This document shows, in pieces, positions 1 through 64,000 of a DNA stretch of 64,000 nucleotides. The stretch comes from the human T2T-CHM13v2.0 reference genome, Homo sapiens. Location: the NCBI RefSeq assembly GCF_009914755.1, contig NC_060930.1. One strand, 5' to 3'. Numbering within the stretch: the first letter of the stretch is position 1; the number at the start of each line of letters is the position of its first letter. A program made the position numbers and the translations under genes. Under the pieces are notes generated by a model, which saw only the letters and a list, made by a program, of their open reading frames with translations, had not been told where the DNA came from and did no database searches.

Positions 1-231
1 TGTTCACTCACTTACCACTTCCTTGGGCTGGGGAGACTCCCCTGGCTCCACATTGCTCCTGGGTGGGAGATATCCTGCCATTCTTTTCTCCATTCTTTGT
101 GGGTTGAATTGTTTTTCTGATGAACCCTAATGAGTGTACCTGGATGTTTCCACTGAAGGTGCTGTATTTACTCACCCCTCTATTTCTCTCCATGGGAGTG
201 GCACACACTACCTGCTTCTAGTCTGCTGTCT
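1..231 (-). mobile_element. 5' end of an old primate L1 (L1PA13-16/L1PB-type 5'UTR), continuing off the window
   Basis: Reverse complement (agacagcagactagaagcag...catggagag...caccttca) aligns with the 5' end of the L1 at 46811. Confidence 0.7.
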
Positions 232-606
232 GTTAAAGACTAACTTGCTGTAGCTTGTTTAGTATAGGGTCATATGTGACACTATCATTTCATAAATTTT
301 CATAATTAGGGTTGTGTTTTTGCTCACCACTTTAGATCAAAGTTTTAAAATCTAAGCACCGAACCATTGCTGGAAATAATAAGGTCTTGCGAATGAAGCA
401 TCTGAAGGACAATCCAAAACTGAAGTCCTGATTTCTGACAAATAAGAATCAATTTTCTCTTTTTTTCTGTAAACTTTGACATATGTGACAGGACTGTGTC
501 TATAATCTGAGTATGGATATAAGCATCACTAGAATTAATAGTTCAACAAATAGATATACAGAAATTAATAGCATCCACTGTATTATCTTCAGATATCTAG
601 GACAAT

Positions 607-628
607 TGTGTGTGTGTGTGTGTGTGTG
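607..628. repeat. (TG)n microsatellite
   Basis: Direct read. Confidence 0.95.
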
Positions 629-2139
629 CAATTGGCAGAGATTATATCTTTATTGTTGCTGAAAAACTAGAAAGAAGGAAGATATATTTTGCTATTTGAG
701 GAGGAAGTTTGAGAATCCTGTGGGCAGTGGCATAATTTATCCTGTGAGTGGCATAATTTCTATTGATGACATATTTTGCTCTTGGGAAATAAACAGAGCA
801 GTGCTTACACATGAATACAACATTAAAAAATCAGAAATTAATGGTGAATGATTTGCAAGTAATCTTTTTGGTGGTGTTTTCTTAACTTTGGCAATATTTT
901 TCTATGAAGAGGACTGTAAATGGATAGCCACCTTGTACAGGTATTGTGTTATTGCTACTCTCTTTAAGGCCAGGTTTAAAATTATGAATGTAGTCTTTGA
1001 TTAATGTTACCTAATAAGAAGTGCTCAGTATCATTGACCACAAAAAAAGCATTGTATCTTCCAAATGATGACAACTCTCACTTCAGTGATGAGAATTAAA
1101 TAATGTTTGCTTTCTGTTCTAATTCTTCTTTGCTTCCTTATTTAACATTTTAAGAAAAAGACATTTATCATAAAAATAAATTACCATTTTCAACTTTTGT
1201 ATTTGTTGCATACATTTAACTTCTGTCTAGTTGATTTATATAAATTGAAATTGTTGTAATTATCAGTAGTATCTTTTATGTATCCAATGAGAGTTATACC
1301 TGTAAATTAAAATACTTGATAAAAAGCACTTGGGTATATGTCATCTGTCATTTCACACATCCTAATTGCTCATGACTAGTTCCTAAAAAATTCAAATGTC
1401 AAATTAAAGGAGTCATTATTATACTGAAAATGTTGAGAGCCTTTTGAGCAATGACATACTGTTGCATTTTTTTAAACCAATCAGATTACAAGTCTTTAAA
1501 TATTAGTGGTGGCATTGTAAATGGGAATAGATAATTTGTTTTAGACAGTCAACCTTGGTGAAATAAGCTTATGTTTCTTTATTGAGAGCAATTGTAAAAA
1601 GCCAAATTGTTTCCTAAGATGAAAGATAAACACCTCTCAGGCAAGACTATATTTTCTTTATAGCTCATTTAATTGCTTTAAATTTTTTATCTCCACAATT
1701 TCTTTCTGATCCCTAAGCCACAAATTATACTCTGCCTCTTGGTTGCTCAGGTGTATTTCATTTACTTTACCTTTCTAATGTTTTCATCTTAAAATTTTAT
1801 TGGGATCAATATGAAGACGATTGATGCTGAAAAAGAACTTTGGTTACATCTTCACGTACGAATACACAAATATAAATGTTATCAGAACATTTGTTTCTCC
1901 GAATAGTATCATTTTCTTTTATTAATAGTTATGTTCAAAACATGTCATCAAAGTAGGCCTCAGTAGAAATGTAGTGATGTAATTATTGCTATTAATTTGC
2001 TTACTCGAAGGCACATAATTTCTCCAGCTCTAGCTAGGAAACTTCTCCTGATATCTATCTCATAAACAAAGACTAGAAACCAGGTAAGTTATTTCTCTGT
2101 TTTCTGTGTGTTTTAAAGAAACACAAATTAGGTATTTTG

Positions 2140-2440
2140 CTACGCACCTTCAGTCTGGGCTGAGGTCAGTAGCGACGGCTTTTCTCTGATCTATATGGGT
2201 TTCCCTTGGCAGCTTGACTAGGGCTGGAGGATCTACTTCTAACATGGTGCACCACATGGCTGACTGGCTAATGGCAGCCTATGTCATAAGACCTGGGCCT
2301 GGAAATCAGAGCAGCATCACTTCTATCATATTCTATTGGTCAAGCAGTCACAGACCCCAGATTCAAGGAAAGAAGACATAGACCTCGCCTCTCAATTGGT
2401 AGAGTGTCAAAGAATTCTGAGGTTGTATTTTAAAACCTTC
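2140..2440. mobile_element. MaLR LTR fragment (MLT1H/I/J-like)
   Basis: MLT1 hallmarks catcacttct...attctattggtcaagcagtcaca...ccagattcaagg. Confidence 0.6.
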
Positions 2441-3011
2441 AAATTACCTTCAAAAGGTTTATTATTTATTTATTTATTTATTTTACCAACTTGCTTCCTG
2501 CCTCTGGTGTAAGTGGCCCATACAATTCGCTCCTCTCTGGCTTCTTTCCAGAAACTCTAGAAACATTCTCACTTTATAATATAGAGCATTTCACCTCCCT
2601 CCAGCATTGTATTGAAACGCTTTGGGCTAACTTAGCCACTCCAGATCCCAAAAACTGGGCCAATGCACAGACCAGAGAGAAGCTTGGAAGCATTTGGCTT
2701 TCCCTTCCCCTTCTGTCACAATGCCTGAGAAGGGAAGAGTAAAACAAAGTATTTTACTTCTGTCCAATGTGAACTATGTTATTTATCTAGAAGCAACTTT
2801 GGTCATTTTTGGTCATATAGACTTTTCACCTTATTTCCTTTGCACAAGTACATGGTTCCCTGTCTTCTGTGGACTCATTGTAGCTGGCCTCCTGCTCCTC
2901 CTCCCTGGGCTTTGCCTTCCCCTGGGCCTCAAGACTTGACTCTGTAAATCCTTTTCCTCAATCTCCTACTACCACATTCCCATGAGAGTTGAGAGTCATG
3001 AGACTGTAGAA

Positions 3012-4260
3012 TTAAAAATAAGTTATTTACTTTCAGAATATAATGGTTGTACAGGCACTGGGTAAACATTCTTACTCTAAAAGGGAGAAATCAGCCAAAA
3101 GCAAGGATTTCTTGGAAGTTCAAAACTAAGCAGGGCAGACATTAAGTCTGAAAGCTCCAAAATAATCTCTTTTGACTTTATGTTCTTCATCCTGGGCACA
3201 CAGGTGAGCTCCCAAAGTCTTGCTTAGTCCCATCTCATGGCTTTTCTGGCATGCAGCCCATGTGGCTGCCCCCACAAGTTGAAGTTGAATTCATGTGGCT
3301 TTTTCAGGCTGAAGTGGCATACTGTCAGTTTCTCCACCATTTTGGGGTCCAGACAGTGGCTCCACTTCTGCAGCCTCACTAGGCATTGCCCAGAAGGGAA
3401 CACTTTGTGGTGGTTATGGTCCTATGTCAGATGCCTGCTTGAGTACCCAGGCTTTCCTATACATCCTCTGAAAACTTTGCTTCTTAGAAATTTCTTCTGC
3501 CAGATAGCCTAGGTCATTACTCTTAAGTTTAGCATTACACAAAGCCACAGGGCATGGACACCATGCAGCCAAGTTCTTTGCTATGATGTAATAAGGGTGA
3601 CTTTTGCTCCACTTCCCAGGAAATTTCTCATTTCCATCTGAGACCTCCTTAGAATGGTCTTTACTGTTTAGGTTTCCGTCATCATTTTGTTCACAGTCAC
3701 AACCAATTTTTAAGATGTTCCAAACTTTCTCTCTTTTTTTTTTTTTTCTGAGCCTTCTAACTCTTCCAACTTCTGCTCATTGCCCGGTTCCAAAGCTACT
3801 TCCACATTTTCAGCTATCTTTATAGCAACAGCTCACTTCTTGCTACCATTTCTCTTAGTTCATATTTTGTGATTATTACAAAATATCTGAGGCTGGGAAA
3901 TTTATGAAGAATAAAAGGATTATTTGGCTCACAAAGGTGATGACTGGAAAGTTTAAGATTAGGCATCTGCACCTGGTGAGGGTTCTAGGCTGCTTTCACT
4001 CACGGCAGAAGGTGAAGGGGAGCTGGCATGTGTAGAGATTACACAGCAAGAGAACAAGGCGGTAGGAAGTGCTGGGCTCTTCTTAACAAACTCTCTCAGG
4101 AACCAATAGAATGGTAACTCACCTCCGAAGGAGTGATTTAATCTGTGGGTGAGGGATCCACTCTCATAACCCAAACATCTCCCATTAGGCCCCACTTACG
4201 ATATTGAGGCTCAAATTTCAACATGAAGTTTGGTGGGAACAAACATCCAAACCATTGCAT
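3012..4260 (-). mobile_element. MaLR MST-type internal fragment (3012-3850) plus MSTB-like LTR (3850-4260)
   Basis: MST-int motifs followed by an LTR ending aaacatccaaaccattgca. Confidence 0.75.
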
Positions 4261-4261
4261 A

Positions 4262-4642
4262 TGCCCAGCCTATCTAACAGGATAGTTTAGCCTGGCCTAC
4301 GTTAAACATGCCCAGAACACTTACCTTAGCCTACAGTTGGGCAAAATCATCTAACACAAAGCCTATTTTATAATAAAATGTTGATTAACTCATGTAGTTT
4401 ATTGAATACGGTACTGAGAGTGAAAAACAGATTGGTTGTTTACCCCAGTGATTGCCTGGCTGACCGCGAGCTGCGGCTCATCTCCACTGTCCAGCATCAC
4501 AAGAGAGTATCCTACCACATATGGCTAGCCTGAGAAAATATCAAAACTCAAAATTTGAAGAATGTTTTCTATTGAATGTCTATCACTTTTTCACCATCCT
4601 AGAAAAACCCAGGTTGAATCATCATAAGTTGGGGATCATCTG
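4262..4642 (+). mobile_element. Tigger5/MER47-family DNA transposon (5'-truncated)
   Basis: ttagcctacagttgggcaaaatcatctaacacaaagcctattttataataaa core; terminal taagttggggatcatctg. Confidence 0.75.
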
Positions 4643-5060
4643 CATAAGCCACATAGTATTTGCTGAGAACTTGGTATGTATAATTTATTCTGACTTCCGT
4701 GGAGAGAAGAGAGAGTATGCAGATCATTTGGATATATTAATGCACTGCTCCTAAAAGCAAATAAAAAACAGCAAGGTGCTCACCTTTTTTTTCTAAAGCA
4801 TGTGGATTTTTGTCTTGTTTTATGTTGTTTTGTTTTGTTTTATCCTAAACCCACTGACTCAGAATCTCTGGAAGTGGAGTTTAGACTCTGGCATTTTCAG
4901 TAAGCTTCCCAAATGATTCTTATATTTGGGGAAATCTTTTGAAAGCCAAACACGTGTTGAACTACTTGAAACTTTTTTAAAGCTGGTTAGAATGACCATC
5001 TAATCTGTGGTACTTTAAAAGAGAAAGAAGACACTATTAAAAAATTATTGCAGAACAACC

Positions 5061-5061
<1 letters not shown>

Positions 5062-5103
<42 letters not shown>
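5062..5103. repeat. (TG)/(TA)n microsatellite
   Basis: tgtgtg followed by a long (ta)n run. Confidence 0.95.
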
Positions 5104-5106
<3 letters not shown>

Positions 5107-7460
5107 AAGAACTTCCCAGAAAATCAAGAAATACTTTCATTTTAGTGAGAATGGAATACTAGGATACATGTCTTAAACATAAAATCCAGAACAGACTAAA
5201 TGTTTTGGATGTATACTAGACTGTTAGCTCCAAATTATCCCTGTTCATTTCAAGTTAGAACTGCAACTTGTCCCTCCAAGATATTGCTAGTATGAGCTCA
5301 TCTTTTACATTGGAAGCACCACAGTCCTAGATTGGGCCAGGCCCTCAGTTATTCTCCAGATTATACCCTTATCTTGTTCTTACTCTTTCCAGTTTTCGTC
5401 TTTCTTCCATTCTTTCTTCCTCCTGATACCAGAGCAATGATGCATAAATGATCATTCTATCATGTTTAAAATTGATTGTTCTCCCTTGATTTCAACTCTA
5501 ACAAGGAACAGCAAAGTCAACAAAAATATACACTATATAATATTAATATGAATAATAAAATATATAATGATAAAAATAACAGAGTTCTTATTTAACCAAT
5601 ATATACCAGACACCATTTGGCAAATTACTGCTCTCCTTACCCCTTCAACTTCTCCTTGCCCTACTCTGGAACCAGCCTGACTTCTGCTTTCAGAACCCAA
5701 ATGAACTGTCCCACAATCTAGCAACCACTAAGTCTCAAATTGGCCCAGAAGTGTCCTGCTGGACCCTGCTTCAGTGCTATGACTTGAAAATGTTTTGCTG
5801 GATCAGTGTCTATGTTGTACTCATTATGGTACATTTTTTAATATCCATTCTGAAAATATATAATCTGCTTTTCAGAGTATTACAAAATATGTCATAATTT
5901 GGCTCCTTCATATCTCATCTGTTCTATGCTTCAAATCCTCCTACTCTATGCTTCATTGCTGCAGAAAATGACATCTTCCCTTCCTATGTCTCCATGCTTT
6001 TGCACCTGCTTTCCAGATCACTCTTTTTTCCTAGTTTTCTTTCCCTTAAACTTTTACTTACTGCTTGTAACTCATCTTGATTAACATTTTTTTCATAATC
6101 GTCTTCCCTAGCTCCTCTAGGCATATTTGAATGCTTCTCCTATACTCACATTTTATTCTGTACATATTTCTAACTCAGTTTTTAAAATATGGCTATTTAT
6201 TTGTATGTTCATCTTCCTTCTCAACAGTGGTATTCTTGACCTCTGCGTTCATGTGTTTTTGTGTGTATTTATCTCTAGTCCTTTGTACTTTTCCTGCATA
6301 TATATTGACCAAATGAATAGATAATGCTAACTTGAAAGAACACATAGTTTTTAAAATGTTGGTTAAGATTAGTCAGATAGGGATTCACGAACGTGATACA
6401 TTTTCAGCTGTACTTTGAAAGAAATAACGGACATGTTGGAATGGAGAGGAGGTTGATTTACACTGTCAACAACAGCGATATCAAAAAGAAAAACACAGAA
6501 AAATAAATTAATACAATGGTATTTGGAAAATGTAATTTGGGTTAGTAACTGAATGAGAGAGAAGAAAGAGAGTTATTCTTGCAGCATTTATTCTTTCATG
6601 CCAGTTTGAGGAATTCAGAGCTACACTATTGGAACAAGTAAATCCAAAGCTTTATTTCCACACAATGACCCTGGGTTTGTAACAATTGGAAAGTTTGTTC
6701 TTTCCTGGGCTTGGGTCCAACTCTACACAATATCACCGTCTGTGTCCCCAAAATGATTCAAATCCACGGTGAGCACTGCTATACTCCTGTGCATGTGCCT
6801 TCTTTGAGCTCATCTTGTTTTTCTCTCAAATGTTAACTAATGATTGCTTTGTCCTGCTCATTCATTGTCCCTTAAGCATGTAATGTAGTTGTTTGCCAAA
6901 TGTTAATTCCCTTTAAATTAAGGCTCAAGGAATAAAGAAATCCATTTAGTGATTTATCTGGATGTTTCTCCAGTTGGCTCTGAGTTTTTGTTCTTTGATA
7001 TGTGACCTTTTTATGTTTGTTTTAATACTTCACTGGTGTCCAAAGTTTATGGTTCAGTCCTTGTGGCTGTGAAGCTATTTCTTGTCCCTCATTGAAGAAA
7101 ATACCTCATCTACCTTTAAAATGAAGCTTGTAGATTAGCTAACATTGTTTTTTACTACCTTTTAAAGGCTATTATTATTTCTAAGATACTCACAAAGTGA
7201 AAGCAATCTAACCATCAGGTTAAATAACTTCCACTGTGAGATTTTACTATTTCTTCCAAGTTACACAAAAATGAAAGTGACCCATGTCCATTTCAATGTC
7301 ATCTTAAGCAAAAGGAAAAGTTTTTACAACCTGCCTTGGTTTACAAAACTAATTATATTAATAGATTTTTTGTATGTAGATAACAAGTACTGACCCTTTC
7401 ATATGGTGTCTGATCAGGTTATTTACTCAAGTGGTATTGGCCTTGGAAAGTCTCTTTCTT

Positions 7461-8521
<1,061 letters not shown>

Positions 8522-8894
8522 TAAAATTTTCTTCTGCCTGCTGGATAATTTTTTAGATTTAATTAGCATGTGCTGTTTTCCAGGTTTCAAAACATTTTTC
8601 TATCTTGGGTTGGGTCTCCAGATATTCTTGATCATTTAAATGCTTATTTCTTCTACTGCTTGAAAGGTACCTCCTGGCCTAGGGAAACTCATGAAAAGGG
8701 AATACTGTATTTATATGCGTGGTTCTCAAGATTTGTTATGAGACAGTTTTCAACAGAACCATTGTTGCTCTTCATTTTATTGTTTAATTTGTTTTTCAGA
8801 CTTTCCCTCTACCAACTCCACGCTCCAGGAGGGTTGCTTTCTACAAATTGCACTTTGTGTTTCTCAAGCAAATCACACTCCTCCTCCCTATTGA

Positions 8895-9180
8895 TGTTGC
8901 AACCACACTGGATTTCCTAACATTTCTCAGTAAAAGCTCATTCCCACTCCAGGGACTTTGTACTTTCTGGACTCTCTGCCTAGGTTGCTCTGTCCCTCAC
9001 TCTCTCTCCTCGTAGCTTCATGGCTAGGTTCCTTATATCTAGTTATATCTAGTTTGGCTACCTCTAATTCCTTCAGATTTTAACTCAAATATTACTTCTA
9101 CTTAGAAAAGCCTTTTCTGACTCCCTTAGATTGTGTTACACATATAGGCCATTAATACAAATTTACTGAATAAATGACTG
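8895..9180 (+). mobile_element. L2 fragment
   Basis: ccacactgg...cagggactttg...ctcaaatattacttc...aagccttttctgact; ends tttactgaataaatga. Confidence 0.55.
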
Positions 9181-9279
9181 GGTGGGTCTGATATTATACA
9201 TGTCATATTTGAGGAAATGAAGAGATGCTGAAAGTACTGGAAGTGTATAGATGAAATGAGAAGCCGGAAATAGATCCTA

Positions 9280-9490
9280 TTAACATTTTCCTAACACTTT
9301 ACAGTTTACAAAGCACCTTTGCATATGTTATATCACTTGAATTTTTAATATCTGTTAGAGAAAACTCTTACTATCTCCATTCTACAGGCTTAGACAAGTG
9401 AAAAGACCTCAAGATCACATAGCTAATAAATAGAAGTTGGAATTATATTCTTATCTCCAAATTTAATATATTGTCCTCTATGGCATGCTG
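9280..9490 (-). mobile_element. MIR
   Basis: cactttacagtttacaaagcacc...ctccattctacag...aagatcacatagcta core. Confidence 0.6.
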
Positions 9491-9746
9491 AAATCCCCTG
9501 ACTTAAGTTTGAGGCTTACAAGAATAGATATTCCAGGCAAAATGTCAGAAACCTGAAGTGTATGATAATCATCAGAAGTTAATTACTTTCACGGACATTC
9601 AAATTTCTTCTTTGCTGTAGGAACAAAGGAAAAAGCTTATCCACAGTCCCATGTGTTATCTCTGGCTGAGCCTCTTCCTAATTATATTACCAATGGCTAA
9701 CTGTCTGCTTTAATTTTCTCTGTTGTAAATGAGGATAATTATAGTA

Positions 9747-9825
9747 TTAGGTTGGTGAAAATTAATTGTGGTTTTTGGCATTGAACGTAATGACAAAAAA
9801 CACAATTACTTTCGCACCAACCTAA
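9747..9825. mobile_element. MADE1 (Hsmar1-derived MITE) inserted in a MIR
   Basis: TIRs ttaggttggtg...caccaacctaa, 79 bp, TA on the left side. MIR core on both flanks. Confidence 0.9.
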
Positions 9826-11021
9826 CACAGATTTTTATAAAGGGATTGTGAGAATTAAATTAGTTTATTTAGTAAGACTTCACAAAATTGCCCATCACAG
9901 AATATTGCTTATACAGGAAAACTGCTATTATGGTTACTGTCATTGTTATTATTAGTATTATTTAATGTGCTTACTAAAGACCTTTTCTCCTCTCAAGAGA
10001 ACAGAAAAAAAAAACCATAAAATTTGTGACTATTTTATCTGCAATTAACTTTTTAGGACTTCTACAGTTTATTGCATGGGAGGAGGAGTCTTCCTTTTAA
10101 TCTTTAAACCTTTGGTTGAATGTGGCTTGAGCCTTGACACTTTTATTCTGAGGTTCCAGCTAGCCCTAAGCAGGAATTTCTGAGATGGATATGTCTCATT
10201 GATCTTGGATTTGATCTGCAGCTATAAGTTACAAAAGAGGGAGGTCTTACTGTGAAATACATCAGAATGTAAGTAGACTCATATTATTTCAATAATTGAA
10301 AGGACATTAAATATTATCTGTTTTTTAATCCATCCCTTAACATGGATGCCCGTTTTCAGTAACCATGGAGAGTTTAGAAATTTCCTGCTTTGAGATTATT
10401 TGACAGTGTATGTGTGTGTTTTAACTCTTCAAGACTTGTTTTATTGGGGGTATGTTTACTCTCTTCACAGTGTTCCAAAGTAGATCTTGCTCATAGATTT
10501 TATTTATATGCCAATCATGTTTTGGATATAGGGATCTCCTATCAGAAGATTAGAGTCCGCTGGCAGATGCTAACGTTGTACCTAGTCAAGAACAATTGGT
10601 AAATTTCCAGGATTTGGTTCCATTTGCAAGGGAGTTGCTAGGATTCTTGTTATGAAGAGAAGAGCAATGCTTAAGTTCTCCATAGAGACTCTATGCTCAG
10701 AAACTTCCTTCCTATTCTATGACCTTTGATAAGATTGCAGTAATAAGACGTAATGTCTCCCTATAATTAGTCTGATATAGTGGTTCTCAACCCTATCAGA
10801 TCCAATGCTTTCTTCTTATCGTAAATTTTAAATACCACTCCCTGACAGACATTATTCTGGAAATAAATGCAGGGATAATAATATATCCTTGACTTCTAGA
10901 GTGTGCAAAGCCCTGAGAATATAGTTTTTGTGGTGCCTCTTTTTATTTAAACTACTTGACTTACCTAAAATCAGCAAGTAAGCAGAGTCCTAGTGGCCCA
11001 ATATTATTTAATCCCGATAAA

Positions 11022-11057
11022 ACACACACACACACACACTCACACACACACACACAC
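11022..11057. repeat. (CA)n microsatellite
   Basis: Direct read, one interruption. Confidence 0.95.
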
Positions 11058-13169
11058 AGGCAGTTGGGAGTGATCCACTCACAGGCAGCCTACTTGGAAC
11101 TGAGGCCTTGCCACAAAGGCTGAGACAACCTATAGATTCAATCATGATGCCTTTGGGGGCAACTAGATCCCATGTATGGAGCAGAGATTTGGACAGCAGC
11201 TCAAAGGGGGAGAAATGGAGACTAATAGCCACTCAAGTCCTAGACTTTGCTTGGAGCACACTTCTAGGACAGTACCACTGGCCCCAGCCTATCCCAGCCA
11301 CAGAAGGGAGACTTAGATATTTTCAAGAAAGGTACTTTAAATAAAAGCAGTCCCCTGAGATTCAGATATAGGGGCAGGGGCCCTGCTTGCTAAACATTTT
11401 TTTTTAAGATTGATGTTAATAACATAATATATAACATATATTATCTGTTTTCTAATCCATCCCTTAACATGGATACACAGTCCATGCCCGTTTTATAGTA
11501 ACCATGGAGAGTTACTATATATTATGTAATATATGTTATATATTATGTTATTAACTAATATAATACTAAGAACAGTACTGAACATTTTTTAAAAGAGTGA
11601 TGTTAATATAATATATAATATATAATATATAATTTAACAGAGAAATTAAATGAAAGTAATTCGTAATATGTTACATATACTTTAATTCAAAAATTTTGTT
11701 CTACAACTACACCAGAAAATGTAATGAAATTCTCAGATACTTACAGCCTCTTTTTATGAATAGATTTGTATTTAACAACATAAGAACATCACAAGCCCTT
11801 ATTTACAGGAAGTATAGAAAATAAAAGAACAGAAGTATAGACAGACACCAGAAAAAATAGGATTAGTATAGTTAGAGACCAGACATATTTGTATATGATA
11901 AGAGAAAGAGGGAAATAACCTTAAATGAATTTGCGATTACATGACAAAGCAAATTAAAGGTTGATAAATTGAAAAAATAAGGAAGTAAGAATTTCTTGTA
12001 AATGAGCTCAATGTTATCTATAAATGCACTGATAAAATAACTCCTTGGACAGTAATTTGGGTCCCGGTGGATTATTGTACTTTGGAATGATTCCCTTGAA
12101 AATTTCTAAGTCCTATTCTTGTGGCTGAGACCAACTGGGTCTACAGTGACATGCAGAAAATGTTGCCCATGCCAAGATAGGTACCTACATGGGCTCCAGT
12201 ACCCATTTCTCCTCTTTAGATTGCTCTTCAATCCTGTATATATGGGGTGAAATTGGTGAAGATTCACAATAATTATATCTGCTATACTGAATTTCTAGCA
12301 CATATTCAGGCATACTTTAAGTTACTTGCATTTAAAATAAACCTGGAGACCACGTTCTTCAAGAGGCAGTAGGGAATATAGGACAGATTTAAAAAACAGT
12401 GATTTGAGAGGTTGTAGAGGAATTATGTAATCTGCTGTTGAGGAGAGTATTGAAAATGATTGAAGATTGAAAATGGTACTTGACTCCAAAAAGACTACCT
12501 GTGTTGTGTGGTAAGAAAGTTGGAAGGGGCCGATGACTTCAAAAAGGAGGTAGTGTAGTGCGAAGTTAAAAATATCTCCCTATTTCCTGGTTTCATCTGT
12601 CTCTATGTGGATGGTAGAATCAGAGATTCAGTAGAAGGGTGTCTGACAGTCTATTAAACCATTTTCACATTTTGCTTTCAAACTCTGTGCTTTCCCAGGA
12701 ATTGTTTAATTAGTAGCATGCTGTTAATGTGTAGTATTCACTGCACATTTGAAAATAGTGTGGATTATATTTATAATCAGAAAAAAAGTGTTTTTGCTTA
12801 CATAATTTGTTTTTACCAAATGAAAATATCTGAAGAACCAGAGGGACCACAAAAGAGAAATCAAATTTGTCTTCAGAATATAATTAATTTCATGACATTT
12901 ATTACTCCACTTATTGAATTATTATAATTTCTAGTTATTAAAAATTCTGTGAGGAAATAAATTAAAAAATAGGTTAGTTTGTGCATGTCAATCATATATT
13001 TGTTGGCTTATTTTTTTTTCAGTTGAACATGGTTCTAATCTTGTTGTCCCACTTGTTGATAATGTTCTTCAATCTGAAAGTCTCATGATTCTTTGGACCA
13101 CAGTCATAAATCATTAGTATTTTTATTTTATTATTTGTTTTAGGTTATGTTGATGTTGATTTGGCTTAA

Positions 13170-13679
13170 TTTTTATTTTTATTTTATTTTATTTTTTATT
13201 ATACTTTAAGTTTTAGGGTACATGTGCACAACGTGCAGGTTTGTTACATATGTATACATGTGCCATGTTGGTGAGCTGCACCCATTAACTCGTCATTTAG
13301 CATTAGGTATATCTCCTAATGCTATCCCTCCCCCCTCCCCCCACCCCACAACAGGCCCCGGTGTGTGATGGTCCCCTTCCTGTGTCCATGTGTTCTCATT
13401 GTTCAATTCCCATGTATGAGTGAGAACATGCAGTGTTTGGTTTTTTGTCCTTGCAATAGTTTGCTGAGAATGATGGTTTTCAGCTTCATCCATGTCCCTA
13501 CAAAGGACATGAACTCATCATTTTTTATGGCTGCATAGTATTCCATGGTGTATATATGCCACATTTTCTTAATCCAGTCTATCATTGTTGGGCATTTGGA
13601 TTGGTTCCAAGTCTTTGCTATTGTGAATAGTGCCGCAATAAACATACGTGTGCATGTGTCTTTATAGCAGCATGATTTA
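13170..13679 (-). mobile_element. 5'-truncated L1PA4/L1PA5 3' end
   Basis: L1 3'UTR (cacaacgtgcaggtttgttacatatg, acaggccccggtgtg) plus the ORF2 C-terminus. No TSD found. Confidence 0.85.
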
Positions 13680-14189
13680 CAAGCCTGCATCAGCACTAGT
13701 GTTCTCTTCTACCCAGGTAACCTAAATCATGATAAAATTTCAAGATGACAGGAAAGTACTTATAGGAGAAAACTAATTATTTACATTGGGCATTTTAGAA
13801 CTCTCCAAAAGTTTAAGTAGTAATAGTTTATGTCAATTTATAGGAAACAATCTAAATTTCTCATGATACCTTTATTTGCCATCTGAGAGGCCTTATGTTT
13901 TTGTTCTGGTTACTACTTTTAGGCCAGTTCTACTAAAAGTACTTCCTCTAATCTTTTGATTTATTGTAAACATCAGTTGAGGGAGAAATACAATATAATT
14001 GTTTATTTAGTTCTATTTGGATGTGCTTTACAAATTTTTAGTCTCTTTAGGCTAGCACTAATTATATTCCATTCACTAAGTAGATCTTTTCTGTATCATC
14101 TCACAGTCATTTCTGCATCTAAATTCTTAAAGTTAAATAAGTGGTTTGTTAACTCTTACTAATACATATACGAGCACTTTAGATACAAC

Positions 14190-14617
14190 CTGAGAGGGGC
14201 GTCTGGCTGATTTCGGTCAGGGCTGCTTTCTTTTACAGACTTAAGAGTATATTTTGGTTTGAGGGTGAGGGGGATTATCAGAAGCTTGGAATGTTCCTGT
14301 TTGAGGCAGAAGTTTTATGGCAGGGTTGGAATGTCTCTGGGAGGAGGGGAGTTTATCTTGGGGCAGATATCTTTCTGGCCAGACGGGGGTAATCTCCAGG
14401 CTGGCATCTTCCCAGCCAGAGCGGGGTTATCTCACGGCTAGGATGTCTCTGGTCAGGGAGGGGTTTGGAATGTTTCTGGTTGGAGGTGTTATTTGTGGTT
14501 TATGGTCGTGCTGACCTTAGTCATTAGGTTGATGCCCTTTGGATTTAGGTGGTTTTTTATTAAAGTGAACTTCAGAATGAGGGGCTTGTCCAAGATGGCA
14601 ATGCTCCTGCTCGGTCA
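14190..14617 (-). mobile_element. ERV1 LTR (LTR19-like)
   Basis: Minus strand starts TGACCGAGCAGGAGCATTGCCATCTTGGACAAGCCCCTCATTCT and has internal ggaatgt(c/t)tctgg repeats. Confidence 0.65.
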
Positions 14618-17022
14618 AGCATAATCATATGTACAAAATAGAAATAGATTTATGTCATTTACAGTGGTGTTTTTTTTAATTGAAGTGTCACTCAGGGCTA
14701 CATGAACAGTTTTGAGAAACATGTGGGCCCAGATAATTTTATGGGAATTCTTTAATTCCATGGCTGTATTCTCTCCTAAGATCATTCAGACAGACAATAT
14801 GACCATAGGTGTTTTTTTTTTTTTTTGCAGATTTTGTGTTGATTGAAACTTTGTGCTCATTTTAGTTTCTTATCATTTCCACTTAAGACTGTGTGCTTCC
14901 CGTTTTACAACAGAAAAGCAGCATTCACACATCTTGAATCACAAGTTGCCTCAAGATGCAAAAGCCTCAATAAAGGGACAATCTGAATTATTAGTATAAA
15001 AAGAAACCTCCTTTAATTAAAACAGCAAAACCCCATGGTAAGTCCTTAAGTCTGACCTTGTCATAGACATATTCTGTTAGAGAAAATCGTGGTATTAGAA
15101 ACAGATATTTAGGCTGGGTTGCAATATTCTAAATTTTGATATATTATGGAGTGAGGTAGTGGGAATAATGATAATTTTCAAATAATCTTGTGCAGCATCT
15201 ATCCTCCAGCTATTGTCATCAAAGACTGTATTGTTATTGAAGGAGAGTCTTTTACAAACAATGTAAGAAAGTTTTACCATGAAATATTGAAACCAAGATG
15301 ATAAAATATAGGAAGTCTTCTAATTTTTTCTACTCATCTACGTAATAATCTTCAGATTAAATATATAAGATTTATTTTGAAACACCTACTGTAAAATATT
15401 GATTTGTAATGAATTTGTCCCATCTTCACCTTTACCACTTTCAGGAGAGACAGCTTTGTGGCCACTCTCATTAATTGGTGTCTCCACTGCATACTTTGTG
15501 TGATTTCACTGAGGAAGAGGTGAAAAGTTCTATATTTCCATCTCTGGTTAAAAGAAACATATAAAGAGTTAGAGTTTTAGATTTTAAAAAATATTTATAT
15601 TTAATTATGAAATACTATAATTCTACCTTTTTAAAAACTTGAGCAAAATTTCTTGCCCACAGTTATGTGGCTATGAAAAAATGTTAATAAAAAAAGAGGT
15701 CTAAACTGTTATTTTTAAAATGAGGAACACATTTTGCATAAACCATGGTAGCCTCTATCCTTAAAAGTTATAATGTGTCAGCAGTCTCTAAGTGGTAGGG
15801 TTATTTTTCTTCAGAATAAAAAATAAAGCCAGTCTTTCATGGGTCTGTACAAACAAAAATGATCAATTATTACCAAAACTAATATCAAAGTATTGGAAAA
15901 CCAAAGTGTGTATATATAAGCATACAGCTTCTTAATTTCCTTTCTCAGGAAGTCTCAGAAATACTTTCAGAATCATTATCCTAACATGCCCAAATTCAGA
16001 AAGTGTCCCATGAAACAGTGGTCCCTAGTAGTTGGAGCACAGGCTGTAAAGAGACTCCATTACTCAACCTTGGACCAGATGATCATTCTCTTTCTGCTTT
16101 AAGATTTTATTTGTAAATTGAAATAATTAAGATTCCATTCCGAGATTTTATTTGCAAAATGGAATAATTCTACCTTATAGTGTAGTTCTAAGGATTACAT
16201 AACATACCATTGGTAAAGTGCTTAGTCCTAGGATTAAAGTAAGTTCTCAAAAATGGAATCTATTATTAACCCATGTGAAAAAAAGAATGGTTTCAATTTG
16301 TCATTTAATTGATTCATTAATAAAAACTTGTCAAGCTCCTATAATGGATCAGACAATTGTTATGTGTTTTGAATGTCAAAATTAATAAGACATAGTTCTT
16401 CTCCAAAAGTATAGGGTGGAATATATGCATAGCCACATAAAAATAGAGCAAGTGCATTGCTTGACACCACTGAAGCAGCTATCTAGTGAACAAGAGTAGT
16501 CTTTATTCTTCCCATGGCTACAAAATAAGGAAAGATATAGTATTCCCTCAAATTAACATGTAAAAGAGAAATAAAAGAATGTGTTTGTCAAAATTTCAGT
16601 ACTAATATGGTGACCTTTATCATCACTGAGAAAAAGGATGCATTAAAACTTTAATTATCAAAGCAGGCTTTAAACACCAAGAAGAATGACTGGAGATCAA
16701 GGAGAGTATGTTTCACATACTGAAATATATCAGAACATAGCTCACCCAAACTCTCCAAGGACACTGAAAGACTGCAGCTGAACAAAGAACTTAACAGGTC
16801 TTTTAAATAAGACTGATCTGACAGTTTATAAAAATGGTTTCCTGTAAATACTTCTTTCCAAGGGAACTCTGGTCTTTTGAAAATGTTTTTAATCCATTTA
16901 ACCCTGAATAGTTGCACAGATTAAACCATTTTCTTATTATTAATAATGTAAATGCATACCTATTTTGAACTTTCTTTCAAACACTGTGGTAAGCACTTTA
17001 CAAATATTGTATCCATTGGTCT

Positions 17023-17418
17023 TGTTAAAAAAACACTTTTGACAAATTAAATTTAACAGAGTTCATTTGAGCCAAGAACAATTTATAAATCAGGCAACAG
17101 TTGGAATCAGAAGAGTCTCAGAGAGCTCCACCCAGCAGTGTGTGCAGTGCAATTTTATAGGATACCCACAGAAGCAGAGTTGAGAAATCACCTGATTGGC
17201 TACAGCTAGGCATCTGCTTTATTTGGGCATGGAGTGATCAGTTGGCTACCTATAATTGTCTGAAACATGGCTGCTTGTGATTGGCTGAAACTAGACTCTT
17301 CCTTGTACTCCTAACTTAGGTTTGAGACTGTTTACATATTAATTTAAGTTGTAATTTGCTTTGTAGGGACTCAGGGTATGGAGACAGCCTCAGGCTAATG
17401 GCCTCCTGCTTATTTTTC
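17023..17418 (-). mobile_element. ERV1 LTR (MER57/MER93-like) inserted in a MIR
   Basis: aaattaaatttaacagag motif and repeated gattggct CCAAT boxes. Confidence 0.6.
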
Positions 17419-18084
17419 AGTCTTCACACACAAAGACACACACACGTGCACACAACTAATATATCTTAATATCATTTCCATTTTATGGATAAAAAACAAA
17501 TAAGAATGGTTATGTCCCTCACTTTAAAAAAACTATGTTTGATCAACAGTATGTCTTTAAAATAAGGACATAACATCTCAAATTTAGTGAACTGATTTTC
17601 CTCTTGGCTGATGATTGCAAAATAATATGCTCAGTCTTTCTACTGTTTGTTTAGAATTATTCTATTCAAAGGATTAATATTATCATGAATTAACTGAATA
17701 AACAATTTCACCATTAAGTGGTGTATCTGCTTGCTTCAGAGCCAAAATAATCCTACTGGTTCTAGTTATTTGATAGACTGTAAGAAATTAAATATGATTG
17801 ATTAGTTGAATATTGATAATTTTAAACTGGCTTATTGGTAGAGTGGTTAAACTAATAAATATAAGAGTTTATGGAAAGGTAATAGTCATGCATTCTCACC
17901 TTTGCATCATTTTTATACAATGCAACAATATATAATGCTTTGAAGTATTCAGATAGTTTGCATATAGTATGACTGAATTGGCGATGTCTCCATATTTTGC
18001 AACTTGCTAGGTTACAGCTGAGTGTTTGGAGTGCAACATTCTTTTAAAAGTCACGAAATAACTGTAATTTGCTCAGGGAAGTCT

Positions 18085-18645
18085 TACAGGCTAGACATTC
18101 TTTGCCCCTCCAGATCTACACTCAGTCTCTCTTTACCGTTTGCACTCCTGGATCTGATTCCTCAGAAGTTCTCTTGTTTTCTGGCTTTCTATTTGCCAGA
18201 AAACAAGACTCTGCCAGTGAGAGACATCATCAGGAAATCTAAATGTGGAGAAAAGAGGTTAGGCATTTAATTCCACCTTCCTCTCTAGCCCGCACCTCAA
18301 GCTGAAATTTGGCTCTGTACCTCCTATGCAACAGCTTCTCTCTCCAGCTACAGCTTTCACTAGTCTCTGATAACAGCTCCTTCTCCTTATAAATTTCTGG
18401 TCTAGGGCATCCCCAGTTGTGGGCCCTCAGGTACTTCATCTTAATTCTTAACCCTACCCATACTTAAATAGTTCCTTCAGTAAACTGCTTTGAATTAAGT
18501 ATTTCAGTGTGCCTCCTAGGGTGACCAACCATTCTGGTTTGCATGACACTCATGAATTTATTTTAGCACTAAAATCAGATGCCCTTGCTACACACGAGGA
18601 CAGTTGGTTACCCTCAGCTTCCTGACAGAGACTTGTTTGATCTAG
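18085..18645 (+). mobile_element. LTR33-like ERVL LTR interrupted by a MER81-like hAT-Blackjack MITE (18517-18614)
   Basis: LTR33-type text. MITE TIRs tagggtgaccaac / gttggttaccct. Confidence 0.55.
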
Positions 18646-21600
18646 ATGGCTAAGATAGTGAGGGTCTGGTAAAAATATAGGCTATGTGGTTGAAAGAGAG
18701 GGAGATATTTTATCTGGAAAGAGAGAATGTTAAGTTTTGCTTCAAGACAGTTGGCTTATTTTATAGTAAAGAGTGTAGAAAGTTTAGAGAGGGGTCAGAA
18801 GAAACCATGTGTAAGGTGAGGAGTGTCTAGCATTGTGGTAGGTGATTTTTATAATATTATATATATATCTCACCATGCCATAAATGTGTTTGAGTAAAGT
18901 AGGGTCTGTAAATAGTACAGCTTACCAGCTCAGTAGACAAGAAAATCGGTTGTAGTCATTACATAAACTTAATCAATCTAAAAATTAACCTACAACTACC
19001 TTAGAATATCTGTCAGAATTTTATATCTCTGAAATTAATTGAGAATTTCTAAATAAACAATGAATGAACATGAGTGTCAAGTACCTTTATATCATTTACT
19101 TAGGCATAATTATATAAATAACTTAAAAATAATAGGTAGCAAGTAGAGTTTTGATATAAATTTCAATTTATTCTCTGCTAAGAAAATCATTAGTTTCTGC
19201 TGATGAGATAGTCAAACAATTCACTCTCAATATTTCATCACAGTCACCGGTTCCTCTCCCTTCATCACTCTTCCTGCTGGTACAGTATGCAGAACTAACT
19301 TTTTGTGTCTTTCATTAATGACTTCTCATTACTTGTATAGGAATTCAACTTTTTTTCTCTAATGATTGATTATCCTGTATCCTGGGTAGCTCACTTTCTT
19401 TACTGTAGCATGCTATAATAAGTGGAACATTCCATTTACTTTGACAAGAAAAAAAAATTCTTGATTGTGAAAATGAGGTTCCTGTTATGTAGCAACATGG
19501 ACATTGTTACATTTTTGCTCTCATTGTACAATTTGTATTTTCCACATATCTCCCAATATTACTTTCAATTTATAAAATAACAGCATCACCAACAATAATA
19601 AATTGATAGCTGCAAATCTACTATATGCCAAATACTGTGCTAGACCCTGAAGTAGAGAGTTGAATAAGATGTAGTCTCTGACCTTCAAAAATTGAGAGAG
19701 GGATATGTCAACAAAACATTCCAATAATATTAAAGAGTAAAACAACAGGTTTGCACAAAGAACAAAATAACCCAAAAGTGTGATTCTCTTATCTGGAAGT
19801 GTGGATTGGGCAGGGAAAAGTTGAGTTAAGACATTTTGCAGATGTCATATCTGAGCTTATCCAGTTAAGTCCATTTCCTTCTCAATTGTAAATGACTTGC
19901 CCTGATGAAATGGTGATTAATGCAACAATTATACTGTGTAAGAGTGTATACAATAAAAACTAAGCCTCGTTCTCACTCTAGATTTTTTTCTATCTGTGCA
20001 AGCAACCAAATCACAACTTTAAACAGCCAAACAAGAATAAGCAAATACAAAACCAAATATTTAAATGTGCAGGTATTGTATTAACTATCAATTTTCTACT
20101 ACAGAAACCAATTTCAGACACCTTGTGGAATACCCACTTTTCCTTACCTGGGGAGTTCTTCACCTTGTTTTAATCTAAATAACTCTATTAAGACAAAGAG
20201 TAGTTGAATCCATTTCACTGTATTTATATTTCTTTAAGTTCTCAGACACTGTAGTTGGGGGGATGTAGCCTTCATATATAGAAAGTAAATTTCAAGTTGC
20301 AAAAGGAATTTATAGTTGGAGAGCCAAGGTTCTGATTTTTTTTTCTTCATCTACAATTTAGACCTCAATGTACAATGTCCCTTAGCTTCTAGGTCATTCT
20401 TTTCTTTTTGTAAAGAGTCTTAGCAGATAAAAATTACAGCCAACAGTCTCAAGTATACCAACCAGAGTTCCAGAGCCATATAATTTAAAAACTAGAAGGA
20501 ACCTCAGATAACATATAAATAAATATATTCTTTTTCAGCTAAAGAAGCCCAGAGAAGTGAAATGATTTGCCTCAGTTAAAACAAGTAGGTAGTGTCATGA
20601 CTGTTCACTAGAACTAATTCCTGTTTCCTTTTAAAGTGGTCTTTATCCTAATACAAAAGCTGAAATAGAAACACTGGAGAGCTTATTACAGTACATGTTG
20701 CTGGATCTCATCACCAGAGGTTGTAATTTGTTAGGGCTAATGGAGGCCCAGTAATCTGCATTTCTAACAAGTTTCTGGCTGCTGCTGCTGCCTTGGTAAA
20801 AATACATTGAGAAACCTGCTCTACAGCATGCATCTTGAGGCCTTACATAAGTATTTTTAAACCTAAGCCTGTAATAACTTAGTAGAAAGAAGTCCTGACT
20901 CTAAAGTGAATATTTTCTTTTTCCTCCTAATAAGACACTTCACCTCTCTGTAGTACACTTAAAGGTTTGATCTAGGACCTGAAGATTTTCTCTCGGTAAT
21001 TACGTATTTATTTAATTTAAAGCCAGTTAATGTATGCATGCTTCTTAAAATATGAAATAATATAATATTTTTATTGTATGACTTACACTTTTTTCATTAA
21101 TTGAAAATACCTTCATCACCATTCATGATTATTGATTTACACAGCCTGGATTTACCTATCCAATATTTACCCATCTTGTCAAATTAGTCAACAGGGACTG
21201 TAAATTATTCTGTCACAAACTTGCAATCCCCTGCTAACCCTTTACCTCTCTGCTTCCATCTTCCTTTCCCTCCCCATTCACTACCTGAGCTCATGTGGTC
21301 ATGTCAGAAGTATATCATTAACCTGCAATGATTATACTTTTACTTTTCTTTGCTCCACAGACACAAACGGACAAAAATCATTCTTTCAAAGAAATCACAG
21401 TGTCTAAATAATTCCAAGGTTTTATAAATATATTAAGAAAACAATTAAATGCATTGAGCAAATATAACTGCCTTATTAAAAGATATTTTTAACATCACTA
21501 GACTATTTTTGCTTTTCTAAAAGTATAATTTTCTAATAGATCAGCTATACACCTTTAATTTGCATGCTCATTGCTTTCTATTAAAGCGATTATGTAAGTT

Positions 21601-22393
21601 TTCTGGAAAAAAAAATCCTAACTTTTTATAGACAGAATTTAACTAGGGTTTTTGACAGAGATATTCTCAATCAACTACCTATTCCTCTCACTTTGGATAG
21701 TAATGAAGGCTGTCATAGAAAATAAAGGTTTATAATGAGACACTATAGTACCCTACCATGGGGACAATGAATGGCATCATGTTCTCTTTAATCTCTCCTT
21801 TCTTCATTTTATTTTTTTAGGGCAAGCATGGAGCCATTATGAAAGCTAAAATTGATTTTTTTTCTTGAACATTTAAACATACACATATATAAAGGGTATG
21901 TTTGGGTAGCGATTGCTTCCAAATGACATTCTTTTGGAGAAGGATGGGAGGTTGTATCTTTTGAAGAATTTTATGAGCCTTAATTTTTTGGAGAGTCTTA
22001 AGGCTTCTATATGATTCTAAAGAGTTAGAGAAACCTGTGGTAATCCAAAGAGTGAAACTAAAGACTGGTGTTTATCACAGCTTTACTAACTAATGTTCCT
22101 TGAAATAAGCTATATCAATTTACAGATATTATTAAAAATGCACAGAAAATAAATGAATACTAATACCCAAGCATGTGAATTAAATAACTCAAATTGCAAC
22201 CTTGGCAATACCACAATCTTATGGTAACATTTTAAGGTTTTTAAAAATTTGATATTAATACATAGCAAAGTATTTTTAATGTATACAATTATATGTAACT
22301 ACAGAATTCTTATAATTATACAAAATATTATATTAAATATATACATATAACATACACACATATATGATAGATGCATGTATATGTATTTATATA

Positions 22394-23298
22394 CAGTCAT
22401 ACATACATTGTTTAACAACTGGGATATGTGTACTTACACAAATCTAAATGGTATAGCCTACTACACACCTAAGCTTTATGGAGTAGCCTATTGCTCCTAG
22501 GTTACAAACTTGTATGGCATGTTACTGTACTGAATACTGTAGGCAATTGTAACACAATGGTTAAGTATTTGTATACTTAAACATATATAAACATAGAAAA
22601 GGTACAGTAAAAATACTGTATAAAAGGCAAAAATGGTACACCTATGTAGGGCACTTACCATGAATGAAGCTTGTAGGACTGAGAATTACTCTGGGTGAGT
22701 GAGTAGAGGGTGAATATGAAGGCCTGGAACATTACTGTATACTACTGCAGACTTTAGAAACACTGTACATGAAGGCCACACTAAATTTATTACAAATATT
22801 TTTTCTTCAATAATAAATTAACGATCTTGCTGTAAGTTTTTACTTTATAAACTTTTCATTTTTAAAATTTTTGACTCCTACTTTTTCTTTATTAACGAAT
22901 TAGAGTAAACATCACATTTGTGTGGCTGCAAGGGCACAGCCTACTTTGACAGCTTGGAAAAAATAAACAGTAATTTATGTTACAAAAAAAAGAGAAAACT
23001 TCTGTAACAAAACTTATCTTAAAACACAAAGACATTGTACAGCTGTACAAAAATTTGTATTTCTTTATATTCTTATTCCATAGCCTTTTTCTATTTTTAA
23101 AATAATTTTTAACTTTTTAAACTTTTTTGTTAAAAACTAAGACATGTACACACACCTTAGCCTGGGCCTACAGAGGGTCAGGATCATTGAGGCATCACTA
23201 GGTAATAGAAATTTTCCAACTCAACTATGATCTTATGGGTCCACTGTTGTACACGCAGCCTGTTGTTGAGTGAAATGTTGTTACTGGGCACATGACTG
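22394..23298. mobile_element. Tigger3 (Tigger3b/Golem) DNA transposon
   Basis: TIRs cagtcat...atgactg flanked by TA. Internal atagcctactacacacct and aaaaggtacagtaaaaata motifs. Confidence 0.85.
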
Positions 23299-24106
23299 TA
23301 TATTGCTCCACAAACATCTTTTTCTAAGACTTCATTGTGTTATGTTATTTTTTCAATATGCTTATTCACTGATTTTTTTCCCGTGCACTTTCAAGTCTTT
23401 TATTTATGTCTACACCACTTAATATTTTGTACTGGCAGTACTTGAATTTGTCATGTATTTTTATAATTCTTGTCAGTTTATTTTCTATCTCATGTGATCA
23501 TCTTCTATATTCATTTTTCTTCTTTCATAATTTTTTAAATGAAGCGTGCTTGTTCTCTAAATGGTCTCCTTTCTCTTAGGGTAAATCATCTATGAAAGCA
23601 TTTTCTCCATGGATCTACTGGGGTATTGTGAAATTGTCATAGGTTCTTCTTTTTGATATTGTCTTAACTTCACCCTTTGTTATTCTTCCTTTCAGTAACA
23701 GTTTTAATGGGGCCCATGATGACTCAGTTATAGAACATTATTGTCCAGGTTCCCTTTCACTTAGATGTGATCATATTATGAAGTGCAGGCTGAGATGATA
23801 TAAACAAAATTGATATCTGTGACTTCCAGTGTTCCTCTTTAAGAAGACGATGTTTTCTCTGAATTCCCCTTTCCCTGCACAGTAGGTTGGAAAATGTCAA
23901 CGACTGAATTGATCCTCCTGCTCCTAGAGATGAAAATCAAGTACAGATAATGACAGAGACATTTTTGCTCTATTAGGTCCTTGGATGAGCTCAAGAAATG
24001 TCTGCTTATCCCTAACCACCTTGGAAAGTTACCTTAAGAAAGTAAAATTGCTATGTTGCTTGAGAAGCTATATTTTTAAGTATTTTTATTATAGTAGTTT
24101 CTAGAA

Positions 24107-24319
24107 CAAGATTTCTCAACCTTAATACAATTGACATTTGAGGCTGAATATGTTTTTGTAGTAAAAAGCTGTCATGTGTATTTTACGGTGTTTTGTAGCA
24201 TCATTAGCCACTACCACTAGACCCCTATGGCATTCTTCTGGTCGTGACAAGCAAAAATGTCTCTGGACTTTGGCAAATGTCCCCTGTGGAATAAATGTGT
24301 TTCTGTTTGAGAACCACTA
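24107..24319 (+). mobile_element. MER20 (hAT-Charlie)
   Basis: ttctcaacctt...attgacattt...aaaaatgtctct...caaatgtcccctg...ttgagaaccact. Confidence 0.8.
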
Positions 24320-24942
24320 GTCTGTAGACTAACGAATGTAGACATTGTTCCCTGTAGTAATGCTGCCTTAATAAAACTTATAAAATATTGCATTCACTTA
24401 GGAGTCAGTGAGAAGAAGTGAAGAGGCATTGAAGGCTGGAAGGTGGTGATAATTCTTCTGCTGCAGCATTGATAAAACTGTTAACTGTGGAAAGTACTAG
24501 GCAGAACATATTCCTATGGAGATTAAAGCAGCTAGAGAAGTGCTTAGAAAGGCAGAATGTCAGTATATTTTGCTTGTTACATGTAGTTTTTAGTAAAATA
24601 TTATAACAAAAAATGAGCACAGCTAAGAAAAAATGAACAGTTGAAATTAGAAATAGAGGTGACAGAACTTTTTAGGGAGATAACCTAAAATTGGCTAATA
24701 AGCTAGAAAAGTGAGATCTCTCAGAGTTGAAAAAACTAACTGCCTCGATACTTCAAACAGCGGGAGAAAGAGTGTCACTCATGGCTTTTTTTAGAGATCC
24801 CCCCCCCCCATTTGGACTTTTCAGCCAAAAGTATGAAAAAGCCACATGCAAAGATTAGATTATAAATATTGCCTTCGTACCACTACCAACTTTTTCATAT
24901 GACCACATTAGCCGTCTTTAAAATAAAGAAAAGTGGGCCCAG

Positions 24943-25254
<312 letters not shown>

Positions 25255-25434
25255 TTAATTAAAAACAAGAATCAGAGGGTTAAGAAGTGTAACTAGAAGA
25301 CATTTTTGGTGAAATTCTTCCAAATGAAACTAAATACACCAGAAACCTTAATTCTTGCGAAAGTTGAAAAACCACTAGCTCAGCATTGAAAGGCTTTTAA
25401 TTGTGTGATACAAAAAGACATCCTTGGTTTATTA

Positions 25435-25751
<317 letters not shown>

Positions 25752-27467
25752 CTATACCAGCAAAAAGAGGTTAGGAAATCTGTGCAGTGGCCTGATATGG
25801 CCTGATGAAGCATACCATCTGCTTGACGATATGCCATGGAAGTTAAGGAAACAAAATGTCCCAATAGGTCAAATGACTGGCCAGGAAAGGACAATGGATA
25901 AGTTCCTCCTAGAAACCAGAACCAGTCTAACCAAAGAAATAGGGCTGCTGCCAGGTCAGGGAGTTCTTGAAATTCTGATCCAGAGTGATTTATTTCATAA
26001 TTGTAATGAATCAGTGGCTTTTTCTAGGTGAGTATTTTTGTTGCAGTTGTCCTATTTCTTTTTCACTATTGTATATTGGCTATGTATGGAGTCAGGGGCT
26101 GGGAGGTATGAGAAAAATGACTGTGTTTTTGAGTTCATCGCTGTTCCGCCCCCACTGGATCACACAGAAAGAACTGTGCGTAATTCAGAGATATCCAGTT
26201 TTTAGTAGGGTGCAGTAACTGGACATTTGATTGTATCGTATCTCTTGGAGAACAGATGTTTTCTTTTTGGAAAGCAAAACAGAACAAAACAAAACATGAA
26301 TACTTGTACATGGATACTTGGGAGGCCAGCATGGCAGTCTGTCAGAAACCATTAATTTTCTTCAGTGTTTTTCCCCTCCTTACTTCCTTTCAGCAATAGA
26401 ATCTATTGATTTTTAGTTTGGCACAAGGTATGCAGCTAGAGAGAATACATCCCCAATCTACCCTTGCAAAATAGGCCTTATCTCACAACTAATGCCAACA
26501 GGTTACATGAAAACAAATCTCTAAACTTTTTGAATCATGTATTGAAAAGAAAACTAATTGCCTTTCAAGAACTTCCCCCTTCAGGTTGGCAATCAAGTAG
26601 CAAAAGCTTGAACAGTGGCCTCATACCATACACAGACTGAACCCCCTCACTGGGAGTAACAGATCTGTTTCACCAGTTTGGTTCCCTAGATGACCTTAAA
26701 AAGGAAAGCCCATGTTATTTGCCCTGGATTCTCATGTGAGAGAGCGACATGTTTTATTCTTGTTTCAACTACTCAAGTTTTGGTTCCATTAATCCTAACT
26801 CCTACATCTTTCCTGGGATTACTATGATATTAACATTCTGCTTAAAATATGTTGAAATTTCAGATGTATTAAGATTCATATTTGAAGCTCAATTATTCAG
26901 GATATTGAATATCACAATTGATCTGCGGTTATGGGACATAAGACATTATAGCTGGGAAAGGTTAATCTGCATTTTTACTCTTAATTACTATTCTTGTTAA
27001 TAGCATTGCCCTAAACTACCTCTGTCTACAGAATAAAGCAAAATATTTTCCAATAAGTGTTTTTGTTTTTTCTACATTTCTTATCATTTTATCTTCTGTT
27101 TTCTAATAGAGAATTTTTATCTCTATTTTCCCATTATTAAACCAGCTATGTATATATATTTTATTTATCTCAAAAACCAAGTTTTAGAACTTACCAGTTA
27201 TATTATCTATTTATTAAATAATGCCTGCCTTAAAAATAAAACAATTACTTATTTACAACTTGGGTTTAACTTGTAGCTCTTTTTCTAGCTGGCATTTGTG
27301 TGTAATCTTGTGCATTGATATGCACACAAACATAATTCTTACCTTGAGTTTAATTTCTTTTCTTTTTAAAAATTCCTTGGGTTTAATAAGTGTCTTTCAT
27401 TTCTCTTTTTTTTGGTCCTATTTAGTATAACATTTCCCCTTAGCAGAACTTTAATGGTACCCATGAG

Positions 27468-27514
27468 TTCTTTATATGTAATTATTTTTCTCAGTTTATT
27501 TGGGCATATTTATT
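27468..27514 (-). terminator. Distal AATAAA signals (27509-27514, 27495-27500) and probable decayed poly(A) remnant of the retrocopy
   Basis: Minus strand reads AAACAATAAATATGCCCAAATAAACTGAG followed by AAAAATAATTACATATAAAGAA. This resembles the recalled PGK1 mRNA 3' end (AAACAATAAAAGTGTCCATTGAAACCGTG + poly A). Confidence 0.55.
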
Positions 27515-27640
27515 GTTTGTTTGTCAACTTTCATTCCACCCTTTCCCAACAAATTAAGTTTTATCTTTTGGGTTTCAAATTATGAAACAATAGCAAAGTT
27601 GGACTAAAATAAAAAGATTCAGTTTCTTCAGCTCACTTTC

Positions 27641-27646
27641 TTTAAT
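27641..27646 (-). terminator. PGK2 proximal polyadenylation signal ATTAAA
   Basis: tttaat on the plus strand about 255 nt after the stop codon, followed by a U-rich tract (TCTTTTTATTTT on the minus strand). Confidence 0.6.
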
Positions 27647-27900
27647 AGGCAACTTAAGAATATGTCCTCCCTAGATAGCACAATGGTGAAGTTCAAATGA
27701 GAACTTGAACAGGCAAATGCGTGACCAAACTAAAATGAATTGCTGTGCTGATATTAAGAGTTCCTGATGGCCTGCTGCTTGTCCATTACATAGGTCTTGA
27801 TCTAGGAGTAGATTTTAACAAAAGTCACATCGAGATGTAAAAGCATTAAGCTGACTTAAGGGCCATGGACAGAAAACAGAAGGAAGTAACACTATATTAA

Positions 27901-29154
27901 CTACATGTTGCTGAGGGCCTCTACTCCAGGAAGGATTTTACCTTCCAGAAGCTCTAGACTGGCACCGCCTCCAGTGCTGACATGGCTGACTTTATCTTCA
28001 GTGTTCCATTTGGCACAGCAAGTAGCAGTGTCTCCACCCCCTATAACAGTGATGCAGCCCTTGGAAGTGGCTTTCACAATTTCATCCATGAGGGCTTTGG
28101 TTCCCTTAGCAAAGGCATCCCATTCAAATACTCCTAACGGCCCATTCCAAACAATTAGCCTTGCTTGAGCCACAACTTGAGCATGATTCTTGTTGCTCTC
28201 AGGACCACAGTCCAAACCCATCCAGCCAGGAGATATGCCAGATGCTACAGTGGCTTTTCCAACCTGAGCGTTCTCGTCAAACTTGTCCCCAGTAACAAAA
28301 TCAACAGGAAAAGTAATCCTTACACCATTCTTTTGTGCTTTGGCCATGATATCTTTAACGATCTTGGCTCCCTCTTCATCAAACAGGGAAGCACCAATCT
28401 CCATGTTGTTGAGTACCTTAAGGAAGGTATAAGCCATTCCACCACCAATAATCATCTCATTGACTTTGTCCAGCATATTTTTGATAAGTTGGATCTTGTC
28501 TGCCACTTTGGCTCCACCAAGTATAGCCAGAAAGGGTCTCACTGGGTTTTCCAAGGCTTTAGCAAAGTAATCTAGTTCCTTCTTCATCAAGAATCCGGAT
28601 GCTTTATGGGGCAGATTCACTCCCACCATGGAACTATGAGCGCGGTGTGCAGTGCCAAAAGCATCATTGACATAGACGTCCCCTAGCTTGGAAAGTGATG
28701 CTCGGAAGGCTTCTATTTTATCTGGCTCAGCTTTAATCTTCTTTCCAGAGGGATCTTGGCCCTTCCCTTCTTCCTCCACATGAAAGCGCAGGTTCTCCAG
28801 CAGGATGACTGAACCAGGAGCTGGGTTGGCACAGGCTTTCTCCACTTCTGCGCCTACACAGTCCTTCAGGAACAGAACATCCTTGCCCAGCAAGGATTTG
28901 AGCTCAACAGCAACAGGTGCTAAGGAATATTTGTCAGGCATGGGAACACCATCAGGCCGACCTAGATGACTCATAAGAACTACTGCCTTGGCTCCATTGT
29001 CCAGGCAGTACTTGATGCTTGGGATGGAAGCCTTGATCCTCTGGTTGTTTGTAATCTGGTTCTTCTTCATGGGAACATTGAAGTCTACTCTCATGATGAC
29101 TCGCTTCCCTCTAACATCCAGTTTGTCTAAAGTCAACTTCTTAGAAAGAGACAT
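27901..29154 (-). CDS. PGK2: Phosphoglycerate kinase 2 (testis-specific, intronless retrogene), 417 aa
   Basis: Uninterrupted [31 protein letters not shown]...[11 protein letters not shown] with PGK motifs ([46 protein letters not shown]). No introns. N- and C-termini match PGK2 rather than PGK1. Confidence 0.99.
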
Positions 29155-29254
29155 CTTGACAATATAAAGACATAGGCTGACACCTGGATCTTAATGCTGA
29201 AGAACCAACTTGCTGTTGAGGGGCTGGGTCGGTGGTGACTTCTAACGCCTTTGC

Positions 29255-29390
29255 CCTTGTCCCGCCCCTTTCTTCTCCTCACTGTCTCCAGCACAACGGC
29301 CACTGTTAGACTGGAAAGCAAATCTAGCTTTGTGATTGGCTCATGGTCCTGTCAATCTCGATCTGAACTGTGTTGCTAGGTGAAGATTCC
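29255..29390 (-). promoter_or_regulatory. PGK2 proximal promoter: GC box, CCAAT box, PBX/PREP-like element, no TATA box
   Basis: Read on the minus strand: GGGGCGGG (29261-29268), GCCAATCA (CCAAT at 29335-29339) and AGATTGACAG (29349-29358; 9/10 match to the PBX-PREP decamer TGATTGACAG). This matches the known TATA-less CAAT/GC-box layout of PGK2. Confidence 0.8.
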
Positions 29391-30279
29391 AACTTCCTGG
29401 GCAGAGGGTCATGTAGTGGAATAGAGCTGTACCTGGCTTCAGGCGAGACTTGGGTAGGTGAAGAAACCCCAGAATAAGAATGGTTCTAAAAAAACAAGAA
29501 TAGTCCTGAGGTGTGCGCCGCCTTCTGGCTCTTTTTGCCCCCACCCCACAGCTCGGTTAACAGTTGCTTTTATTATTAAAAACAAAACAAAAAGAACTCC
29601 ACCCCCACCCCCGCAAACCTACATACACCTCATTCATGTCAAATCTTAACCATTTTGATATGTAAAAACCTCTGCAGTGCCAAATAAAAGGAATATTTGA
29701 AATAATGATTTTCATATGAAACCTTGCTTATTCAAGTCAGGATAGTATAGTTCTGTTTTTTCCTTGTCTTGATAAATATTTCTTTGAGGATGTGGCTTGT
29801 TGTTAGTCTTCATCTTTAGATCTATTCTGGGACGTGGTGGGAATGCTGTCATATTTTCATTACTTTGCTTCTTCCATTTTCAGACTACCATGAAAGAATG
29901 TTTGGTCACTTCTGCAGGAGAATCCCATAAGATCATAGCAAAGAGAGTATCAGTAACAAGTGCTGAAAGTAATGGTGACATTTCTTTCAGACTACAATGT
30001 TATGATGAGGCTCCTTATTTTTTGTCTCCTCTCTGTTTGCTTTCCTACCTGTACAACTTAGAAATTGAGCTGAAAAATAAATGCATGGTTTTCATGAAGA
30101 TGAAAACATATATTAGAATTGAAAGTGAGTAAGATATTCTATTTTTGGAGAAAGCAAATGTATGTGGCTAGTTGGTTTAGTAATGAAAATTGGCTTTACA
30201 GTTTTTTTCATTCTACTCCATAAGTTGAGTGAACTAAATATGTAAAATGAAGGCTTTGACAGAAATATATTTGAGGCAT

Positions 30280-31565
30280 CTCCTATTAAGATGGCTAAAA
30301 TAAAAAATAAAAACAAGTGTTGAGAAAGAAGTGGACAAATTGGAATCCTCATTTATTGCTGATAGGAATGTCTAATGGTGCAGCCACTTTAAAAAACAGT
30401 TTATCGGTTCCTCAATGTTGAACATCGAGTCAACAGCATTTAAAAGCAAACTTAAATGGTGTTAAAATATATAGTAACAGAAACTCTCATTTGTTGCTCC
30501 CAGGAATGAAATATGCTACAGACATTTTGGGAAACAGCTTGGCAATTTCTTAGAAATATGCATAGACTTACCATACAAGTCATCAATCCTATTTCTAGAT
30601 ATTCATCCAAGGACATCAAAAACCTGTATTCTCTCAAACTTCTGTAAACAAACGTTTAGAGCAGTTTTATTAATAATTACCAAAATTGTATATTCTTCAA
30701 GTAATAAATAAATAAACTGTGATATATCCATGCAATGGAATATTATTTTTTAAAAAAAGAAAAGAAACAAGCTATTTACTTACACAAAAGCCCTGGATAA
30801 AACTTAAATGTGCCTTACTAACTGAAAGACGCCAGGCAAAAAAATTTTGTAGTTATTGTATAATTCCATTTGTATGACATTTGATAAAAGGCAAAACTAT
30901 AGGGATGGAAAACATATCAGTGGTTGCTACAGGTTAAGAGAGCGTGGTCAACTATAATGGGGATACACAGGAGGATTTTTAGTGTGGTAAACTTTTCTAT
31001 GAGGTACTGGAGTGGTGGATACAACATTCTATGCACTTGTCAAAATTCATAGAATCGTACGTTGTAGAGAGTAAACTTTAATGAATGCAAATAAAAAATA
31101 TGATCCAGAGTGTTAGGGAATCGTATTATATAATGTAGCCTCTGACAGATAAGCCTAACTGTATCGTAATATATAGGAAATTTTACTACATGTGATGTGG
31201 AAATTTTACTACAGGTGATGTGGACAAAAAAAGGAAATGACTTAAGTAACTTTGCAAAAGAGGTTTTCAGTTTGTAAAACTAAAGACAAAAACAGCTGTC
31301 CATAAATATAATACTCTAGTTGGTAAGTTTGAATATCACAAGCTTATAGGTGAATAATTCTTAAACTATTTGTGTTATTAGAGATAAACAAATAATGGAA
31401 GATAATTAAAAGTTTCTCACCGTCAGGAAAATAAATTACAAATAAGCAAGGGCAGAATGAACTCTGTGGTGCTGGATTAAGAGTCTGAGATATCGGTATG
31501 AACTCATATTAAGTTCAATATACACATAGGTTGATATGGAAAATAATTACAGATATATGTGTATA
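30280..31565 (+). mobile_element. Old L1M (L1MC/L1MD-like) 3' fragments
   Basis: atggtgcagccact, caatggaatatta, aaggcaaaactatagggatggaaaac motifs. Confidence 0.65.
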
Positions 31566-31569
31566 AATA

Positions 31570-32162
31570 TGTGTTAATTTTCTCTTGCTACTGAAGCAAG
31601 TTGTCACAAATTTAGCTACTTGAAATAACACAATTTTGTGTTCAAAAACAATTCTGTAGGTCAGAGATTCAGGTTGGCTCTGCTGGTTTCTTGCTCTGGA
31701 TTTCATAAAGTTTTGATGGCTGGGTTTTCATTACAAGGCTCTAGGAAGAATTTACCTCTAAGCTCATTTAGGCTTTTGGCAGGATTCAGTTCCTTGCAAT
31801 TATAGGACTGAGCTACCTGCTTTTGGCTGGCTGTTAATAAACCCCTAAAGGCCCTCTCAGGTTTGTAGGTTCCTGTATCTGAGAGCCAGCAATGATGCAT
31901 TGAATTCTTCTTACAATTGGAATCTCTCTGATTTTCATTTCTACTCCATCTGTTTTCCACTTTCATCCAGAGAAAATTCTCTGCTGTTAAGGACTCATTT
32001 GATTAAGTTGGGCCAAACTAGATAATACAGGATAAACTCCCTAATTAAATACTGTGATATAATTATATCTGCAAAGTCTCTTTTGTCATGTAGCATCAGT
32101 ATTTACAAGTTCTGGGGAATAGGACATGGACATCTTTGGTGGGCCGTTATTCTGCCTACTCA
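31570..32162 (-). mobile_element. MLT1D/E-like LTR
   Basis: cacaaatttag...ttctgtaggtcaga...attcagttccttgca...ttattctgcctac. Confidence 0.7.
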
Positions 32163-33253
32163 AACAGGATTTTGATAAACGCAAATATTTTCAAGCTCTG
32201 TTCGTAAGAGGGCAGAGAAGCAGTGACTTATAAATAAATAAGTGGGGGTGGGGGAAAGGACAAAACTTCTCTACAGAGGAATTCCAAATAATGTATGTAG
32301 ACACATTCCTCTACTAGAGGTGGAGCTTAATGGACTGTTTGAATGTAGTGATAAATAGATTCTGAGTATTCAAATTACTATTCACCATGATTTACAAATA
32401 CTAGATTTGAAAGACCCAAAAGGAAAATATACTCTTCTGTTTTGGCACCTTTCTGTAAAGAAGATTTGCAGTGTGCTCTGCACTGAGCTAAACCACAAGG
32501 GCATTTTGTCACCACTTCCCCAAGATCTGTCTTCATGTAACAGCATCAAGCTCTGAGGACCTTGTCTTTCAAAATTAAAATCCTGTTACCACGTATCATC
32601 CCACATAGAGGCTGAAATGTCTTCTTGACTAAATCCAGTTTTCATCTATGTTCACAGTATCAATGTCTCTACGTTCTCCTGTTCTTGGACAGGTTTTCCA
32701 GGTTTTCTTTATGCAAATGTCCTCTGTTTCTCTCCAGGTCTTTTAAGGGCTGCTTACTTAGCTACTAGTATTTGCTCATGGTGGTGACTGATTAAAGTCT
32801 ATGATGGAAAGATTTCATTATAGGTTATCCATTTTCTTTGAAAATTGAAACATGTTATGGATATAATCTATTATTCTTTCTATTAGGAAGCCTGTGAAAT
32901 ATTTGGGGCAGTTTACCTTCAATTCACCTTTCCATTGACAATGATTGTAAAATATGCAAATATATATTCCATACGTTATGCAGAGTTCTGGGTGCTGAAA
33001 TGACTAATAATCTATAGGTATGTATATTCTCATGTACATATTGTGTCATTTTAGTCACTAATTTTTAATATTTCGAAACACACCAATCCTTCTTTTAACA
33101 ATTTAAAAACAATTTTTAAATTGTTTATGAATTTGTAAATGTCCCTATTAATAATAGCAGCAAACTTCAATTTATGCATTTGAAAATGTTTCCATGAGTT
33201 TTTGGGATCATTGTAAAAGGTAGACTAAGGTGGCTGTATGGTGCTATCTCTCC

Positions 33254-33294
33254 CTTTCAATGGCGAAAACCGCTACTCTTGCGTCAACCTAATA
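33254..33294. mobile_element. MADE1 half (single TIR)
   Basis: ctttcaatggcgaaaaccgc...caacctaata corresponds to the right half of MADE1. Confidence 0.65.
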
Positions 33295-33669
33295 TATAAC
33301 TTTTTACACAGTGCAGAATTAGTTTGAAAACAACATAATAATTCACACGATAACATTATGTATGAATTAGCCAATGCATTTCTTTTAAAGTATACTTTTT
33401 TGCATTTGTTCCTCCATCTACTTATCTATTCTTCTTTTTTTTCTTTATTATTATTATTATTATTATTATACTTTAAGTTTTAGGGTACATGTGCACAATG
33501 TGCAGGTTAGTTACATATGTATACATATGCTATGCTGGTGCACTGCACCCACTAACTCGTCATCTAGCATTAGGTATATCTCCCAATGCTATCCCTCCCC
33601 CCTGCCCCCACCCCACAACAGTCTCCAGAGTGTGATGTTCCCCTTCCTGTGTTCATGTGTTCTCATTGT

Positions 33670-37505
<3,836 letters not shown>

Positions 37506-37553
37506 TTATTTTGCTCGTTAGTTGATGTAGTTTCTTCCTAGTCTCGATGGTCT

Positions 37554-38570
37554 TTACATTTTGGCATGATTTTGTAGTGGCTGGTACCAGTTGTTCCTTT
37601 CCATGTTTAGCGCTTCCTTCAGGAGCTCTTTTAGGGCAGGCCTGGTGGTGACAAAATCTCTCAGCATTTGCTTGTCTGTAAAGTATTTTATTTCTCCTTC
37701 ACTTATGAAGCTTAGTTTGGCTGGATATGAAATTCTGGGTTGAAAATTCTTTTCTTTAAGAATGTTGAATATTGGCCCCCACTCTCTTCTGGCTTGGAGA
37801 GTTTCTGCTGAGAGATCTGCTGTTAGTCTGATGGGCTTCCCTTTGAGGGTAACCTGACCTTTCTCTCTGGCTGCCCTTAACTTTTTTTCCTTCATTTCAA
37901 CTTTGGTGAATCTGACAATTATGTGTCTTGATGTCGCTCTTCTCGAGGAGTATCTTTGTGGCGTTCTCTGTATTTCCTGAATCTGAATGTTGGCCTGCCT
38001 TGCTAGATTGGGGAAGTTCTCCTGGATAATATCCTGCAGAGTGTTTTCCAGCTTGGTTCCATTCTCCACGTCACTTTCAGGTACACCAATCAGATGTAGA
38101 TTTGGTCTTTTCACATAGTCCCATATTTCTTGGAGGCTTTGCTTGTTTCTTTTTATTCTTTTTTCTCTAAACTTCCTTTCTCGCTTCATTTCATTCATTT
38201 CATCTTCCATCGCTGATACCCTTTCTTCCAGTTGATCGCATCGGCTCCTGAGGCTTCTGCATTCTTCACGTAGTTCTCGAGCCTTAGTTTTCAGCTCCAT
38301 CAGCTCCTTTAAGCACTTCTCTGTATTGGTTATTCTAGTTATACATTCTTCTAAATTTTTTTCAAAGTTTTCAGCTTCTTTGCCTTTGGTTTGAATGTCC
38401 TCCCGTAGCTCGGAGTAATTTGATCGTCTGAAGCCTTCTTCTCTCAGCTCGTCAAAGTCATTCTCCGTCCAGCTTTGTTCCGTTGCTGGTGAGGAACTGC
38501 ATTCCTTTGGAGGAGGAGAGGCGCTCTGCTTTTTAGAGTTTCCAGTTTTTCTGCTCTGCTTTTTCCCCAT
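37554..38570 (-). CDS. L1 ORF1p (338 aa, open)
   Basis: Full-length ORF with coiled coil, RRM and CTD motifs (REKG, ARR, YPAKLS). Confidence 0.95.
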   Translation of the reverse strand: MGKKQSRKTGNSKKQSASPPPKECSSSPATEQSWTENDFDELREEGFRRSNYSELREDIQTKGKEAENFEKNLEECITRITNTEKCLKELMELKTKARELREECRSLRSRCDQLEERVSAMEDEMNEMKRERKFREKRIKRNKQSLQEIWDYVKRPNLHLIGVPESDVENGTKLENTLQDIIQENFPNLARQANIQIQEIQRTPQRYSSRRATSRHIIVRFTKVEMKEKKLRAAREKGQVTLKGKPIRLTADLSAETLQARREWGPIFNILKEKNFQPRISYPAKLSFISEGEIKYFTDKQMLRDFVTTRPALKELLKEALNMERNNWYQPLQNHAKM

Positions 38571-39026
38571 CTTTGTGGTTTTATCTACTTTTGGTCTTTG
38601 ATGATGGTGATGTACAGATGGGTTTTTGGTGTGGATGTCCTTTCTGTTTGTTAGTTTTCTTTCTAACAGACAGGACCCTCAGCTGCAGGTCTGTTGGAGT
38701 ACTGGGCCATGTGAGGTGTCAGTCTGCCCCTGCTGGGGGGTGCCTCCCAGTTAGGCTGCTTGAGGGTCAGGGGTCAGGGACCCACTTGAGGAGGCAGTCT
38801 GCCCATTCTCAGATCTCCAGCTGCGTGCTGGGAGAACCACTGCTCTCTTCAAAGCTGTCAGACAGGGACATTTAAGTCTGCAGAGGTTACTGCTGTCTTT
38901 TTGTTTGTCTGTGCCCTGCCTCCAGAGGTGGAGCCTACAGAGGCAGGCAGGCCTCCTTGAGCTGTGGTGGGCTCCACCCAGTTGGAGCTTCCCCGGCTGC
39001 TTTGTTTACCTGAGCAAGCCTGGGCA

Positions 39027-39494
39027 ATGGCAGGCGCCCCTCCCCCAGCCTCGCTGCCACCTTGCAGTTTGATCTCAGACTGCTGTGCTAGCAATCAGCG
39101 AGACTCTGTGGGCGTAGGACCCTCCGAGCCAGGTGCAGGATATAACCTCCTGGTGGGCCGTTTTTTAAGCCTGTCAGAAAAGCGCAGTATTCGGGTGGGA
39201 GTGACCCGATTTTCCAGGTGCCGTCTGTCACCACTTCCTTTGACTAAGAAAGGGAACTCCCTGACCCCTTACGCTTCCCGAGTGAGGCAGTGCCTCACTC
39301 TGCTTCAGCTCGCGCACGGGTGCACACACCCACTGACCTGCGCCCACTGTCTGGCACTCCCTAGTGAGATGAACCTGGTACCTCAGATGGAAATGCAGAA
39401 ATCACCCGTCTTCTGCGTCGCTCATGCTGGGAGCTGTAGACCGGAGCTGGTCCTATTTGGCCATCTTGGCTCCTCCCCTTATCTATTCTTCTAA
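39027..39494 (+). CDS. L1 ORF0 (antisense 5'UTR ORF), C-terminally extended to 155 aa
   Basis: ATG at 39027 begins MAGAPPPASLPPCSLISDCCASNQRDSVGVGPSEPG, the ORF0 N-terminus. The frame stays open to TAA at 39492-39494. Confidence 0.65.
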   Translation: MAGAPPPASLPPCSLISDCCASNQRDSVGVGPSEPGAGYNLLVGRFLSLSEKRSIRVGVTRFSRCRLSPLPLTKKGNSLTPYASRVRQCLTLLQLAHGCTHPLTCAHCLALPSEMNLVPQMEMQKSPVFCVAHAGSCRPELVLFGHLGSSPYLFF

Positions 39495-41186
39495 CATAGT
39501 TCTGTTGCATAAATTTTAAGCAAATTTTACTCTCTTTATATTTTGTTTTTATAATCTAATTTTTTAGAAGATAAAAGGAATCATGGAAATATGGCTAAAA
39601 TTAAATAGCTAAGTTACCCAATCACAAATAGGTGATTTTTAGGACTTTTGTGTATTGAATTCCTACAGATCTCTGTTACTGATTATTAATTGATGTAGGC
39701 ACTGAATAGGACAAACTCAATGTGACGTCTAAGATAAGAATTTTAATGTTATTACAATAAAGTTAATGAGACATAAGTTCTAAAAATATATATAATAATG
39801 TATATAATAATACAAATCATTACCAGTTCAAACTAATCCTAGGGGAGGATTGATGTATTGCTAAGATTAGGTTTTATTTTCCTTAGGGAGTCCAAATTAG
39901 ATCAGTAGATGCAGTCATCCTGAACAAGAAAATTGTGTTATAAAAGTTATAATTTAAAAGGGTGTTTCAAGAGGGAACATTTTAATTAAAATTTTAATAA
40001 AAGAGATTGGAAGCTAGAGAGTTTAATTCACACTGATACGTTATTTTAGAGTTATTTTTAACTAATGAATAACCTGTGATTATTTTTCTAAAGACATTCC
40101 AAAAACTTTTCAATTTAGTTTTAAATATATTTTATTATTCTAAAATAATGAATTACTTCGTTAAAACCAAAACAATTTTAAGTATCAGCTTGTCTTCTAA
40201 TACTGAAACTCAGGACATTCACATTACTATATGTTTTTTTCTATTACCCCCTAGCTCAAAAATTTCTGTAGAAAATAGAAGTATGGGATGCCTCTTGAGA
40301 AATGAATGGTCCATTGAATTTTAATAAAAGATATCTTTTTATTTATTAAGGCTACTACTTAATCATAGTTATGACCTATCTAATTGTGGCTTGCATTATG
40401 CAAAGCATATTTATAATTTAAATAATTATATTAGTTGGTTAACTTTTGATACAGTCAAAATATTTGCCTGATACTATTTATTGGAGTTTCATCTATTATA
40501 ACATATTGATGATAACACTGTGATCGAGAAAGGGTATAGGTGGAAAAGGAGACAGCTGTAGTTTGCATAAGCTCTAAGCTAAAAGAAAGACAAATGATAA
40601 AAATGTGTCTTTGTATCTCCAACATTAACTAGGGGAATTGGGACAGTTACCGGATAAATTCAGTATAGGCGACAAGAATAATTGACAAACTAGCTTAATG
40701 GAAATATTTGGAAGAATATATACATTCCAAAAATATGGCCAGACATCACTGACTTCTGTATAAGATGAAGACCTGTAAAATAGATTCTAGTTCTCAGTCT
40801 CTTACCTAGTTTTGGAGATTCCGATGTGAGACAGGGAATTATATGGAGCTCCTTTTAGCAACCACCAAAACCTATGGGAGGCCCATGGGAGCCTAAGGTT
40901 TTTGAATTCTTGCATTCCTGGGAGGCAGAAAGTGGCCTTCAGTGGAAGTCCACAAACCAAGAAGAGAGATTGAGTTGCTGTAGAGGATATTTGTTGCACT
41001 GTTTCTCCCTCCACTGTATGCACTTGAAATCAAGCCTATCCATGAGTGTGATCAGGATGGAGTTAATTGGAGCAGCAGTTGGAAAGGGTATGTCTTGTGA
41101 ACTTTGATGGGCTAAGTCCTGGGCAGTCTTAAAATTTTGATGTTATAATTCAGTAAAATAAAGTGTCAAGAAAAAAGGAAAAAAGA

Positions 41187-41310
41187 AAAAAAGTGAAAAG
41201 ACAAATAAAAGAGAAAAAAGAGAAAGAAACTAAAAAAGTGAAAAGACAAAATTGAAGAAAGAGAAACTAAAAAAGGGAAAAGACAAATAAAAGAGATGAA
41301 AGAGAAAGAA
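41187..41310. repeat. Purine-rich minisatellite, three units of about 40-45 bp
   Basis: aaaaaag(t/g)gaaaagacaaa...agagaaa repeated three times. Confidence 0.75.
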
Positions 41311-41639
41311 TCTTGGATAAAAAGCTTGAAACCAGTGCTTTGGGGACCAGTTTGAAATCTCTCTTTCTTTTATTGTTCCAATTGTAGAGTTCTACAGAGG
41401 CGATACTGGAGCCAGGCTGGGGTGAAGCCCCAAGAACAATAATTATGCTTAGGTCTGGCAGGCTCTAGCTCTCAGCTGATAATCTAGGAAAGAAGCTATT
41501 GAAGTAGACATACTGTAATATTTCCTGGAGGACAGACAATATCTGCTGGAAGTGGGAACAGGGAGCAGGAAATCATGCACTATATCATAAGAGGCTCTTT
41601 CAATGTATATTTTCCTCCAATTTCAATACACACACATAA

Positions 41640-42960
41640 ATTTAGTTAGCACTTGAGGCTTGGCTTACCCTGCAGATTGGTAATAAAGACAATAAAGGTA
41701 TTTATAAGGAGAAAAATTCAACATGTCTGAGGAGCTTCAGCATTATGAGTGAAAGCTAACCGATAACAAAATATATCTAAGGAAGCAAAATTCATAGCTT
41801 AACACAAGATTTAAATAAATGAAAAAAGTCTTAAATAATTACAATGGAAATATGAAGGACAATGAAGCCGTTATAAAGCATAACCACTTCAACATATTGG
41901 ATACAAAAAATGTTGAAATATGTAACTTAAATGGATAGATTGCATGGTAAAATAAAAGCTTTTAAAATAATGAATGAGTGATCAGATAATTTGTGGATTA
42001 ATTCTTGCATAACACACCAGAAAAGGGCCAAGAGAAAGTGAATGAGGACAAAGTTAAGGTGTGAGGAAATTAAAATTTGTAACAATATTAATATCAATCA
42101 CAGAGAAGGCATAAAAAGAGAAAATATATAAAATGAAGATGATTAAGGTTTTAACAAATAACATCATATAATGGAATAAAAAATCAGATCTCAGGTTCAA
42201 AGTGTTCATAACATGATATGCAGAATAGCCAATATTTGAAACAAATTCACACTCTAGAAACACTACAATACATTTTAGGAACATTAACACCGAGAACATA
42301 TAGTTTTCTTAAGTTTCCAAGATAGAAAAGCAGATCACTGCAAGGGAAAAGATTCAGATTGAGATCCCACAACAGGGTAACTATAGTCAATAACTTAATT
42401 TTACATTTTAGAATAACCATTATAAAAGAGTGTAATTGTATTGTTTGTAACACAAATGATACATGCTTGAGGGGATGGACACTCCATTCTCCATGATGTG
42501 ATTATTTCATAAATGCTTGAGGGGATGGACACTCCATTCTCCATGATGTGATTATTTCACATTGCATGCCTGTATCAAAACATCTCATGTATCCCACAAA
42601 TATACACACTTACTATGTACTGACAAAAATTAAAAATTAAAAAACTGAATTAAATACAAACATTTCCACAGTTAGCAAAAACAATTTTTAACCTAAATTT
42701 TATATCTAGCTAATGTATAATTTAAATAGGAGAGTTAATTAAAAGTAGTTCAAATCATAAAGAATATCAGAATTTTTGTCTCACTGGGAGACAAAAGAAG
42801 CTTTTTAAAAAATAAATAAAAACAAAAGACCAACTATGGGTAATTTTATTCAAATAGGAGGAAATTTAAGTGCAGAACAAATCAATAAGTTTGGAAAACT
42901 AAGCATGACTAAAAATTCTAGTAAAGTTAATTGTCCAGATAAGTAATCATCACAGTTTTT
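41640..42960 (+). mobile_element. HAL1/old L1 ORF1-like relic interrupted by an L1MA2/3 3' end (42362-42650)
   Basis: A-rich ORF1-like text (gaaaagcagatcac...attcagattg). The L1MA insert carries atgcttgaggggatgga...gtatcaaaacatctcatgta. Confidence 0.55.
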
Positions 42961-43009
42961 AGAGTATTTATTGTTGTTTTAAATCATAATTTGATTTTTA
43001 TAATATTGC

Positions 43010-43803
<794 letters not shown>

Positions 43804-44288
43804 GGCATATTTCAGACACACTTTGTTTTTTTCAAATTTTAACTTCTCTGAAATCAGGACGCGCCTGGCAATGAAGTGAGTTACAGATATGAATAGAATC
43901 TACTATTCATTCTAGTAAGAAGACATGGAAAATTTTGTTCAATTTGTCTTGGTTTCACTTTTCTGTTGGCAATATATGTAAAATATACCTTTCATTATCC
44001 TATGTACAGAATTCTGGGTGCTGAGATGACCAATAATCTATATTAATATAAGCAAATTTAATCAATTATTTTAGGAACAAAATAGACTAATCCTTTAGTA
44101 AGTATGAATACTTACTTTTAATGAAACAATTAATATCCCATTTAAAGCTATTAATGTAAAGTTTTAAAAAAAATTTGCATTCTAAAAAATTTTTATTTTT
44201 TTTTAAATTAACGCCTTAGGATTTATTTTAGATTGCCATTGATAGCTCATTAGTCTTTTTAAAGCATCATTTATTCCTTTGCTCTGTC

Positions 44289-44863
44289 TTTTTTTAAGCT
44301 TTTATTTTAGGTTCAGGAGTGCATGTGCAGGTTTGTTATATAGGTAAATTGCATGTCATGGAGTTTTGCAGTACAGATTATTTTATCACCCAGGTAATAA
44401 GCATGATGCCCAATAGGTGGCTTTTCATTCTTCACCTTCTTCCAACCCTCCACCCTTAAGTAGGCCTCAGTGTTTCTTGTTCCCTTCTTTGTTCCATGAG
44501 TACTCAATGTTTAGATCCCACTTCAAAGTGAGAGCCTGCAGTATTTGTTTTTCTGTTCCTGCATTAGTTTGCTTAGGATAATGGCCTCTAGCTCCATCCA
44601 CATTGCTATAAAGGCAGCTAGAAAGAAGGGGCAGGTCACCTACACAGGGACCTTATGCTAACAGCAGAACCTTCAGCAGAAACCCTACATGCCAGAAGAG
44701 ATTGGGAGCCTAGTCAACATTCTTAAAAAAAGAAGTTCCAACCAAGAATTTCACATCCAGACAAACTAAACTTCGTAAGCAAAGGAGAAATAAGATCCTT
44801 TTCAGACAAGAAAATGTTAAGAAAATTTGTTACCACTATATTTGCCTTACAAGAGGTCCTTAA
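44289..44863 (-). mobile_element. L1PA15/16 3' end fused to an inverted ORF1 fragment
   Basis: Minus-strand 3'UTR 44289-44614 followed by plus-strand ORF1 C-terminal text (aaggcagctagaaagaaggggcaggtcacctac...ccttacaagaggtcct). Confidence 0.75.
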
Positions 44864-44974
44864 AAATTGAAAAATAACTTCTATATGCCTGCATAATTGT
44901 CTTGCAATAGACAGGAGTCTTATTTTCCTTTTTGACTTTGTGTTTTTACAGAGCTCAAAACTTTCAGTAGGACA

Positions 44975-45313
<339 letters not shown>

Positions 45314-45779
45314 TTACTGAGTTTTCATAAAACAAATCTTTTCATTAGTCTAGGGTTAATGTTTAATTACAGTTGTAATATATCCAATAGCAGTCTCCAT
45401 AATAAAAACCATGTTTTATACTTTTTAATAATTTTATAATGTTTACATGCATAAACATTTTATGTTTTATAATTAATCATATTTAATTGATTTTCAATAT
45501 CTTTAAAGTTTTGCAGTGTAATCTACTATGTGGTTTAATCTATAATAATATGCTGAAAATAACACTGCCACAGAGAAGGGGTAGAGGCTGGAGTTGAGAG
45601 GGTTGTAGTCTGTTTCCTCCCCCTGACAGTAATCCTGGCATATGCCATGAGATTTCTGTGCTGCTGAAATACTCCATGATTGAAAGGCTGTGGTCATAAA
45701 GAGGGGAGTGGGAAATATTAGTTTGTCTCACATTTTTGAGATATGTGAGCTATGTACCATATTAATCACATTTGGATTC

Positions 45780-46144
45780 TGATATGGGTTGGCTGTGTCC
45801 CCACCCAAATCTCATCTTGCATTATAGCTCCCAAAATTCCCACATGTCATGGCAGGGATCCATTGGGAGGTAATTGAATCATGGGGTTGGTTCTTTCCCA
45901 TGTTGTTCTCGTGACAGTGAATAAGTCTCACAAGATTTGATGGTTTCATAAAGGGAAGTTCCCCTGCACAGGCTCTTTTTGCCTGCCACCATGCAAGAGG
46001 TGACTTTGCTCCTCCTTTGCCTTCCACCATGATTGTGAGGTGTCCCTGGCCATGTGGAACTTTGAGCCATTTAAACCTCTTTCCTTTATAAATTACCCAG
46101 TCTCGGGTATGTCTTTATTAGCAGTGTGAGAACACACTAATACA
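45780..46144 (+). mobile_element. THE1B-like solo LTR
   Basis: tgatatgggttggctgtgtccccacccaaatctcatcttg...actaataca. Confidence 0.9.
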
Positions 46145-46511
46145 CGTTCTCACAAATTATTTTAATTTTTGAAGCAACTTGAATCTTTCTCTTATGGGGG
46201 AGGTAATTTGTACCCAGATCAATCAAAGAAATCACTGTCTATGGCAGCTATAGCTTTACAAAATGTATTTCTTAAATAATAAGACTTGAAAATTAAAATT
46301 ACTCCTTGATCCATGGGTTGCAGAATTGGTGTTGTGTTAGTAGGCATGAAAACAGTATTAATCTCCTTGTACAACTCCATCAGAGCTCTTGGGTAACCAG
46401 GTGCATTGTCAATGACCAGTAACATTTTGAAAGCAATATTATTTTGTCAGTATTCCGTCTCAACAGTGGGCTTAAAATATTCAGAAAAATATGCAGTAAA
46501 AAAATGTTCTG

Positions 46512-46848
<337 letters not shown>

Positions 46849-47434
46849 TCATGGAGAAGAATGAAAATTTCGAGTGAATTCTACACCTTCAACTGAGGTA
46901 ACTGGGTTAACCAGGTTCTGGCTTTGGGACTGACTAGGTGGTCACATGATCCACAGAGAGTGAGGAAAAGTAGGGTGGGGTGATGGTCCACCCAGGAGTG
47001 TCATGGAATCAGGGGAACCCCTACCCCTAGCTAAGGGAGGTGGTGAGTGATTGTTTGACCCGGGCCAGGAAACCACATGTTTCTCATGGATCTTTTCAGC
47101 CCGTGGATGAAGAGATCCCCTTGTGAGCCCATACCACCAGGGCATTAGGTCCAAAGCACAGAGCTGGGCAGACTCTTGGCAGTTGCTCAGGCACACACAG
47201 AGACCCAGGAATTTTTGCAAACTCAGGCCCCTGGAATTCTGGTGAGGCAGATCTGTCCATTTCCCTAGGAAAGGGGCTGAAGTCTGGGAGCCAAGTGGCG
47301 TTGTTCAGCAGGCCCTGCTCCCAAGTTAAGACCCACTGGCTTGGAATTCCAGCTGGCCAGAGGCAGCAGGCTGGATACTGCATGAGATGTTCGAGTTCCC
47401 TGGAGGAGGGGCAGCTGCTATCTTTGCAGCCTGA

Positions 47435-47833
<399 letters not shown>

Positions 47834-50346
47834 CCAGACTGCTTCTTTAAGTGAGACCCCAATCCATCCCTCCTCAATGGGCAGGGCCTCCCTTCAATAA
47901 TTTTAGTAACTCCAGCCAATGTTTCATGGAAAGAACTCTGATCTTTCTCGGTGGAGTCCCTCAGGGGAGGGGTGGCCGTGGTCTTCACAGTTCAGTGACT
48001 TACCCTTTCCTGACTGCTGGATCTGGAGAGTTCAGGTGGTCTGGAGGAGGGGGCTTTCCCCCAGCGCAGCATACCTACTCCACCAATGGGCTGCCAGACT
48101 GCTTCTTTAAGTGGGTCCCTGATCTCATGCTTTCTGACTGAGTGAGACCTCCCAACAGGGATCTCCAGGCACTTCTTGTAATAGCATTCGGGGCGGCATC
48201 GGATGGTGCCCCTCTGAGATGGAGCTCTGGGAGGAAGGAACAGGCTGCCATCTGTACTCTTTTGCAGCTTCACTGGTAATACCTCCAGGTGCAGGGGATA
48301 CCCGGGTGATTAAAGCCTGGAGTGGGCCCCCAGCCAACCACAGCAACCCTACAGAAGAGGCAGAAGAGAAGTCTGACTGCTAAAAGAAAAACAAACAAAT
48401 AGAAATCAACAATAGCAGCATCAACAAAAAAGACACCACAAAAACCCCATTCAAAGGTCAGCAACCTTAAAGATCAAAGACAGATAAGCCCACAAAGATG
48501 AGAAAGAATCAATATAAAAATGCTGAAAATTCAAAAAGCCAGAGTGCCTCTTCTCCTCCAGATGATCACAGCACCTCTTCAGCAAGGGCACAGAACTAGG
48601 CTGAGGCTGAGATGGCTGAATTGACAGAAATAGGCTTCAGACTGTGGGTAATAATGAACTTCACTGGGCTAAAGGAGCATGTTCTAACCCAATGGAAAGA
48701 AGCTAATAATAATGATATAAAATTACAGGAGATGATAACCAGAATAGCCAGTTTAGGGAGGAATATAAATGACCTGATGGAGCAGAAAAACACAACAAAA
48801 CTTCCCAGTGCAATCATAAGTATCAACAGCCAAATAGGCCAGGTGGAGGAAAGAATCTCAGAGCTTGAAGACTGTCTTTCTGAAATAAGACAAGCAGAAA
48901 AGAATAGAGAAAAAAGAATGAAAAGACATGAACAAAACCTCTGAGAAATATGAGATTATGTAAAAAAAAAAAAAAAAAAAAAAACCTATGACTGATTGGA
49001 GTACCTGAAAGAGACGGGGAGAACAAAACCAAGTTGGAAAACATACTTCAGGATATCATCCAGGAGGACTTCAACCTAGCAAGACAGGCCAACATTCAAA
49101 TTCAGGAAATCCAGAGAAGTCCGGTAAGATACTCCATGAGATCAACCCCAAGACACCTAATTCTCAGATTCTCCACGGTTGAAATGAAAGAAAAAATGTT
49201 AAGGGCAGCCAAAGAGAAAGGCTAGGTCACCTACAAACGGAAACCCATCAGACTAACAGCAGACCTCTCAGCAGAAACTCTGTAAGCCAGAAGAGATTGG
49301 GGGCCAATATTCAACATTCTGAAGTAAAAGAATGTCCAACCCAGAATTTTGTGTCTGGCCAAACTAAGCTTCCTAAGTGAAGGAGAAATAAGATTGTTTT
49401 CAGACAAGCAAATGCTGAGGAAGTCCATCACCACCAGGCCTGCCTTGTAAGAGCTCCTGAAGGAAGCACTAAATATGGAATAGAAAAACTGTTACCATCC
49501 ACTACAAAAACACACTGAAGTACACAGACAATGACACTATGAAGCAACTGCATAAATAAGTCTGCAAAATAACCAGCTAGCATCATGGTGACAGGAACAA
49601 ATTAACACATAACAATACTAACCTTGTATGTAAATGGGCTAAATGCCACAATTAAAAGACACAGAATGGCAAACTGGATAAACAGTCAAGACCCATCAGT
49701 GCGATGTATTCAAGAGACCCATCTCACCTCATGTGCAAACACACACAAAGGCTCAAAATAAAGGGATGGAGGAGAATTTAGGAAGCAAATGGAAAACAGA
49801 AAAAAGCAGGGGTTGCAATCCTAATTTCTGACAAAACAGACTTTAAACCAACAAAATTCAAAAAAGACAAAGAAGAGCACTACATAATGGTAATGGGTTC
49901 AATTCATCAAGAAGAGCTAACTATCCTAAATATATATGCACCCAACACATAAGCACCCAGACTCACAGAGCAAGTCCCTAGAGACTTTCAAAGAGACTTA
50001 GACTTCTACACAATAATAGTGGGAGCCTTTGATACCCCACTGACAATATTAGACAGATCATTGGGACAGAAAATTAACAAAGATATTCAGGACCTGAATT
50101 CAGTTCTGGATTAAGTGCACCTGATAGATATCTACAGAACTCTCCACCCAAATTCAACAGAATATACGTTTTCTCATTGCCACATGGCACTTACTCTAAA
50201 ATTGATCACATAATTGGAAGCAAAACACTTCTCAGCAAATGCAAAAGAACTAAAATCATAACAGCCTCTCAGACCACAGCACAATCAAATTAGAAACTCA
50301 CTGAAAACCACACAACTACGTAGAAATTGAACAACCTTCTCTTGAA

Positions 50347-50703
50347 ATACAAATGGGCAGTCATTAACCCTTAAAGTTTCAAAATGATTTCCTTTGACTC
50401 CATGTCTCACATCCAGGTCATGCTGATTCAAGAGGTGGGCTTCCATGGCCTTGGGCAGCTCTGCCCCTGTGACTTTGCAGGGTACATCCCCTCTCCCAGC
50501 CGCTTTCACGAGCTCACATTGAGTGTCTGCACATGCTCTCTTGCCTGCCACCATATAAGATATGCCCTTGCTCCTCCTTGGCCTTCTGCAATAATTGTGA
50601 GGCCTTCTCAGTCATGTGGAACTGAGTCCATTAAACCTCTTTTTCTTTATAAATTACCCAGTTTGAATATTTCTTCGTAGCAGTATGAAAATGGACTAGT
50701 ACA
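50347..50703. mobile_element. THE1 chimera: antisense THE1-int fragment plus sense LTR 3' half
   Basis: cctttgactccatgtctcacatccaggtcatgctgat (internal, minus) joined at ctgcac to ctcttgcctgccacc...ggactagtaca (LTR, plus). Confidence 0.8.
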
Positions 50704-53153
50704 CATACCTCAAAATAATAACAGCCATATATGACAAAACCACAGCCAATATCATACTGAGTGGGCAAAAGCTGGAGGCATTCCTCTTGAAAACTGGCAC
50801 AAGGCATGGATGCCCTCTCTCACCACTCCTATTCAACATAGTTTTGAAAGTTCAGGCCAGGGCAATCTGGCAAGGGAAGGAAATAAAGCATATTCAAATG
50901 GAAAGAAAGACAGTCAAATTATCTTTGCAGATGACATGATCCTATATCTAGGAAACCCTATTGTCTCAGCCCAAAAGCTTCTTAAGCTGATAAGGAAATT
51001 CAGCAGTCCCAGGATACAAAATCAATGTGCAAAAATTGCTGCCATTCCTATACACATCAAGAACAGGCAAGCGGAGAGCCAAATCATAAATGAGCTCCCA
51101 TTTACAATTGCTACAAAGAGAATAAAATACCTAGGAATACAGCTAACATGGGAAGTGAAGGACCTCTTCAAGGAGAACTACAAACCACTGCTCTGGGAAA
51201 TCAGAGAGGACACAAACAAATGGAAAATCATTTTATGCTCATGGATAAAAAGAAACAGTATCATGAAAATGGCCATACTGCCCAAAGTAATTTATAGATT
51301 AAATGTTATTCCCATTTAACTACCATTTTACATTCTTCACAGAATTAGAAATAAACTATGGAACCGAAAAAGAGCTCATATAGCCAAGATAATCCTAAGC
51401 AAAAAGAACAAAGCTGGAGGCATCATGCTACCCAACTTCAAACTATACTACAAGGCTACAGTAACCAAAACAGCATGGTATCAGTACAAAAACAGACACA
51501 TAGACCAATGGAACAGAATAGAGAACTCAGAAATAAGACTGCACATCTACTACCATCTGATTTTTAACAAACCTGACAAAATTAAGCAATAGGGAAATAA
51601 TTCCCTATTTAATAAATGGTGCTGGGAGAACAGGATAGCCATATGCAGGAAATTGAAACTAGATCCCTTCCTTACACCTTATGCAAAAATTAACTCAAGA
51701 TGATTTAAAGACTTAAATGTAAAACCCAAAACTATAAAAATCCTAGAAAAAAATCTATTTCATTTACATCATTCAGAACATAGGCATGGGCAAAGATTTT
51801 ATGATGAAAATGCTAAAAACAATTGCGACAAAAGCAAAAATTGACACGTGGGATCTAATTAAACTAAAGAGCTTCTGCACAGGAAAATAAACTATAATTA
51901 GAGTGAGCAGACAACTTATAGAATGGGGGAAACTTTTTGCAATTTATCCATCTAACAAACGTCTAATATTCAGAGTCTACAAGGAAGTTAGACAAATGCA
52001 AAAGAAAAAGACAAACAACCCCATTAAATAGTGAGCAAAGGACATGAACAGATACTTCTCAAAAGAAGATATTCATGTGGCCAACAAACATATATAAGAA
52101 AAGCCCAACATCAATCATCCTTAGAGAAATGCAAATTCAAACCACAATGAAATACCATGTCACACCAGTCAGAATGGTGATTATTAAAAAGTGAAGAAAC
52201 AACAGATGCTGGTGAGATTGCAGAGAAAAAGGAATGCTTTTACACTGTTGGTGGGAGTGTAAATTAGTGAAACCATTGTGTAAGACAGTGTGGCAATTCC
52301 TCAGTGATTTAGAAGCAGAATTACCATTTGTCCCAGCAATCCCACTACTTGGTATATACCCAAAGGAATATATGTCATTCTGTCATAAAGATACTTGCAC
52401 ACATATGTTTCTTACAGCACTATTCACAATAGCAAAGACATGGAATCAACCCAAATGCCCATCGATGATAGCTTGGAGAAAGAAAATGTGGTACATATAT
52501 AGCATGGAATACTATGCAGCCACAAAAGGAATGAGATCATGTCTTTTGCAGAGACATGGATGGAGCTGGAAGCTGTTATCCTCAGCAAACTAATGCATGA
52601 ACAGAAAACCAAACACCACATATTCTCACTTATAAGTGGGACCTGAATGATGAGAACACATGGACACATGAAGGGGAGCAACACACACTGAGGTCTTGTT
52701 GGGGGCGGTGAGAGGAGTGAGAGCATCAAGAAGAATAGCTAATAGATACTGGCCTTAATACCTAGGTGATGGGTTCATCTATGCAGCAAACTACCATGGC
52801 ACATGTTTACCTATGTTACAAACCTGCACATCCTGCACATGTACCCTGGAACTTAAAATAAAAGTTGAAGAAAAAAAATGTTCTGCCATCCAGGCTTTGT
52901 TATTTCATTTATATGATACAGGCAGATTAGATTTATTATAATTTTTAAGGGCCTTAGGATTTTTGGAATGGTCAATGAGCAATGACTGAAGTTGAAACTT
53001 AAAGTCACTATGTGTATGAGCCCCTAACAAAGGAGTCAGCTTGTTCTCCGAGGCTTTGAAGCCAGACATTGACTTCTCCTCTGTAGCTATGAAATTCCTA
53101 GATGGCATATTCTTCCAATACAAAGTTGTGTTGTGTATATTGAAAATCTGTTG

Positions 53154-53377
53154 TTCAATTGGATACACACAAACTCAAAGGTGGGAACAATAAACACTGG
53201 GGATCCCAGAAAAGGGAAGGTGGGAGAGGGCATGGTTGAACAACTGCCTATCAGATGTTATTCTCACTACTTGGGCGATGGGATCATTAGAAGCTCAAAA
53301 CTCAATATCATGCAATATAACCATGTAAGAAACCTGCACATGTACCCTCCGAATCTAAAATAAAATAAAATGAAAGA
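53154..53377 (+). mobile_element. L1PB-like 3' end
   Basis: aacctgcacatgtaccctccgaatctaaaataaa. TSD aaaatctgttg. Confidence 0.8.
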
Positions 53378-53418
53378 AAAATCTGTTGATTAGTGTAGCC
53401 CCCTGTATTAATTATCTT

Positions 53419-53717
53419 TTTTTTTTTCTTTTTTTGAGACAGATTCTTGTGCTGTCACTCAGGCTGGAGTGCAACGTTGAAATCTCGGCTCACTGCAACT
53501 TCTGCCTCCCGGATTCAGGCAATTCTTGTGTCTCAGCCTCCTAAGAAGCTGAGATTACAGGTGTGTACCACCACACCTGGATAATTTTTGTATTTTCAGT
53601 AGAGATGGGGCTTTGCCATGTTGTCCAGGCTGATCTTGAACTCCTTGCCTCAAGCAGTCTGCCCACCCCAGCTTCCAAAAGTGCTGGGATTATAGGTGTG
53701 AGCCACCACGGCCTGCC
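53419..53717 (-). mobile_element. AluJ-like
   Basis: Diverged Alu. TSD attaattatctt at 53407-53418 and 53721-53732. Confidence 0.9.
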
Positions 53718-54647
53718 AGCATTAATTATCTTAGATCTGGATAACTTGCTGCAGCTTCTCCATCAACATTTGCTCTTTCACTTTGTACTTTTGTTTTATG
53801 AAGATGGCTTCTTTCCTTAAACCTCCTGGAGCAACTTCTGCTACCTTCAAACTTTTCTTCTGCAACTTCCTCCTCTCTCTCAGCCTTCATAAAATCGAAG
53901 AGGGTTAGGGCCGTGCTCTGGATTAGGCTTTGCTTAAGGAAATGTGGCTGGTTTGATCTATGCAGACTACTAAAACTTTTTCCATATTAGCTATAAGGCT
54001 GTTTTGCTTTTTTATTATTCATGTGTTCATTAGAGTAGCACTTTTAATTTCCTTCAAGAACTTTTCGTTTGCATTCACAACTTGCTAACTGGCACAAGAG
54101 GCCTAACTTTTGACCTATCTCAGCTGTCAACCTGCCTTCCTCACTAAGCTTACTCATTTTAGCCTTTTGATATAAAGTGAGAGACTTGTAACTCTTCCTT
54201 GTGTTTGAATACTTAGAGAATATTGTAGTGTTGTGACTTGGCCTAATTTCAATATTGTTCTGTGGAAATAGGGAGGTCCAAGGAGAAGAAGATATATGGG
54301 AACTGCCTATTGTTGGAGCAGTCACAACACACATAACATATATTAATTAAGTTTGCATCTTATATGGGTGTGGTCCATGGCACCTCAAAACTATTACAAT
54401 AGTGACATCAGGGATCACTGGTCACTGTAACAAGTACAATAATAATGAAACAGTTGAAAATATTTTGAGAATTACAGTGTTGTGAGAATGTGGCACAGAG
54501 ATGTGAAGGGAGCACATACTGTTTGGAAATGGTCCTAAGAGACTTATTTGATGCAGGACTACCAAAATCTTTAATTTGTTAAAAAAAAAAAAGCAGTATC
54601 TGTATAACACAATAAAGTGAAGTGCAGTAAAACAAGGTATGCTTGTA

Positions 54648-55150
54648 TTTATACCCTTATGTTCATAGCAGCATAATTTGCGATAGCCAAAGGTGAAAAC
54701 AACCCAAACGTTCATTGACAGCTGAATGTATAAACCAAACGTGCTATATACACACAATGGAATATTATTCAGCCTTCAGAATAAATGACTTTCCAACACA
54801 TTAAAACATGGATGAACACGGATTGAAGATATTATGCTGAGGGAAATAAGTCAGTTACAAAAGGACAAGCACTATATGAGTACACTTATATGAGGTACCT
54901 AGAGTAGTCAAATTGTTAAAAACAAAAAGTGAAATAGAAAAAAAAAACAAATTGATAGAAACAAAAAGGTCTCCAGGAGCTTAGGAAAGGGAAAATGAGC
55001 AGTTATTGTTTAATGTGCATAGTTCCAGTTTAGGAAGATGAAAAAGCTCTGTAGATAGTGAGATGGTTGCAAAATAGTATCAATGTACTTTATGTTCCTG
55101 ATCACTAATGCTACATAACTAAAAAATGATAAAATGGTAAATTTTATGGG
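54648..55150 (+). mobile_element. L1MB-like 3' end
   Basis: atgttcatagcagca, caatggaatattattcagcc, gaggtacctagagtagtcaaatt, aaatggtaaattttatg. Confidence 0.75.
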
Positions 55151-55315
55151 AATTCCTCTATTGGAAAAGAGGCAGAAGCTGTTGTTTTTATTATTTACAT
55201 ACATTACAAATGTAACTTAAAAATGAGATTGATTTTGTGGCTTCTTGAGAAACCAAATGAATAAAAATGGAACTAAGGGGTGTCAATGATAAACACAGCC
55301 AAACATTAGGTAAAT

Positions 55316-55820
55316 TGTTGAGAAAAATACTTTAGTTGGTAATAACTATTGCAGTAGGGAAAAAAATCCAATGTGAACTTAAGTCAACTTAGATTCATAC
55401 AGAATGACTGGGCATTTTAAAGGGAGGATGAGGAAATAGGGAGAGGGTGAGTGGAAGCTCAATAGTGCCAAGGAAAGAAAAAAAAATTTAAAAGTGAGGA
55501 GTTTGTCCACGGGAAACACACCTGGGTTTGCTAACTGGCACTAACTGGCACTTGTGGGAATTAGGCTGCTCTTTTCCCACAGACACTGAGACAGGGGCCC
55601 TAATCGTCAGGTGTTGGCTGAAACAAACTTTTGATGATCTTGAGTTTTTTCAGGAAGGCACTTTAAGAAAGGCTAATATCATCCTATGTATGCAGCCTTG
55701 AACTGTTTGAAATGATCGAAGTGTTTGTTCAAGTGTTTATAGGCCAAAATTGGCAGGTATATTCAAGAAATAGGCTCCTCTGAGACAGGCTAGAGTTTGG
55801 TAAAAGAGAATCTTTTTTAG
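55316..55820. mobile_element. ERV1 LTR (MER31-like)
   Basis: actattgcagtagggaa...gcattttaaaggga...gagtttggtaaaagagaatc resembles MER31. Confidence 0.45.
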
Positions 55821-56014
55821 AGGTTAAGCATCTTCTATAAGTCATATATTAAGGAAATTACACTTCCTTGGGATCTGAATTATAAGGGGAACTCAGTAGG
55901 TCAAGTGTAAGTTTGTAATAAGCCAGTAGAATGATTACAGTTTTTCTCATTTTTCTGGTCACACATGCTTACAGTCACTTAAAAATACAGGTATTTGCCA
56001 TCACACAGGCTTAC

Positions 56015-56163
56015 CTTTTTATAAGGGTTAGCTGCTATATCTTTATCCAAGAATGTCCATTCCCTCCTCTGAAAATTTTTAGACTCATTGTACCAGCCTT
56101 CAATTACATTTGATCATGAGACAGGATAAGATGACAATTGTATATTTCCTTGACATTTACTAT
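56015..56163 (-). pseudogene. CRISP-like pseudo-exon 5 (149 bp)
   Basis: Acceptor tttccttttttcag, phase-1 start, donor AAG|GTAAGC. Motif SYPVS*SNVIEGWYNES..F...EWT with a TGG>TGA stop at 56114-56116. Confidence 0.92.
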
Positions 56164-58682
56164 CTGAAAAAAGGAAATAGGGCTGGGCCGTACCCTACAA
56201 GAATATTTTTCTCATTTTTATTTTACAAATGCTTCACTGATCATCTAGGCAACATCTAGAGGGGGTAAACTCAGTTATATCCCTGTTGGCAATCTTCTTT
56301 CTTTCTCATTGATAAATAAGTATGTGGTGCCCAGGTTCAGTGATAAGTTGATAGCAGGAGATGATAAACAAGCGTTGAAATCAGATCAACCAACCTTTCA
56401 GTCTCTGTCTCTTTCAAGCTAATGGAGATGAGTGAAACCAAATCAGAGAAGCTTAAGTATTGTAACAGGGTCCATGGCTACTCTGAAGCCATTCTATTCA
56501 TTATGTAAGGACCATGAAATAAGCATCTGTTCTATTTAACCATCCACCTATGGTGTGGGCTTTTCATCCAGCATGGTATTTAGGAATGATCTTCCTTTCT
56601 GTGGGCCAGGGAAGATGCAAATTGTCAACTTATTGAACCCAGTCCCACATTGTTTCCCAGGGCCACAGTTTTTCAGTCAAATACTCATCCACCACTCCAC
56701 CTCCACCTCCTCCCACATCTCAGGCACTTTTTGGTAGAGTGGCCATGTCTTCCAGTTCAGAGTGTCCCAAGGTATGTGAAAACTAAATCCAGGAGGTCTA
56801 CCTAATGATAGACTTGCCTTTCTCTACACAATATCTGAGTTCCTTCTCTGAAAAACACCCTGCTACCTACACCAAGGAAATTAATACGGCTAAGGAAAAC
56901 ACATGACAGTGTATTCATTTCTTGTCTTTACAACAACCACCAACAGTAGCCAACTCAGCTTATAGTGTTGCTTCTCTGTGATAGGCAACATAAGTCTTCA
57001 AAAGGCCATTCAGATTTCTGCCCCATTTTAAGAGAATATGAATTTAAGTAATTCAAAAGCCTGACATTCTGTCACAAGGGATTGTGAGGAGAAGACAAGA
57101 AAGAGAAAGAAAGTTAAAAAAAAAGAACTATTATTTCCTGCCCTACCTGTTCATCCCTATCTCTGGTAGTTTCCATCCTCAATGGGGTAGTGAGCTTTAG
57201 AAATATCTAGATAGATATGGAAGCAGCTAGAAAATTGGCGGTATTTGTATACTTTCCTCAGAGAATAAGAAAGAGTAAGAAAACTTTGAGGGAAGACTTG
57301 AGTTAATGTTTTACAATGTGTCCTTGGTAAAGAAATAAATCAAACTGCTAGAGCCCATGTCCTTTAATATGGCTTGGGTTAATAACTTTTCAGATACCGT
57401 AGAAATGGCACACAAAATTGCTAAGGGTGCTCAAGAGTAAACAAGAGGTAGAGAAAATCCAAGATAACAGTATTTTATTTTAATTTGCAAAGACAGATTT
57501 TAAAAAGTATTGTACTGCATTAGACCAAATTTGCTCCATTGAATTCAAATTTATTTTATTTTTTTTTCAAATTTTTTTTCTCCACTATTTAACAACAAGA
57601 CTAGTGAGGAAAGTTAGCTCAATTCATAGAAAATAAACAAATCAATATTTTCCCTACACTTTTCAGTGTAATGTTAGCCATTTGGTGATCTGCAGAGTCA
57701 GTTTGATAGGGCTGTGTTGGGCTGTGCCCACAGTGGAAACCTTAGCCACCACCACCTACTACTGATGAAAAGCACCAGCCAGTCCTCTTAGTTCCTGCAC
57801 CCAATGTTGCTTTCTAAAGAGCTACTTTTAAGAGCTACTTTCTTTAAGAGCTACTTTTACTTGCTATGTATTTTTAAGGTGGATGTGTGATAAAATAAGG
57901 TCATATATGTGTCTATATACAAGTAGTACACTTGAGAAATAAAAACAATTCTTGACGAGTTACAAATGCTAAAGCGTACAATATGGTGGAATCCTTTTGT
58001 CATAAGAGTTTTGGAGAATAGCTAAAAGAGCTTAGTTTTATTCAGTTTTGCTACTGAAAATTAATTTGTCAATGATATTGCTCAAAGATTACCAATAATC
58101 TATAGATATAGAAGTCCCATTAGTACTTTTTATTATTTTATAATAAAATATTCTTGTAGATATTTTTAATATCCACTTGTGTAGAAAGTACTAATGGCTT
58201 TTCTGAAAACTAGCAGTGAACCTAATTTACATGGTTATCGTATTGCCATGAGATGGGCTCACCTTTGACCCCTTAAAAATGTTCTTATGGGCAGATCAGA
58301 AGAATTGCCTATCGACAATTCCTAAAGCTAAAGAAATCCTAGCGGTAATATATTGTGGGTAGCTGAGACAACTGCATTGAGTGGAAACCATCTAAGCATC
58401 TAGCTGCCTGTCCAGTCATTATTGCATTGCTCAAATATTCTATAATTTTTAGAGCTTTGATTCCCTTATCCTTGGTGACCTGAATTTGGAACCTATAAAT
58501 GTGAATATTCAAATTAAATAATAATAATAATAAAACCTGTGTATTAGACCATATTTCACTGTCAAGTATGGGTACATATGCAAATACAGACTGTATGATG
58601 TAACCTCATCTTGCCAGGAAATTAACAACCTCTGGAGAGTTTTGAGCACATTGGGCCATACAGAGCCGCTACATATCCCTGC

Positions 58683-58773
58683 TTGCAATTTTCCACTCCT
58701 GTTCTTTGATCTGTATCAGTTTACACTGCTTTGACATCATTTTGGCCTTTTGCGCAGCATCTTTACTCCAGTT
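58683..58773 (-). pseudogene. CRISP-like pseudo-exon 4 (91 bp)
   Basis: Acceptor ctcttcctctatag, then the open frame NWSKDAAQKAKMMSKQCKLIQIKEQEWKIA plus 1 nt. Donor mutated to GCAGGG. Length equals CRISP1 exon 4 as recalled. Confidence 0.88.
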
Positions 58774-60419
58774 CTATAGAGGAAGAGTAAATATCAAACT
58801 CATGATCTTATTAAAATTTCCATGATAAGTCTAGGTTATTTTTTAAAACCACATCTAGCAATATCCTCAACTTATAAGCTAAAAATTTAAATAATGAAAT
58901 TACTCTTTTATTTATGGTAGAAAAAATAAAACATAGTTCGTTAAATTCACAAATTCAAAATTTGATAATAACAATCAGATTAGCCTCTCTTTCTGATGTA
59001 GTAAAGACTTAAGGAAATGCTTTCAGTAGATCTACCAAGATAGAAATCCATCACATTATTTATTTGTAGTTTTACCTCTGACACATTATTTTATCTCGAT
59101 ATCTCAGTTTCTTTGACTCATAGTTCATATTAAAACATTTGTTCCAAAGGCTTAATGTGATAATCAATGCCATATAATTATTATATGGCAAATCCTGAAC
59201 TATGTCCTGAATTAATAAATGATAACTATGATTGGAAAGCAGTATAGTATTGGGCATCTATATTTAAAATTGTGAATAATAAAAATTAATAGGTAACACA
59301 ACACACTAGAATCTGTTTTTAAGTCTGCAAATATTTTTTCTTACTTTTTCCTCACAGCAACTCCAAAATGGAAGTACTATTGTTATCTCCGTTTACAAAT
59401 TAGGAAACTGAGGCACAGATATGCTCTTGGGTACTTGTCAGCAGCAGTTGTTCTACAAGTAAGGTGAAAAGTAGAACCTCTTTATCACTAGGTATTGGAT
59501 AAATAATTTCCCTAAGATTGTTTCATCCTCTCATTCTCTACATCGATTTAAAGGACTGCCACTATATTCACATGCAAAACATTGCCAAAAAAAAGTGTGA
59601 ACATTGTTTTTTCAATAGGCTTTTATGTAAGTTATTTAGCTACACATTAGAATAATTTTAGAATGACAACCTAACTTAGAATTTCAGTATTTTCTCTTTT
59701 AGTGGAAGAAGTCTTAATTATGATATGTGTGTGCTGCCATCTGATGATAACTTTCTAGGACATTTCATGTTAATGAATTAACTAAACTACAGGATGAATG
59801 AAATAATTCATTAGCCTGACACTGTGTAAAGACATGCTTGTCAGGTTTTAATTTCTTCATGCAAGAAAAGACACATTTGTTACAGCCTATGTCTAAGGAA
59901 CAGAGATACAACACCATATTCACTTCTCCCAGGGTAGGGAATATTGTCGCACTTGTTAATAAAGATAACTTTCCTATTACGACCAGGTTACCATATACTT
60001 AGAACAGGAACTTACCTAGTTAAATCCCAACTGACTGCTTGTTATGGATGCAGTGCATCATCATTCTGAAGGGCATATTCGCCCAGCAGCTGGGAGTCCT
60101 GCCCAGAAGCAGCTCTACAGTCTGCCCTTTCTGAAAGTTGCCATAATCCCTTTGCTGGGCAAGCCCACTTGGAGAGTTGGTAGACGTACATTTCAGGCTT
60201 ATAATACTTTCTAATGTCTCCTTTGTACTCATCTTAACTCCCCAGGAATAAGGTTTCTAAAACCTTATTTTTAAATAAAAAAAATGAGAAAACTTATTTT
60301 TAAATGAGCTCATGTAAGGCTACATTTTTTATTGATTCTTCAATCTTGTTAGTACTAACTAGGCACACTTACTTGCTCATCTGGCAGCCAAGGAGTTTGG
60401 ACCCCATTTGTCCTAAGGA

Positions 60420-60655
60420 AGAAAAGTGGTTAAGAGCAGAATACCTGTAGCTGGCCCACTTCCATTGGAATATGGGCTCCAATGCTTATAACTGGATAAG
60501 GTGCTTAATTTTTCTGAATGTTAGTGTCATTATCTGTAAAATGGAGATGGTAGTATTATCTACCTTACAGGATTATTGGAAGAATTAAATGAGTCATTGT
60601 AAGAAGGTACTAGAAAATTGCCTGTCAATAATAAGCACCATATGCGTGTTAGTTA
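60420..60655 (+). mobile_element. MIR
   Basis: gtggttaagagca...tctgtaaaatggagat...gaattaaatgag core. Confidence 0.7.
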
Positions 60656-61584
60656 AAACCCTTCCAACAGGGGAGTGCTTATGATAGCTATTGATTTGTA
60701 TTGTTTTGTTCAAATGACATTTTGAATTCTAAGATGACCAAGATTAAAATTTTGAAATTCTTTTTTATTCTTTTGTTTCCTTCTTTATGTGATTTGTGTG
60801 AAGAAGTTGTTCATTAGAATCACCCTCCAGGGCCTGCACTATTTCTAACTCTTGTTCTTTAGGCCAGTCCAGGGTTCAAGAAGCAGGCTGAAGGTGCTCA
60901 TAAACCTGAGTGATACTGCTGGCCAATGAATGTGAGGCTAATTACCTCATGCGCCTGATACTTTCCTAAATTGGTCTTGTGGAAGAACATAGGTTTAGAG
61001 TGGAAAGACATTTTCTCTAAGCTCTTATGAAATGCAATGAAACTAGAGAGTAAATTTACCTACATTTGTTTATCTGACAACATCAACAGGCTAAATATCT
61101 GGATATCTTAAATCTCAGATGAGCGTCTTAGCCTCTGGATTACTGCTCAATGAGGAAAGCTATGAAATGCATGGATAACTTGCTAATCAGTATTTGCCAT
61201 ATGTGCTAGCAGCATCAGCATCAGTTGGGAGATTATGGTGGCCTCCATGTCAGACCTCCTAAATCGGAATATCAGAGAAGGTGGCCCAGGTAAGTGTGCT
61301 TTACTAAGTTCTTCAGAAGATTCTTAAAGACAATGAAGTTTGAGAAGCACTATCTTAGGGTACATAAGCATGAAGCTAGACTGGCGGAGCTCTGTCATTG
61401 ACTAACTGTATGATGGTGAGAAAGTTGCTTATCTCCTCTGAGCTTCTATTTCTTTTTCTGTATCATACGTTTGTTGTGAAGATCCAACTTTTAGTATATT
61501 GCAAGTGCGTGGAACTTTACAAAAACTCAGTAGACATTATTACTATTATTGCCAATATTGATGTTGCTGTTTTTTAGGTCTTAC

Positions 61585-61706
61585 CATCTGCAGCATGTTG
61601 CTGGCTGGTGAAATGACGCCTCTCCTGAGGGTGTTATATGCGTTAACAATTTATTCTTGTACAGCTGGTGATTCAATGTTTGTTATTTAAGTGGTAAAAT
61701 TGTTCA
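61585..61706 (-). pseudogene. CRISP-like pseudo-exon 3
   Basis: ESPAVQE*IVNAYNTLRRGVISPASNMLQM followed by GTAAG (phase 0). TAA stop at 61651-61653. The 5' part and acceptor (AG at 61707-61708) are decayed, so that boundary is approximate. Confidence 0.9.
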
Positions 61707-62331
61707 CTACATTTATTAAATATTTAAATGGTAAATAATGTAACTGCAAATAAACAATAGATAAAACCTAAAAATGCTGCATAACAAGGCACCAGTTGAG
61801 ATTGCTTTTAACAATTTTAGAATCCATAGTAGTAAATATACTGTAAATGTATGTGCAGGTATATAGTTTTCCATAGCTATACCTTATTTAAGTTATAAAC
61901 ATGTATATTTTGCATAAATTCCTTATATATGGTTTTTAAAAACAAATTGATGAGAGGGCACAGAGTTGGTGCTCATTACGTCTAACCTCAGAAGCAGGAG
62001 ACAGATTAGTTTACTTAGTCTGTTCCATTTTTAGAAGCAATGATTTTTTTTGAAAAGGTTTAAATCATCAAGTTTCAGCTAAATTTTTAGAGTGATCCAG
62101 ATAAAGGGAGACAAAGGAGGATGAAGGCTCATGCAATCAGCTGACATTTTTCTTAGGCTGATTTATTTAACATGTAGTTCAGCCTCCACAGTATTCTATT
62201 TCTTTCAAGGTGATTTACAGAATAATTGTGTGTTTTACAATTAATGGCATCTTCTATTAATGAAATACTTTAATATATTGATTGTCATTCCTAGGTTACC
62301 ATGCTTCATCTGCCAATGCATTGAAAACTTG

Positions 62332-62960
62332 GAATGTAAATTAATTCAACCATTGTGGAAGATGGTGTAGTGATTCCTCAAAGACCTAGAAGCAGAAATA
62401 TCATTTGATCCAGAAATCCCATTACTGTGTATACACCCAAAGGAATATAAACCATTCTATTACAAAGATACATGCGTGCGTATGTTCATTGCAGCATTAT
62501 TCACAATAGTAAAGACATAGAGTCAACCCAAATGCCCATCAAAGACAAAGAATATGTGGTACATATACACCATGGAATACCATGCACCCATAAAAAGGAA
62601 CAAGATCACATTTTTTGTAGGGACATGGATGGAGCTGGAAGGCATTGTCCTCAGCAAAATAACATAGGAACAGAAAACCAAACACCCCATGTCCTCACTT
62701 ATAAGTGGGAGGTAAACAATGAGAACACATGGACACAGGGAGAGGAACAACACACATTGGGGCCTGTTGGAGGGTGGGGTGGGGGAGAGAGAGCATTAGG
62801 AAAAGTAGCTAACTCATGCTGGGCTCAATGCGTAGGTGATGGGTTGATAGGTGCAGCAAACCACCATGGCACATGGTTACCTATGTAACAAGCCTGCACA
62901 TCCTGCACATGTACCCCAGAACTTAAAATAAAAATAAAAATTTAAAAAAACTCAAGAAAA
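62332..62960 (+). mobile_element. L1PA10/11-like 3' end
   Basis: gagagcattaggaaaagtagctaa...gggttgataggtgcagcaaaccaccatggc...ccagaacttaaaataaaa. Confidence 0.85.
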
Positions 62961-63138
62961 AGAAAATTTGATTTCTCATTGTAATATTGAAAATATAAGT
63001 TAATAGATGGTAAATTGCAGGATATTTACATCATTAGAAGCAAGTTTCGTGACCGATAAATGTTTGTATGGGACAAAATTCTAACCAGCCTATGGAGGTT
63101 GAGGAGACTTCCCTGCTATTTTCACTAATTTTACCCAG

Positions 63139-64000
63139 CTTGTCTTTCACAAGTATGAATCTTGATGACACCATATGACCCCACATCTAGGTCAACCTGA
63201 AATGTGTGTTTTATTGAAGCAAGTTTTTGCCTATGTTTACTGTAGAGATAATTTTATATCCTCCTATATCCTGCTGTTGCTCTTGGGCAGTTTTCCCAGG
63301 TTTTGTGGGTGAAGATGTCCTCTGACTGATTTTCTGGCAATCCTTTGATGGCTGCTAGCTTAGGCCAACTTCCCTAGAGTGATGATTAAACTAAAGGTAA
63401 GAAGATATCAATACAGACTGTTAAAGTCAAGAGAGTGCATTTTGAAATCAACTTTGAAATATGAGACAACCAATAATCTATTATTTATTCTATTAATAAG
63501 ATGTTGAGAATTTAATCAAATTCAATTCACCTTTCTCTTGAAAATATACGTAAAATATACATTTTACTAGGCTTGTGCAGAGACAAGATGCAAAGATACG
63601 CAATCATTTATATTTCTATAAGCGAATTTAATCACCTGTTTCATGAACAAAATGATGAATTATTCACTCATTTGATATTAACATACACATTTTATGAAGT
63701 AATGGTCTTCATTTTGAAACAACCCATGAACTACAAAGTTTGTATTGTAAAAAATTTCCATGAACTTTTAGGATTGTTCTTAAAGGTAAAAAAGTGTCAG
63801 TGCAATTCTATTTACTCTGCAGAGTAAATAGAACTCTACAGTGCATTGCACTCTACAGTGCAATGCAGAACAACTTTTTTTTTAAATTAAGAGATTCTTA
63901 TTCTATCACTTTGTGGAAAGATAAGTAATGCATACATTTTAACATACCTCTTTATCTATTATTATATTGGTTTCTACATCTATCTAGCTATTCTCTTCTC
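63139..64000 (+). repeat. Paralogous non-coding module, copy C (presumptive intron 2 of the CRISP pseudogene)
   Basis: cttgtctttca, ctcttgggcagttttcccaggtttt and ttcaattcacctttc anchors shared with copy A. Confidence 0.75.

What the first reader, a model, noticed from the sequence alone, without database searches (positions are those of the whole stretch)
56015..61706. Hidden CRISP1/CRISP4-like unprocessed pseudogene between PGK2 and CRISP1
Seen in sequence: three minus-strand exons in the correct order and phase, none in the ORF track. Exon 3 (61585-~61706) reads VQE*IVNAYNTLRRGVISPASNMLQM|gtaag. Exon 4 (58683-58773, 91 bp) reads tag|NWSKDAAQKAKMMSKQC... Exon 5 (56015-56163, 149 bp) reads cag|NSKCQGNIQLSSYPVS*SNVIEGWYNESKNF..EWT..|gtaag. 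Established: these are CAP-domain motifs. From memory, CRISP1 has [26 protein letters not shown] / SWSEEAAQNA / SYPVSWSSVIGVWYSES..F...EWT and exons of 91 and 149 bp. Inference: this is a fourth human CRISP paralogue that has been lost. I do not recall it being annotated, but I cannot check.
Basis: partly seen in the sequence, partly recalled or inferred. Interest (0 to 1): 0.9.

Follow-up and report, generated by a model that had tools for sequence, protein, structure and literature searches.

The report
Truncated CRISP1 pseudogene fragment beside PGK2
Between PGK2 and CRISP1 lies the decayed, non-coding middle third of an old tandem copy of the sperm-maturation gene CRISP1, an ordinary kind of gene relic that the RefSeq annotation does not list.

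Summary
On the minus strand at 61585-~61680, 58683-58773 and 56015-56163 lie remnants of CRISP1 exons 3, 4 and 5. They are in order and in phase, and exons 4 and 5 keep CRISP1's lengths of 91 and 149 bp (CRISP2 and CRISP3: 88 and 146) with splice boundaries aligned. Exon profiles give E 2e-16, 4e-10 and 4e-18. The introns between them still align with CRISP1 introns (77% identity over 3061 sites), so this is an unprocessed duplicate, not a retrocopy. It is dead: two in-frame stops, a non-canonical dinucleotide at the exon 4 donor, and no trace of exons 2, 6, 7 or 8.

Homology stops inside exon 3. A second diverged pair of segments (39482-42132 and 63992-66514) fits one old tandem duplication whose downstream copy lacked its 5' end from birth. 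dN/dS against CRISP1 is 0.89. Phylogeny puts it in the CRISP1 (rodent Crisp4) lineage; the exact node is unresolved. Divergence suggests roughly 80-150 Myr.

None of the 225 proteins retrieved looks like an intact orthologue. "A lost fourth CRISP gene" is therefore only partly supported. RefSeq lists no CRISP pseudogene, and my literature searches found no mention. GENCODE could not be checked. Interest is modest.

The parts
61585..61680 (-). Remnant of CRISP1-type exon 3 (3' ~95 nt of a 129-nt exon). Its donor GT at 61584-61583 aligns with CRISP1's. The 5' limit is uncertain by about 10 nt.
   Evidence: (E 2.4e-16)
61651..61653 (-). In-frame TAA inside the exon 3 remnant
58774..61584 (-). Intron 3 remnant, colinear with CRISP1 intron 3 in blocks of 67-75% identity. 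It holds exon 4 of lncRNA LOC101927048 (60373-60412) and, on the + strand, two exons of LOC101927020.
   Evidence: annotation given
58683..58773 (-). Exon 4 remnant, 91 nt as in CRISP1, open, acceptor aligned with CRISP1's
   Evidence: (E 4.3e-10)
58681..58682 (-). The dinucleotide after exon 4 is GC where CRISP1 has its canonical donor
56164..58682 (-). Intron 4 remnant, partly colinear with CRISP1 intron 4
56015..56163 (-). Exon 5 remnant, 149 nt as in CRISP1, both splice sites aligned and canonical
   Evidence: E 6e-10; E 4.3e-18; E 3e-6 genome-wide
56114..56116 (-). In-frame TGA inside exon 5
54737..56014 (-). Remnant of the first part of intron 5. Homology with CRISP1 ends at 54737, next to repeat-rich DNA.
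57460..58773 (-). Terminal exon of annotated lncRNA LOC101927048. It begins exactly at the exon 4 acceptor of the relic and reads on through the altered donor.
   Evidence: annotation given with the finding
39482..42132 (.). Segment S2, the paralogue of S1. Six colinear same-strand blocks, 75.0% identity over 1117 sites, K80 0.306. It is read as the 3' flank of the same duplication unit.
63992..64000 (.). Start of segment S1. It runs on beyond the window to chr6:49666514 (locus L001) and holds exons 2-3 of LOC101927048.

Best explanation
This is a non-coding, unprocessed pseudogene fragment of the CRISP1 lineage. An old tandem segmental duplication copied a block that ran from the middle of CRISP1 exon 3, through the 3' end of the gene, to a flanking segment S. 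The upstream copy remained the working CRISP1. The downstream copy had no promoter, no signal-peptide exon and no start of exon 3, so it most likely never made a CRISP protein (inferred). It then drifted neutrally, acquired two stops and an altered exon 4 donor, and lost the stretch that held exons 6-8 to deletion and repeat insertion. What works today is incidental: the old exon 4 acceptor serves as the last splice acceptor of lncRNA LOC101927048 (from annotation).

Shown here: homology, exon structure, breaks, extent, lineage and neutral-like divergence. Inferred: the single-event duplication model, death on arrival, and the date (order of 100 Myr).
For: - Three colinear exons with CRISP1 lengths and aligned splice sites.
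- Intron homology with CRISP1 over chr6:49687718-49694040 against window 54737-61663: 3061 non-exonic sites, 77.4% identical, K80 0.273.
- CRISP2 and CRISP3 match the region only across 51 nt at exon 3.
- Exon profiles for exons 2, 6, 7 and 8 find nothing in the interval (best E 0.41 to 1.0). Unmasked blastn outside 54737-61704 finds only multi-copy repeats.
- The 5' homology ends inside exon 3.
- S1 and S2 are paralogous with K80 0.306, close to the 0.273 of the gene part. S1 matches nowhere else in the genome.
- Exonic identity is 220/295 = 74.6%, no higher than intronic. dN/dS is 0.89, with differences by codon position of 32/24/32 over 104 codons; CRISP2-CRISP3 gives 0.26.
- The 45 best of 225 retrieved proteins are all eutherian: their sources name 43 CRISP1, one CRISP1-like and one hypothetical. 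The best is about 53-60% identical per exon.
- In the tree the relic sits inside the eutherian CRISP1 clade, SH-aLRT 100. Placing it outside the mammalian CRISP1 lineage gives p-AU 0.037.
Against: - The junction expected between S1 and the exon 3 break (61680-63992) shows no recognisable continuation of S2's far side, so the one-event model is not proven.
- The S1/S2 divergence is slightly higher than the gene part's (0.306 against 0.273).
- A whole-gene copy followed by two deletions would leave the same remains.
- dN/dS near 1 has little power over 104 codons, because CRISP1 itself evolves fast.
- The tree pairs the relic with cattle CRISP1 (SH-aLRT 95, cattle end branch 0). That cannot be literal and shows long-branch trouble.
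- AU tests do not reject three alternatives: a join with catarrhine CRISP1 (p 0.14), a join with primate CRISP1 (p 0.27), or a place outside crown eutherian CRISP1 (p 0.44).
- Aligned intron blocks are biased towards the best-kept parts, and gene conversion could have lowered K.
- Pfam does not recognise the pieces.
Confidence: 0.85

Rival explanations
1. One reading: a complete fourth CRISP gene once worked here and was later lost, its 5' and 3' parts removed by later deletions.
For: The duplication unit reached well past the 3' end of the gene (S1/S2), so exons 6-8 were probably once present. Splice sites of exon 5 and the acceptor of exon 4 are still canonical, and exons 4 and 5 have no frameshifts. 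The interval is full of repeats that could mark deletions.
Against: The break lies inside exon 3, with only about 2.3 kb (0.67 kb of it masked repeats) before S1 begins. There is no trace of exon 2 or intron 2. Exons are no better kept than introns, and dN/dS is 0.89. No second CRISP1-clade protein per species, and none closer to the relic than CRISP1 orthologues, appeared among 225 proteins.
Confidence: 0.28
2. A young, primate-specific duplicate of CRISP1 that decayed unusually fast.
For: AU tests do not reject a join with catarrhine (p 0.14) or primate (p 0.27) CRISP1.
Against: Non-exonic divergence of K80 0.27-0.31 is close to that of CRISP2 against CRISP3 (0.33). In the tree that split predates the spread of placentals, since dugong has both types. 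The free tree places the relic outside the Euarchontoglires CRISP1 clade (SH-aLRT 99).
Confidence: 0.06
3. A processed (retrotransposed) copy, or a chance resemblance.
For: None found.
Against: Introns are present and homologous to CRISP1's. E-values run down to 4e-18, and order, strand, phase and boundaries are all right.
Confidence: 0.01
4. The exons are still functional, either as unannotated alternative exons of CRISP1 or as a small coding gene.
For: The region is transcribed according to RefSeq lncRNA models on both strands, and one model uses the exon 4 acceptor (annotation).
Against: The relic lies about 14.5 kb downstream of CRISP1's last exon. There are stops in exons 3 and 5. The lncRNA reads through the exon 4 donor into intron sequence. 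Substitution is near-neutral.
Confidence: 0.02

Closest known systems
Human CRISP1 (parent gene, chr6:49676220-49719057 in T2T-CHM13)
   Same: Same strand and same cluster. Exons 4 and 5 have identical length and phase, the splice boundaries align, and introns 3, 4 and part of 5 are still alignable. Amino-acid identity is 50/104.
   Different: The relic lacks exons 1, 2, 6, 7 and 8 and the first third of exon 3. It has two in-frame stops and an altered exon 4 donor. Motif positions that are conserved in all six aligned CRISP1 proteins differ at the start and end of exon 5.
Rodent Crisp4 (orthologue group of human CRISP1)
   Same: The relic falls in the same eutherian clade as the rat and Peromyscus CRISP4-type proteins.
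   Different: It is a paralogous side branch in the human lineage, not a counterpart of a separate rodent gene. Rodent 'CRISP1-like' proteins (mouse Crisp1/3 type) fall in the CRISP3 group instead, as PMC7278046 proposes (passages read).
Unprocessed (duplicated) pseudogene fragments in tandem gene clusters
   Same: It keeps its introns, lies next to its parent in the same orientation, is truncated, carries stops, and is partly reused by lncRNA transcripts.
   Different: Nothing unusual for the class. The age and the break inside an exon are the only particulars.

Membership tests
CRISP subfamily of the CAP superfamily (as a gene relic) | Sequence homology to the CAP/SCP domain | tested here: met
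   The exons align with CRISP1 residues ~38-146. Profile E-values are 2e-16 to 4e-18. Pfam PF00188 itself did not report them, probably because the pieces are short.
CRISP subfamily of the CAP superfamily (as a gene relic) | C-terminal hinge and cysteine-rich (Crisp/ICR) domain, exons 7-8 | tested here: not met
   No match in the PGK2-CRISP1 interval: nhmmer best E 0.97 and 0.41, and nothing colinear by tblastn.
CRISP subfamily of the CAP superfamily (as a gene relic) | Signal-peptide exon | tested here: not met
   Best exon 2 profile hit has E 0.81, at L001 1778-1817. No intron 2 or exon 2 homology was found.
CRISP1 lineage (rather than CRISP2/CRISP3) | Exon lengths 91 and 149 nt, intron homology, tree position | tested here: met
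   Exclusion from the lineage gives p-AU 0.037.
Unprocessed (duplicated) pseudogene | Introns retained at the parent's positions | tested here: met
Unprocessed (duplicated) pseudogene | Disabling lesions and lack of constraint | tested here: met
   Two in-frame stops, a GC at the exon 4 donor, truncation at both ends and dN/dS 0.89.
Unprocessed (duplicated) pseudogene | No protein product | not testable with these tools
   No expression, ribosome or peptide data were available.
Processed pseudogene | Intronless copy with poly(A) tract | tested here: not met
   Introns of 2.5 and 2.8 kb lie between the exons.
Unitary pseudogene (a once functional gene with intact orthologues elsewhere) | An intact orthologue in other species | tested here: inconclusive
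   None of the 225 proteins from named sources is closer to the relic than ordinary CRISP1 orthologues. No non-human genome could be read here, and only the best 120 hits of each search were listed.

The most novel reading that the evidence does not exclude
The relic is what remains of a fourth placental CRISP gene, a sister of CRISP1/Crisp4 born around the placental radiation. On this reading it worked for a time and may still be intact, or differently decayed, in some mammalian orders. CRISP1-type epididymal function would then have been shared between two genes in early placentals. The lncRNA LOC101927048 that reuses its splice acceptor would be the residue of its transcription unit.
Probability: 0.12. 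Interest if true: 0.5.

Novelty: new member of a known kind. Interest (0 to 1): 0.3.

Why it matters
It adds one unlisted relic to a small, medically studied gene family (sperm maturation and fertilisation). It documents a tandem duplication in the CRISP cluster that the evolutionary literature I could search does not mention; that literature describes most mammals as having three CRISP genes (PMC7278046, passages). It also explains the origin of a splice site used by an annotated lncRNA. It changes nothing about human CRISP protein biology. Its practical value is for annotation, and as a marker for tracing the history of the cluster across mammals.

Tried and rejected
- **Pfam.** The CAP model scanned over the whole genome listed 15 exon matches of CAP genes but not the relic. 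Pfam on three stop-free pieces gave 0 families. Both are insensitive for exon-sized pieces.
- **Rfam.** 53000-64000 gave 0 families at gathering score.
- **Missing exons.** The search for exons 2, 6, 7 and 8 found nothing significant. A weak exon 2 profile hit (E 0.81) overlapping lncRNA exon 3 at L001 1778-1817 was inspected and dropped as chance. A tblastn hit of CRISP1 residues 207-243 at 62749-62639 (E 0.29) is out of order and was dropped.
- **Protein searches.** The first found nothing in its length range.
- **Exact node.** AU tests did not resolve it. The pairing with cattle CRISP1 in the quick tree is treated as an artefact. The planned test of a join with Euarchontoglires CRISP1 never finished and was not rerun. 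No 'careful' tree was run.
- **Long gene models.** I checked 15 long CRISP1 models for an internal second copy of exons 3-5. All have only N-terminal extensions.
- **Literature.** CRISP1+CRISP4+pseudogene gave 2 papers, neither about a human relic. CRISP1+CRISP2+CRISP3+pseudogene gave 1, the rodent ESP paper. 'Cysteine-rich secretory protein'+pseudogene+'CAP superfamily' gave 11 papers, 10 listed, none relevant by title; one was opened and was irrelevant. LOC101927048 gave 0 papers. LOC101927020 gave 1, an osteosarcoma ncRNA profile, seen as a listing only. PMC7278046 has 0 occurrences of 'pseudogen'. Supplementary files were not consulted. The gene trees in the supplements of PMC7826187 and PMC7278046 might bear on this.
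- **Not possible here.** GENCODE/Ensembl and pseudogene databases, and any non-human genome.


Full report
**What is there**

I spliced CRISP1, CRISP2 and CRISP3 from their RefSeq coding exons inside a script. CRISP1's coding exon lengths are 66/129/91/149/98/89/128 nt and CRISP2's are 66/117/88/146/98/89/128. The 91- and 149-nt exons of the relic are therefore of the CRISP1 type.

- tblastn of the three proteins against chr6:49600001-49676200 gave, for CRISP1, three colinear minus-strand hits. They were at 61704-61585 (residues 28-65, E 1.7e-6), 58773-58681 (66-96, E 0.033) and 56155-56012 (99-146, E 6e-10). CRISP2 and CRISP3 gave weaker hits to exons 3 and 5 only.
- nhmmer profiles of each exon (CRISP1, 2 and 3, with 15 nt of flank) against the 47-kb PGK2-CRISP1 interval gave E 2.4e-16, 4.3e-10 and 4.3e-18 for exons 3, 4 and 5. 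For exons 2, 6, 7 and 8 nothing was better than E 0.41.
- A whole-genome six-frame search with CRISP1 protein P0008 gave 18 matches, all within the chr6 CRISP cluster: 7 in CRISP1, 5 in CRISP2, 4 in CRISP3 and 2 in the relic. The relic's exon 5 scored E 3e-6 and its exon 3 E 0.023, both genome-wide.
- Pairwise DNA alignments show the exon 4 acceptor and donor positions and both exon 5 splice sites aligned with CRISP1's, without any indel in either exon.

**Unprocessed, and only a fragment**

Repeat-masked blastn of the CRISP1 gene against the interval gave six colinear blocks joining chr6:49687718-49694040 to window 54737-61663. Over 3061 aligned non-exonic sites the identity is 77.4% (K80 0.273). 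Over the exons it is 220/295 = 74.6%. Introns are therefore present and homologous, and this is a genomic duplicate, not a retrocopy.

CRISP2 and CRISP3 match the region only across 51 nt at exon 3. CRISP1's introns do not align with theirs except at repeats.

Outside 54737-61704, unmasked blastn with the rest of CRISP1 finds only multi-copy repeat hits. That query covered exon 8 to intron 5, and exon 3's 5' part through intron 2 and exon 2 to chr6:49700000.

At the 5' side, identity per 20 columns falls from 14-19 to 8-10 at about window 61674-61683. That point is 30-40 nt inside CRISP1's exon 3. Nothing upstream to 64120 matches CRISP1's exon 3 start, intron 2 or exon 2 (best E 0.94).

**Where it is broken**

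- An in-frame TAA at 61651-61653.
- An in-frame TGA at 56114-56116.
- GC at 58682-58681, where CRISP1 has its exon 4 donor.
- Both ends are missing.
- In the alignment with six CRISP1 proteins, the relic also differs at positions that all six share, at the start and at the end of exon 5.

**How it arose**

Comparing the DNA between CRISP1's 3' end and the relic with the DNA between the relic and PGK2 showed a second set of six colinear, same-strand blocks. S1 (63992-66514, mostly in locus L001) pairs with S2 (39482-42132). Identity is 75.0% over 1117 sites, K80 0.306. Searched against the whole genome, S1 found only itself and the S2 region, so it is a local paralogy and not a repeat family.

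Read along the gene's strand, the order is: CRISP1 exons 1-8, S1, relic (exon 3 part, exon 4, exon 5), a repeat-rich 12.6 kb, S2, a 5.7-kb masked repeat, PGK2.

This is the pattern expected from one tandem duplication of a block that ran from mid-exon 3 to beyond S. It leaves an intact upstream gene and a 5'-truncated downstream copy. The similar K of the two pairs (0.273 and 0.306) fits one event. The downstream copy must later have lost the part that held exons 6-8.

This model is inference. The junction itself (61680-63992, of which 0.67 kb is masked repeat) shows no recognisable homology. A whole-gene copy followed by two deletions cannot be excluded.

In favour of early death, exons are no better kept than introns. 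dN/dS against CRISP1 is 0.89 over 104 codons, with differences by codon position of 32/24/32. CRISP2 against CRISP3 gives 0.26 over the same exons.

**Which lineage, and how old**

Protein searches were limited by the tool's length window.

- (an 83-aa open stretch around CRISP1 exon 5) found nothing.
- One search used an alignment headed by a 180-aa open frame around a PI16 exon, with exon pieces of CRISP1-3 and of the relic. It returned 256 hits, of which 120 were listed.
- One search used six full-length CRISP1 proteins plus five pieces of the relic. It returned 303 hits, of which 120 were listed.
- Together they gave 225 distinct proteins.

blastp of the relic's three exon translations (X at stops) against all 225 ranked 45 eutherian proteins first. 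Their sources name 43 of them CRISP1, one CRISP1-like and one hypothetical. The best was cattle, with 23/38, 13/21 and 24/45 identities. Nothing was markedly closer, so no intact orthologue of the relic is among them. Fifteen over-long CRISP1 models have only N-terminal extensions and no second copy of exons 3-5.

I built a quick maximum-likelihood tree of 80 rows: 79 of the 225 proteins, picked by hand for taxon spread, plus the relic. PI16 rows, most bird and reptile rows and many near-duplicates were left out.

- The relic sits inside the eutherian CRISP1 clade (SH-aLRT 100, 39 rows). That clade includes the rat and Peromyscus CRISP4-type proteins.
- Vole 'CRISP1-like' proteins (mouse Crisp1/3 type) fall in the CRISP3 group.
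- The relic's own branch is long (0.81). Its pairing with cattle, whose end branch is 0, is not credible.

AU tests gave:

| Constraint | Result |
|---|---|
| Outside the mammalian CRISP1 lineage | p 0.037, 26.2 lnL units worse |
| Outside crown eutherian CRISP1 | p 0.44 |
| Joined with primate CRISP1 | p 0.27 |
| Joined with catarrhine CRISP1 | p 0.14 |

The lineage is settled; the node is not.

For the date I rely on neutral divergence. K is 0.27-0.31, against 0.33 for CRISP2 and CRISP3 introns (5431 sites). In the tree the CRISP2/CRISP3 split precedes the spread of placentals (dugong has both types) and follows the split from marsupials. Taking roughly 100 and 160 Myr for those two bounds, which is recalled and not computed here, the duplication is of the order of 80-150 Myr old. 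That excludes a recent ape- or monkey-specific origin. Alignability bias and gene conversion make this date rough.

**What it does now**

The evidence here shows no coding function. RefSeq's lncRNA LOC101927048 (minus strand) has its terminal exon at 57460-58773. That exon begins exactly at the relic's exon 4 acceptor and runs through the altered donor. Its earlier exons lie in the relic's intron 3 (60373-60412) and in and beyond S1. LOC101927020 runs antisense, with two exons in intron 3 (annotation). Rfam finds nothing in 53000-64000. I had no expression data.

**Known or new**

RefSeq's table lists no CRISP pseudogene anywhere in the genome. Of the papers searched:

[quoted passage not shown] It never uses the word pseudogene, and it proposes mouse Crisp1 as the orthologue of human CRISP3.
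- PMC7826187 (passages read) gives the rodent order PGK2, Crisp3, Crisp1, ESP genes, Crisp2, RHAG. That places rodent Crisp1/3 where human CRISP3 lies, not where the relic lies.
- No search turned up a description of this relic.

GENCODE, HGNC and pseudogene catalogues could not be consulted, so an existing entry there is possible.

**Verdict**

It is most likely a truncated by-product of an old tandem duplication and not a fourth gene that once worked. It is an ordinary kind of object, of modest interest.

Noticed in passing
window 39482-42132 and 63992-64000, continuing to L001 1-2514: An old local paralogy (S2/S1): six colinear blocks, 75% identity, found nowhere else in the genome. It marks the 3' flank of the same duplication unit as the relic.
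   Followed up: yes
window 57460-58773 (lncRNA LOC101927048, minus strand): The lncRNA's last exon starts exactly at the relic's exon 4 acceptor, so a splice site of the dead gene copy is reused. Its first exon (chr6:49666577-49666733) lies in DNA that matches several repeat copies in the interval.
   Followed up: partly
window 33423-39147: A 5.7-kb masked repeat separates S2 from PGK2. Window 62331-62964 matches its end in reverse (75%) and 52254-52863 directly (80%), so these look like copies of one long interspersed repeat family. No family names were available.
   Followed up: no
proteins P0196 (pangolin, 'cysteine-rich venom protein-like') and P0199 (marmot), tree: These two placental proteins pair (SH-aLRT 93) and branch outside the whole mammalian CRISP1 group. 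This hints at a further old mammalian CRISP lineage that human annotation lacks. Neither is among the 90 best matches of the relic.
   Followed up: no
protein P0162 (Bos indicus 'CRISP1 isoform X3', 434 aa): It carries a reverse-transcriptase Pfam domain (PF00078) after CRISP1 residues 1-207. It is probably a gene model that runs into a LINE.
   Followed up: partly
L001 1778-1817 (chr6:49665778-49665817, minus): A weak, non-significant exon 2 profile hit (E 0.81) overlaps exon 3 of LOC101927048. By eye only a short T-rich stretch is shared with CRISP1 exon 2.
   Followed up: yes
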